Of a DNA stretch of 64,000 nt, positions 1-64,000 are shown one piece after another. The translations under genes and the position numbers were made by a program. Numbering within the stretch: position 1 is the first letter of the stretch; each line of letters begins with the position of its first letter. The stretch covers positions 3,720,001 through 3,784,000 of the forward strand of contig CDLV01000004.1 in NCBI GenBank assembly GCA_001244265.2, written 5' to 3'. The notes under the pieces are model-generated. The model worked only from the letters and a program-made list of their open reading frames with translations. It was not told the DNA's origin and made no database searches. This stretch comes from Microbotryum violaceum (taxonomy: Eukaryota).

Positions 1-362
1 TTCTGAGTAAAAAGGACCAGAGCCTTCTCTACGACGCCTATGCAGTATGGCCATGACGGGACCCTGATAGTGAGTGGCCAAGAACTCGTGCCAGAGCGCT
101 ACGGTTTGCTTTGCCACATTCGCATTTCTGCCAGCGTCGGACGATTCGGGGAGCGATGGGGCGGCGTAAAGACCTGCATGGCATACCGAACCTGATCCGT
201 CATAGCAAGAATGTAGCGATATGATTGGTAGTTTGACATGGACATTGCTGAACAGTTGAGGAACTTACGCCGGCATATGCATGAGTCAAAAGAGCGAATG
301 CAAGCTCGCGATGATCATTGTCGTTTGGGTCGAGACTGTTGGAATCAACGATGATCCCGAAA

Positions 363-669
363 TGATCAACAAAAGAACAACAACAGCTGGACCAGGAGTC
401 GAACCTGGGTCGCTTCCATTAATCGGAAAAGCTTTGACCACTAAGCTATCCGGCCCCTGATATCAGTGCAAGGTCTACTAACACCTTCAACAGAGACCTT
501 CCCATTGGATGAATCCCAAATATTGGATTGGTGGACACCGGCCCGTTTCTCGCATCTTGCGGGCGGTTTGTGTTATCATCGTCGACTTTCATTTAGTTTT
601 TCCGTAGGTCAATCAGGGGGAACAGGAATTGGGGGCAATATGATGAACAGTTTCTACAAAAAAAAAAAG
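363..669. mobile_element. 307-bp non-autonomous insertion with an A11 tract at one end and an internal tRNA-like cassette
   Basis: Flanked by GAAA at 359-362 and 670-673. A11 at 658-668. Removing the insert plus one GAAA restores an open minus-strand frame ...EEKSAAF|GIIVDSNSLDPNDNDHRELAFALLTHAYAG. Confidence 0.6.
385..455 (-). tRNA. tRNA-like sequence (probable pseudo-tRNA; TTA at the anticodon position as folded)
   Basis: Minus strand reads GGCCGGA TA GCTT AGTGGTCA AAGC T TTTCC GATTAAT GGAAG CGAC CCAGG TTCGACT CCTGG TCCAGCT. It folds as a cloverleaf with A box TAGCTTAGTGG, B box GGTTCGACTCC and TTTT about 10 nt downstream. There is one acceptor-stem mismatch and a non-canonical G32/A33. 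Confidence 0.7.
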
Positions 670-2731
670 GAAAGCAGCAGATTTTTCTTCCCTTATGCCG
701 GTGACGATCTGAACAAAGATCTCGTACAGAAGGTCGTTCTGAAAATCATCCTCGGCCTCGAAGGAGCAATCGTTCATGTCGACCCCACCCTGAGGGAGAA
801 AGATATTGTAAGCAGCTTGGTGCCAAAACATATGGCCACAACGCTGAATCGCACTCGAAGGAGCTGGTAGCGGGGCTTTGGAAAGGCTTACCGTTCCCGC
901 ACCGCAACGTAACTCTTTGGCCGCCCATTTAGTAGGTTGGAGATAGAGTACGGCCTTGGCGGTCCATGCCTCACGTTGCCTGTCCGGTCCAGTTTGTATG
1001 CTTTGTAGGTGTATTTCAGCGCCGTCCTTTTGATCAAATTCAAGACTCCCAGAGTCTTCGAAACGGTCTGCTTGAAGGAAACACAGGTGTTGTCAGCGCT
1101 GGCAAGGTATCACCGTAGGCGGGGAAGAATGCCGCACAAGGTCGGCGATCTTCGATGACCACTCGATAGGCCTCTCAGCGTTTTCGTTGTAGACCTCCGC
1201 TACGAGCTGAGACTGGGCGTAAAGCGATCTCTTTGTTCGCCACAGGCCTTGGCCGTCGAGAATATTCTGCATGAAGATAGTTTGGAACCAGGCGCTAGCG
1301 ACCATCTTCTGCTCTAGAGTCAAGTCGGATGCTTGTCGGCGGTTGGGCTTTGAATCCAAAGTCTCTTGATCTATTGGCTTGCGGTTGTGCGCCCCGTCGT
1401 AGGGGGCATTGACATCGAGGTTCCCTTTGACCAGGGGCGACGATCTCGCAAACGACAAAGACGAGCCTGGTGTACGACTGGCAACCCTACCTTGCGGTGG
1501 ATTGCGTCTTAAAGCTTGTCCGGCGATTGAGGACTGTAGAGCCTGAGCCTTGGGCTGGGGCGTCTGCAAGTGTTGATAAGACCCATTGAATGCCTGCACG
1601 CAAGTACCGAAACCTGCTTGAATGCTACTCACTACGCCTGGAATGACGCTTTCGTCATCATCGTCCATGATGCTGGTCGCTACCATGTTGACAATGGCGA
1701 CAGGTGCGGCCCCATCGGCGCCATCCACAACCGTGGGTCCGACTAAGTCTTCGCCCTCGTCCGAGTCTGCCTCGTCCTGACCGTTGTCCGAAAAGTCACA
1801 GGGGTCCTCGGCTTGTCCACCCAACACAAGGTCCTTTATAGCAGGATCGATATAGGGGTCCTCGTCGCCGCTATCTTCGTCGCTGTATGGCTCAACAGAA
1901 GTCTGCTGTGCGCGGAAAAGCTGACGTGTGGTATCTGCATGAACGGTGTGAAGAGAAGAGGTGCGTGTCACCGCAAGCCTGGATGCGTGTGCAGGGGCTG
2001 CTGGGGGTGCACTGGAAACAAGGACGGGCGAGGCCTCAGCTCACCTACATTCAAGGAAAGATACAGTAGAGTTAAGATATCACACTTGCACGTACTTCTC
2101 CTTCTGCTCCTTTGCGGCTTTGTGGTGTTGCCAAGCGTCTTGCTTCTTCGCTGCATTGATTTGGCTCACACCGACAGCGATGTCGAGTCGCCACAGCTTG
2201 TTGTTGGCCGCCTTCGTGTTTGCCGCCTTTCGTTTTTGCTGGGCTTGCGCCCTCTCCCGTCGGTCCGCTGGCGTGTTGCGGTCCTGCACTGTAGCAAGGC
2301 GCACAGACGCGGTGGCACTCGCTCGAGAAGATCGAGAAGACATGTGAACAGATTGCTGGACAGGCACTGGGTGGAAGGGCTACGACCGAGACAAGACGAG
2401 AGGCGAGGAAGGGACGGTGAATGAGTGAGGAGGAAGAGGGAGGGAGTCAAAAGGTGGTAAACAGAATGAGCGCGCATGACACGTCGCATTTGTTGTTCGG
2501 TGTTTTCTTAGGGCGCGGTTTAGCGTGCCCCAACATATGCAGTGGCCCCTATGCTGCCACGTCGCGCCGCAACGCGCTAGCTGTGCGGCGTAGTTTCGGA
2601 CAACTTAGCGCATTTCGAGAAAATACGCCTGCATTTAGGCTGTGTTTACGGGCGTCCCTTGCCTTCCTCCAGCTTCAGTCCACTCTCGCTGACAGTAGAC
2701 TCGTCGTACAGGCCTTCGCTCTCGTTCGCAA

Positions 2732-5700
2732 ATGAGTCAATTCCGATGCAACATTGCTGGTTGTCAGATATCATTCCACCATGTGCGCAATCTCGAAGCA
2801 CATTTGCACGTTCACAAAAGGCCCCGACCGCTCGACCGCGTGCTACCCACGTCATCGGCTGCTGAACGAAGTCACGTCCAAGTTCTTAGACAACAGCGCT
2901 CTCGCCAAGAGTTCTTTCGCCGACGGCGCAGACAACAGAAGAACTTCAGAAACGGTTGGCCCGACTGCGACGTCGATGGCTTCAACTCGAGCGGTAGCGA
3001 CTACGATGACGACTCCTCGAGCGACAGTTCATCAGACTCTGAGTATGATCATACCCTCGATGACCAGCCCGAGTGGGACGCTCGCCAAAAGAGAAAGTTT
3101 TCAGTAGAACAACCTCCGCTCGCAGGCTGGGCTTGCCGAGCCGACGGACAGCTTTGTGATGAACACACTCCGCCTCCAACGGTTCCGCATGCCCATTTGT
3201 TCGACCCGAACAACGTCTTTTATCCGTTCCAGAACGAAAAGGATTATCAGTATGCACTGTTGACTCGCTCAATGTCTGAGTCTCTATTCAATGCGATGGT
3301 CACTTTCAACAACTCGTTTCTCCAGGTATGTTCGGCCGAAGTTGTGGACGCCGGAACGGGGTCAAATCCGCCATCTAAGTCCCGAGATATCACTCCGCAG
3401 GCGGACCATGCCTTCAGCAACAGGCTTCAACTCAGATCTACAATCGAAAAAATACCCTATGGCGAGCTTTGTGCAAGTGTTTTGAGCTCTCCAATCTTCC
3501 ACCTAACTCTAAATCGTGCTCCTCCATTACCTAGCTCCTCACACTGAATGGCGCGAAGAAAAAATCATCGTAACTGCGGAGGACTTAGGGTGGTCGAATA
3601 GTGATGCTGAACTTCCATTTTTGCAGCTGGTAAGCGCTGCCAGTCCAGGACAGGGACACGAGCAGGTTCGAGCCGATTAACCTCGACACCTCTATTCACA
3701 GGAACATACGTTCCGATGTCGGGACGCGCATCATGTGCTCCAAAACCTTTTCTTCAATCCCGTATTCTGCGGTCACCAGCATCTGCGGCCCATGAAGGTG
3801 TTTGAGGTCAAATCAAACGGTCAGGAGCAACGGGTATATGGGGCGCCCCATACCGCAGACAAAGTGTGGGAGATGCAAGTAAGCGCTGGATGGATGTTGA
3901 AATCGCCCGGCGCAAAGTCCATCAAGAGAACTGACTAGTAGCCGCCCGCAGGACACTCTCGACAACCCGACCGATGTGGCCGTTCGCATAGACACCAGCT
4001 CGGATTCAACTGTCTTGTCGATCGGAACTGGGGCCGCCTCGGCCCATCCTGTATATATGTCTCTAGAAGTCAACGCCGGATTCCTCAAATGTGAAAACCA
4101 TGGCGGTTTGGTCGTTATAGCTTTCCTTCCTAGAGTGGAAAGTGAGTATCGCCCGGGGCTTCTATTTTGCCAACGGCGGGCTGGCTATTGCTAATGCTGT
4201 GGCATCCGCCTCCCACTCAAATCCAAGGGGCGGACAAAGGCAATGACGAGATGTATCGTATATACAAACGCACGGTGCTCTATCGAGCTCTAGAGTAAGC
4301 TGTCTCGGCTCGACCGACGTAGCGGAGAGCTCTGATAGAATAGCTCGAATCCTACAGGATATTGTGGGCTCCAATTAGACACCTTCTTCCAGGCCGACAC
4401 CTCTTCCAATTTGCGGATGGCCACTATCGATACATCAGGGTGTACTTTGGACCGGTATCTGTTGACTATCCGGAGCCGTGTTGGCTTACATCCCTTGTTC
4501 AGGGCTACATTCCTTGGTAGGTGGACGACAGCTAGCGTTTGATCGCCTGCAGAGTTGACTTACATGGGCTCACTCTGTTTGCGCTGCTAGCTGTGTACAA
4601 GAGCCACTCAAGCTTCAAGAAGGCCCTGCCGCCCCTCGTACGAGTGCCGATGCCTAGTACAAAGTCAGAAGGGCAGCAAGCCAGCTCAGGACAATCACAG
4701 CGCAGAAAAAGGCGGCCAAAGAAGAAGGCTGTCACCTTGGCAGGGTAAATTTTGCAGGATTTCCCCCTCAGCTCCTGTTCACTGAATCAGTCCTTTCCTG
4801 AGGCTCAGACCGTCTGGGTTTGTTTAGGGGTCAATGGGCATGAGTGAAAGGCACGAGACTGCTCTCGAGCCTCACTGATTCCGAATCCAAACAGAAAGGA
4901 TCAAGCGGTGTATTCGCAGGCGAAGAAACACTACTAAAAGGACTGAGGTCAAGAGACACGGCGGCGCCGCGCGCGAGGGCAAGCGTGAGGCCGCAGAGGT
5001 CGGCTCGAGGTCGTCGTGAGGCGTAAGCGGAGCGGCGCCTTACAATGAGCTCATGGTGGCTGATCCTCTCCACCAGCTGATCAAAGGTCAGTGTTGCTAG
5101 CTATAGACGGCTTCTCCTTTTCATTGGTCCTTTCTTTCTCTCCTCGTCCTCTCATCAGGCATGGTGAAAGACATCACTATTGACGACTTGTTCATTGAGA
5201 CATGCGCACAAATCGCCGCTGACGCTCATCCCAGGAGAAACAAGCAAAAACTCGACAAACTAATTGACAGAATCGAGCTGAAGTAAGTTTGATTGAATCA
5301 ATCAAGAACAAGCATGCGATCTGAGATGTCGAATATTGTACAACAGTATGCGTTTGATGCCCCTTTATTCACAACTGCGTCGCTTCAAGGACGGGTTTCA
5401 GCATTCCAACTGGACCGGTAAACATACGCGCAACTTGATGAAAGTGAGTGAATTCTTTCAACTTCATGCGTTTTTAATAGTAGCGTCGATTCTGATATGT
5501 TCTGCCGGGATCACGCAGATTTTTCCTGCCAGTGTGTGGGGTAAGTCGCGCCTCCAAAACACTACATCTTCGGACCGCAATGCTTGTGCTGACTGATTCA
5601 TTCACATGCTTCTAAGCAGGTGTTCAGATCATCGGAGACGACTACGAATCACGAACCCTCGTCGACGAAAACGCCCAAATTATGACACTGCTTTCTGTGC

Positions 5701-7324
5701 TAATTATGTACGCCACATCCCTAGAGGCCACGGCCGATGACGTAGACGATATGGATTTTGCGTACAATGCTTACATGTTTGTGAGTCAATGCCCTCTGAA
5801 CGAATTTTTGCATGCTTCAACTTACGTGACTTTCCGTGCCTTCGGATTTCAGCTTGCGAGAAACACGTATGATCGATTTCGAATTGTCGACGGACAGGTC
5901 GAAAAATTGGGGTTCAATTGGCCCGCCTTCACTCTGTATTACACTACGCGGAATGGACCAAGAAGTGGGGCGTTCCTGTACACTCCGATACAAACAGATC
6001 GGAGGTCAGTCTCTGATCTGATAGAATTCTTGAGCAAACGTTACACTGACCTACTGTATCGACCCAAGCGTGCCCATATTGACTCGGTCAAGGTCGCGTA
6101 TAGAGCCAACAACAAGTGCAACACCGCTTCGCAACTGATCAACTACTCAAGACGAGCCGATAAAATCAGATCTTTGGAGAATGTGATAGATCTTGACAAG
6201 CTTGTGAGATCTACTGGAGATCGAATCATATTACCCATACCTGATCCAGTTCCACATGAGTTCCACCTTTCTGCGCGACCTTGTGAGTTTCCGGCCTGTA
6301 ACTGCAAGTCTTGCCTAGCCCTTGGCTGACTTTGAACGCATCTGCCATCCCATTCAGCCGGCAACAATCGATGCATGATCACGATGAATGAACTCCAGGT
6401 CTCTCTCCAACAGCCTCGCCTTCTTCAGCTCGTGCGGTCCACTGTCCCCATTCTCTTCTTTGAGTGTTCAATAGGCGTCAAACTGACGTATGTGGCACCT
6501 GGCCTTGTAGACAACATGCTACCTCCTCGAATTTGGACACTCAAGTGAAGAGGTCGAATCCTTGGACGATGAGAAAGCAAAGTGGTATCACAGCTTCAAA
6601 GTCTCCAACCGCATATATCAGAACACACCGGAACAGACGAGGGATGATGCAGGTGAGCTGGTACTAGGAGAACGCTGCACTGGTCTCCTCAGCATACTGA
6701 TTTGTCTCATGTACGCTCAGATATCATCAAACACGTCATACGAGCAACCTTTCGTTACAAGCACGGCAATCAGGATGGATACTGTACTCGCTTTGACTGT
6801 GTCTTTGTGCACAATTGAACTACGGTCCAATCGGCAAATACCACAACCATGCGACTTTCAAGGACAGAGCCTGGCACTTCGTCCTTCCTTTCACGATCTT
6901 CCGCTTGAGAGGTATTTTTACCTTGGACATAGGTGGCACTTGCCACGAGCTTTGTATTGGAGATGAATTTGAGTGGGTGAGAACTACTACCGTGCGGTGA
7001 TCATGGTCGCTAAGTTCGAACACCATTACAAATCTGTCCTAATCTCCGCCTTTGCAGTGCCCAAACAGTGAACAAAATCTGGCAATCCTAAAGCCGGTGC
7101 TGAAAAAGCGATTGAAAAGTGATAGGCAGTGTTTGCAGCAAATCTTCCGTGTTCAGGACGTATTGCGCCCCGCATTTGTTCAGCCGTTGTTAGGCCATGC
7201 GGAATTGGCACCCGACCTGGATTTTCAGAATGTGATGGATCAATGGAATGGGGAGTTTGTGGTGAATCTCGCCCAGTATCAACATGTTTTTTGTCACCTT
7301 GGGCGCGGCGCCATTTCACCATAA
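2732..7324 (+). mobile_element. Multi-exon Plavaka-family transposase gene with N-terminal C2H2 zinc finger; intactness uncertain
   Basis: Exon motifs in the expected order: CNIAGC...HLHVH, FYPFQNEKDY, LFFNPVF...RVYGAPHTADKVWEMQ, SDSTVLSIGTG...HPVYMSL, DGHYRYIRVYFGPVSVDYPE (about 4415-4480), DPLHQLIKG (about 5060), LRRFKDG...WTGKHTRNLMKV, and C-terminal RPAFVQP...EFVVNLAQYQH. These resemble Plavaka transposases as I recall them. Element termini were not found. Confidence 0.8.
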
Positions 7325-7739
7325 ACCTATTACGTGAAGCATTGCAGGGCACATTGCGGCCTGCTCGACGGCCTCCAGTGGCGGACGCATAGATTTTGCT
7401 GGAAAGTTATTTTTGTAGAAATCACGGTGTTATATGGACCAACTACTTCCTGAATATATGCTCCTTAGCCTCATTGAATAAAATCAAGTGAAGCGCCTTT
7501 TGATGGGATTTTAGCACAGAAACTTGTTGGGGTCAAGAAAGCAATCCGCCCGCTCGTGTGCAAGTACAGGCTTTGCAGTTACGTATACGAAGTGTAAGCG
7601 ACGTCAAACGTTAAGCGCGCGTTCGACTCCCTGGACCGCTCGCGCGACGTGTAGTGGTAAACTGAGTCAAGTTGTAGCGGGATAAGGGACAACTAGTGGT
7701 GTGTCCAACCGTTCAACAAGAACGAACTATCCAAGGGCG

Positions 7740-8500
7740 TCTGACAACGAAAAGACGAGATTGAAACCCAGCGAGTGTAGCGAGATGGAAGCCAAGAAGA
7801 TACGGAAATGAACGTAGTGGGAAGGCAGGCTTAACCGAAGAAGAGAAAGGAAGAATTGTTCGAAAGAATGAAGTAGTTTTCACGCGAGTGACAAGGGATG
7901 GAGGGTGGGATCGATCAAGGAGCTTTGGCTTTGCAAGAACAAGCTCAGAGTGATGTCAGTTGGCTGCAACTGGTGAGAATAGGGATAGCTACCTTCGTCT
8001 CAGCATACCTTTGCAAGAACAACCGGGACTCTGTGATGGCGCGGAGGCTAGCAGAGGCTGCGTTTCGAGCAGGCGGGTTCGGCAGAAGGACTGCTGAGAG
8101 ATGCAGGGGTCGCGAGTCAGTGAAGTGGTCCAGCAAGGACTACCAACTAACTGCCCGTACAGGACTGGCAAGATCACTGTAGGAATCAAAGTGGTAAGTT
8201 CACCGTGCAACAAGCTTGGGTGACCAATAACACTTACCCCGAGTTACTTCTGGACAGAGCCACGTCGAGGATTTAGACGAGCTAGGTGCGGCTAGCCGAG
8301 AAATGTCCTGCAAGATGAAACGCTCGGTCAGTGACTTCGTCAACTGTGAGGTGATCTTGGGAGTGAGGAACGCACCTGTATCAACGGTGGTAAACGCAGC
8401 GGCAGAGGCTGGTGGAGACGTCGACGGTGCAGTTAAGGCCCTGAAGGGAACGTGCAGCGCGAGTGACCGCCTGTGAGCCCGCGTGTGTATGAGGCACAGC
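7740..8500 (-). pseudogene. Decayed spliced gene remnant of unknown family
   Basis: Minus strand shows intron-like GTGCGT...CAG (about 8376-8328) and GTAAGT...ACAG (about 8237-8177) segments between short frames that contain stops. No domain recognised; boundaries approximate. Confidence 0.25.
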
Positions 8501-9474
8501 TATAGCTCAGCAGGGGAGAGAGGAAAGGGGAGGTCCGAGCGCGCGAGCTTGATCGGCGCGTCAAATCCTTGCAGCAAAGGCCGAAAAAAACATAAGCGAT
8601 CCTTAAGCAGGGCGAGTCATCACAGCGCTGGCTATGCGCGGATTATGAGGTTCGCCCAATTCGACTCCATCGTAAGAGCGCAATGCGAACCGAAATAGCT
8701 GGGATGGAGTCGGATTTGCAGCATAAGAACCAGGCATCCCGTAACAAACGGGATGGGCTGAAAATCTACCCACGAGAGACCATAGATAAGAAAGTAAAGG
8801 AAAGATATAGATCAACAAGGCTGTTTTTGTAATTATTTATTATGTAGGGTGGGTGGGAGGAGATAGAGATAGAACGACTATGCTTGTAAAGCGCGATTCT
8901 ATTAGTACTCGGAATACTGCAAAGACCCTGAGGACTATGGCATACCTATACTTGTAAAGCGTGTCGCTTGGAGACAAGAAGACAGCAAAGGAAAACAGAC
9001 CTCGGACGCTGGTACGTCGAGGTTGGGTCCGTGTAGCAAGGTAGCCAAGTCAGTCAACATGTCCAACAAGGACAGTCGAAAGCAGGAGTACCCTAAAGTA
9101 GAGCCTGAAAGGGGGTGCTGTACCTCGGCTCTTTGAGCGAGACGCAGGCGAACCCGAAAGAGGCGCAGCACTGGCAGGTATCGCTGGGGGGGGGGGGTCC
9201 TGTGAGAAGCTCGGAACCTGTCAGCCAATTGGCGGCAGGAAGAGTTCAAGGAAGGCCACTGACCTTGGCAGGAGGTGGCAGAGGTACACAGCGATACTGG
9301 TACGGCAACGGCAAGCAGTGGGAACTGAAAGGTGCGGCAGGAGCTGGCTTGGTAAACTCTTGCGCAAGTGCGGCTTACAGACCAAGGCTCGAGGCAGGCG
9401 TGCGGGGCACGCGCCTGGAGGCTTCGCAATCGGCTGCCAGCACGCCCGCCAAGCAAGAAAAACCGACTGACGGC

Positions 9475-14260
<4,786 letters not shown>

Positions 14261-14597
14261 TGTTGTGGGAAATTAGTAAAGGGTCAGCGGTCCAGAGGGA
14301 CTTGTGGCATTGGGAAGTTGGCGCGCGCGTAGTGTGGCGCCGGATGGAGGCAGATGGCGGTGTGGCGTATTGATTGGACTCAGAGGTGGCTTGCACACGG
14401 ATACTATCTAAGGCTCTGGTCTCGTTCACTCTCTCCTTCTTCTTTAACACACACTCGATATCTATCTCGCCCATTTGCCTGCTACAAGTTGATTGACCTT
14501 GGCAATACTCTATCTCACAATAGGTCATCTATGAACGCCGTGTAGCTACAGCGAATCTTCATTCATTCACTGGTACTCCAAGTCCAAATCCACAACA
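14261..14597 (+). repeat. 5' LTR of Copia C (337 bp)
   Basis: Perfect 8-bp terminal inverted repeat TGTTGTGG...CCACAACA, immediately followed by the PBS. No second copy in the window. Confidence 0.85.
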
Positions 14598-14601
14598 GGT
14601 T

Positions 14602-15828
14602 ATGAGTTCGACGACTACCACCAATGTATCGAATGAAGGGGACGTCAAGATCACCAAGCTCGGTAAAGATAACTACGAGCTGTGGTCGATCCGAGTCAAC
14701 GCGTTCCTCGAAGGTTGTGGCTACAGCAGTGTACTTCAACACGGAGCTGACCGACCATCGAGTATGGATGTGCAAGCATGGAAGACTCTCCATGGCATCG
14801 ACCCAAGTCTAGAGGAGGGCAAGATCCCGACTCTAATCACCAAGTGGGATCGTAGTGCGCGCGCAATCATCATCTTGTGCCTCGATGATTCGAATCTCAA
14901 GATGGTCAAGAGCAAGTCGCTCTCGGCCAAAAACATCTGGGAAAAGTTGAAACAACACCACGAAGGGAACGCTGATCCGTTCAAGATTTGCACGCTACTC
15001 TACGAGATTTCGAATGCGTCGTACGATGAGGACACCAACCTCGGCGAGTTTCTCCAGGGCATCACGGACAAGGTTGATCAACTCGAAGATCTCGGCCAAA
15101 AGTTCAAGGATGAAGCCATCGTTGCGTTTATGCTTCAAGCTCTACCTCCCTCATACAAGATGCTCAAGCAAGCTATAAAGCTCAGCGATAAGTGCTCGGT
15201 TGACTACGCCGTCAATCGACTTACCGACGAGTACAGTGAACGCAAGCTCACTGGCAAGTACAACAAATTACTCAAGAACGCGGGAGCGTTAGCGGTTCGC
15301 GAAGGCACGCAAGTCAAGCGTGATCCGAACTGCATTTGTCGTGGTTGCAAGGGAACCGTTCATTACCAAATCGATCCGGAATGTCCCAAGTACGATCCGA
15401 ACGCCAAACGCGGTCGTAACAAGAACCACAGCAACAAGAAGAAGAAGCAACATAAGCATTCCAAGGGATCTGCGGATTCGGAGGAGTCGGCTTCTTCTGC
15501 GTTGGTGGTCAAGTCTCTCGAGGAGAGCCATTCGCTTCACACCAACGTCGCGAATAGGGTGTCACAGAACGACCAGAGTGAGATCTGGATCCTGGACACC
15601 GGTGCGAGTCAGCACTACGTCGGCAACGCAAGTCTGCTTACCGACCGTCAACATGGAAGTCTGAACATTCAAACCGCAAGCGGTCAGGTAGTACATTGCG
15701 ACACGTATGGTACGGTACGGTTCAAGTTGAGAAGCGGGGCCTCGCTCTCACTTTCGAACGTCTACCATCTCCCGGGCGCTCCGGTGAACCTCGTCTCGAC
15801 TCGTGCCTCTATACCGATCAGGAGCTAG
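14602..15828 (+). CDS. Copia C gag-protease ORF, frameshifted out of pol at its end
   Basis: 408-aa ORF with Copia gag features, a Cys/His knuckle-like [16 protein letters not shown] and protease WILDTGAS. Confidence 0.85.
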
Positions 15829-15939
15829 TTGCGGATGGGAAGATGGCAGGGATGTCATGACGATCAAGATCAAAGGGCTTACCGTAGCAAAGACGCTGAA
15901 CGGTACCGGTTACACCCTCGACTTTACGCGCATTGTTGA

Positions 15940-16908
<969 letters not shown>

Positions 16909-17004
16909 CTTTTTTTTTCACACCGGTCAAAGACGCACACTGCCACGTGCGCCAGCGACACACCCACGGAACAAACAAACGACAACGAACGGTAACAGAC
17001 GAAC

Positions 17005-20000
17005 ATGGCGCGTGGCAAGAACTCCAAGAACTCCACCGCCCAACCAGCGCCACCATCGGCACCAGAGGAAAGGGAGGACAGCTCGGACGATGAACAGGAG
17101 GTTGCAACGATGCCAAGGGGCATGAAGCTCAGCGCGCCCAAGCTTGCAAACGGCACGAAACTCACTCTCTCCTCAATCCGCGCATTCCTCAACGACATGG
17201 ACAACATGTTCTTCCAGTACCAAGTGAAGAACATGCGACTAAAGATAATGTTCATCGCCAACCACATTGAACACGAGGCGCTCGAGGATTGGCTGGTGAC
17301 GGCGACGGAGGAATGCACGTGGGACGAGCTTAAGGTCGCCTTTATCCGCAAGGCACTACCCTTGGATTTCGCCTTCACGACAGAGCAGCGTATTCGCCAC
17401 AGCCACCAAGGCAACCACGACTACGCGACGTGGGCTTCGGGACTTCGGGCCTCACAGCTGCAGCTCGGCCAGACCGCCCTCAGCGACATTGAGTTCATCA
17501 AGATCCTACTGTTCAACATGGACCCTCAATTGAGCGTTGTTCTACGACAGAACGACCTTCTGTTGGGTACTGGCCTACACCAAGATGATTTAGACTACGT
17601 GGCGGCTTCAAAGGCGGCGCTCCCCAAGCTCAAGACATTATCTTACGAGGTGTTCGAGCGATTGGCAAGATCCCAATGGAATGTGATCATAGCGGTTCGT
17701 CCTGTAGCAACTCCCCGAACGCAAACCTCGACTACGAGCCCAAAGACCAGCTCTGGCCGACCTTTCGTGACCTCGGCGACCACTCGACGCAGGCCGACGA
17801 GACTCACGGACCCGATGAAGGATTATCTCTCGGAGAAGGAGGGATGCTTTAGCTGCAGACGCATCAACACGGATCACCGCGCGAGCGACTGTACAGCCAA
17901 TTGGCAGCAGGCACCGGATGTCCCGGAGGGGTGGGCCGAATTCGAAAAGAAGACGGCGAAAGCGGCTAAGAACGACACCCTCCATCAAATTGCGGAAAAC
18001 TCAGAAGACGACATCTCAACGGACGAAGAAAACGAGTACGCCCCTCAGTTCATCTCCACCATTCCCATCACTCTGCACAACAACACGAAGTCAAAGACGT
18101 TGCAGGCACTTGCTGACTCTGGGGCCTCTTCCTCCTTTATCGCAGATAAGGTGGTTGAGAAACTGGGGTTAGTTATGCATCGTCTCCCTGTTCCTACATT
18201 GGTCAAAACTGCAATCAAAGGCCAAGCACGCGCGTTTCATGTTACCTCGTTTGTAAAGATTCCGATCACGCTCGAGAATGGCGCATGGGAAGCGGGACAC
18301 ACGATTCTGAAGGTGGCTAAACTGCAGGAGCCCTTGGAAGTGGTACTGGGGTTCAACTTCCTTGTAAAACACAAGGTTACCATCGACTTCGCGGCACACA
18401 AGATCCTGGTGCCACATCCGACCATGCCTGACGTAAAGATCGACCTTCTTGCGCCGGTCTTCGGACCCCACCCCCAGCGAGCCGCGGCGAGGAATGCCAA
18501 ACGAAGCGATAAAGCTCGGATCAACTGGCGTGCAGTGATTGCCTACATCGACGGGGTCCAGCAAAGGGAAACGGAGTTGACGGAGTTGCGACGGCGGGAG
18601 GCAAAGCTACGGGTCGAGTTCGCGGATCGGTTCCCGGGGGATATTCCTCCGGTTTCAACGTATGAATCACCGGTCCGACACCGAATCGAGCTGAAGGACG
18701 GAGCAACAAAACCGAACTTGAAGGGTTATCGAGCGGCACACCGTTACCGGGAAGCCTGGAAGCGCCTGATTGATCAGCACGTCGCCAATGGCCGCCTTCG
18801 AAAGTCGTCATCAGAGTTCGCGTCCCCGGCGTTTGTCATCCCAAAGAAAGGTATGGATAAGGACCCGTCAATCCAACCACGCATGGTCTGTGACTACCGA
18901 GTACTCAACGAAGGGACGGTCCGAGATCGCACACCTCTACCACTTCCGGACGAGATTCTGTCGGTCTGCTCAAACGCGCGATTCTGGGGGAAGATTGACA
19001 TGACAAACTCCTTCTTCCAAACCAAGATGGCCGAGGAAGACATCCGGAAGACGGCGATTGTGACACGTGGGGATTGTACGAGTGGACGGTAATGCCAATG
19101 GGACTCTGCAACGTCCCGGCAACGCATCAGCGCCGAGTCAACGAGGCACTCGGAGACCTTATCGGGAGCGTGTGTTTCGTGTACCTCGATGACATCACAA
19201 TCTTTGCCGACACCTTGGAGGAACATGAACGACGGGTGCGACTAGTCCTGGAGGCGCTGAGACGGGCGGATCTGTACGTATCGCCGAAGAAGACGGAACT
19301 GTTTGCTGCCGAGTGCTTTTTCCTCGGCCACCAGATCACTCGGGAAGGCATCAAGGTCGATCCTGACAAGGTGGAGCGGATCCAACAGTGGCCGCGACCA
19401 AGGACGGTGAAGCAATTGCGGGGATTCCTAGGTCTGGTGCAGTATCTGCGGAAGTTCATCGACAAGCTTGCAGATTTGACGGCGGTTTTAGTACCGCTGA
19501 CACGGAAAGGGGTGCATGTCGACGAAGGCTGGACGGGAGAGCACGACAAGGCGTTTGAGGCAATCAAGTCCTTGGTGGGCAACCTTCCTTCTCTACATCC
19601 CATTGACCATTCCGACAAGGGCGACCCATTATGGCTGATGACGGACGCGAGCAATCGCAATCGGGGAATCGGGGCGGCACTCAGTCAAGGAAAGCAATGG
19701 CAGACGGCCATGCCGGCAGGCTATTGGTCACGACAGTACAACCCAGCGGAAGGCAACTATGCAGCCCACGAGATGGAATTGCTTGCAATTGTGGACGCCC
19801 TTCATCACTGGCGGGCGGACCTTTTGGGTGTTCGATTCAAGATCCTCACAGACCACCACTCCTTGGCGGGCTTCATGAAGCAACCAAGCCTTTCACGACA
19901 ACAAGCTCAATGGACCGAACGACTGGCCGATTACGACTTCGAGATTGTATATGTACGAGGTCCAGAGAACACAGTGGCTGATGCATTGAGTCGTTACTCT

Positions 20001-21566
20001 TTCCCGGAGGAACCCACAGCCGGCCGCCAGGCGAGCGACAATGTCAACGTGCTGGCGGAGGCAACTCTCGATCCTGCCTTCCTTTGCAAACTCAGGGACG
20101 GTTACCGCAAGGACCCGCAATGTCAACAAGCTATCAAGAACATTGACTCAACACCAGGCTACTCAGTCGACAATGGAATCGCACGGTTCGAAGGACGGAT
20201 CCTCCTGCCAAAGACGGCGAACTTTTGGGAGGACGCGCTACATGACGCGCATGATGCCGCAGGCCATTTTGGACTACACAAGACGTATGAACACCTACGC
20301 CGCAACTTTATCTGGTTGGGAATGAAGGATGCATGCAAAGATTACGTTGAGTCCTGTGCTGCTTGTCAGACAATGAAGATGCATGGCACCGGTTTTGCCG
20401 GTCGGATCCACAATTTGAATGTGCCTGACCGGCCAATGCGGGAAGTTGGCCTAGACTTTGTCGGGCCACTTGTACCTAGCAATGGTAATGACGCACTGCT
20501 TACGGTAACAGATCGCCTTTCAGGCTACGTTCGCCTCATCCCCTGCCGCACGACGGACGACGCGACTACCACGGCGGACCGGTTCTTTGAGGGGTGGCAT
20601 TGACACTTCGGCATGCCACGAGTGCTGGTCTCCGACCGCGACAAGCTCTTCACAAGCGAGTTCTGGCGAGCGTACATGGGCCAGCTGGGAACGAAACTGG
20701 CAACATCGACGTCTTTCCACCCACAAACGGATGGCCGAAGCGAGCGAACAAATCGGACCGTGATCCAAGTCCTGCGAACAATGGTCAACCGACGGCAAAA
20801 TGACTGGTCAAAGCACTTGGCTACGGTGGAGTTTGTGATCAACTCCAGTATGAACAGGTCGACGGGGAAGACACCATTTGAAGTGGTACTCGGGTTCACG
20901 CCAGAGCTGACACCGATCACCCCAGTGGAAGGCTCAACCACATCACAGGCAGTCAAATCCATCGTGGAACAACGTGAAGCAGCGGTTGCGGAAGCCCGAG
21001 ACAATTTGGCAATTGCAAAGATCCGACAGGCCAACCAGAGCAACAAGGCGAGGAAACCGGAGCCCGGGTTTGCAGTTGGCGACATGGTCTTAGTCGACTC
21101 GCGGGATCGACGACTGCGGTACAAGGCCGATGGGGAAGCACGGTCAGCCAAACTCTTTCCCCGGTTTGACGGCCCCTATGAAGTCCTAGCAGCACGACCC
21201 GAAACCTCAAATTACAAGCTGAAGCTCAAGGCGGGGGACAAGTCGCACAACGTCTTCCACGCCTCCAAGCTCCGACGCTGGGTAAAGAACAATGGGGTGG
21301 TGTTCCCAGGACGAGAGGCAACGGAACCAGCGGCCATTATCGTCCAAGGAAACGAGGAGTGGGAGGTAGAACGGATTGTGGACGAAAAGGGGAAGGGGTC
21401 AAGGAAGAGGTTCTTGGTGAAATGGAAGGGGTGGGCAGACAGCGACAACACATGGGAGCCATGCTCACACCTGGAAGACACCGCAGCGTTGGAAGAGTGG
21501 GAGAGTGGGAAGGCGGGGGGAGGACAAGGCAAGGAGGGAGGGGAGTTTGGTTTAGGTGGTGGAGAG

Positions 21567-21593
<27 letters not shown>
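17005..21593 (+). pseudogene. Gypsy B gag-pol polyprotein with one frameshift (about 19066) and one nonsense codon (20601-20603)
   Basis: [17 protein letters not shown] knuckle, LADSGAS protease, YLDD, TDAS, LDFVGP, FDGPY and WEVERIVD...FLVKWKGW chromodomain. The defects are evident by comparison with the copy at 26951-30283. Confidence 0.93.
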
Positions 21594-23244
<1,651 letters not shown>

Positions 23245-23257
23245 TCAAAAAAAAAAT

Positions 23258-23500
23258 TGGAAGCACCGCGTGCAGCGGTGCTCCAGAACGATAGACAGGA
23301 TCAAACAATAGTAATTCACTAGAACCTCGGGTCAGTGAGCTCGCATACTACACATATGAGAAAAGGGGCACCCACCTAGAACCTCGGGTCAGTGAGCTGG
23401 CGAAAGCCAAGGGAGGTTCTAGGCGCGCGCAAGCTATTCAATTAAGCCAAAAGTTCTATCGCCTTCCATTGTACCTCGGGCAAAGGCCTCAGGCCTTGCA
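23258..23500 (-). repeat. 5' LTR of Gypsy A (243 bp, including a 57-bp internal addition)
   Basis: Matches 10885-11070 plus a 23-bp duplication surrounding 34 unrelated bases. Confidence 0.93.
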
Positions 23501-26500
23501 CCACCCAGACTGGACCACCCCTAACCACTTTCAACTCTTGCCTACCGATGTCTCGGCTTGACTGGCATGGAAGCACGGGGGGGGGGGGGGGGGGGGGGGT
23601 CAGAACCCAATCATATCTCTGATTCTCTCCAATCCTATTTACTTCTCATGCCACTATTTCACTTCTACTTTGCACTCCCTCTTTAGCCTATTCCCACTAC
23701 GCCGGATCCCAGCGCCTGATTGAGACTCGGTTGACACATTGGCTTGGGTTGAAGTCGCGCGCCTCGCGGGCACTCGTCTCTCTTCCTTCTTCATCCATCT
23801 TCCATCCTCAATCTTGTGCTCGTACTCAACCCCTTGAGTCGGGATCCAGACTTCTAATACTGGCGAAGGCCCGGTTTGCGCGCCAGTTGAGTCGGCGCGC
23901 CGCGCACTTGCGCCTTGCTCCCAAAATTTGACCAAGTTCCACTCTGTCTGTAGGCGCAAGAGGCGCATTTCCTTCTTACGTCGCCGCACAGCGACTACTG
24001 CAATCTACGACACTCGGTTGAGGATGTTTTACGATCGGATCTTGGGCAGGTGCTATTTTGAGAAATGGAGATCACACCGGCATGGAATATCCAGAATGTT
24101 GTGGACATCTGGAACAACCAGTTGACTGTAACTTGTGAGCATGTGATCGCTTTGGGAGGGTATTTAGCATCAAAATTCTACGTGATCCGAGAACACCTCA
24201 GAGTCGCGGGAAGGGGAAAGGGAGGGCGGCGCAAATGGATCTGTCAGAATAGCCGCAGTCATGAGTTTGCTCAATTGAATCATCAGTATAGCTTCAGTTC
24301 TGGTAGGAGAATATTTTGCAATACTGCAAACATTGTCGAGAGCAAATCATGTCTTTATGTATCTAGTGCAGGTCGAGTACTTGATATACTGATACCTAGA
24401 GTTGGTAATAGGAAGAATAGCAACCAAGGTCTTGACATTGTTACACCTCACCACAGCACTCCTCCAAATCTTAAGTGTCAACTTCATCAAACAGTGCCAA
24501 TTTGAGTGCCATTTTGTACCATTTTGCGCACTTTAGCGGTTTAGCGGCTCGATATTTATTTGGTGGCATTTAGCAAAGTGGCAAAGTTGCTGATGAAGAG
24601 GAGTGAGGTCGTTGGTCCTAAGCCGTGCCATTATGAGTAGAACGGAAGGATGTATATACATATAATGAGATAATGATTGTGGCTAGTGACATTTGTGAGA
24701 ACACTTGGTGATGTGCTACTAGCTTTGTTAGGACAGGTCCACGGAAAGGCAGTCAATGATTTTCCTTGTCCGAGTTGCTGAGGCAGGAAATACGGCGAGG
24801 AATGTTATACAAGGTGTCTCACCCCATAGAGGCACATCCAGCAGCTTTGAGATGATTGATCGTCTTAGTCATTGTATTGCAGCCTAGGGTGTGGGGGGGC
24901 CCGGGGAGGGGGGCGGATTACTCCGTCCGGGTCCGGACGATGGCCGCGGCTGGGACGAGAGCCGGGGGTGCAGGCACGTTTTCCAACTACATGAGATCCG
25001 GGTGAGAGTGGGTCTTACCAAGGGTGGACGTACTTGGTGGTCATGTAAAAGGCCTCGTCAAATTTCAGGGTGATACATGGCATACTACACAAGATACAGC
25101 GGATTGCCCCGCTACGTGGTAGATGCACCGTCCTTAATTGGTAAACGCACCTTTCTTCCGGAGCAAATGCACCAAACTTGCGCAAAGAATGCACCATTTG
25201 TAAGTGAACTGTGTACCTTACTACCTGGGTAGATGTGTCAAGCTTCGGGGGTAAGCGCGCCCGCATAATTGGTAATTGCACCATTTGCTCGCGGCATTAA
25301 CCCACCTTCCTAGTCGCATCTAATGGGGGACCCTGGGCGAGCCCCAGGGCCCAGCCTGTAAAATGCGCCGGACTTAACCAGTTTGGACAAGTTCGGAGTC
25401 AGTCTTCGCACTTCGGCCGAAACCACTGCACACGTGAACTGGGTCGTTAATTTTATCGGAGTCAGGGAGTGAACTTTGCCTATCATCATCAACTTCTTTT
25501 GGAAGCTTAGTTGCTAACTCGACTTATCAATCCGAATTGGGTCGCCAGCTGTTTCCCGAAAAGCCGTTCCGATCGAGAAGTCCGACTTGTGAGCAGGGAG
25601 CTTTGTTGCACTTGTCACGGCCTGTCGCATGCTGCTCACAACTCTATCATCCAATCACCAACCATTTCATCACCCTTCGCCTCTCTAATATTTGTTCACG
25701 ATTCACGTGCACTCAGACAGATCGTAGTCATGGCTTCGATTTGTCCGATACTATAGTCTGGGTCGTCTCTGATTCAATCGCGTGCGTTCGATCTGCATGA
25801 GCATAGCTATCACAATGAACAGCACGATTTAAGCGGTCAAACATGTTGGAGTGCACACCATAGGTGTCTCATCCCCTAGATGTTCTTCTCTGGTGTGTGC
25901 GGCTTGCTCGGCACGGTCACGCCTAGCCTCGCATCGTCGCACGGCAAGACCCCCCACCCCCACATCAATTGACAACAACCCACACGCTTGTTGTATGTAT
26001 ATCGATCAGGCGCTTTTGCTGATATGCAGATCCCAGAATAGTACATGTGAGCTATCTTGACTTTAGTCTCTGCGTTTATGCCGCTGCAAATTGATTAAAG
26101 CGCGGTGACTCGTCAGGAGTCATTCGCTCGGCGGCTCTGTCTGTCTCCAACGCTTCTTCAAATAGTAGTCAAAGGAGGCTGATATGGGCCTTTCGAGTAG
26201 TGCCTGGCCACGCAACAAGCACAATCGTCTTCTCATGCAAAGGGAGCAATCTACGTTAAAATAATTGAGCTATATGCTGCATAGTTTGTGGTCTTTCCCC
26301 TTTGTGGCTACGTAGATCGTGTGCAAGTCAAGGCGGTCCGAGCTCGGTGTGCCGGGTATCCCAATTGTCGTACGCGACGGCGCGTCGATAATTGGCTTTT
26401 GGCTTATCATGCTGGTAGGTATACTCGAAAGACAAGGTGGAGCAAATTTAATGTATTCACACTTTTTGCTCACCTGATATCATATCAAACGGCAGAGTGA

Positions 26501-26950
26501 ATCATGGGCCCGGAAGTCGAGATTTCAACGCGCCGTCAAAGCACCGACTCGCGCCGATCTCTTTGGGACTGAGGGACGCCATTATATGGACAAAAGTGAC
26601 TCGAGTCCCCAGCTTCGCATCATACTAGGACGCTTCAAGATCGTCTCCAAAGAATCGGCCACACTCTACGCTGGACAACGGTGGAATTCAGTGTATTGAT
26701 TTCGATGAGACTGGCATTTCCACACGCTCAAGAGTCAAATTCGCGCCTTCGATCACAAGCAGCAACTACCGACGGTCTAGGAGAGATTTGCAATATGTTT
26801 ACCCGTGAGCGTATTTCGAAGGAAGTCCCCAGGTGCTTTCTAGGATATGTTTGTAGACTTGACTGGTCTAACACGGCGCATATTTACATCAGATTTCCTC
26901 ATGGTGGCGAATGAAAAGGCGCAGCTACTTGGGGTGCCTGTCAACTAGGG

Positions 26951-29900
26951 TGTAATACACCCCGTTGGAGTGTACACCTGAGCGGCGACGACAAGGATCA
27001 CAGGACCAAAGTATGTAGAATTGACACTGGACACTCGTATCAGTCGCTAGTATGACAATGCCTTCTGATCCACCTTGTGCTCACCTGGACACTCGTATCA
27101 GTCGCTGGAGAGAGACTAAGAGTGCCCAGGCGCGCGTCCCCTCCTCCTAAGGCCCAGGCGCACGGGCCTTACACTCTCCTCCCTCCTTACACCCTCCCCT
27201 CCTTGCCTTGTCCTCCCCCTACCTTCCCCCTCTCCCACTCTTCCAACGCCGCGGTGTCCTCCAGGTGTGAGCACGGCTCCCATGTGTTGTCGCTGTCTGC
27301 CCACCCCGTCCATTTCACCAAGAACCTCTTCCTTGACCCCTTTCCCTTTTTGTCCACAATCCGTTCTACCTCCCACTCCTCGTTTCCTTGGACAATAATG
27401 GCCGCTGGTTCCGTTGCCTCTCGTCCTGGGAACACCACCCCATTGTTCTTTACCCAGTGTCGGAGCTTGGAGGCGTGGAAGACGTTGTGCGACTTGTCCC
27501 CCACCTTGAGCTTCAGCTTGTAATTTGAGGTTTCGGGTCGTGCTGCTAGGACTTCGTAGGGGCCGTCAAACCGGGGAAAGAGTTTGGCTGACCGTGCTTC
27601 CCCATCGGCCTTGTACCGCAGTCGTCAATCCCGCGAGTCGCCTAAGACCATGTCGCCAACTGCAAACCCGGGCTCCGGTTTCCTTGCCTTGTTGCTCTGG
27701 TTGGCCTGCCGGATCTTTGCAATTGCCAAATTGTCTCGGGCTTCCGCAACTGCTGCTTCACGTTGTTCCACGGTGGATTTGACTGCCTGTGATGTGGTTG
27801 AGCCTTCCACTGGGGTGATCGGTGTCAGCTCCGGCGTGAACCCGAGTACCACTTCAAATGGTGTCTTCCCCGTCGACCTGTTCATACTGGAGTTGATCAC
27901 AAACTCCACCATAGCCAAGTACTTTGACCAGTCGTTTTGCCGTCGGTTGACCATTGTTCGCAGGACTTGGATCACAGTCCGATTTGTTCGCTCGCTTTGG
28001 CCGTCCGTTTGCGGGTGGAAAGCCGTCAATGTTGCCAGTTTCGTTCCCAGCTGGCCCATGTACGCTCGCCAGAACTCGCTTGTGAAGAGCTTGCCGAGAC
28101 CAGCACTTGTGGCATGCCAAAGTGTCGATGCCACCCCTTGAAGAACCGGTCCGCGATTGTAGTCGCGTCGTCCGTTGTGCGGCAAGGGATGAGGCGATCT
28201 GTTACCGTAAGCAGTGCGTCATTACCGTTGCTAGGTACAAGTGGCCCAACACAGTCTAGGCCAACTTCCCGCATTGGCCGGTCAGGCACATTCAAATTGT
28301 GGATCCGACCGGCGAAACCGGTGCCATGCATCTTCATTGTCTGACAAGCAGCACAGAACTCAACGTAATCTTTGCACGCATCCTTCATTCCCGACCAGAT
28401 AAAGTTGCGGCGCAGGTGTTCATACGTCTTGTGTAGTCCAAAATGGCCTGCGGCATCATGCGCGTCATGTAGCGCGTCCTCCCAAAAGTTCCCCGTCTTT
28501 GGCAGGAGGATCCGTCCCTCGAACCGTGCGATTCCATTGTCTACTGAGTAGCCTGGTGTTGAGTCGATGTTCTTGATAGCTTGTTGATATTGCGGGTCCT
28601 TGCGGTAACCGTCCCTGAGTTTGCGAAGGAAGGCCGGATCGAGAGTCGCCTCCGCCAGCACGTTGACAGCGTCGCTCGCATGGCGGCCAGCTGTGGGTTC
28701 CTCCGGGAAAGAGCAACGACTCAATGCATCAGCCACTGTGTTCTCTGGACCTCGTACATATAAAATCTCAAAGTCGTACTCGGCCAGTCGTTCGGTTCAT
28801 CGAGCTTGCCGTCGTGAAAGGCTTGGCTGCTTCATGAAGCCCGCCAAGGAGTGGTGGTCTGTGAGGATCTTGAATCGAACACCCAAAAGGTCCGCCCGCC
28901 AGTGATGAAGGGTGTCCACAATTGCAAGCAATTCCATCTCGTGTGCTGCATAGTTGCCTTCCGCTGGGTTGTACTGTCGTGACCAATAGCCTGCCGGCAT
29001 GGCCGTCTGCCATTCCTTTCCTCGACTGAGTGCCGCCCCAATTCCCCGATTGCGATTGCTCGCGTCCGTCATCAGCCATAATGGGTCGCCCTTGTCGGAA
29101 TGGTCAATCCGTCATCAGCCACAATGGGTCGCCCTTGTCGGAATGGTCAATGGGATGTAGCGAAGGAAGTTTCCCAACCAAGGACTTGATCGCCTCAAAT
29201 ACCTTGTTGTGCTCTCCCGTCCAGCCTTCGTCGACATGCACCCCTTTCCGTGTCAGCGGGACTAAAACCGCCGTCAAGTCTGCAAGCTTGTCGATGAACT
29301 TCCGCAGATACTGCACCAGACCCAGGAATCCCCGCAATTGCTTCACCGTCCTTGGTCGCGGCCACTGTTGGATTCGCTCCACCTTGTTGGGGTCGACCTT
29401 GATGCCTTCCCGAGTGATCTGGTGGCCGAGGAAAAAGCACTCGGCAGCAAACAGTTCCGTCTTCTTCGGCGATACGTACAGATCCGCCCGTCTCAGCGCC
29501 TCCAGGACTAGTCGCACCCGTCGTTCATGTTCCTCCAAGGCGTCGGCAAAGATTGTGATGTCGTCAAGGTACATGAAACACACACTCCCGATAAGGTCTG
29601 CGAGTGCCTCGTTGACTCGGCGCTGATGCGTTGCTGGCGCGTTGCAGAGTCCCATTGGCATTACCGTCGACTCGTACAATCCCCACGGTCTCACGATTGC
29701 CGTCTTCGGGATGTCGACCTCGGCCATCTTGGTTTGGAAGAAGGAGTTTGTCATGTCGATCTTCCCCCAGAATCGCGCATTTGAGCAGACCGACAGAATC
29801 TCGTCCGGAAGTGGTAGAAGTGTGCGATCGCGGACCGTCCCTTTGTTGAGTACTCGGTAGTCACAGACCATGCGTGGTTAGATCGACGGGTCCTTATCCA

Positions 29901-30283
29901 TACCTTTCTTTTGGATGACAAACGCCGGGGACGCGAACTCTGATGACGACTTTCGAAGGCGGCCGTTGGCGACGTGCTGATCAATCAGGCACTTCCAGGC
30001 TTCTCGGTAACGGTGTGCCGCTCAATAACCCTTCAAGTTCGGTTTTGTTGCTCCGTCCTTCAGCTCAATTCAGTGTTGGACCGGTGATTCATACGTCAAA
30101 ACCGGAGGAATATCCCCCGGGAACCGATCCGCAAACTCGACCCGTAGCTTTGCCTCCCGCCGTCGCAACTCCGCCAACGAGCGTGATCGGAATCTTTATG
30201 AACGAGGTAACATGAAATGCGCGTTCTTGGCCTTTGATTGCAGTTTTGACCAATGTAGGAACAGGGAGACGATGCACAACTAA
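26951..30283 (-). mobile_element. 5'-truncated, decayed second copy of Gypsy family B
   Basis: LTR at 26951-27173. The pol is near-identical to 18170-21560 but has stops, small deletions, an internal deletion of about 300 bp near 30178 and a 43-bp tandem duplication (29065-29150). Lacks gag and the 5' LTR. Confidence 0.93.
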
Positions 30284-31329
30284 AGGGTTCCGACAGCTTG
30301 TGCATGACCGAACCGGCAGGATTCGAGTTGAGCCGACATCGTCGAACTGCATTATAACCTAGGAAACCGGGGACATCAGCTGTTCTAGGCACGGAGAAAA
30401 AGAAAAAAAGACGAAACTAGCCGACAGTAGAACAGTCACCCGTTGCTTGGCGCGATGTACGTTTGGTGATGCCGCGGAACTCGGGTGCACATCACCCAAT
30501 TGTCCCCCGAAGCGGGTCCGTGCGCGCAGACGGAAGATTCGAGAGTGACCCGGCTGGCTCGGCCGCACCTCTATATTTTTCCTTATCGAACTCGTAGAAA
30601 GGCCCACTGCCACCCACACTTCGCCCCCGCCCTCCCCTTCGTGCAATGTCGCTGTCAATGGTCCGATTATAGAGTGATGGAGTTGGGTGAGTTGGTTCCT
30701 GCCTTGTTGCTGCGTTTGGATTAGCCCGGTGCGACCTCGTGCGACCGAACACCCCACTCGGCTCAGAGACTCGATTGGCTGACCCTCGCGCTCCTCGCGC
30801 TCCTCGCCCATAGTTAGATACCGATTGTAGTCCAATAAGAGAATCACTAGAGTACCGGTGAGGTTTCTGATCGCAACGTGACTTGACCATAGCCAAATAT
30901 GTTACGAATATACATAAGCTGAATAAGAGCGTTTTTCTTTTTTTGGTTTTTATCAAAAACCAAACGCAGTAAGAATCGAATATAATTTGTGCCCCAGTAA
31001 CTCCTAATTTACGCCCAAATAGTCCAGATGAAATTGAACCTCTACCCGCTGACCTTCGCTCTCCTCGCCCAACCCCTACCTCTACCCTCTATTGCCGATG
31101 TTGCCCTCATTTCGATCAGACGCCTAGGGCGACTACATATTGGCTCCATCCGGTCGCCCGCATCAACCTTTGTGTCTCACACTTTGTTCCAACATTGCCA
31201 TCGTCCCCACCCCTCTCGATCATCAGTTCACGCTTTCCTCGCTGTGTCTATCCGACAACCGGCCCAAGGAGCCTGCTAACATTCAGCAACACGACATCCC
31301 TTGATTCTTCTCACTTAGAACAACGTCTG

Positions 31330-31404
31330 TGTCATCGTCGTCATTGTCATCGTCGGCATTGTCATCGTCGGCATTGTCATCGTCGGCGTTGTCATCGTCG
31401 TCGT
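31330..31404. repeat. 15-bp minisatellite, about 5 copies
   Basis: Unit TGTCATCGTCG(T/G)C(A/G)T repeated in tandem downstream of the acyl-CoA oxidase gene. Confidence 0.85.
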
Positions 31405-31643
31405 TGTTGGATATCAAGTTACGGGTTGGCAGGTCACTGGGGATGGAAGGACAAGGACGGCACAACAGCTTAGAGAGCGGATGGTGGGATGCAACACTCC
31501 CATGGCATGGTTTCTGTGACTGGTTTGAATATTTTTGTTTGGTCGAGGTAGGTGACATCGCACACACCAGTGCGGGTGGCATTCAAGAAGCTTCCCCAGG
31601 CTGCACATTCCGTGCGCCGTCGGATGTTGCAATCTACCTAATT

Positions 31644-34041
31644 CTACATTTTGCTCAACCTCTTCCCCCTCTCCAAGATGGGCTTGATGTGTTCCCTGTA
31701 CATCCTCTTCCTCTCCTCCTCATTACCGACATTCGAATCCAAGTCATTCTTGGCTCTTTCCAACATCGCCTCATACGCCTTTCCGTCGTATCGACCTGCG
31801 GTGGAGTCGAGTTCCCAATCGGAGAAGTTGAAGGCGTCGACGAGGCCGACTGCTTCGGGAAGGAGGGCTTGGGCGTGCGAGTTGACCAATGCTCGAAGGG
31901 CTTCGACGGGGGAATCCAGGGTGGCTGAGAGGGGTGGTGCGGGGGCCAGGATACCGAATTCCAATAGGGAGGGAAGAGCTTGTTCGATCGTGTGTAGGTT
32001 GAAAAAGTGAACGACTTTGGCGAGGACTTTCTTCTCGTTCGGTCCGGCACCTTGGTTCAGAAGACCTTCGGAAGAATTGGTCACGGCTTCGATCATGCGT
32101 CGGACGAGGAAGGCTTCGACGACAGCTTTGGATACTTCGATGCATTCGTGCGAGAGGTCACCGAACTTCTTGCCTGTTCGGAGAAGACGTTCGAGACGAT
32201 CGACTTGGAGGGCCGCGCGGAGAGAGATGACTTGCAATTGGGTCTCAAAAGATTGCCACGAGGCCGATGTCGCTTGGATCGGAAGAGAAGGTTGAAGCTT
32301 GCCTCCTAAGGCGGAGAAGTAAGCGGAGGAAGGAGAGAGCTTGGTTCCGGAGGGGTTCTCTTTGTACGCTCCGTAAGTCTTGAGTGCCGCTCGGGCGACT
32401 TGGAGATGCAGGATAAAGTTGTCGCCTTCGTACGTGACGGAAGGGAGTTCGGAAGCATAAATCCTTCCCACACCCGAGGCGTCGAGGAATCCATGACCAC
32501 CCATCGCACGACGAACGATCTCAATGCCATCGACCGTACCCGCCGAAACGTAGGTCTTGAGCCCCGACGAGACGGCATGCGTTTCAGCGAGCAAAGTCGT
32601 GTCCCCTTCAGCGAGTTGGGCCGCCATCGAAGAGTACAAATTGGACATGTCCTTTCCAGCGGTAATGAAGACGATCGATCGAGCAAGTTGAGGCAAGATA
32701 CGCATATACACACCGGGGTAGGTGATGACTTGACGCTCGATGCCGAAGCCGGGTTCGCCTCGTTTGAGTTCGGGATCGGCGAATTGGCGTCGGGTGTGGA
32801 GGTAACGCGTCGAGATGGTCACGGCTTTGGCGAGCTTCCAGGCGAGGTTGCCGATCATTTGGGCTCGGATGAAGATCATACCGCCGTAAGAGAGCTTGTC
32901 GTGCGGTGGCTTCGAGTACTTGCCCTCGGGCGAGACTTTGGCAAATCGGTTTAGCATCTGGTCACGAGGGATGCGGACGTGGTCGAAGCGAGCCCCTAGA
33001 GGTTATATATGCATCCCAGAGTCAGTGAGATTTTGACACTGTGCACTTGAGTAGATGCGACGAAGACAACACTCACATCCGTTATCGACAGCGGACATTC
33101 CCTGATGAACTTTGGGGCCGATCTCCCCCGCCTGAATGCCTGGCATCAACGAATGATCTTCCAACGACCTCAACTGGGTCAAGAACAAATGAGGCCCATA
33201 ATTCTCGCCATTGATGAACAGCCTTGCTTGAACGACGCCATGGGTCGCCAAGAGACCGAGGGCACCGATCCACCATTTTGTGGAGGAGATGGTGGGGGAG
33301 TTGAGGATGAATTCTTGGGTTTTAGGGTCGTAGGTGGCGGTCGTTTCGAGCTGTTGGACGTTGGATCCATGGCCTAGTTCGGTTTGGAGGTAGCAACCGA
33401 TGATCTGCACGAGATGGGTATGAAGGAGAGAGGTGAGCTTCGTGAAGGCCGTATTGGAAAGGAAAGCTCCGCTTGTATGAGATGAGAGGTACCTCGTGGT
33501 TGTAGCACTTGGGCAACCAGATGGCTTGTTGTTCATCCGAGCATTGCGCCGCAATAACGGGTTGGAAGGCTAGAACGGGACGGAAAGCAATCAGCTAATG
33601 AATTCCTCATTTCTAGCAGATTTTCAGCCGGAAATAAAAATTCACCGATTTCGTGGAGGTAGATGCCGATGGGTTCATCGACGCAAGCAAGGGCCTCGAT
33701 GTATTCCATGTAGTCGAGATCATGTTCGTCGACGAGGTCCATCAACCTTCGCGTGACGGCCAAACCTCGTTCGAGGCGCTGAGATCGCGACATGTACGCC
33801 CTGGCGATCGAGGCACGGGAGAATCGGTCAATGTCATTCCTCCACAACAGCGTCGTGAGGCGAGGTGAAATAGAACTCACTTTTTCGACTTGTCAAACGC
33901 AAGGTCCTCACTGACGATCTTTGCGACGCGCGCCCTCATTTCAGAATCCCTCGACCCCTCATTCAGCACCTTGTTCAAGATGGTGGGGTCGAATGTCATG
34001 CGCGATCGAGCCTCGGTCAGATCTTTCGTTGTTTGCGACAT
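31644..34041 (-). CDS. POX1: Peroxisomal acyl-CoA oxidase (spliced)
   Basis: GCYLQTELGHGSNVQQLETTATYD, KWWIG, GEIGPK, RRAMGGHG and TYEGDN motifs. C-terminus SKM is PTS1-like. Confidence 0.95.
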
Positions 34042-34612
34042 GATGGCTGGTGTTGGAGTAAGTTGCTCGACAGGAGGAGGTGACGGAGGCCTAGGGGGTA
34101 TCGGTGTGAGTGGGGTAAGGGGGTAAGGACGAGGAGAAGGGAAAGGCAAAGAAGGCGAACATAAACGCCGCGGGCGGCATTGATGAAATGTGGAGAAAAG
34201 GACGGCGCGCCTGCTCGGCCAAAGTTGCTTGCCGGGGGCCGAGGCATCGAAGGTGGGGTGGCAGGCGTGGCGCGCTGTCGGCGGCGCGCGAGTCGCCGTG
34301 CTTACCCGGGCGCGCCGTCAAATTATGGCAAGTGGTTTGCCTTCTATGCCGCTTCAGGTCAATGCGGATGATGGCCTCCTTGTGAAATGGTGCGAGTCAA
34401 CCGAATCTCCGAAGGGACGGATGCGAGGATCGCGTGGGGTGTTCCAGAAATTTAAGGTCGATCGAATTTTGTCGGAGAGGGATGAGCATGGGATGCCGGA
34501 CTGAGATGAGATTGCAAGGATCGGCAACGGGCCCATCTCTCCGCCATTGCGCAAATCACGTGACTCTTCTCCTCGATCACCGTTGCTCGACTTTCTGATC
34601 TGCGTCCGCCAT

Positions 34613-35977
34613 CTACTCTGACATAACATCCTCCCCCTCGGCACCACCTTTGTTCATCCCAGGGAAGAGGTGTTTGAGGCTTCGACTCGGTTTAGCGAGG
34701 TTGGCCGCCCATGTACTAACGGCCTGTAGAGAGGTGCATTGAATCGCGAGGACCGAAGTCAGTCTCTCTCTCTCTTATCGTTCGTATCCCAACGATGCAA
34801 GCAACTCACCTCCTCCATAGCCCCCTGCACAACCTTGGCGCCCTCGACGCCCCACCTCAGCATCTCCTCGAACCTCCCCACTCCGACCCTACTCTCCAAG
34901 CCAACAAGTGTGACCTTACCACTCCTCGGCAAGACCGCCACCGTCAAATTCGGTAAAGCCTGTTCTTCCGCCTGGGTCAGATCCAACAAGGTCGTGGAGC
35001 CTGACCCTCTGGAGCGTTTGGGGTCGTTGGAATGATGTACGGGTGGGGAGGTGAGTTCGAAGGGGGGGATCTGGGGAGGGGCGAGGGGGGATATGGAGGG
35101 GTAGGAGGCGAGGGAGAGGGAACAGATGTAGTCGGTTAGGGGCAGGCCGGCGGCGATGAGGGCCAAGGTCGTGGCGTTGATGGCGGCTTGTAAAAGGGCT
35201 GTCAAGGGGGAGAAAGTGGGAAGGGTGGGAGAAAGTTAGGCGTGGTTTCGAAAGATGAAACTTGGCTGGAATCGAAGCAAGCGAGTACGTACCTCCATCG
35301 ACTTCGAGCACTTGAATGTAAATGTCGATCGAAGACCGTGGATAGAGGTGGAGTAGGAGTACAGGTTCGAATGTGGCCTTCAGGGAAGCGGCCAACTCGA
35401 CGGTTCGTCTGGAGGAGATAGGGGTCCGGAGGAGATAGGGGTCCTAGTCAGCTCTTTAGCTTGTTGTGCGGTGCCACATTGCAAAAGACAGAAGATAATG
35501 CAGGAATGCAGGATCCGGATGCACTGACCTATCCTTGGCATTGGCCCTGATCCCACTGGGATGTTCCTCCGTCCTGGCCTTCCTCCCCAGTCTCTCCGTC
35601 CAAGCGGCCACTCCAACCTCTATATTGACCCTGGCTTTATCGCCACTCCTAACCCCGTTCCCATGCGCAGGACCGCTCGCCGTGCCTGCCGCCGATCCCC
35701 CTGCTCCTGCCCCTCCTCCAGAACCCGAGAACAGGCCCGATCGACTGGGTTCGCGGGGGCCCAGAACGGAGGAAGAGACGGTGGTGAGGCCGTGGGAAAC
35801 GAGGGCATATCCGTCCGGGTTCGAAGGAGCCAAGATGGCGTAGGACGTCGATGGGACGGTCGGGGGCGAGGGGAGGATCTGGAAGGAGAGCGAGCGTAGT
35901 TCAAGAGGAAGCCGAGAGTCGAGCCGTAGGTCCGCAGGTGTCAACAGTTGCGTGCGAGCGTTGGAGGTGGAGGCCAT
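34613..35977 (-). CDS. RRP41: Exosome core subunit Rrp41/Ski6 (RNase PH-like; spliced)
   Basis: LRLDSRLPLELR, GPRE, YPRSSIDIYIQVLEVDGG, AAINATTLALIAAG and LLDLTQAEE motifs. Last exon inferred at about 34723-34613. Confidence 0.88.
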
Positions 35978-36253
35978 CGTAAAAAGTCAAGGCGTGTGAG
36001 CGCCAGTGTAGCGTGAAGGCGAGCTTACAGTCGAGCTGAGCTGGGCACTGCGCCGCGCCTCACTTCGCAAGCCCGAGTCGGTGCTTCCAATTGCCAATTA
36101 CCGATTTGAATTTCCCCGACTCGAATAGTAAATTGTCACCGCTCGAGTCGGTGAACGGCGCTCCGGTTTCCGCTCCTGCACCGCCCACTCCTCCTTCGAC
36201 ACTCGATCCCTCTACATCGCAGCTGTCACTGAGACTGCATCCACCGATCGACC

Positions 36254-39200
36254 ATGGCAGCCACCGCCACGCTGAGTCTGATCGCCCAACTGGGCAAGAC
36301 GGCGCCGCAACCTTTTGGCGTGCTCGCCACCGCGCTCGCTTTGCCCTCTTCGTCGAGCAACTCTGTCAACATTGAATGGGTTCACACCTTGCCCGAGGGA
36401 GCCGATGCGGTGCAACTCGTCGTGGATGGGTGAGTGTCTCTGCTCCTACTGGGTGGGATGGGGAAAGGAAGGCAAAGGATCAGCTAGCTAGCAGATGGCC
36501 TATCTCGTCGACGTGGTGGACTTGCTGTGCAACCCGAAACTGACCTACGGTACGCATTGGACAGTAAAATCACGCTTGGACCGATCGAAGCGCAACACGC
36601 ACTCGCGAACGCTTTCGCACCCGAGGGCATCTTTGGTTCCGACAAGGACGAGTCCGCTCAGGTCCGTCAATGACATCTTGCAATCTGCTCACACCTCTCC
36701 GTCGCCTGACGATCATGTCGAAAACAACCTCATCACAGATTACTGCCCTGTTGCTCTCACTGCCTCCCCACCCTCCCGTACTGCCGACCGCGCTCAGTCT
36801 CCTGTCCGCGCTCGAGCGCCGTCTCACCCTGCGTACCTACCTCGTCGGCCAAAACCCAACCGTCGCCGACTACGCCGTATGGGGCCACCTTCGTGCGAAC
36901 CCTATCGCGCTCGGTGTGCTCGCCAAACCCGGTGTACCCCACACCGCGCGTTGGTACGCCCACCTCACCAACTTGGACCCCTGCCAGACCGCGGTCTCGA
37001 CCATCTTCCAACAGGCCAAGGTCAAGGCGCCCAGTGCCAACAAGGCCGACGACAAGAAGGAAGACGGCGCGAACGCGACCTTTGAACTCGGTCTCCCCAA
37101 CGTCGTCAAGCGTCATGTCATCACCCGTTTCCCTCCCGAACCTTCGGATACCTCCACATCGGTCATGCCAAGGCCGCTATCCTGAACCAATACTTTGCGC
37201 GCATGTACGAAGGTCGTTTCCTCATCCGGTTCGACGACACGAACCCGAGTAAAGAAAAGGCCGAATTTGAAGAGTCCATCATTGAGGATCTGGCCCTCTT
37301 GGGCGTCAAGGCCGATGCGACGAGTTATACGTCCGATTACTTTGATGTGCTGCAGAGGTACTGCGTGCAAATCATCAAGCAAGGCAATGCGTATGCCGAT
37401 GATACCGAGCAGGAAAAGGTGCGTTCAGGCGGGAGCTTGTTCAAGTAGGATATACAAGTTCGGACCCTGATCCTACAGTCGTCGCCAATACCCAAACAGA
37501 TGCGCGATCAACGCATGAACGGGGTCCCTTCGGAGCGTCGTGACGCCTCGGTCGAGGACAACCTCGCCCATTTCGCCGAGATGGCGACCGGGTCCGAGGA
37601 AGGTCGTCGGTGGTGCATCCGCGCCAAGATCTCGGTCGACGATCCCAACAAGGCGATGCGTGATCCGGTCATCTATCGCTGCAACCTCCTTCCCCATCAT
37701 CGAACGGGGACAAAGTACAAGATGTACCCTACCTATGATTTCTGTTGCCCCATCGTCGATTCGTTGGAAGGTGTTACCCATGCTTTGAGGACGAACGAGT
37801 ATAGGGATCGTAACCCTCAATACCAATGGATGTTGACCACCCTCGGATTGCGTCGCGTCGAGGTATGGGATTTCGGTCGTCTCGCCTTCGTCTACACCTT
37901 GTTGTCCAAGCGAAAGCTCAAGTGGTTCGTCGAGGAAGGTCACGTACGAGGATGGGACGATCCTCGGTTCGCTACCGTTAGGGGTATCAGGCGAAGGGGG
38001 ATGACGATCGAGGCCTTGACGCAATTCATGTTGATGCAAGGTCCGAGTCAGGCCTTTACGAATTTGGAGTGGGACGTGTTTTGGTCATTGAACAAAAAGG
38101 TCATCGATCCTATTGCACCGAGGTTCACGGCGTTGAAGAAGAAGGATTTGTGCGTCGATCCTCAAGCGGATCGTCCTCTGAGATGATAATTTGGCTGACG
38201 GATACTTGGTTTGGGTCTTCGTCGTCCGATAGGGTCAAAGTCAAGATTATTGGGGGTGAAGGGTTGCCCACGAAGGGGCCGGAATCCAAGTCGATGCCTA
38301 AACACAAGAAGAATGCCGAAGTAGGCGAAAAGACGACTTGGTTCGATTCAACGATCTACGTCGAACAAATCGATGCTATCACCTTTGCCCAAGATGAGGA
38401 GATAACTCTGATGGATTGGGGGAACGCGTTCGTTCGTTCGATTGAACGTGCCGGTGGAGCGCCGGAGGGGAAGGTCGAAACTATCGAGATGGAGTTGAAC
38501 CTTTCCGGCGATTTCAAAAAAACGAAGAAGAAGATCACTTGGTTGGCATCACCTTCCTCCAACGACGGTTTGCAAGCGTTGACCAAAGTGACTCTGTTGG
38601 ATTATGACTACCTCATCTTCAAGAAGAAGATGGAAGAGGACGACAAGTTCGAGGATTGTTTGACCCCCCAAACCGAATTCAGGACCGAGGCGTTCGCGGA
38701 TGTCAATGTCGCTGGATTGGAGAAGGGGACTATTATTCAGTTCGAGAGGAAGGGGTTCTATATTGTTGACAAGGCGGCCAAGGACGGCGGGGAGGAAGGG
38801 GCGGAGTTGATTCTGATTCCGGATGGCAAAGTGTCGACTGTGGTGAGTAAGCACGAGGCGACGTTGAATGCGGCTGCGGCTGCTTCAAAGCCCAGGGGTG
38901 GGGAGGACAAGGCGGGAAAGGCGAAGAAGGAGGACAAGAAGGTCAAGGGAGGGGAGAAGAAGCGAAAAAAGGTTGAGGCGGCGACGACGACGACGACGGC
39001 GACGAGGGGTTTACCTGATCTGGCACCGGAGGAGCCCAAGGAGAGCATCTTGCTTTCGGATGGCAAGGAGGGGTTCGAGCAGAAGGTATTTACCAAGATG
39101 TTCAAGGTTGCTTCCGTTTGTGAGTCCTGGTCCTAACTTTCCTTTGCGCGTGGAGGGAACTAGATCAGAATGGCTGACGGATTGCTTTCTCGGCGTCTGC

Positions 39201-39275
39201 CTAGATGGAGAGGAAGGCGTCGATGCCCCGGCAACGACCAAGATGTTTGCGGTCAAACCGGTTTACCAGCAGTAG
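36254..39275 (+). CDS. GUS1: Cytosolic glutamyl-tRNA synthetase with GST-like N-terminal domain (spliced); apparent 1-nt deletion at about 37146
   Basis: [52 protein letters not shown] and QFERKGFY motifs. Confidence 0.95.
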
Positions 39276-39589
39276 ATCCTCGACGTTGAATTTTTTGCTA
39301 ATGAAACCAGAGAAAGAGAATGATCCTGTCCCGAGTTTTGTCACTACCGGGTCGGAGAAAGTTGAAAGAAATCGGCGCCTAGTGATTGCCGACGGTGCCT
39401 GAGATCGACATCGAGAGCTACTTTTGGTGCTTGACGGATCTTCACATTTTGTTTTGAAGAGCCGATGCGTAATCAGAACTACTTAGGTAGGTACGGATCG
39501 GAAGACTTTCGGGAAGCTGGAAATGCCCGCGACCACGAGCGCACGCCGGCGCCAAGTGGGTTACTGCACCCAAGTCGAATCCCGCCGGG

Positions 39590-42500
39590 TTGCCCTCCTT
39601 CGCCGAGACGACCTTCGACGGGGCTCCCTGCCCACCCGCCTCGATGTCGTACGCTGGGTGTCGTGGTGAAGGCCCACCCTACATCCCACCTGTGATCGTC
39701 CCCCCACCTTCGTCGTCGTCGCCCTGGCACTCGCACTCGCACTCTCATCCGGGCACGTTCCCTCCTCCGTCGTCTCTCTCCGCCAACGGCGGCGCAGGCC
39801 GTTCCGGCTTCGCATCGTCCTCGACCTCGACCTCGACCTCGACCTCGGGAGTTGCTGAAGCACTGATTCCTCGGCCTCGGCCGCATGTGCTGGACCAATA
39901 CCGACTCCCATCCCTGGCAGCGACGTTCTCAGCCGCCTCGGCCGCCGCAACTGCAGCCTCGGGAACAGGTTCCTCGTCGCATCACTCTTCGCCTTCGTCG
40001 TTGCGCTCGCCTTATTCCCGACCGTCAGCGCTGTCAGCCTCAGCCGCGGCGGCGTCGTCTCGTTCGAGTCCACCGACGACGACGCGCTCGACTTGCTCTC
40101 ACCCCGGCCGCGCGCTTTCGTCCTCTCTGGCTCAATCTTGTTCGTCTAGGTCCGGTTCGATGTCCACTTCAGCGAGCAATCAACCGACGACCCCTGGTTG
40201 GGGTGTGACCCCTTCGAGTTCGACTTTCACTTCGGGTAATCAGGCGGGTGGCCAAGGCAGTGGAGGTCAGAAACCCGAGTCGTCGATCGACCGAGAGGAC
40301 GATCACGATCACGATCACGATCACGATCACGATCACGATCACGATCACGATCACCATCACGATCACCATCACCATCACGATCACGATCACCACCCTATCT
40401 CAGGCGGAGTCGAGGCTGGCGAAGGGAGTGACGATCAAGGTACCGGGGTCGGTTCAGGGGACGAAGGGAGTCGGAAAGCGGAGAGAAGAGGATCAGAGTT
40501 CAAGAGGGAGGGGTCGTTGAGGTTTTCGAGAAAGAAGAAGAGGGCGAGGGTCGTGCTTAGTTGTGAGTCCGCAACGGGGGTGACCCGAATGCGATACGAT
40601 CGATCAAGTGACCTGATGTCCCCGGATGAGTCGTGTTATATAGGCACCATGTGTGTTCGTCGCAAGGTCAGCACTGCTTGTCCTCCGAGACTGGCTCCGT
40701 AGACACGTTTGAGCTCAAGCCTGACCCCCTGACCCCCCCCTGACCCGCCCCTCACCGGCGCTTTTCCCGCTCTTCTCTCCCAAAAATAGACCAAATGCGA
40801 CAAGGTCGTACCCTGCAGCGCTTGCGTAAGACGAGGAAGTCCAAACGATTGCGTCGTCGAAGGAGTCGACGAAGTAGCCCCGTAGGTCTCCAGAGTGGTG
40901 TAGAGCGACTCCCGACTCCGGCGTGGAGCTGACGGGAGCCCGAACCCGTTCGCTGCCCAGTCAACCATTCGCCCTCAACGAAGAGCTCGTCGCGCTCCGG
41001 AGTCGAGTCAACACACTTGAAGGACTCGTCAACTCCTTACTGACCGCATCGAGGACCTCACCAGCGACACAGCCCATCTCTTCACCGAGCTACATTACCG
41101 CCTCGACCTCGACTCCGACCTCGCACCTCCTGCCGCACAAGGCTGAGAACGACGAGGCCCACGTCGCCGAAGCGTTGCAGAGACTGAGCGAAGGTGTCAC
41201 CAACGATGCGCGATCACCGAATGCGATAGCCGCGAGAGTGAATCCGAGCTCGAATCATTTCCGATCGAGTGGATCGCCCGAGCTCGATCATATCTTATCC
41301 CTGATCCCCGAACGCGCCATATGCGACCTCTTGCTCGAATCCTACCTCCTCCGCGTCGACTGGCAACTGCACATCCTCCATATCCCGACGCTCAAACACG
41401 ACTATCGCACCATGTGGGACAAGTTGCGATCACCGGCGCCCGCAACGGGACCCGAATCGCTCGAGGCTTGGGTTCCACCGAGGTTGGGCACGTTCTTCAT
41501 GGTCCTTGCGTTGGGCATGTATTTCATCCCTCCGGAATTGTCGCCCTATTCGGCCGTCGAGGCAGCGGCGATGCCTTCCAAGTGGTTGGATGCGGCAGAA
41601 AAGGCTCTCGGTCTCGCGGATTGGTCCGGTCGACCCCAACTAAGGACGGTGCAGACCATCCTGCTAATGGGACAGTTCTGGCACCACTTGGGCGAGATCG
41701 ATCGTTTCGTCATTTGGATCGGAGCGGGCGTTCGAGTCGCGCAATCTTTAGGTCTGCACAATGCCGAACAAACGGGTATCCTCCATCTCCCATACGACGA
41801 CTTCCCCATCAAGACTTATGCGCGCGACTTTTTCTGTCGCGAGATGGGCAAAAGATCTTGGTGGAGTCTCTGCGCGGATGATTGGGACGTTTCGTATAGG
41901 ACGAGGAACGTGTCGGTGTTGAGGACGCAGGACTTCTCGACGCCTTCACCGTTCAATTTGACGGATGATGATTTGATGGATGGGCCGGTGCCGTCGAGGA
42001 ATTTGACGCAGCCGACGAGTGTGACGTTTCAGATTTGTTTTTCGGTGAGTTTTTTCCGTGGAAGAAGCAGATTGGAGAAGAGGTCGCTGACGAGGGATTT
42101 GTGCGCACATAGGACCTGATCTACCTCTCGCAACAATGGCGGCAGCCGCATCGCGAGATGGGCAACATTGGCAATCTCAGTATCGAGACCGTCATTTCAC
42201 TCGACGAGATCGTACGAGGCATGTCGGTACGGTTCCCTTTCTACCTGCAGTTGGAGAAAAAGGACGACCCGGCCGTCAAGGCGCTCGAACAAGCGCACCC
42301 GTTGGTCGCGATTCAGAGGTTGCACCTTGCGAAGGAACTGCATTGTCGAGTGAGTTGCGTGCGATTGTTGATGGATCAGAGATGCGGCTGATCTTTGCAA
42401 GTTCGACCTCACAGTATGTCAGGTTGCATCGTCGAGCCTTGTTCGGCGACGACCTCGGCACGGCCCAAGCGCGGGTCTCTCGTTCGACGCTACGCAGTTC

Positions 42501-43569
42501 GGCGAGCACGTTGCTTTCGATCGTGGCCGAGTTCCGCGCCAAGACGGATTATGCGCACAAGTTGTGGTGGGTCAACTCGTACATGACCCTCGCGGCGGTG
42601 GCGTTGTTGTTCAGCAACATCCAACTTCTCATTTCTTCACCCACACCCGTGGCTTCGTCCGTACTCAACGATGCTGCTTCGAAACGTCACGAGGTTCTGA
42701 CGACGCTCACTCTGACGCGAGGGACCCCACCTCTAAGTCCTCATACGGTACAAGGTCTCCGTATCATCGACCTTCTGCTCCAAGAAGAGAACGTCATCGT
42801 CGCCAACGCCAAACGCGCCACAGTAGGCGGTCGTCAATTATCCGAACGCGACGCCGAACGCTACTACGCCGCGATGGACGTCGTTGCTAAAGCGACGATG
42901 TGCGTCGCGGAGAGGGAGACGTTGAGGTTGAAGGATTTGGCGGACCATTGGAACGATTTCGAACCGAGACCGCAGAGCGTGCTGCAGCAGCAACAAAAGA
43001 TCGCGGCGCAGGGGGGCCAGCAACAGCAGGTTGGACAGTTGATTCCGCCGTCGGGGATACAACAGCAGCAGCATCAGCTGCAGCAGCAACAACAACAACA
43101 ACAACAACAACAACAGGCGACAGCGACGGCTACACAAAATGCCACGAGCCATGTGGGAGGAGGAGGAGGTGCCCCGATGCTCGTCGTGCCTTCCCCGCAT
43201 GGAGGAGGAGGAGCAAACTACTCCACTCGATCGAACAACGGCGGTTCCATGTCGGGGATGCAAACACCCAACGATGGAGCCATGGCTCAACAGCACCATC
43301 AGCAACAACCCCAAGCAGCGAACTACCACCTCTCCTCCTCTTCGACGAGTCTGGACTTTTCGAACCCGCAAGCATGGGGCACCACAGCAGCAAGTGGCGG
43401 ACCTCAAGGTTACGCGAATACGCCGGCTGGAGTGGGACTCGCTTCTACGGGGAGTACAGGTGCGGGTGCGGCTGCGGGTGGACTGGGCGGTTTGCAGGCT
43501 TTCCAGTTCCCCTATGATCCGTTTTGGACTCAGGATGATGGCTGGGACGATTTCTCGCGGTTGGTTTGA
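39590..43569 (+). CDS. Zn(II)2Cys6 fungal transcription factor with fungal-specific TF domain (spliced; true start uncertain)
   Basis: Splicing gives RKKKRARVVLSCTMCVRRKTKCDKVVPCSACVRRGSPNDC. The middle region has HILHIPT and AQSLGLH...EMGKRSWWSL. His-Asp repeat near the N-terminus and polyQ near the C-terminus. Confidence 0.88.
40298..40393 (+). repeat. (GATCAC)n hexanucleotide repeat encoding an Asp-His/His tract
   Basis: Seen directly; translates DDHDHDHDHDHDHDHDHDHHHDHHHHHDHDHH. Confidence 0.9.
43059..43116 (+). repeat. CAA/CAG trinucleotide repeat encoding polyglutamine
   Basis: Seen directly in the last exon of the Zn2Cys6 gene. Confidence 0.9.
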
Positions 43570-44344
43570 GTAGAAGGAAAGGAGGTTGAAGGAGGTTGTT
43601 TGTACTGTAGCGTTGTTTTCCATTTGTTGTGTTGTTCTGGATAAGGAAAGGGGAGGAGGGAGTATAATATATGGTATCGTTGCAACTGTTGTCGATTCTG
43701 ATCATGCTGCGGGTTCCTTTCAGAGGATGGTGGACGGAAAGAACACAATCAGAGTCTTGTCGGGGGCGAAGTGGGGGAGGGGGGCGTTGGCTGCCCGGCT
43801 GCGAGCGCGCCAAGTTGGCTCTTGTTTGAGCTCCCTACCAGCACTCGGAAACGACGTCAAGGCGAAAGAAACGAGAGTCCTTTTATACTTCGTCGCACGT
43901 TTTGACCGTGGAGTGCGACTGATCGGCATTCGTTCGTGCCAAGCCCGACTCGGGGGCGCTCGGGCTGACCGGTCGACGTCACTGTGCACCTCGGAGGGCA
44001 GTGGGACTAGGTTCGAACTACCACGAGGACAGAGTCAAGAGGTACGAGAACCACGCTTGGAAAGTTGGTGAGTGGTCTCAAGAGACGGTCTGGTCACTGG
44101 AAGCGTCGGCGAGACGGTGACTGTGCGATCGGCTCTACGCGAGCAGGCGGAAGATCGCCGGCCTTGGGCGGGGTGAGGCAGGATCGACGATGAGAAAGTA
44201 GCACAAAATGAACTATGCCTGGTGATGGGGGTGTCGCGCTTTCCACCTAGCGCCGTGAAAGACAATGTCAACTAAGCCCCGCCTCCCTTCGCTCGCAGAC
44301 ACCCCGAGGCCGAGGAATCTTCCTCTGGAAATTTGACACCAACC

Positions 44345-46687
44345 ATGTCCTGCCTAGCTCGAGTACGCTCCAAATTCACCTCCCGTCACTACCGCACAAC
44401 ATCCGAAACCTCCCGCCTGCGCACCTCCTTCATCCGTCGGGAAAAGATTCTCACCCAGGCCCGAGCCTTGATCCCGTTCCTCCAAGCTGGACTCATCATC
44501 GTCGGCTTCTTGTACTTCTTTGCCATTCCGACGCAATGCTTGGGGAGAGGGCATTATATCAGTGAGAATGCCTTGCAGCCTGGTCAGGTGCGTTCGATCG
44601 TGCGTTTGGGCTCGGGGCCGGAAGAGGAGAAGATGCTGAGAAGGACTTTCTCGCGTCACTGCTTGGGACGTCAGGTCAATACGTATTGGAATTGGGCCGA
44701 CGTGCACATCGCGGACCAGTATGCCGAGCAGGTCGAGGCGTGGAGCGCGTTGCCTTTGCAGCAGTAGGTCCCACCTGATACGCGGGATTGGCTAGAGGGG
44801 GAAAAAGCTGATCGAAGATTCGTCGACTTTGGTTCGGCCAGACGAACGCAGGAGCTGAAGAAGGCGTTCCAAAAGTTGGGCTATGCGACGGCGACGCAGG
44901 ACTATCTGTTTGAATTAGGATCGGGGAATAGTGTACGTCTTGGGGTGGTTTGATCGTCAAACTGCTAACGATCGAAAGACTGACTGCGCATGATCGGGAC
45001 CTATAGACCCTGCAAGGCACGAACGTCTACTCGATCCTCCAAGCTCCAAAAACGGACGGCGCCGAGTCGCTGGTCCTTGGGGCTTCGTGGTTATCTAGGG
45101 CTCTGCACCAGGACACCAAGGAAAAGAGGGTGAATGTTCGAGGCGTTGCGAGTGTTCTGGCTTTGGCCAACTTCCTCAAGAGTGAGTTTGCACGTGAACG
45201 ATGGAATCATAGCAGGCCAACTGAATTGGGTTCGGCGCAGAGTATTCAACGTGGTCCAAGGACATCATCTTCCTCGTCTCGGACGACTACGTCGCCGGAG
45301 CTCAAGCCTGGATTGACGAATACCACGGCAACCAACAGAGCAATATCCGAGCCGAACCTCTTTCGCTTACGACGGGACCGATCTGGGCTGCTCTGAACCT
45401 AGACTACCCGTACCACTCCTTTTCGCACCTCGGCCTCTTCTACGAAGGCGTCAATGGCCATCTCGCGAACCTCGATTTCCTTAATTCGGCATCACACATC
45501 ACCAAAGGAATGCGCGTACCACCCGTCTTGCATGCTGATGTCGAGCTCGCGGATTTAATGCCTTCGATTTTCTACGATACACCATTGAGCTTCTTGGACA
45601 ACCATGCCGTGAGGACGTATACGCGGGCAGCCAAGACGGTGTTGCATCAGGTCGCGTTGACCGCTTCGGGGAAGGCACAAGGGCCCGAAGCGGTGTTTGG
45701 CAAGTACCGCATTGATGCGTTGGCGATGTTTGGTGTTCCTGCGGAAGGGCCGTACGGGTTCCATGTACTCGGTCGGTGCGTCGTTCGATCCTCAGCATGG
45801 CTGTACTGGGAAGAGACCTGTGCTGACGTTGTGATCGTCATCGATGGACACAGTATCGTGGAATCGACGTTCCGCTCGCTCAACAACCTCCTCGAGCGCT
45901 TCCACCAATCCTTCTTCCTCTACCTCATGACCTCGGTCGACACGTTCGTCGCGATAGGGAACTACCTCGCTGCTCCGGTGTTGGTCTGTGCGGGTATGAC
46001 GATTATGGGGTTGAATGTGTGGGAACAGGCGGGGGTTTCGGTCAAGGGGGAGAGGAGGGAGAGGAGGGAGAGGTTCGTGGGGAGGCCGATCGCGATCATT
46101 GGATTGACGCATGCGATTGGGTTTGGGCTGTTTTCGTATGTCAGTGGGTTAGATCCGATGGGGGATCTTTCGGTGAGTTGGGAGTGATGCGTGAGTCGTT
46201 CGAGGGTCAAAGGCTCATGTCGAATTTGTCCCAGTCCCGCCTCCCACCTACGCTCGTCTTTATCCTCCTCTTTGCCCCCCTCGTCCTTTCGACCGTCTTC
46301 AAATCACGTCGCCGAAAAGGTCGAGCTCCTTCATCGATGGTGCTCGCCTCGCTCTCGTTGATCCTCGGTGGGATGACGATCGGCGTCGTCGCGTGCCTCA
46401 ACTTTGGCGCGTCCGTGCTCCTATCGTTCTCCCTCTGTCCTGCCTTGACGCTGGTCAAACCGCGGCGACATGCTCTCTCCGAACGAATCCAACAATTTCT
46501 CGTGCTCGTTTTTTCACCTCCCGTAACATGGGCATTAGTAAGAGCATGGAAGAGGGAAGCAGCGGATGCTTGGGCGAGGGGGTTGTTGCTCGATTGGCAG
46601 ATGATGGGGACGTGGTCAATGCCTTTTACCTTTGTCGTGGTGGTGCCTTTGGTGCTGCAGGCGGGTACGGTGGGTTTACTGGAATAA
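44345..46687 (+). CDS. GAA1: GPI transamidase subunit Gaa1 (spliced)
   Basis: YISENALQPGQV, APKTDGAESLVL, WSKDIIF, EGVNGHLANLD and RSLNNLLERFHQSFFLY motifs, then multiple C-terminal hydrophobic helices. Confidence 0.93.
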
Positions 46688-46797
46688 ATAAACTAGAAGA
46701 GCCTGGCTGTTGTTTACTAGAGTGAGACGCCTCTGTTCTGCTTTATCTGGATTGCTTCTCGAAATCTCTGGAGCGCGCCGAGGAGTTTCCAGGTCTG

Positions 46798-47007
46798 TGG
46801 AAGCAGCACCGCGTGCAGCCGTGCTCCGAGAATGATAGACAGGATCAAACAGTCATAGTTCAAGTCTAGAACCTCGGGTCAGTGAGCTGACGAAAGCCAA
46901 GGCAGGGAAGTTCTAGGCGCGCGCAAGTTATCCAACAAGTCCACAGATCTATATCGCCTTCTATAATCGGTCACCTCGGGCAAAAGCCTCAGGCCTCAGG
47001 CCTTGCA
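46798..47007 (-). mobile_element. Solo LTR related to Gypsy family A
   Basis: TG...CA ends, clear similarity to 10885-11070, and 5-bp TSD GTCTG at 46793-46797 and 47008-47012. Confidence 0.92.
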
Positions 47008-47133
47008 GTCTGCTCCTCTCTCTCTCGACCTCTTCCACGTGTGGCGCTCTCGCAGCCGGGGCCGTAATCGCCCAACACAAAGTACTTGTCCTACCTCTAC
47101 CTCCCGCACGTGGCCCTATTCTGCGCGCACCCC

Positions 47134-49462
47134 ATGACTCTAGGCCAACGCCTCGACTATTACCTTTCCCAAGTCCCGCCTGCGCCCACAGCGCTGCATC
47201 ACCAATGGCCCTCGTGGCGAGGTGACCGATCGGATTGGACGATGCTGGCGTCGATCTTGGTGCCGGCTTTGGCGGGCTGGGTTTATCTGAAGCTTATCCA
47301 TGTACGTTGGGACGAGAGGGCGAGTGAATTCGAGTGGCTCGTACCCGCGGAGGCTTTGTGAGTTGGCTTCTTCCCCAAGCAGGGTGGTGATGAATTTTAG
47401 CTGCTGGGCCGGCTCTGAAACGGTTTTCACACTCGTCGTTGGGATGGATAGGCCATCCTGGAAGCCAGCAAAGGTCTTGTCATCCGCCTCGATCGATTCG
47501 CATCAATCGGACCCTTCCCTAGTCCCAACAACGGAGCACACGTCCCAAGAGCGTACCTACATCACCTGCTACGCCCCCGCGTCCGGAGCGCACCTCTCGA
47601 CCGTCCCTTCAACGACCGCAGCCGAAATCGACGAAGCGATCCTCAAAGCCGAAAACACGCAAAGAGAATGGCGCACCAGCTCGTGGAGTCGAAGGAGGAG
47701 GCTGATGAGGACCTTGTTGAGGTGGTGTACGGTCGAGATGGAAGGGATCGCTAGAGTCGCCAGTAGGGATACGGGCAAGACTCGTACGTTTTACCCTCCC
47801 AGAAGTTTCATCGTCCCCGTACTTGTGCTGATCATTCGTTCTGGGCGGTTCTGGGCGTGCCTACAGTTGTGGATGCAGCTTTTGGGGAGATCTTGACCAC
47901 GTGCGAAAAGTTGCGATGGGTTATTGCGAATGGGGAGGACTGCTTGAGGCCGGAACCGAGGCCGTCAGTTTTGCGGGGTTAGAGAGCCGCAAAAGGCGTG
48001 GGCAAGACAGCTGATGACAGCTTTTTTCACAGTACAAATGTGGTCTTGGCACACAAAGTGTCCAAGGTGCATTACCAGCCGTTGGGCGTCGTGGCCGCGA
48101 TCGTCAGCTGGAATTATCCGGCGCACAGTCAGTCCAAATTCGCCTTCACCGATCACAAGAAACGGCGCAGCAGGAACTGATCATGTGCGAGTCTCATCCT
48201 GCTCTACAGACGCTCTGTCACCCATCATCGCCTCCCTCTTCACTGGCAACGCGATCGTCGTCAAACCCTCCGAACTCGTCGCCTGGTCCTCGCACCACTT
48301 TGTCCAGGCGGTCCGATCCTGCCTCTCCGCCTGTGGTGAAGACCCCAACCTGGTACAAATCGTCGTTCCCCTCCCCGATACCGTAGAACATCTCACCGCA
48401 CACCCTCGCATCAAACACATCACCTTTATCGGCTCCGAGCAAATCGGTCAAAAAGTCGCCATCAAAGGTGCTGAAGCGGGAACGCCCGTTCTCCTCGAAT
48501 TGGGCGGTAAAGACCCTTGCATCATCCTCGACTCGGCCGACCTCAAAGCTTTCGAAAACACGTGGATGCGCGCTGCTTTCCAAGCGGCCGGACAGAATTG
48601 TATAGGCGCGGAAAGGTTCATCGTGCATGAGAAAGTGTACGATCGGTTCGTCGCTTCGATGGCTTCTCGTGTCGAGGCTTTGAAAGTGGGCGATGTCTTG
48701 GCCAAGGATTTGGATCGGGATCCTACGAATCGCGTCGATGTTGGAGCGATGGTTTCGGATCGTCTGTTTGGTGAATTGGAACGACTCGTCCTTTCGGCCG
48801 TTAAAGATGGAGCGAGATGCATCGTCGGTGGTAAAAGGATCAAGCAGCATCCTACCTCTCCCCAAGGGCATTATTTCCAACCGACCCTGTTGGTCGACGT
48901 GACGACCGAAATGGAGATCGCGAACCAAGAGGTCTTTGCTCCCGTGATGACGGTGATGAGGTTCAAGGAATTGGACGAGGCGATCGAGTTGGCCAATTCG
49001 ACGAGGTATGGATTGGGCGCGAGTGTGTTTGGGAGGAAGCAGAGCGATTGTAGGTACGTCGTTGAGAGGGTCGAGGCGGGGATGGTGTGCACCAATGGTA
49101 CGTTCTCTCGGTGGTATGCGTTAATTCCGGATCCCCGCGGCTGAGGAGTTTCTTACGTTGATTGCAAAACAGATTTTGGCGTCTTCTACCTCAACCAAGC
49201 CCTCCCCTTTGGAGGGTGCAAAGCCTCGGGCTACGGTCGATTCGCCGGTAAAGAAGGCCTTCGTGGTCTATGCCATCCCAAAGCCGTGACGGAGGATCGG
49301 TTTCACGGATGGATCCAGACGGGGATCCCTCCTTTACTTGCGTATCCTATCAATTCGGGTCTGGGCGCATGGGGTTTCGTCAGTGGGTTGGTGGGTATGG
49401 TGTACGCCGATGGGGTGTGGAACAAGCTCAAGGGCTTGGTCGGGCTCGTTTCGGCCAAGTGA
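47134..49462 (+). CDS. MSC7: Aldehyde dehydrogenase family protein with N-terminal hydrophobic segment, MSC7-like (spliced)
   Basis: PLGVVAAIVSWNYP, KPSE, TFIGS, LELGGKDP, GQNCIG, EVFAP and LPFGGCKASGYGRFAGKEGL motifs. The MSC7 subfamily call is an inference. Confidence 0.85.
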
Positions 49463-49567
49463 AAATAAACAAAAACAGGGGGCGATAATTAGGAACCGAG
49501 TCTTTTGCCTTTCTTTAGGAATTAAATCACAAGTCTAGTAATTCAATGCACAACGCTCCCTCTTAAT

Positions 49568-51028
<1,461 letters not shown>

Positions 51029-52056
51029 GGTACCTCAGAGTTGGCGGTGGTGGGCTGTGTGGGGTGGAAGATAGGAGCTGGGGTGAGTTGAGAGCGAGCA
51101 GAAGGGAGAGGCGGTCAGGCGGGTGAGGACGTACGCTGGGAAAAGGCTTGCTGCTTGCTCCAGATGACGACCCGGACAGTTTCCAAGCGAGCTCCTGAAC
51201 GAACGTTGTTTCTTTTGTCTTGGCGGGGAAGGAAGCTTTATCCAAAGAGGCCTGCGGTGCAACCCAATTGACAGAACGAGAATTGACAGAACGAGGCAAC
51301 CGTTTCTTTCGGAACTCGCGCGAGGCGGCGGAGGGTCGCTGCACCGCACTCGGCCGCGGATTAGGTAAGATTGAGTGTTCGTAATCCCACCATTAAGCCC
51401 GGGTCGCGCTCTTTTGTAAACGCATTTGAGACGTGGCGCTCGGGCTCTCGTTCTTTCCCCCACTTGAGTCTCACATCTGCTGCTCAGAGCTCACCGGTCG
51501 CACTCATACTCAGCAGGACCACCTCGGCAAGCTCAAGTTGGTGATCAAGCACACCGGACACGGCTACGCGTACCGCCTACCATTGGGCCCTCTCGGCTCT
51601 CGCGCAAGGCTCACTCAACCAGCGCGATCTCCCCAAGCCGCGCTCCCGATTCGGATTCGGCGATAGCCCCTGCGAGTCGGCGCACGCTCGCAACCGGCCA
51701 AGCTCCAACTGCCCAATCATTAGCACCGCCAACAGAGCTGAGGTAAGCACATCCTCGCATCTTCCGGGGTGAGCCCGCTGGAACCCGTCAGAGGAGCAGC
51801 AACGCCAGATGCACGACGACGACGAGCCGCTTGGACCTCTTGCTCGCCCGATCGCACTGGAAAGGTTTTCTTTGCGACCGTCAGCGATCAACCCCCTCTC
51901 TCGACTTCCAAGTGGTGACTACCGTTACCTTTGCAAGAAGCAGAACGAATTATCACCTTAACTGGCTGTGCACAAGACATACTCACTGATACGCCATGAA
52001 CAACAGCCCCTGTCCGTCTCGCGAAGCGTTCACGCTTTCCGCTCTGCCCTGCCACC

Positions 52057-53989
52057 ATGAGCACACCATATGCAACAGAGCGTACTCCGCTGCTCTCCAA
52101 CCCACAGCACGGCGAGAGCAATCCATCAGCTCCTCCTACATCTGCCACCCCACCCAATCCCATCGCCTCGTCCTCCCTGCTCCCTCCCTTCCGTCGGCTG
52201 CTGCTCGCCGCATTACTCCAGGCCCTCTCCTTCGTCGCGACTGCCACACCCATCATCTTTGCCTTTCGTACCATGTCCTGCGAGATCTACTACGAACGCA
52301 ACCCTCCATACCAAGGCAACGATGATAGATGTGCGAGGAAAGAAATCGATTCGACCACGGCTTCGGCGATTTCGCTCATGGTCACCTTGACCACTTTGTG
52401 AGTCGGCGCAGCATTCGAGCTTGGAAAAAGCAGGAACCCCCAACTGAAGCCATTGCCATCCTCAAGCTCGGGACTACTGAACCTCTTCACCACGGGCTGG
52501 ATCATCCGTCGTCGAGGCGTCAAGCTCGCCATGACCTTACAAACGCTCGTCCCCTGCGTTCGCAACGTCTGCCAAATCTACGGGATTTTCCACGGCGGAC
52601 TCCTCGGCATCCGCCTGATCCAATGGACGCAGCTCTTGACCATTTTTGGAGGAGGTGGAGGGTACATGCTCACCGCCAATAGTTATGCCGCGGCTTTGGT
52701 CACCCCTGAGGAGAGAACGGCCAGTTTTGGGATCCTGCAAGGCTTTCTCATGCTCGGCACAGCATTGGGGTATACTCGTGAGTCAGACCACAAGTTCTTT
52801 GCCTCATAATGATCTTCACTTGCTGATCTGTGGTTCACTATAGTCGGTGGATTCGTCGATGACATGTTTGGAGCACCAGCGCCCTTTGAGATGACGTTTG
52901 GCCTCCTCATTTTGTCGACCCTGCTCTCCGTCTTTTTCCTCCCTTATATACCCCCCGATGCCCAATCACCCAAAGTCAACGGCGAAGGTGTATTGGCACC
53001 GCTCAAGATCTTTTGGCCTAGACACGTCCAAGTAGAAGGCACGAGTCGCTCGGTCCGCTATTGGGGAATGACCTGGCTCGCGATTGGCAGCTTCTTGGGG
53101 GTGTTTGCGACGGCGTTCGTGCCACTCGCTTTGCAACTTACGGCGACAAACATGTTTGGGGTTCGGACCCAAGAAGGTAGGATGTCTGACCTCACATCGA
53201 GACCTCGGTGTCAGAATCTAACCGACTAATCTCGTGATCCCGCAGAACGGCTACCTGCTCTCATTAACTGCGGTCTCGAGAGCCGCGTTCCTCACCTTTG
53301 CCTTCCCCGAGCCATCGCACGTGGAAGGATATGGCTCAGCGGACCCAAATTCGAACCAACTTCCCCATCAGCACCCACGAGACCACCACAAGCCCCCACG
53401 CAAGCCAAAGATCTCGAACCCCTATCCCTCAATCCGGATGAACTGACTGAGTCTGCGCCAGTGCCCGAACCGACGGACCAAGTACACGGCAGTCGGTTCG
53501 ATCTCTTCTTTTTACGAATGAGCATGCTCGTTGATGCTTGTTTGACCGCTTGTGTCACTTTCACGACTCTGGGATGGCACGTCTATTTGGGTGAGTTCAG
53601 CAAGGCCACGCACTGCACCCGTTCTCTTCCCGAACCACGCTCCGGGCAAGATAACTGAATGCGCGAACCCAACCTTGGCCCTCACAGCCGCTCTCATACT
53701 CCCCCTTGCTAGCGGTACCGCCCCCGCCGCCAAAGGCGTCATCATGGAACTCGTTGAACCGTCGCAACAATCCCTCGCATTACAAGCCATCGCCCTCGTC
53801 GAATCCTTGGCGATGGTCTCGACCGTTTCCGTCTTGGGGATCGCTTTCGCGATGTTGAGTGAGGTCGGCAAGGGGCCTTGGATTTTTGTGGTTAATGGTT
53901 CGATTGCGTTGGTCGCGGCGGGTACTTTGATGTTGGTGCGATTTCCGCCGAGAGGTGTGGTGGGCACAGCGGTCGGAGGGGGGGATTGA
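52057..53989 (+). CDS. Major facilitator superfamily-like membrane transporter (spliced); two opposing 1-nt indels
   Basis: Many hydrophobic helices across exons, N-terminal ERTPLL, and VTPEERTASFGILQG and LVEPSQQSLALQAI motifs. Confidence 0.8.
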
Positions 53990-56104
53990 ATTGGACAGAG
54001 ATAAGGAAGCCTGCACAGCCTAATTTAGTTTGTATTGGTCCGGCGGACGTTCTCGTAGGTTAGTCTTGTATGTTTTTTAAATTCATAGAGAAGGTAATGT
54101 GTACCTAATCGGTTCACTTGTGCGCAACTTTGCGAAGCGCAGACCGCGGAATGTACTACCTTCTCACTGTCGTGTACTACCTTCTCGATAGACTGCGGAC
54201 TTGAGCTGATAATGACCGAGCGAGAGCAAGGAAAAGAAAAAGGAACGATTCTTCGTTGTTCCTGATACCTCTCATCCTGCGCTTTGCGGGAGACACGAAT
54301 GCCAACCGTCCGCGATATCACATGGCTATCGCGACGTGTTTGCAGACCGCGTCCGGTTTGTGAGATTAGGTTTATTATGGCACTTGCTCAGCAGTTCGTG
54401 TCTTGGCGCAGACGGAGTTCGTCACACCGACCCAAGACCGGTAGACCTGTCATCGAGCTATCCGTGCAGTGTCGAGGGTCGGCCCGGTGCGCATTCCGTC
54501 GTCTTGGCGTCGGCTGGGACAGACGCCAAGCGGGCTTGGAGGGGGAGGGGAGAGGGCGAAAATGGATCGAGCACCAATCGGTAGGGTGGGTTCTATACCC
54601 CAGCCTTCTTCAGTAGTAGGTAATAGCAAGACGGCGAAAACAAAAAGACCATCGGTTTTGTCATCAGAAGCTGATTGCAGGAGGAGGAGCCTCCGACTTT
54701 CGGACCGACTCCCATCGAAAGAGACATGGAGGTAATTTAATTGAGGCCATTCATGCAAAGTGTGCTGAGTCATACCGACATCCGAATGAAGGCCTCTGAC
54801 AGGACTACGGAATCCGCGAGATTGCCTATTGACAATGGGCATATGTACTTCGGTAGGGGGATCACGGTAGAGTAACTTTGTCCATAACGGTCGTCTGACT
54901 AGCGGTCGATGAGTCTGCCGATCGGTCGGGCATCGTTTTGCATCGGTGCCGATGCAGCTGCCGATCAAACTCACGGCGGCTCGGCGGCTCGAGCTTCTGC
55001 TTCTACACGTTGCGTTTGCCCGACACATAATTATTATTCTCTGCTTAGATCAGATATTCAGGCAAAAAGACAGCACATTTTGTTTGGCGAGTCCTGCCTA
55101 CTTTAGCCGCTACAGAATGGTGAAGGGTGAAAGTCTTGGTGCGGCTACGTAGTGGCTTATCTTTTAGGTACATGTAACTTACTGCGATGTCTTCACCGGC
55201 GTCAACGGTCAGCACTACTCGCATTGTTTCTTGGGTTGCCAAGGGAAAGGCGGCCCAGCCTTCTCAGCGCTCGATCTGATCCCCAGCGCTGCCGATTCGA
55301 CTCGGTAGCGAGCCCAAGATTGTTGGCGCACTTTGGCAGTTTTCCATGGTAGCTGTCGAAGAAGGGATACATGGGGTGAATTCTATGGTAACGTGGTATA
55401 GTGATTCTCAGGAAGGTAACGGGGTCGGCACCCCTTCAAGAGCTTTCAGAGATTGATTGCGGATTCGAAAGTGGATCGAAAACCGCTGCAAGGCACGCCT
55501 TTGGCTGCCGCCGCCGCCGACGTTTCGGCACCTTCTCTCGATGTATGCGTTTTAGTTCCGAAGAAAGCTAATAAATGTTTCTCTCGTTTCAATTCAAATT
55601 CGATCGAATCAGCAGGAAACATAGAAAACCTTAATCGCCACCGCCGGACCACCCTAGCTCATAGCATGGCAACGGCGCCTCGTGGGAAATTTCGATCGCT
55701 GAGGAAGCGAAGGGAAAAGCTTTCGGCTCCCTCGGACCTGAAGCACTCCAACCGACAAAAAGTCTTCCTTACCTTTTAATGAATACGTGGGACGGTGAAC
55801 GGTTCGCGAAGGGCGCGGTTACAAGACGCCTACACTGCTTTTGAGCTTGTCATGCGAGGCACACGGCAGTGACGGGTTGATACGGTACGGTAGGGTGAGG
55901 AGCTCGAGTCCACTGTGCGATCTCGACTTGTTGGGAGGTGGGCCACCTAGTGGCGTGCATGACCTGGCTCGAGCTTAGGGGACAAGGTACGCAGAAACTC
56001 GACCCTTATTTCCTGTTAGACATTATCTGAAACTACGTGGTTCGGTCGCTTTGGGTATCGACTGGCACTACTGGGCCTTTTCGAGACTTTTGATCAGCTG
56101 CAAG

Positions 56105-56197
56105 CCGGGCTAGGTACGGTAGGTACAGCGAAGGTAGGTAGGCCGGGCTAGGTAGCGGGCTAGGTAGGTACAGCAAGGCTGGCAGGGACTAGGCTAC
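56105..56197. repeat. Degenerate GGGCTAGGTA/GGTA tandem repeat
   Basis: Several GGGCTAGGTA and GGTAGGTACAGC units seen directly. Confidence 0.6.
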
Positions 56198-57428
56198 CAC
56201 AACAGGCCAAGAAAACAAAACAAAAAATCAGCTGAACAGCATCGTGGAAGTCGTAATCGCTCGAGAACACGATCTATTAGGTAAAACTAGTTAGGTAAAA
56301 AAGGAAGAACACCAGTAGTGTGCCCCTGATCAACACGATGCAGGCGCGCCGAAATGATCCCTGTGAGATCCGGAAGTTGCAAGCACGAAGAAGCTCTTTG
56401 AGTGCGTTCTCGAAGGCCAGCTGATGGTGCGAGATGGAGACTCCGCGCCCGCTTCTTAGGGCGGGAGTTGAGGGGAAACTGAGATGTCTCACTTGGGAAG
56501 TTCGCCCGCCGGAGGCTCAAAGAGCCAGAGGCGCGCACCCCGGAGTCCGACGCGTCGCGACGCGTTAATTTGGGTGGAAGGAGGCACGGGCCATTTCCCA
56601 TTCTTCGAGCAGGTTTCAGCAAGTAGCTGCGGAAAGGGGGCGGGCAGCATTATCGAAGGAGCGATAATGGAGACTGTAGCAACTTGTCACCTATGCCGAG
56701 TGGGTAAATTGTCTCGTCCACCCGATCGGCCCGGTCTCGGGAGCTTTCTCAATGTTGGCACAACTTGGCGCATTTCTTCAAGGACCCCGGGGGTGGTCAA
56801 AAAGAAAGATTACAAGTAGAGCCAGTCATCGATGGACGATGATAGTTTCGATTCGAGACAACCGTCTTCCGTCGTCGACGCCGTCGATGCCGGCACCCGC
56901 AGTCCGATTGCGCTAGCTTCCATCGCCATTTGCCCACCCATCTCAACCTCACGAAGTCTACGTTTCGATTGAGCATGATCTGATTGTGCAGATCATCCAA
57001 GCTTCAAGCGTTTCTCTATAGACTTGTCCCTAATGCAGCTCAAAGCCGAGCGGCTGGGCCTGAATTTGCTTGGGCTTGGACAAGGCCCAAGCTCTATCAT
57101 CGAATCGCTAATTCCGGAGCGCATGCGCCTCGTCGATCAGATGCTGCACCGATCCGTTAAGTTCCTGGAAACTCTATCACAATAGAGGTCCCTGCAGCTT
57201 CCAAACTCCGAATTGAATCCAATCAACGTCTGTAAGACGCGAGCAATCGAGCAAAATGAACTCGCTATCCCAGATTAGGTCCGTCGGGGTTGGTTGAAAT
57301 CTTCGCGTCCAGCATATATCACCGTACCAGAGCCCGTACGCGATATTCCGAGTGCAGAACTGGCTTCTATGGTATAGCAAAGCGGTCGATCAAAGATGAT
57401 ATGGAATGTTAAGGGAAAACGATGGAAC

Positions 57429-57623
57429 CGAGACCGAAGATGAGGGAGACGAAATACGAGAGACGAGAGACGAGAGACGAAAGACGAGAGACGAAAGACG
57501 AGAGACGAGAGAGCGACCGGAACGGCCGAGAGACGAGAGACGAGAAAGGGGCCCAAACCGAGAAACGAGACCGAGTGCGAGAACGAAACGCTGAGACTGG
57601 AGACCGGAGATGAGAGACGAGAC
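57429..57623. repeat. Degenerate (GAGACGA)n heptamer minisatellite
   Basis: About 200 bp of GAGACGA and variants seen directly. Confidence 0.85.
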
Positions 57624-60600
57624 TTGAAACACGCAGAAAGTGAGAACCAGCTAATACGCTGTATTTAATCCTAGAATAAAAATAAGAAGCAAAGTCTCCT
57701 CAACCGTTCCGACCATTCAAACCGCTGCGCTCCTTTCGTTCGCCTTCATCCCTTCATCCGCGCATCCGGCCCGGTCTTCCACTCACATCCCGCCATATGA
57801 TTCGTCGCTGACAGTCAATCCTCGAGTCACCGAAGTACTGAGTTAATCTGGGACCGCTTAACCGCTGAGAAATCTGCCGCAATCGGCGTTTTGACCCTGC
57901 CCGGACTAGTGGAAATTGAAACGACTCCCGCCTCGGCCCTCGAAACGACTTCGGAACTCCATCCTGCTTCGACCAAGACGACTCTGCTACAACCGCTGCT
58001 TACGACGGATTCCCGAGTATCACAGACCCCGCTAAAATGACGCGACCTCGCTTCAACCGGAATGACTCCTGACGGGGCCCGGTCTGTCGGAAATGACCCG
58101 ACGGGATCCCGGGTACCACACTTCTGGTCAATGTTATGGAGCTTTAAGGGAGAGTACATGCGAGGATAGTATCGTCGTGAGTGAAGAGGCATGAAATGCC
58201 CAGGCATCGTGCAAGCAGTAGCGGTACGAGTGGGCGTCCAGCAGCGCGGTAACTTTTAGGGGTTAACACGGTCGACCGGGTGATTTGTGCACTGTCACCG
58301 AAAGGAATGATCAAGTTAATTGTCTTAGTTCGAACACGCACTTTCGTAGATGTAGGAAGATACGGTCCCCCAACGAAGCGTTTGATCGTTTCGATTGATG
58401 GCTTGTGGGTGAAGAATAGGAGCTATTAGGGGGGCAAGCAATTATTACCCACTGCTGGTCAATTTTCAACGGTTCTCGGCGGTTTTCAATTCCAAGGACG
58501 CCGAGCCCATGGTAGTCGGTCCTAACATAATCTGGGAACTATCACAGGCCAACTGAAATATCCGCACGTGCCAAGACCACCTTGTCTACTCGTGCCGGGC
58601 TTGACGAGCTCCTGGCGTTGCGGGACCGGTAAAGGTGAACTGCGGTCGAGTCCACGAGACTGCTCCCACTCGAAGGTGCTGCGCGCACGCAGTCCTTGTA
58701 AGGTTCTGATTTTGCATTGTAATGCGGTGAGTAATTTGCACTGAAATGCAATTAGTCGTCAAACCTCTGAAGTGTTGATCTCGGTGCTTGTGAGTGTCGC
58801 GAACAGTTAACTATGTCCGGGCCAAATTACTGTCGAAGATAAATGCTGAGCCCGCGCTGCGTGACCATGAAGAAAGGGTACCAAGCAGCACTTGACAAGC
58901 TTCCTAAGAAAAAGCTGCATTATCTGTTTGACGACGCAGTGGATGTCTCCCGTCCGACATGAAGTGTTAGGTAGCTGACCTTGGTAGGGTCGCCGGCGGC
59001 CGGGTCCGACTTAGGCGGCTTCGGAATTCTCTTAAGAGCCCTTTCATGTTGCCGCCTCGCTGATGGTTGGGGCTCAATTTATGCCGTTGAGCTAGATAGA
59101 AATGGACGTCTTCTGAGAAGGAGCTGAAAAGGACTCGGTACTGTGGTCTCGCGGATCAACAGCCCCGGGGTTATTATTCTCTTGGATGGCGCCAATCCAA
59201 AAATACCCTCTTACGGGCTGGAGGCTGGAAGCGCACCGCGCACCGCTCACGCGCTCCCAGCCCCTCCCCTCAACCCGAGCTTCTCATACGAAAAGAGCTC
59301 GCATAAAGGAGCCTGCTTTGAACATATTCGATCTTCGCTGGTCAAGACTCTGGCGCGCAGAGACGGCTGCTTGTTCCATGGAACTTATCATCCCTCACTG
59401 CATTTGAAGCTGTGAAAAAACCTCGGGATTTGCTCTACAAAAAGCGTGATCCTGTAATCGGAACGTTCGAGAGTCCTCACAAAACAAATGTACTACGAAG
59501 CGCTCACATCTAGATCGCGGCGGGAGGAAACAAAGCGACGTCAAAGGAGAATCATGACACACACAGCAGCAGCGCTGCAACATCCGATAGTCATCCGATC
59601 GGGCGCCGCATCGGCCATGCATCAGAATGTCGCCGCCCGAGAGTGTCGACTCGACCGTAATGAACGCGTCGACGACGCGCCGGAACCCCTTCCGCGCGCG
59701 CGCCCCTTGTCTGCCTTATTACTTCTCTGCAGGCGGGACGGCCGTAACAGGCAATTTTGAAGCTTCACCGCGATGGGCCAGCTGCGCCCCCGGCGGCTCT
59801 GCTCTCTTTGAGTGAGTCATAACTACCACAAGGGGTCTCAAAACAAAGCGACATGAGTGTAATTGCGCATTGATTATGTTCAACAAGGACCTAACATTCT
59901 TCCCTTAATCAGCCGCATAATAAAGAGTGGCGAATACGACCGAGTCTGTTGGGGACCCCGTGCGCACGCAGAGTCGGCTTGGACCAAGACAAGCCAAAGG
60001 TTTTACATGAGAGCGATTCGGCGGCGATCGGGGAGCGAGTAGAGAAACAGCTCGAAGGGGGAGGTCCTAAAATCGAAATTGGAACGGCGGTCAAAAAAGG
60101 GCGCCGCGAGTTTTGGAAATACAATCGCAATCTGGGCCGCACAACGTCCAAGGGGGCTGGAGGGCGCGCGCGCCGGTGTATGCGCGCCTGCCTCTTGTGG
60201 CGATGAGGCGCCGGCGCTTGTGCATTGTGCCTTGGAGACTCTGACGAGTTTCGGTCGCCTCATACCCCTTCTTCACTCGCTCAGCCTCCCCCTTGTACCC
60301 CGCCCCATACATACATCCAGCCCGCCTGTCTATCCGCCAGCACATCCGCCCCGTAGCCCGACCGTTCCTTCTACAACGACACAGCTTCGACTCGTCACGA
60401 TCATCTACACGCTCTACACCCACGTACCCTTCGTTGTACACCTTCCACCTCGTCTCGAGTCAGCCTTCGCACCCCGCGCATCGGCACCCGCACGAGCCTC
60501 TCGCAGCACGGATTCTGAGTGTACGCACATAGACGCACCCCCTTGGGTTGCCCCTCTCGACGGAGGCCGCGTAGTAGGTGGGCATCGCGTACTCATCACG

Positions 60601-60675
60601 ACCGGAATTGTATCCCCACAGGTTACCTACTTCCACCCACCCCTGTAATCGACTGTCGATCTTGGACAGTGCTTG

Positions 60676-63542
60676 ATGCATTACCTGTCGGCGGCTCTCG
60701 GGAGTCCATTCGACACGGTCGCCGCTGCCACCGCCATCTGCTCGGACCGCCTGGCCTTTGAGGACGAGGTTGCGTCGTCTTGTTCGTCTTCGTCTTCGTC
60801 GTCTTCGGCTTCGTCGTCGAGTTCAGGCTCGCCAGCATCTTCCATGTCCCCGACCTTCTCCCACACGTCGTGCAGGGCCCAGGGCGCTTATGAGGATGAG
60901 CCCATGATCTCGCCCGCGGCGGCCGCACCCAGGGTGTCTCACCTCCCGAATCAACGCCCCCGGCGCGTGTCGCCGAAAGAGGCCCAGCCGCGCACCGCCG
61001 CCAGCGCTGCTGCCGCCCACGCCTCAGCTACCGGGCGCCGCGCCTCGACCGCCGCCATCGACTTCGACATTGACAGCAACGACGAGGACGATGATTTCTT
61101 CGGCACAACAAACCAACCGCCCGTCGCATCGACCTCGACTGGGCCTTCGCCTTCCTCTTCTTCCTCGTCGCCGACATCTTCTTCGTTCAACACGGGGAGG
61201 TCGTCCTCGCCGGCTTCGAGACCGAGCTCGAGCTCGCCCCCGGTCCACGAGCCGATTCTGCACCCCGAGCAGCTTCTCCAACCGCTCACACCTCCGCCCA
61301 ACTCGTTCGCATCAGCTCAGGCCGCCATGGCGGCACAAAATTCGTCGCACTCACAGAATCTGATAGGCCACATGATCGACAACTCGTCAAAGGGGTATCC
61401 GTCTCAGCTCGAGTTCATCTCGATTCTCGGCCTCGGCGCGTATGGCGTCGTCTACCTCGCTCGGGATGTCTTGGCTCAGCCGTCTGCATTCCCCTCTTCG
61501 AGAGCACATCCAGGACTTGGGAACCAGCCTTTGTACGCCGTCAAGTGCCTCAATAAACTCGGCCTCGATGAGCGCCAGCTCAAATTCCAGCGACGAGAGA
61601 TTTTGCTGCATTCGCTCGCCTCGCCGCACGGGAACGTCGTCACGCTACACAATTACATCGTCGAAGAGAACTGCATCTACGTCGTTCTGCAATTCTGCGA
61701 AGAGGGCGACCTTTTTGGGATGATCACGGAGCGACAGCGATACCTTGGCGACGACGAGCTCATCCGCAGCGTCTTCCTTCAAATCGTCGACGCCGTCGAA
61801 TTCTGCCACCAAAACAGCATCTACCACCGCGATCTCAAGCCCGAGAACATCCTGTGTCTCGATGATGGGAAGAAGGTGGTACTTGCAGACTTTGGCTTGG
61901 CGACGCACGAAAAGACATCGGGCGACTTCGGCTGCGGCAGCACCTTTTACATGAGTCCTGGTTAGTTTTTACATCCGCCTCCTGGAGGAAGTGTATTCCG
62001 TTCTAGTCAACTGACCCGGCTTGGCTTCGTCCCCTCTCCCCATGCTTCACAGAATGCCAAGGCGGTCTCTTCCAGCGACTGACATCGTACTCGACCCCCA
62101 CAATGACATCTGGTCACTGGGTGTCATCCTCGTCAACCTCACCTGCGGGCGCAACCCGTGGAAGCAGGCCTGCCCCTCGGATGAGACCTTCTGCGCCTAC
62201 CTCGGCAATCCTGACTTCCTTCGCTCGATCTTGCCCATCTCGGAGCACACAAACCGCATCCTCAAGCGCATCTTTGCGTTAAACCCCAAGGCTCGCATCA
62301 ACCTTAGGGATTTGCGCCGCGAGATTCTCAGCGTCAAGACATTTGTCATGACCGAAGAGGAGTTGCGCCACGCAACCAAAGCGACCAAGGAGGCCGCGAG
62401 GGCATTCGCGCAAGGAATCGTCGACGAGGTGCTGGAGGAGGGGGCCGTGGAGGCTGAATATTGCGACGACCTCATGTCGCAGGACCAAAGCATGGAGGAG
62501 GCCGTCAACCAGGGCGAAGACCTGCTGCTGCTGCAGTCGGCGATGGGTGAGTACAACGGAGACCGAGGCGACATAGAATCAGAGGGCCTTTTACTCATTC
62601 GGAGCCGCTCGCCTTGCCTAAAAGATGTACTGCCAGCGACCCCAACCCAGCCTTTCCGCGCTGCACCCCTCATCACCCCGCCTGCTACGCCCCGACGAGG
62701 CCATCGCCCTGCCGACATCACCCCCGTCTCGCACCAGGATGCGCTTAGAGCCTCGTACTCGCGAGGTTCCAGTGGAAGCGAAGAATCGTCCGACAGTTCC
62801 AATTCGGACGAGGAGGCGACTCCTCACCTCCGCCGCCGCCGCCGTCGCGATATCTTCCTTACCCCGCCATCGCACTCTCGCAGCGTATTTGAATCGGTCG
62901 GACCGAGCCTTAACGACCCTCGCCCTCCTTCTCCTGTCACTCCGACGACTCACCGCCGCACGCGAGGCTCCAGGAACGCCTCTCCGCGCTCAGCGGCCGC
63001 TCGTCTCGCCAAAGTCACGGGCAGCGGACAGCGACGGCAGCGCAAGACCTCGTTCGATTCTTCGTCCTCTTCTTCGGGCGCGTCGGCTTCGCAGCCGCCG
63101 ACGCCAACCGGACCCCCGGTCTACTCGCAAGCGCAACACTATGGCCGCGATGGGCAATACAGCAGCTTCGAAAGCAGCTACGTGCACCCCGCTGGGGTCG
63201 ACGCCGCCAAGCAGCACCGCGAACTGCCGCCCGATGTCCTTACCGCCTACTACCCCGTATTCTCTGCTGGTGGGTCCTCATATCTCTCTCGCACATGCGA
63301 CGAGTCCACGAGCCAACACTGACTTTTTCCCTCTTACTCGTATAGATTGGCACGAAGCTGCGACCGAGCAAGCGAGTCACTATACCGTCACGCTCCCCCC
63401 ACCCGTCTTGCTGCCGAGCTGCACCGAAAACGCCGACGGCACGCCTTTCGACTTCCCTCTTCCCCCTACCGGCCACTACCATCGCGCACCGGCTCGTGCG
63501 GGTGAGATCCCTCGCGTGGAAATCTTCGAGACCTCTTACTAG
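60676..63542 (+). CDS. Ser/Thr protein kinase of the Ran1/Pat1 (Sks1/Vhs1-like) family (spliced); apparent 1-nt deletion at about 62097
   Basis: LGLGAYGVVYLA, YAVKCL, HRDLKPEN, DFGLA, GCGSTFYMSPE and NDIWSLGVILVNLTCGRNPW motifs. Introns at 61961-62052 and about 63270-63345. Confidence 0.92.
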
Positions 63543-64000
63543 AGAGACCGCTGGGCAATTTTCGCGGCAGCGGTCACGAAGAGCGAACCCCGGCGGCCGT
63601 GCCCCTCCTGCCTTGCCCCCCCACCTCATACCCGTATCAAAATGCAACCCCCCCCCCCCCAACCTGGTGTCAAACACCCTAGAACAAGCCACACGACCTG
63701 TATTCCTCGCTCTACTCCGTCATTCGTATCGCATTCGGTGCTTATCTTTTCTCGCCGTCTAATACTGTAGGCTGCTCGTCCAATGAGCAAGCCCCCGATA
63801 TCCACCGTCTCTGCCTCGCAACTGATACACCTTCCGTATAGCTTGTTGTTTCTATTAGTATTAGCGTAACATAATATGGAAAACCACGTATTGTGGTGAT
63901 TTGGATATCTTACACCCCGAACGACACTGTCCTCGCCTCGTTCAGTTTTGGAGAGAGAATGTGTAGCATCTTGTGCTTGGTTTGTGCAGTGGTTGGGACT

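Follow-up and report, generated by a model that had tools for sequence, protein, structure and literature searches.

The extra DNA at positions 337-668 of the analysed window (the whole stretch of 64 kb) is made of two insertions and is not one unit. According to the best explanation, to which we give a probability of roughly 0.8, two independent retroelement insertions took place 12 bp apart within a single exon of a fungal gene. The segment 337-492 would be the solo LTR of a tRNA-bearing miniature LTR retrotransposon, and 510-668 would be the 5'-truncated 3' end of a LINE. The main result is a correction: a seemingly new element architecture is replaced by two ordinary insertions. The features of the region are collected in Table 1.

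Table 1. Features of the interrupted exon and of the two insertions (window positions).
Feature	Position	Strand	Evidence
Host gene, several exons, runs off the window start	1..2289	(-)	tblastn of P0001/P0004 onto the window
GAGAC, left copy of 5-bp target-site duplication	332..336		Adjoins repeat end 336/337
LTR-like unit, 156 bp, ends TGTTGGAA...TTCAACA	337..492	(-), strand from the tRNA-like sequence	Contig ends, termini, duplication
T4 run, possible weak Pol III stop	371..374	(-)	Read directly; function putative
tRNA-like sequence, 72 nt	384..455	(-)	ARAGORN and Rfam RF00005
GAGAC, right copy of the duplication	493..497		Read directly
Surviving host exon bases CTTCC CATT	498..506	(-)	Encode Q-W-E-G together with GGA
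GGA, left copy of putative 3-bp duplication, host bases	507..509		Read directly
5'-truncated 3' end of an APE-type LINE, A11 at 658-668	510..668	(+)	Homology to L001
GGA, right copy of putative 3-bp duplication; host exon resumes	669..671		Read directly and paralogue alignment

Repeat ends and abundance of the two halves

The ends of the repeats were mapped with Logan contigs of four related organisms (X1, X2, X3 and X7), from which 348, 186, 109 and 146 contig pieces were placed on window positions 100-1000. In the contigs of all four organisms, repeat ends were found at 336/337, 492 and 666-668, with unlike flanks beyond them, and each half was present in many copies. The summed word depth in X2 was 61.5 in the flanks, 4,668-8,261 over 348-471 and 13,791-43,906 over 534-657, these contig depth figures not being copy numbers. 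A blastn search of the 64-kb window with a word size of 7 detected no second copy of any part; the strongest other match was 21 nt long (E 0.23). The runs listed as containing the segment's words included no RNA runs, an outcome that is uninformative on expression.

The 156-bp unit resembles a solo LTR

The unit at 337-492 has TG...CA termini, and its terminal inverted repeat consists of five perfect bases (TGTTG/CAACA). The flanking GAGAC duplication is perfect and lies exactly at the contig ends, which were mapped independently; the chance of such a match is about 1 in 1024. Together, TG...CA ends and a 5-bp duplication form the signature of LTRs, and the combination of these ends with the short inverted termini and the perfect duplication points to an integrase-mediated insertion. 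Loose ends with unlike flanks occurred at 336/337 in 20, 28, 19 and 20 contigs and at 492 in 7, 6, 5 and 7 contigs of X1, X2, X3 and X7, respectively. The depth of the unit in X2 was approximately 75-135 times that of the flanks, a ratio that is not a formal copy number, and pieces holding the whole unit were found inside long contigs (e.g., X2 record 13, 20,290 nt).

The minus-strand tRNA-like cloverleaf reported in the preliminary description is present within this unit. It reached 46.9 bits (E 3.4e-8) with the Rfam tRNA family (RF00005), the gathering score of which is 29, and was folded by ARAGORN with the anticodon TTA. The A box TAGCTTAGTGG and the B box GGTTCGACTCC are intact and located inside the 156-bp unit. 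The anticodon loop reads GATTAAT, with an A at position 33, its letters at 421 and 424 vary among copies, and the acceptor stem contains one C-A mismatch. The earlier proposal of a non-autonomous element with a Pol III unit holds for the 156-bp part with its tRNA-like promoter, the activity of which is putative, and does not extend to the whole A-tailed segment. The T4 run is located 10-13 nt past the 3' end of the tRNA-like sequence and could serve as a Pol III stop inside the LTR, which counts against the LTR reading.

Likened by its described features and not by sequence, the closest fit for the unit is a solo LTR of the Helenus/TRIMp3 type, with a Pol III promoter in the LTR. In the cited sections of Kojima (2024, PMC10886601), fungal Helenus LTRs contain tRNA-like sequences, are associated with 5-bp duplications and frequently survive as solo LTRs, the published Helenus (TRIMp3) LTRs being approximately 120-320 bp long. 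The unit shares with them its LTR-like size, its many copies, its occurrence as a single unit (solo LTRs are common in Helenus) and a tRNA-like sequence in which the A and B boxes are conserved and the anticodon arm is non-functional, as well as the TG...CA ends and the 5-bp duplication that characterize fungal members. It differs from them in the T4 run behind the tRNA-like part and in its host genus, since that dedicated survey, in the section cited, gives Helenus as absent from Microbotryum. A further difference is that no full-length element, with two LTRs, a primer-binding site and a polypurine tract, was seen in the window or in the contig pieces.

The unit might instead be a complete small element and not an LTR, i.e., either a miniature DNA transposon that creates 5-bp duplications or a short, integrase-inserted retroposon. 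Consistent with this, only single units were seen, with no paired LTRs, and several of them stood alone within long contigs (records 4, 12, 13 and 24). However, a perfect inverted repeat of five bases is LTR-like rather than MITE-like, the TG...CA ends and the 5-bp duplication also argue for an LTR, and the neighbours recurring on either side of the unit in three organisms are suggestive of a larger parent element. The consensus of these neighbours, although of low agreement (0.45-0.5), shared 22-24 of 30 places beside 336 and 18-20 of 30 places beside 492 among X2, X3 and X7; part of the copies therefore appear to have a recurrent neighbour on both sides, as expected of an LTR that continues into an internal region. 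Next to 336, the consensus is suggestive of the complement of a tRNA 3' end, as in a primer-binding site, its agreement being too low to use, and neither neighbour string is clearly purine-rich. A complete small element is considered improbable, and the solo LTR is preferred.

A solo LTR at 337-492 would have arisen from a non-autonomous miniature LTR retrotransposon mobilised in trans by an autonomous LTR element, after which LTR-LTR recombination would have left one LTR. The window's other LTR elements, with 226-bp LTRs at 16685/21566 and further LTRs at 10885/23258, were considered as the autonomous partner and rejected. No such partner was identified in the window, because their ends do not resemble the TGTTGGAA...TTCAACA of the 156-bp unit. 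The pattern of the unit gave 0 matches in the metagenome scan, and the pattern scans of viral contigs also gave 0 matches.

The A-tailed fragment derives from a LINE

Window positions 510-667 were identical to positions 1940-2097 of the metagenome contig L001 at 146 of 158 bases (92%), and the L001 stretch ends in A10. This contig was the single locus recovered with the LINE-tail pattern in the metagenome scan. Its homologous stretch is located about 500 bp behind the LINE ORF2, on the same strand, and the upstream sequence on that strand gave RVT_1 and zf-RVT matches, both just below the Pfam cut-offs. The L001 ORF matched all 45 of the 45 listed Microbotryum proteins, many of them with PF03372 (endonuclease), PF00078 and PF13966. 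The contig depth was highest over the LINE fragment, and its ends at 666-668 were followed by differing flanks. The LINE start at 510 is uncertain by up to 4 nt, because the letters 'catt' precede it both in the window and in L001. The GGA pair, with a chance of 1 in 64, is weak as evidence of a duplication because of its shortness (3 bp). In the mechanism proposed, target-primed reverse transcription would have begun at the poly(A) end of a LINE RNA and copied it into the site, and an early halt of copying would have left 159 bp of the 3' end, with the A11 tract, and a 3-bp duplication. Truncated copies of APE-type LINEs (encoding endonuclease, reverse transcriptase and zf-RVT) are like this fragment in their 3' end homology and poly(A) tail and in a short duplication, putative here, as well as in the excess of 3' over 5' sequence in genomes. 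The only unusual feature of the present copy is its place, 54 bp before the tRNA-like unit.

It is also conceivable, at a low probability, that 510-668 represents a separate, SINE-like short retroposon with a poly(A) tail, which shares the tail of the LINE. Many contig pieces start near 536-544, the depth is 3-4 times lower in 503-533 than in 534-564, and the L001 alignment begins exactly at 510. That start, however, is dictated by the window copy itself, and the loose end of X1 at 540 was found to be a diverged version of 510-539, hence divergence and not an end. In addition, the L001 stretch follows ORF2 on the same strand with no second tail between them. A 5'-truncated LINE is the reading retained for this half.

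Host exon, empty site and the single-element reading

By sequence comparison, the host gene is restricted to Microbotryum and has no assigned function. Only five relatives of its protein were present among 1.84 billion representatives, the four that were looked up carrying Microbotryum names or no name, and no Pfam family was found in the pieces of the gene. The gene is divergent to a decayed Plavaka transposase, fragments of which (PF18759) lie at 3681-4517(+), and the view that the gene is part of a Plavaka element and interrupted by extra mobile DNA is supported.

In tblastn, the alignment of the intact paralogues P0001 and P0004 reaches 670 and starts again at 334, the residues between these points being QWPKEG or QWPKGG (P0001/P0004). 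The 12 host bases left between the insertions (498-509) still encode Q-W-E-G, a part of the QW(PK)EG motif of intact Microbotryum paralogues. An empty site, the existence of which had been raised as a check, was seen in one contig (X2 record 9, 2,348 nt), which connects 336 to 669 via 15 other letters; the first five and the last four of these correspond to 498-506. The window paralogue is 6 nt (the P-K codons) shorter than the empty-site contig. We take this as variation between paralogues, although it could also be a small deletion tied to one of the insertions.

The preliminary description had presented a single 307-bp non-autonomous element at 363-669, flanked by GAAA as its duplication, ending in an A tail and carrying a Pol III cassette in antisense. 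We consider such a composite element extremely improbable, even though the letters on which it was based are present: GAAA on both sides (359-362 and 670-673), the A11 tract at 658-668, TGAT at 363 and ATCA at 462. Removal of 363-673 (311 bp) also leaves the minus-strand frame open, as had been stated, but the resulting peptide, GIIVDSNS, is absent from the intact paralogues. The proposed unit and its ends are not upheld, as the contigs of the four organisms place the repeat ends at the three points given above instead of 363/669. Positions 337-362 are repeat and not host, the two GAAA copies are a chance match of four letters, the left one being inside the 156-bp repeat, and host bases together with the perfect GAGAC duplication are found inside the supposed unit. 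None of the listed runs contained the whole composite, the best holding 0.72 of its sampled words, and the span 496-535 was crossed by none of the 32 contig pieces listed. A second copy of the composite could exist, because these 32 were drawn from 802 pieces; among the listed data the composite is single-copy, which is the outcome that the preliminary description had named as its own refutation, and the multiple copies once predicted for the whole segment are those of its halves. The 8-bp inverted repeat CCCCTGAT/ATCAGGGG at 454 and 612 is likewise present, but it bridges two unrelated elements and is expected by chance; against the one pair observed, 2000 shuffles gave a mean of 0.72, with at least one in 43% of shuffles.

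A tRNA-derived SINE (SINE2) would similarly combine a tRNA-like Pol III promoter with a LINE-derived poly(A) tail within a few hundred bases. In the present case, in contrast, the head and the tail are on opposite strands, separated by the host bases 498-509, and each is flanked by a duplication of its own, the one at the tail being putative; they are therefore not one transcript-derived unit. The antisense head formerly ascribed to one element and the A tail belong to separate insertions and, as these two elements are in opposite orientation, the antisense tRNA is an accident. A large spliceosomal intron of the host gene, the alternative against which the preliminary description was set, agrees with the open frame after removal but has a probability close to nil, as there is no GT..AG on the minus strand at 337/668 or 363/673, the empty-site contig and the paralogous proteins have coding sequence at the site, and both halves are dispersed repeats.

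Relation to tRNA-directed LINEs and implications

A many-copy family of tRNA-bearing LTR-like units exists in anther-smut fungi, for which Table 2 of the published genome annotation (PMC4469406) gives 0 SINEs. Such units inflate tRNA predictions and spread putative Pol III promoters across the genome.

The geometry of the two insertions matches that of the tRNA-directed LINEs of amoebae. Nucleotide 1 of the tRNA-like sequence (455) and the first base of the LINE (510) are separated by 54 bp (456-509) and placed head to head; the TRE5 elements of Dictyostelium insert 40-54 bp upstream in the same head-to-head orientation, as described in the cited parts of PMC3159450 and PMC5911963. By this analogy, the Microbotryum LINE may target Pol III transcription complexes, as TRE5 elements do, a suggestion that we regard as tentative and rather unlikely. 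In distance and orientation, this one copy agrees with TRE5-A, the L1-type LINE of Dictyostelium discoideum that is aimed at tRNA genes. It differs in that the target is a tRNA-like sequence within a repeat and not a tRNA gene, and in that there are one case and one possible second case. Any statement on which insertion came first, or on a connection between the two, would be an inference. If the suggestion were true, tRNA-bearing LTRs would be landing pads for LINEs, and the element would be the first Pol III-directed non-LTR retrotransposon of fungi, the table of a 2018 review listing Pol III-directed LINEs from dictyostelids only. No tRNA was found within the 4 kb of L001, although the 5' end of its LINE is outside these 4 kb. 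The possible second case is provided by a contig of another organism (X1) that connects 492 to 572; the LTR end seen in the window there adjoins a copy of this LINE tail that is truncated at a different point.

Two adjacent repeats in the interrupted gene

The site is an ordinary truncated LINE tail beside a solo LTR-like unit. The preliminary description had taken 363-669 for one GAAA-flanked, A-tailed element with an antisense tRNA-like cassette; its observations were partly confirmed, and its interpretation is only partly supported. Part of 363-669 was present in 20 of the 23 public runs listed; the maximum share of its sampled words in any of these runs was 0.72, and at least half were found in eight. 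Logan contigs of four related organisms (X1, X2, X3 and X7) were aligned to window positions 100-1000 at a likeness threshold of 85%, and nearly all the pieces (348, 186, 109 and 146, respectively) lay inside 336-668. The summed word depth of the X2 contigs, which is not equal to copy number, was 61.5 in the flanks, 4,668-8,261 in bins 348-471 and 13,791-43,906 in bins 534-657, and this shape was repeated in the other three organisms. The depth profile shows two repeat families, each many-copied. Loose ends with unlike continuations were found at 336/337 (7+13 contigs in X1, 7+21 in X2, 8+11 in X3 and 6+14 in X7), and further loose ends at 492 (7, 6, 5 and 7 contigs, respectively) and at 666-668 (4 in X1, 3+1 in X3 and 4+4 in X7, with none among those listed for X2); the agreement of continuations at these ends was 0.38-0.6. 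Complete 337-492 pieces were also embedded in long contigs whose sequence to the left and right is unrelated (for example, X2 record 13, 20,290 nt; X7 record 24, 4,290 nt). Together, the loose ends and the whole pieces place the repeat ends at 337, 492 and about 668, not at 363 and 669. The supposed composite is single-copy as far as the runs and contigs examined go.

One X2 contig (record 9, 2,348 nt) spans 100-336 and 669-1000, with eight differing letters per part, and joins 336 to 669 via 15 other letters, giving an empty site. On the minus strand these letters read Q-W-P-K-E-G in frame, and the intact Microbotryum paralogues P0001 and P0004 contain ...SAAF-QWPKEG-LDPND... and ...SAAF-QWPKGG-LDPND..., respectively. 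When both paralogues were searched against the window with tblastn, the alignment ended at 670 and restarted at 334. Because empty-site letters recur between the two repeats, host DNA survives there, and each repeat has its own flanking pair, a perfect 5-bp duplication (GAGAC) for the first and a putative 3-bp one (GGA, chance 1 in 64) for the second. The chance of a 5-bp GAGAC match at the contig-defined ends is about 1 in 1024. Only 6 nt of host sequence (the P-K codons) are missing, with the frame kept, and this may be paralogue variation.

Features of the insertion site and its surroundings (window coordinates)
Feature	Position	Strand	Remarks
Interrupted gene	~2289 to beyond position 1	-	short GTAAGT-type introns
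GAGAC, left copy	332-336		adjoins 156-bp repeat
156-bp repeat	337-492	-
tRNA-like cloverleaf, 72 nt	455-384	-	unit positions 38-109 on tRNA strand
GAGAC, right copy	493-497
CTTCC CATT	498-506		letters 1-5 and 12-15 of the 15 that fill the empty site
GGA, left copy	507-509
Second repeat	510-668	+
GGA, right copy	669-671		exon continues from here
Decayed Plavaka transposase	3681-4517	+	PF18759, divergent to interrupted gene

Several features reported for the single element exist but are to be read differently. The cloverleaf (ARAGORN, Rfam) and the A11 tract (658-668) are both present and belong to different elements; the antisense tRNA is no longer puzzling, since the two elements are oppositely oriented. 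GAAA does occur at 359 and 670 as a chance match, its left copy lying within the LTR-like unit. The arms of the 8-bp inverted repeat (454 and 612) fall in two unrelated elements, and such a pair is at chance level (one observed versus a mean of 0.72, with at least one in 43% of 2000 shuffles). Restoration of the frame upon excision is real but not diagnostic, since removal of either 337-668 or 363-673 leaves it open; excision by the earlier ends yields the peptide GIIVDSNS, which is absent from P0001 and P0004. An intron reading of the inserted segment was rejected.

The Plavaka setting of the host gene

The window DNA is fungal. The Plavaka setting was borne out by nearby PF18759 pieces (37.7 and 30.4 bits, with a third of 24.1 bits under the cut-off). 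What is interrupted, however, is a passenger gene rather than the transposase. Only five related proteins were found among 1.84 billion representatives, three of the four looked up carrying Microbotryum names, and no Pfam family matched the gene. Paralogues of this minus-strand gene (1-2289) occur on several Microbotryum chromosomes, as for a Plavaka passenger gene. The three transposase pieces (PF18759 profile positions 40-240) are in differing frames, so this copy is decayed.

The tRNA-bearing LTR-like unit

The 156-bp unit starts TGTTGGAA and ends TTCAACA, with TG...CA termini and five perfect inverted bases, and is bounded by a 5-bp duplication. ARAGORN assigned anticodon TTA to its tRNA-like sequence, the Rfam tRNA model scored 46.9 bits (E 3.4e-8), and the A and B boxes are intact. 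The acceptor stem contains a C-A mismatch, an A occupies position 33, where U is usual, and anticodon-loop letters vary among copies (alternative letter at 33-63% of depth at 421 and 46-77% at 424). Given these three features, the sequence looks like a promoter relic rather than a working suppressor tRNA.

Kojima (PMC10886601) describes Helenus elements as tRNA-bearing TRIMs (miniature LTR retrotransposons), which in fungi have 5-bp duplications and are in many cases left as solo LTRs; their tRNA-like parts are mostly non-functional, with predicted suppressors among them, and Helenus is reported there as absent from Microbotryum. The present unit resembles them in its duplication and its non-functional-looking tRNA-like part, and its single state would fit a solo LTR. 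No full element around it was seen in the window or contigs. In comparisons of the loose-end consensus among X2, X3 and X7, 22-24 of 30 letters beside 336 and 18-20 of 30 beside 492 agreed, with an agreement within each consensus of only 0.45-0.5. Some copies therefore have common neighbour sequence on both sides, as would be expected of LTRs joined to an internal region, allowing for the low-agreement consensus, in which neither a primer-binding site nor a polypurine tract was clearly readable. The unit is probably a solo LTR-like member of a tRNA-bearing miniature retrotransposon family, which seems to be unrecorded for the genus.

The LINE tail

When metagenomes were scanned for 22 letters taken from 571-592, one locus was returned (L001, about 4 kb). 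Its positions 1940-2097 share 146 of 158 bases with window 510-667, up to an A10 tract beyond which the sequence is unrelated. L001 also has two weak domain matches upstream on that strand, one to RVT_1 (25.4 bits against a cut-off of 29.6) and one to zf-RVT (27.0 bits against 27.5). Among the matches listed, a 314-aa ORF of L001 matched 45 proteins, all Microbotryum-named, with identity up to 92%, many bearing PF03372 (AP endonuclease), PF00078 and PF13966. Because of this homology and these ORF matches, 510-668 is, judged by sequence, the 5'-truncated 3' end of an endonuclease-RT-zinc-finger LINE, poly(A) tail included. The depth climbing toward the tail fits the usual LINE 5' truncation. 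Table 2 of the M. lychnidis-dioicae annotation (PMC4469406) gives 392 LINE copies and 0 SINEs.

In the L001 copy, ORF2 is broken by one or more in-frame stops, and the 3' untranslated region contains a CT-rich simple stretch (1850-1905, ~40-90 bp ahead of the window-shared part); the copy adjoins an unrelated sequence with an ORF on the opposite strand (2084-2443). The window copies of the two repeats deviate from nearly all other aligned copies at 378, 381, 385, 589, 593 and 609; at the last three, in the LINE tail, the family has C and the window T.

Distance between the LINE and the tRNA-like sequence

The LINE fragment and the tRNA-like sequence lie head to head, their 5' ends pointing at each other across the 54 bp that separate tRNA-like nucleotide 1 (455) from the start of the LINE (510). 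Insertions 12 bp apart are improbable by chance for any given copy, although this proximity is less striking for a site singled out as the strangest in a stretch full of repeats. A review table gives an insertion distance of 40-54 bp and names Pol III-directed non-LTR elements from dictyostelids only (PMC5911963, PMC5006619); compared with these LINEs, the present spacing falls within the range. In one X1 contig, the unit's end at 492 is followed, after an unspecified number of letters, by the LINE tail from 572 on the same relative strand. For tRNA-linked insertion this amounts to one case and one hint. No tRNA was found within the 4 kb of L001, which excludes the LINE 5' end. A LINE directed at Pol III or tRNA-like targets, like the TRE5 elements of Dictyostelium, is unlikely.

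Other LTR elements in the window

The termini of the 156-bp unit do not resemble the LTR ends of the window's other LTR elements. An LTR retrotransposon nest occupies 9100-30300 and includes a chromodomain Gypsy with 226-bp LTRs (16685-16910 and 21566-21791), of which an inverted copy, 95-97% alike, lies at 26950-30283. This Gypsy sits within another LTR element (LTRs ~10885-11072 and 23258-23502), one LTR of which has a 57-nt extra stretch. An A10 tract (23247-23256) lies immediately ahead of the second outer LTR and a G23 run (23577-23599) just behind it; a C18 run (11201-11218) follows the partner LTR, so that homopolymers of opposite letters occupy matching places in the two flanks.
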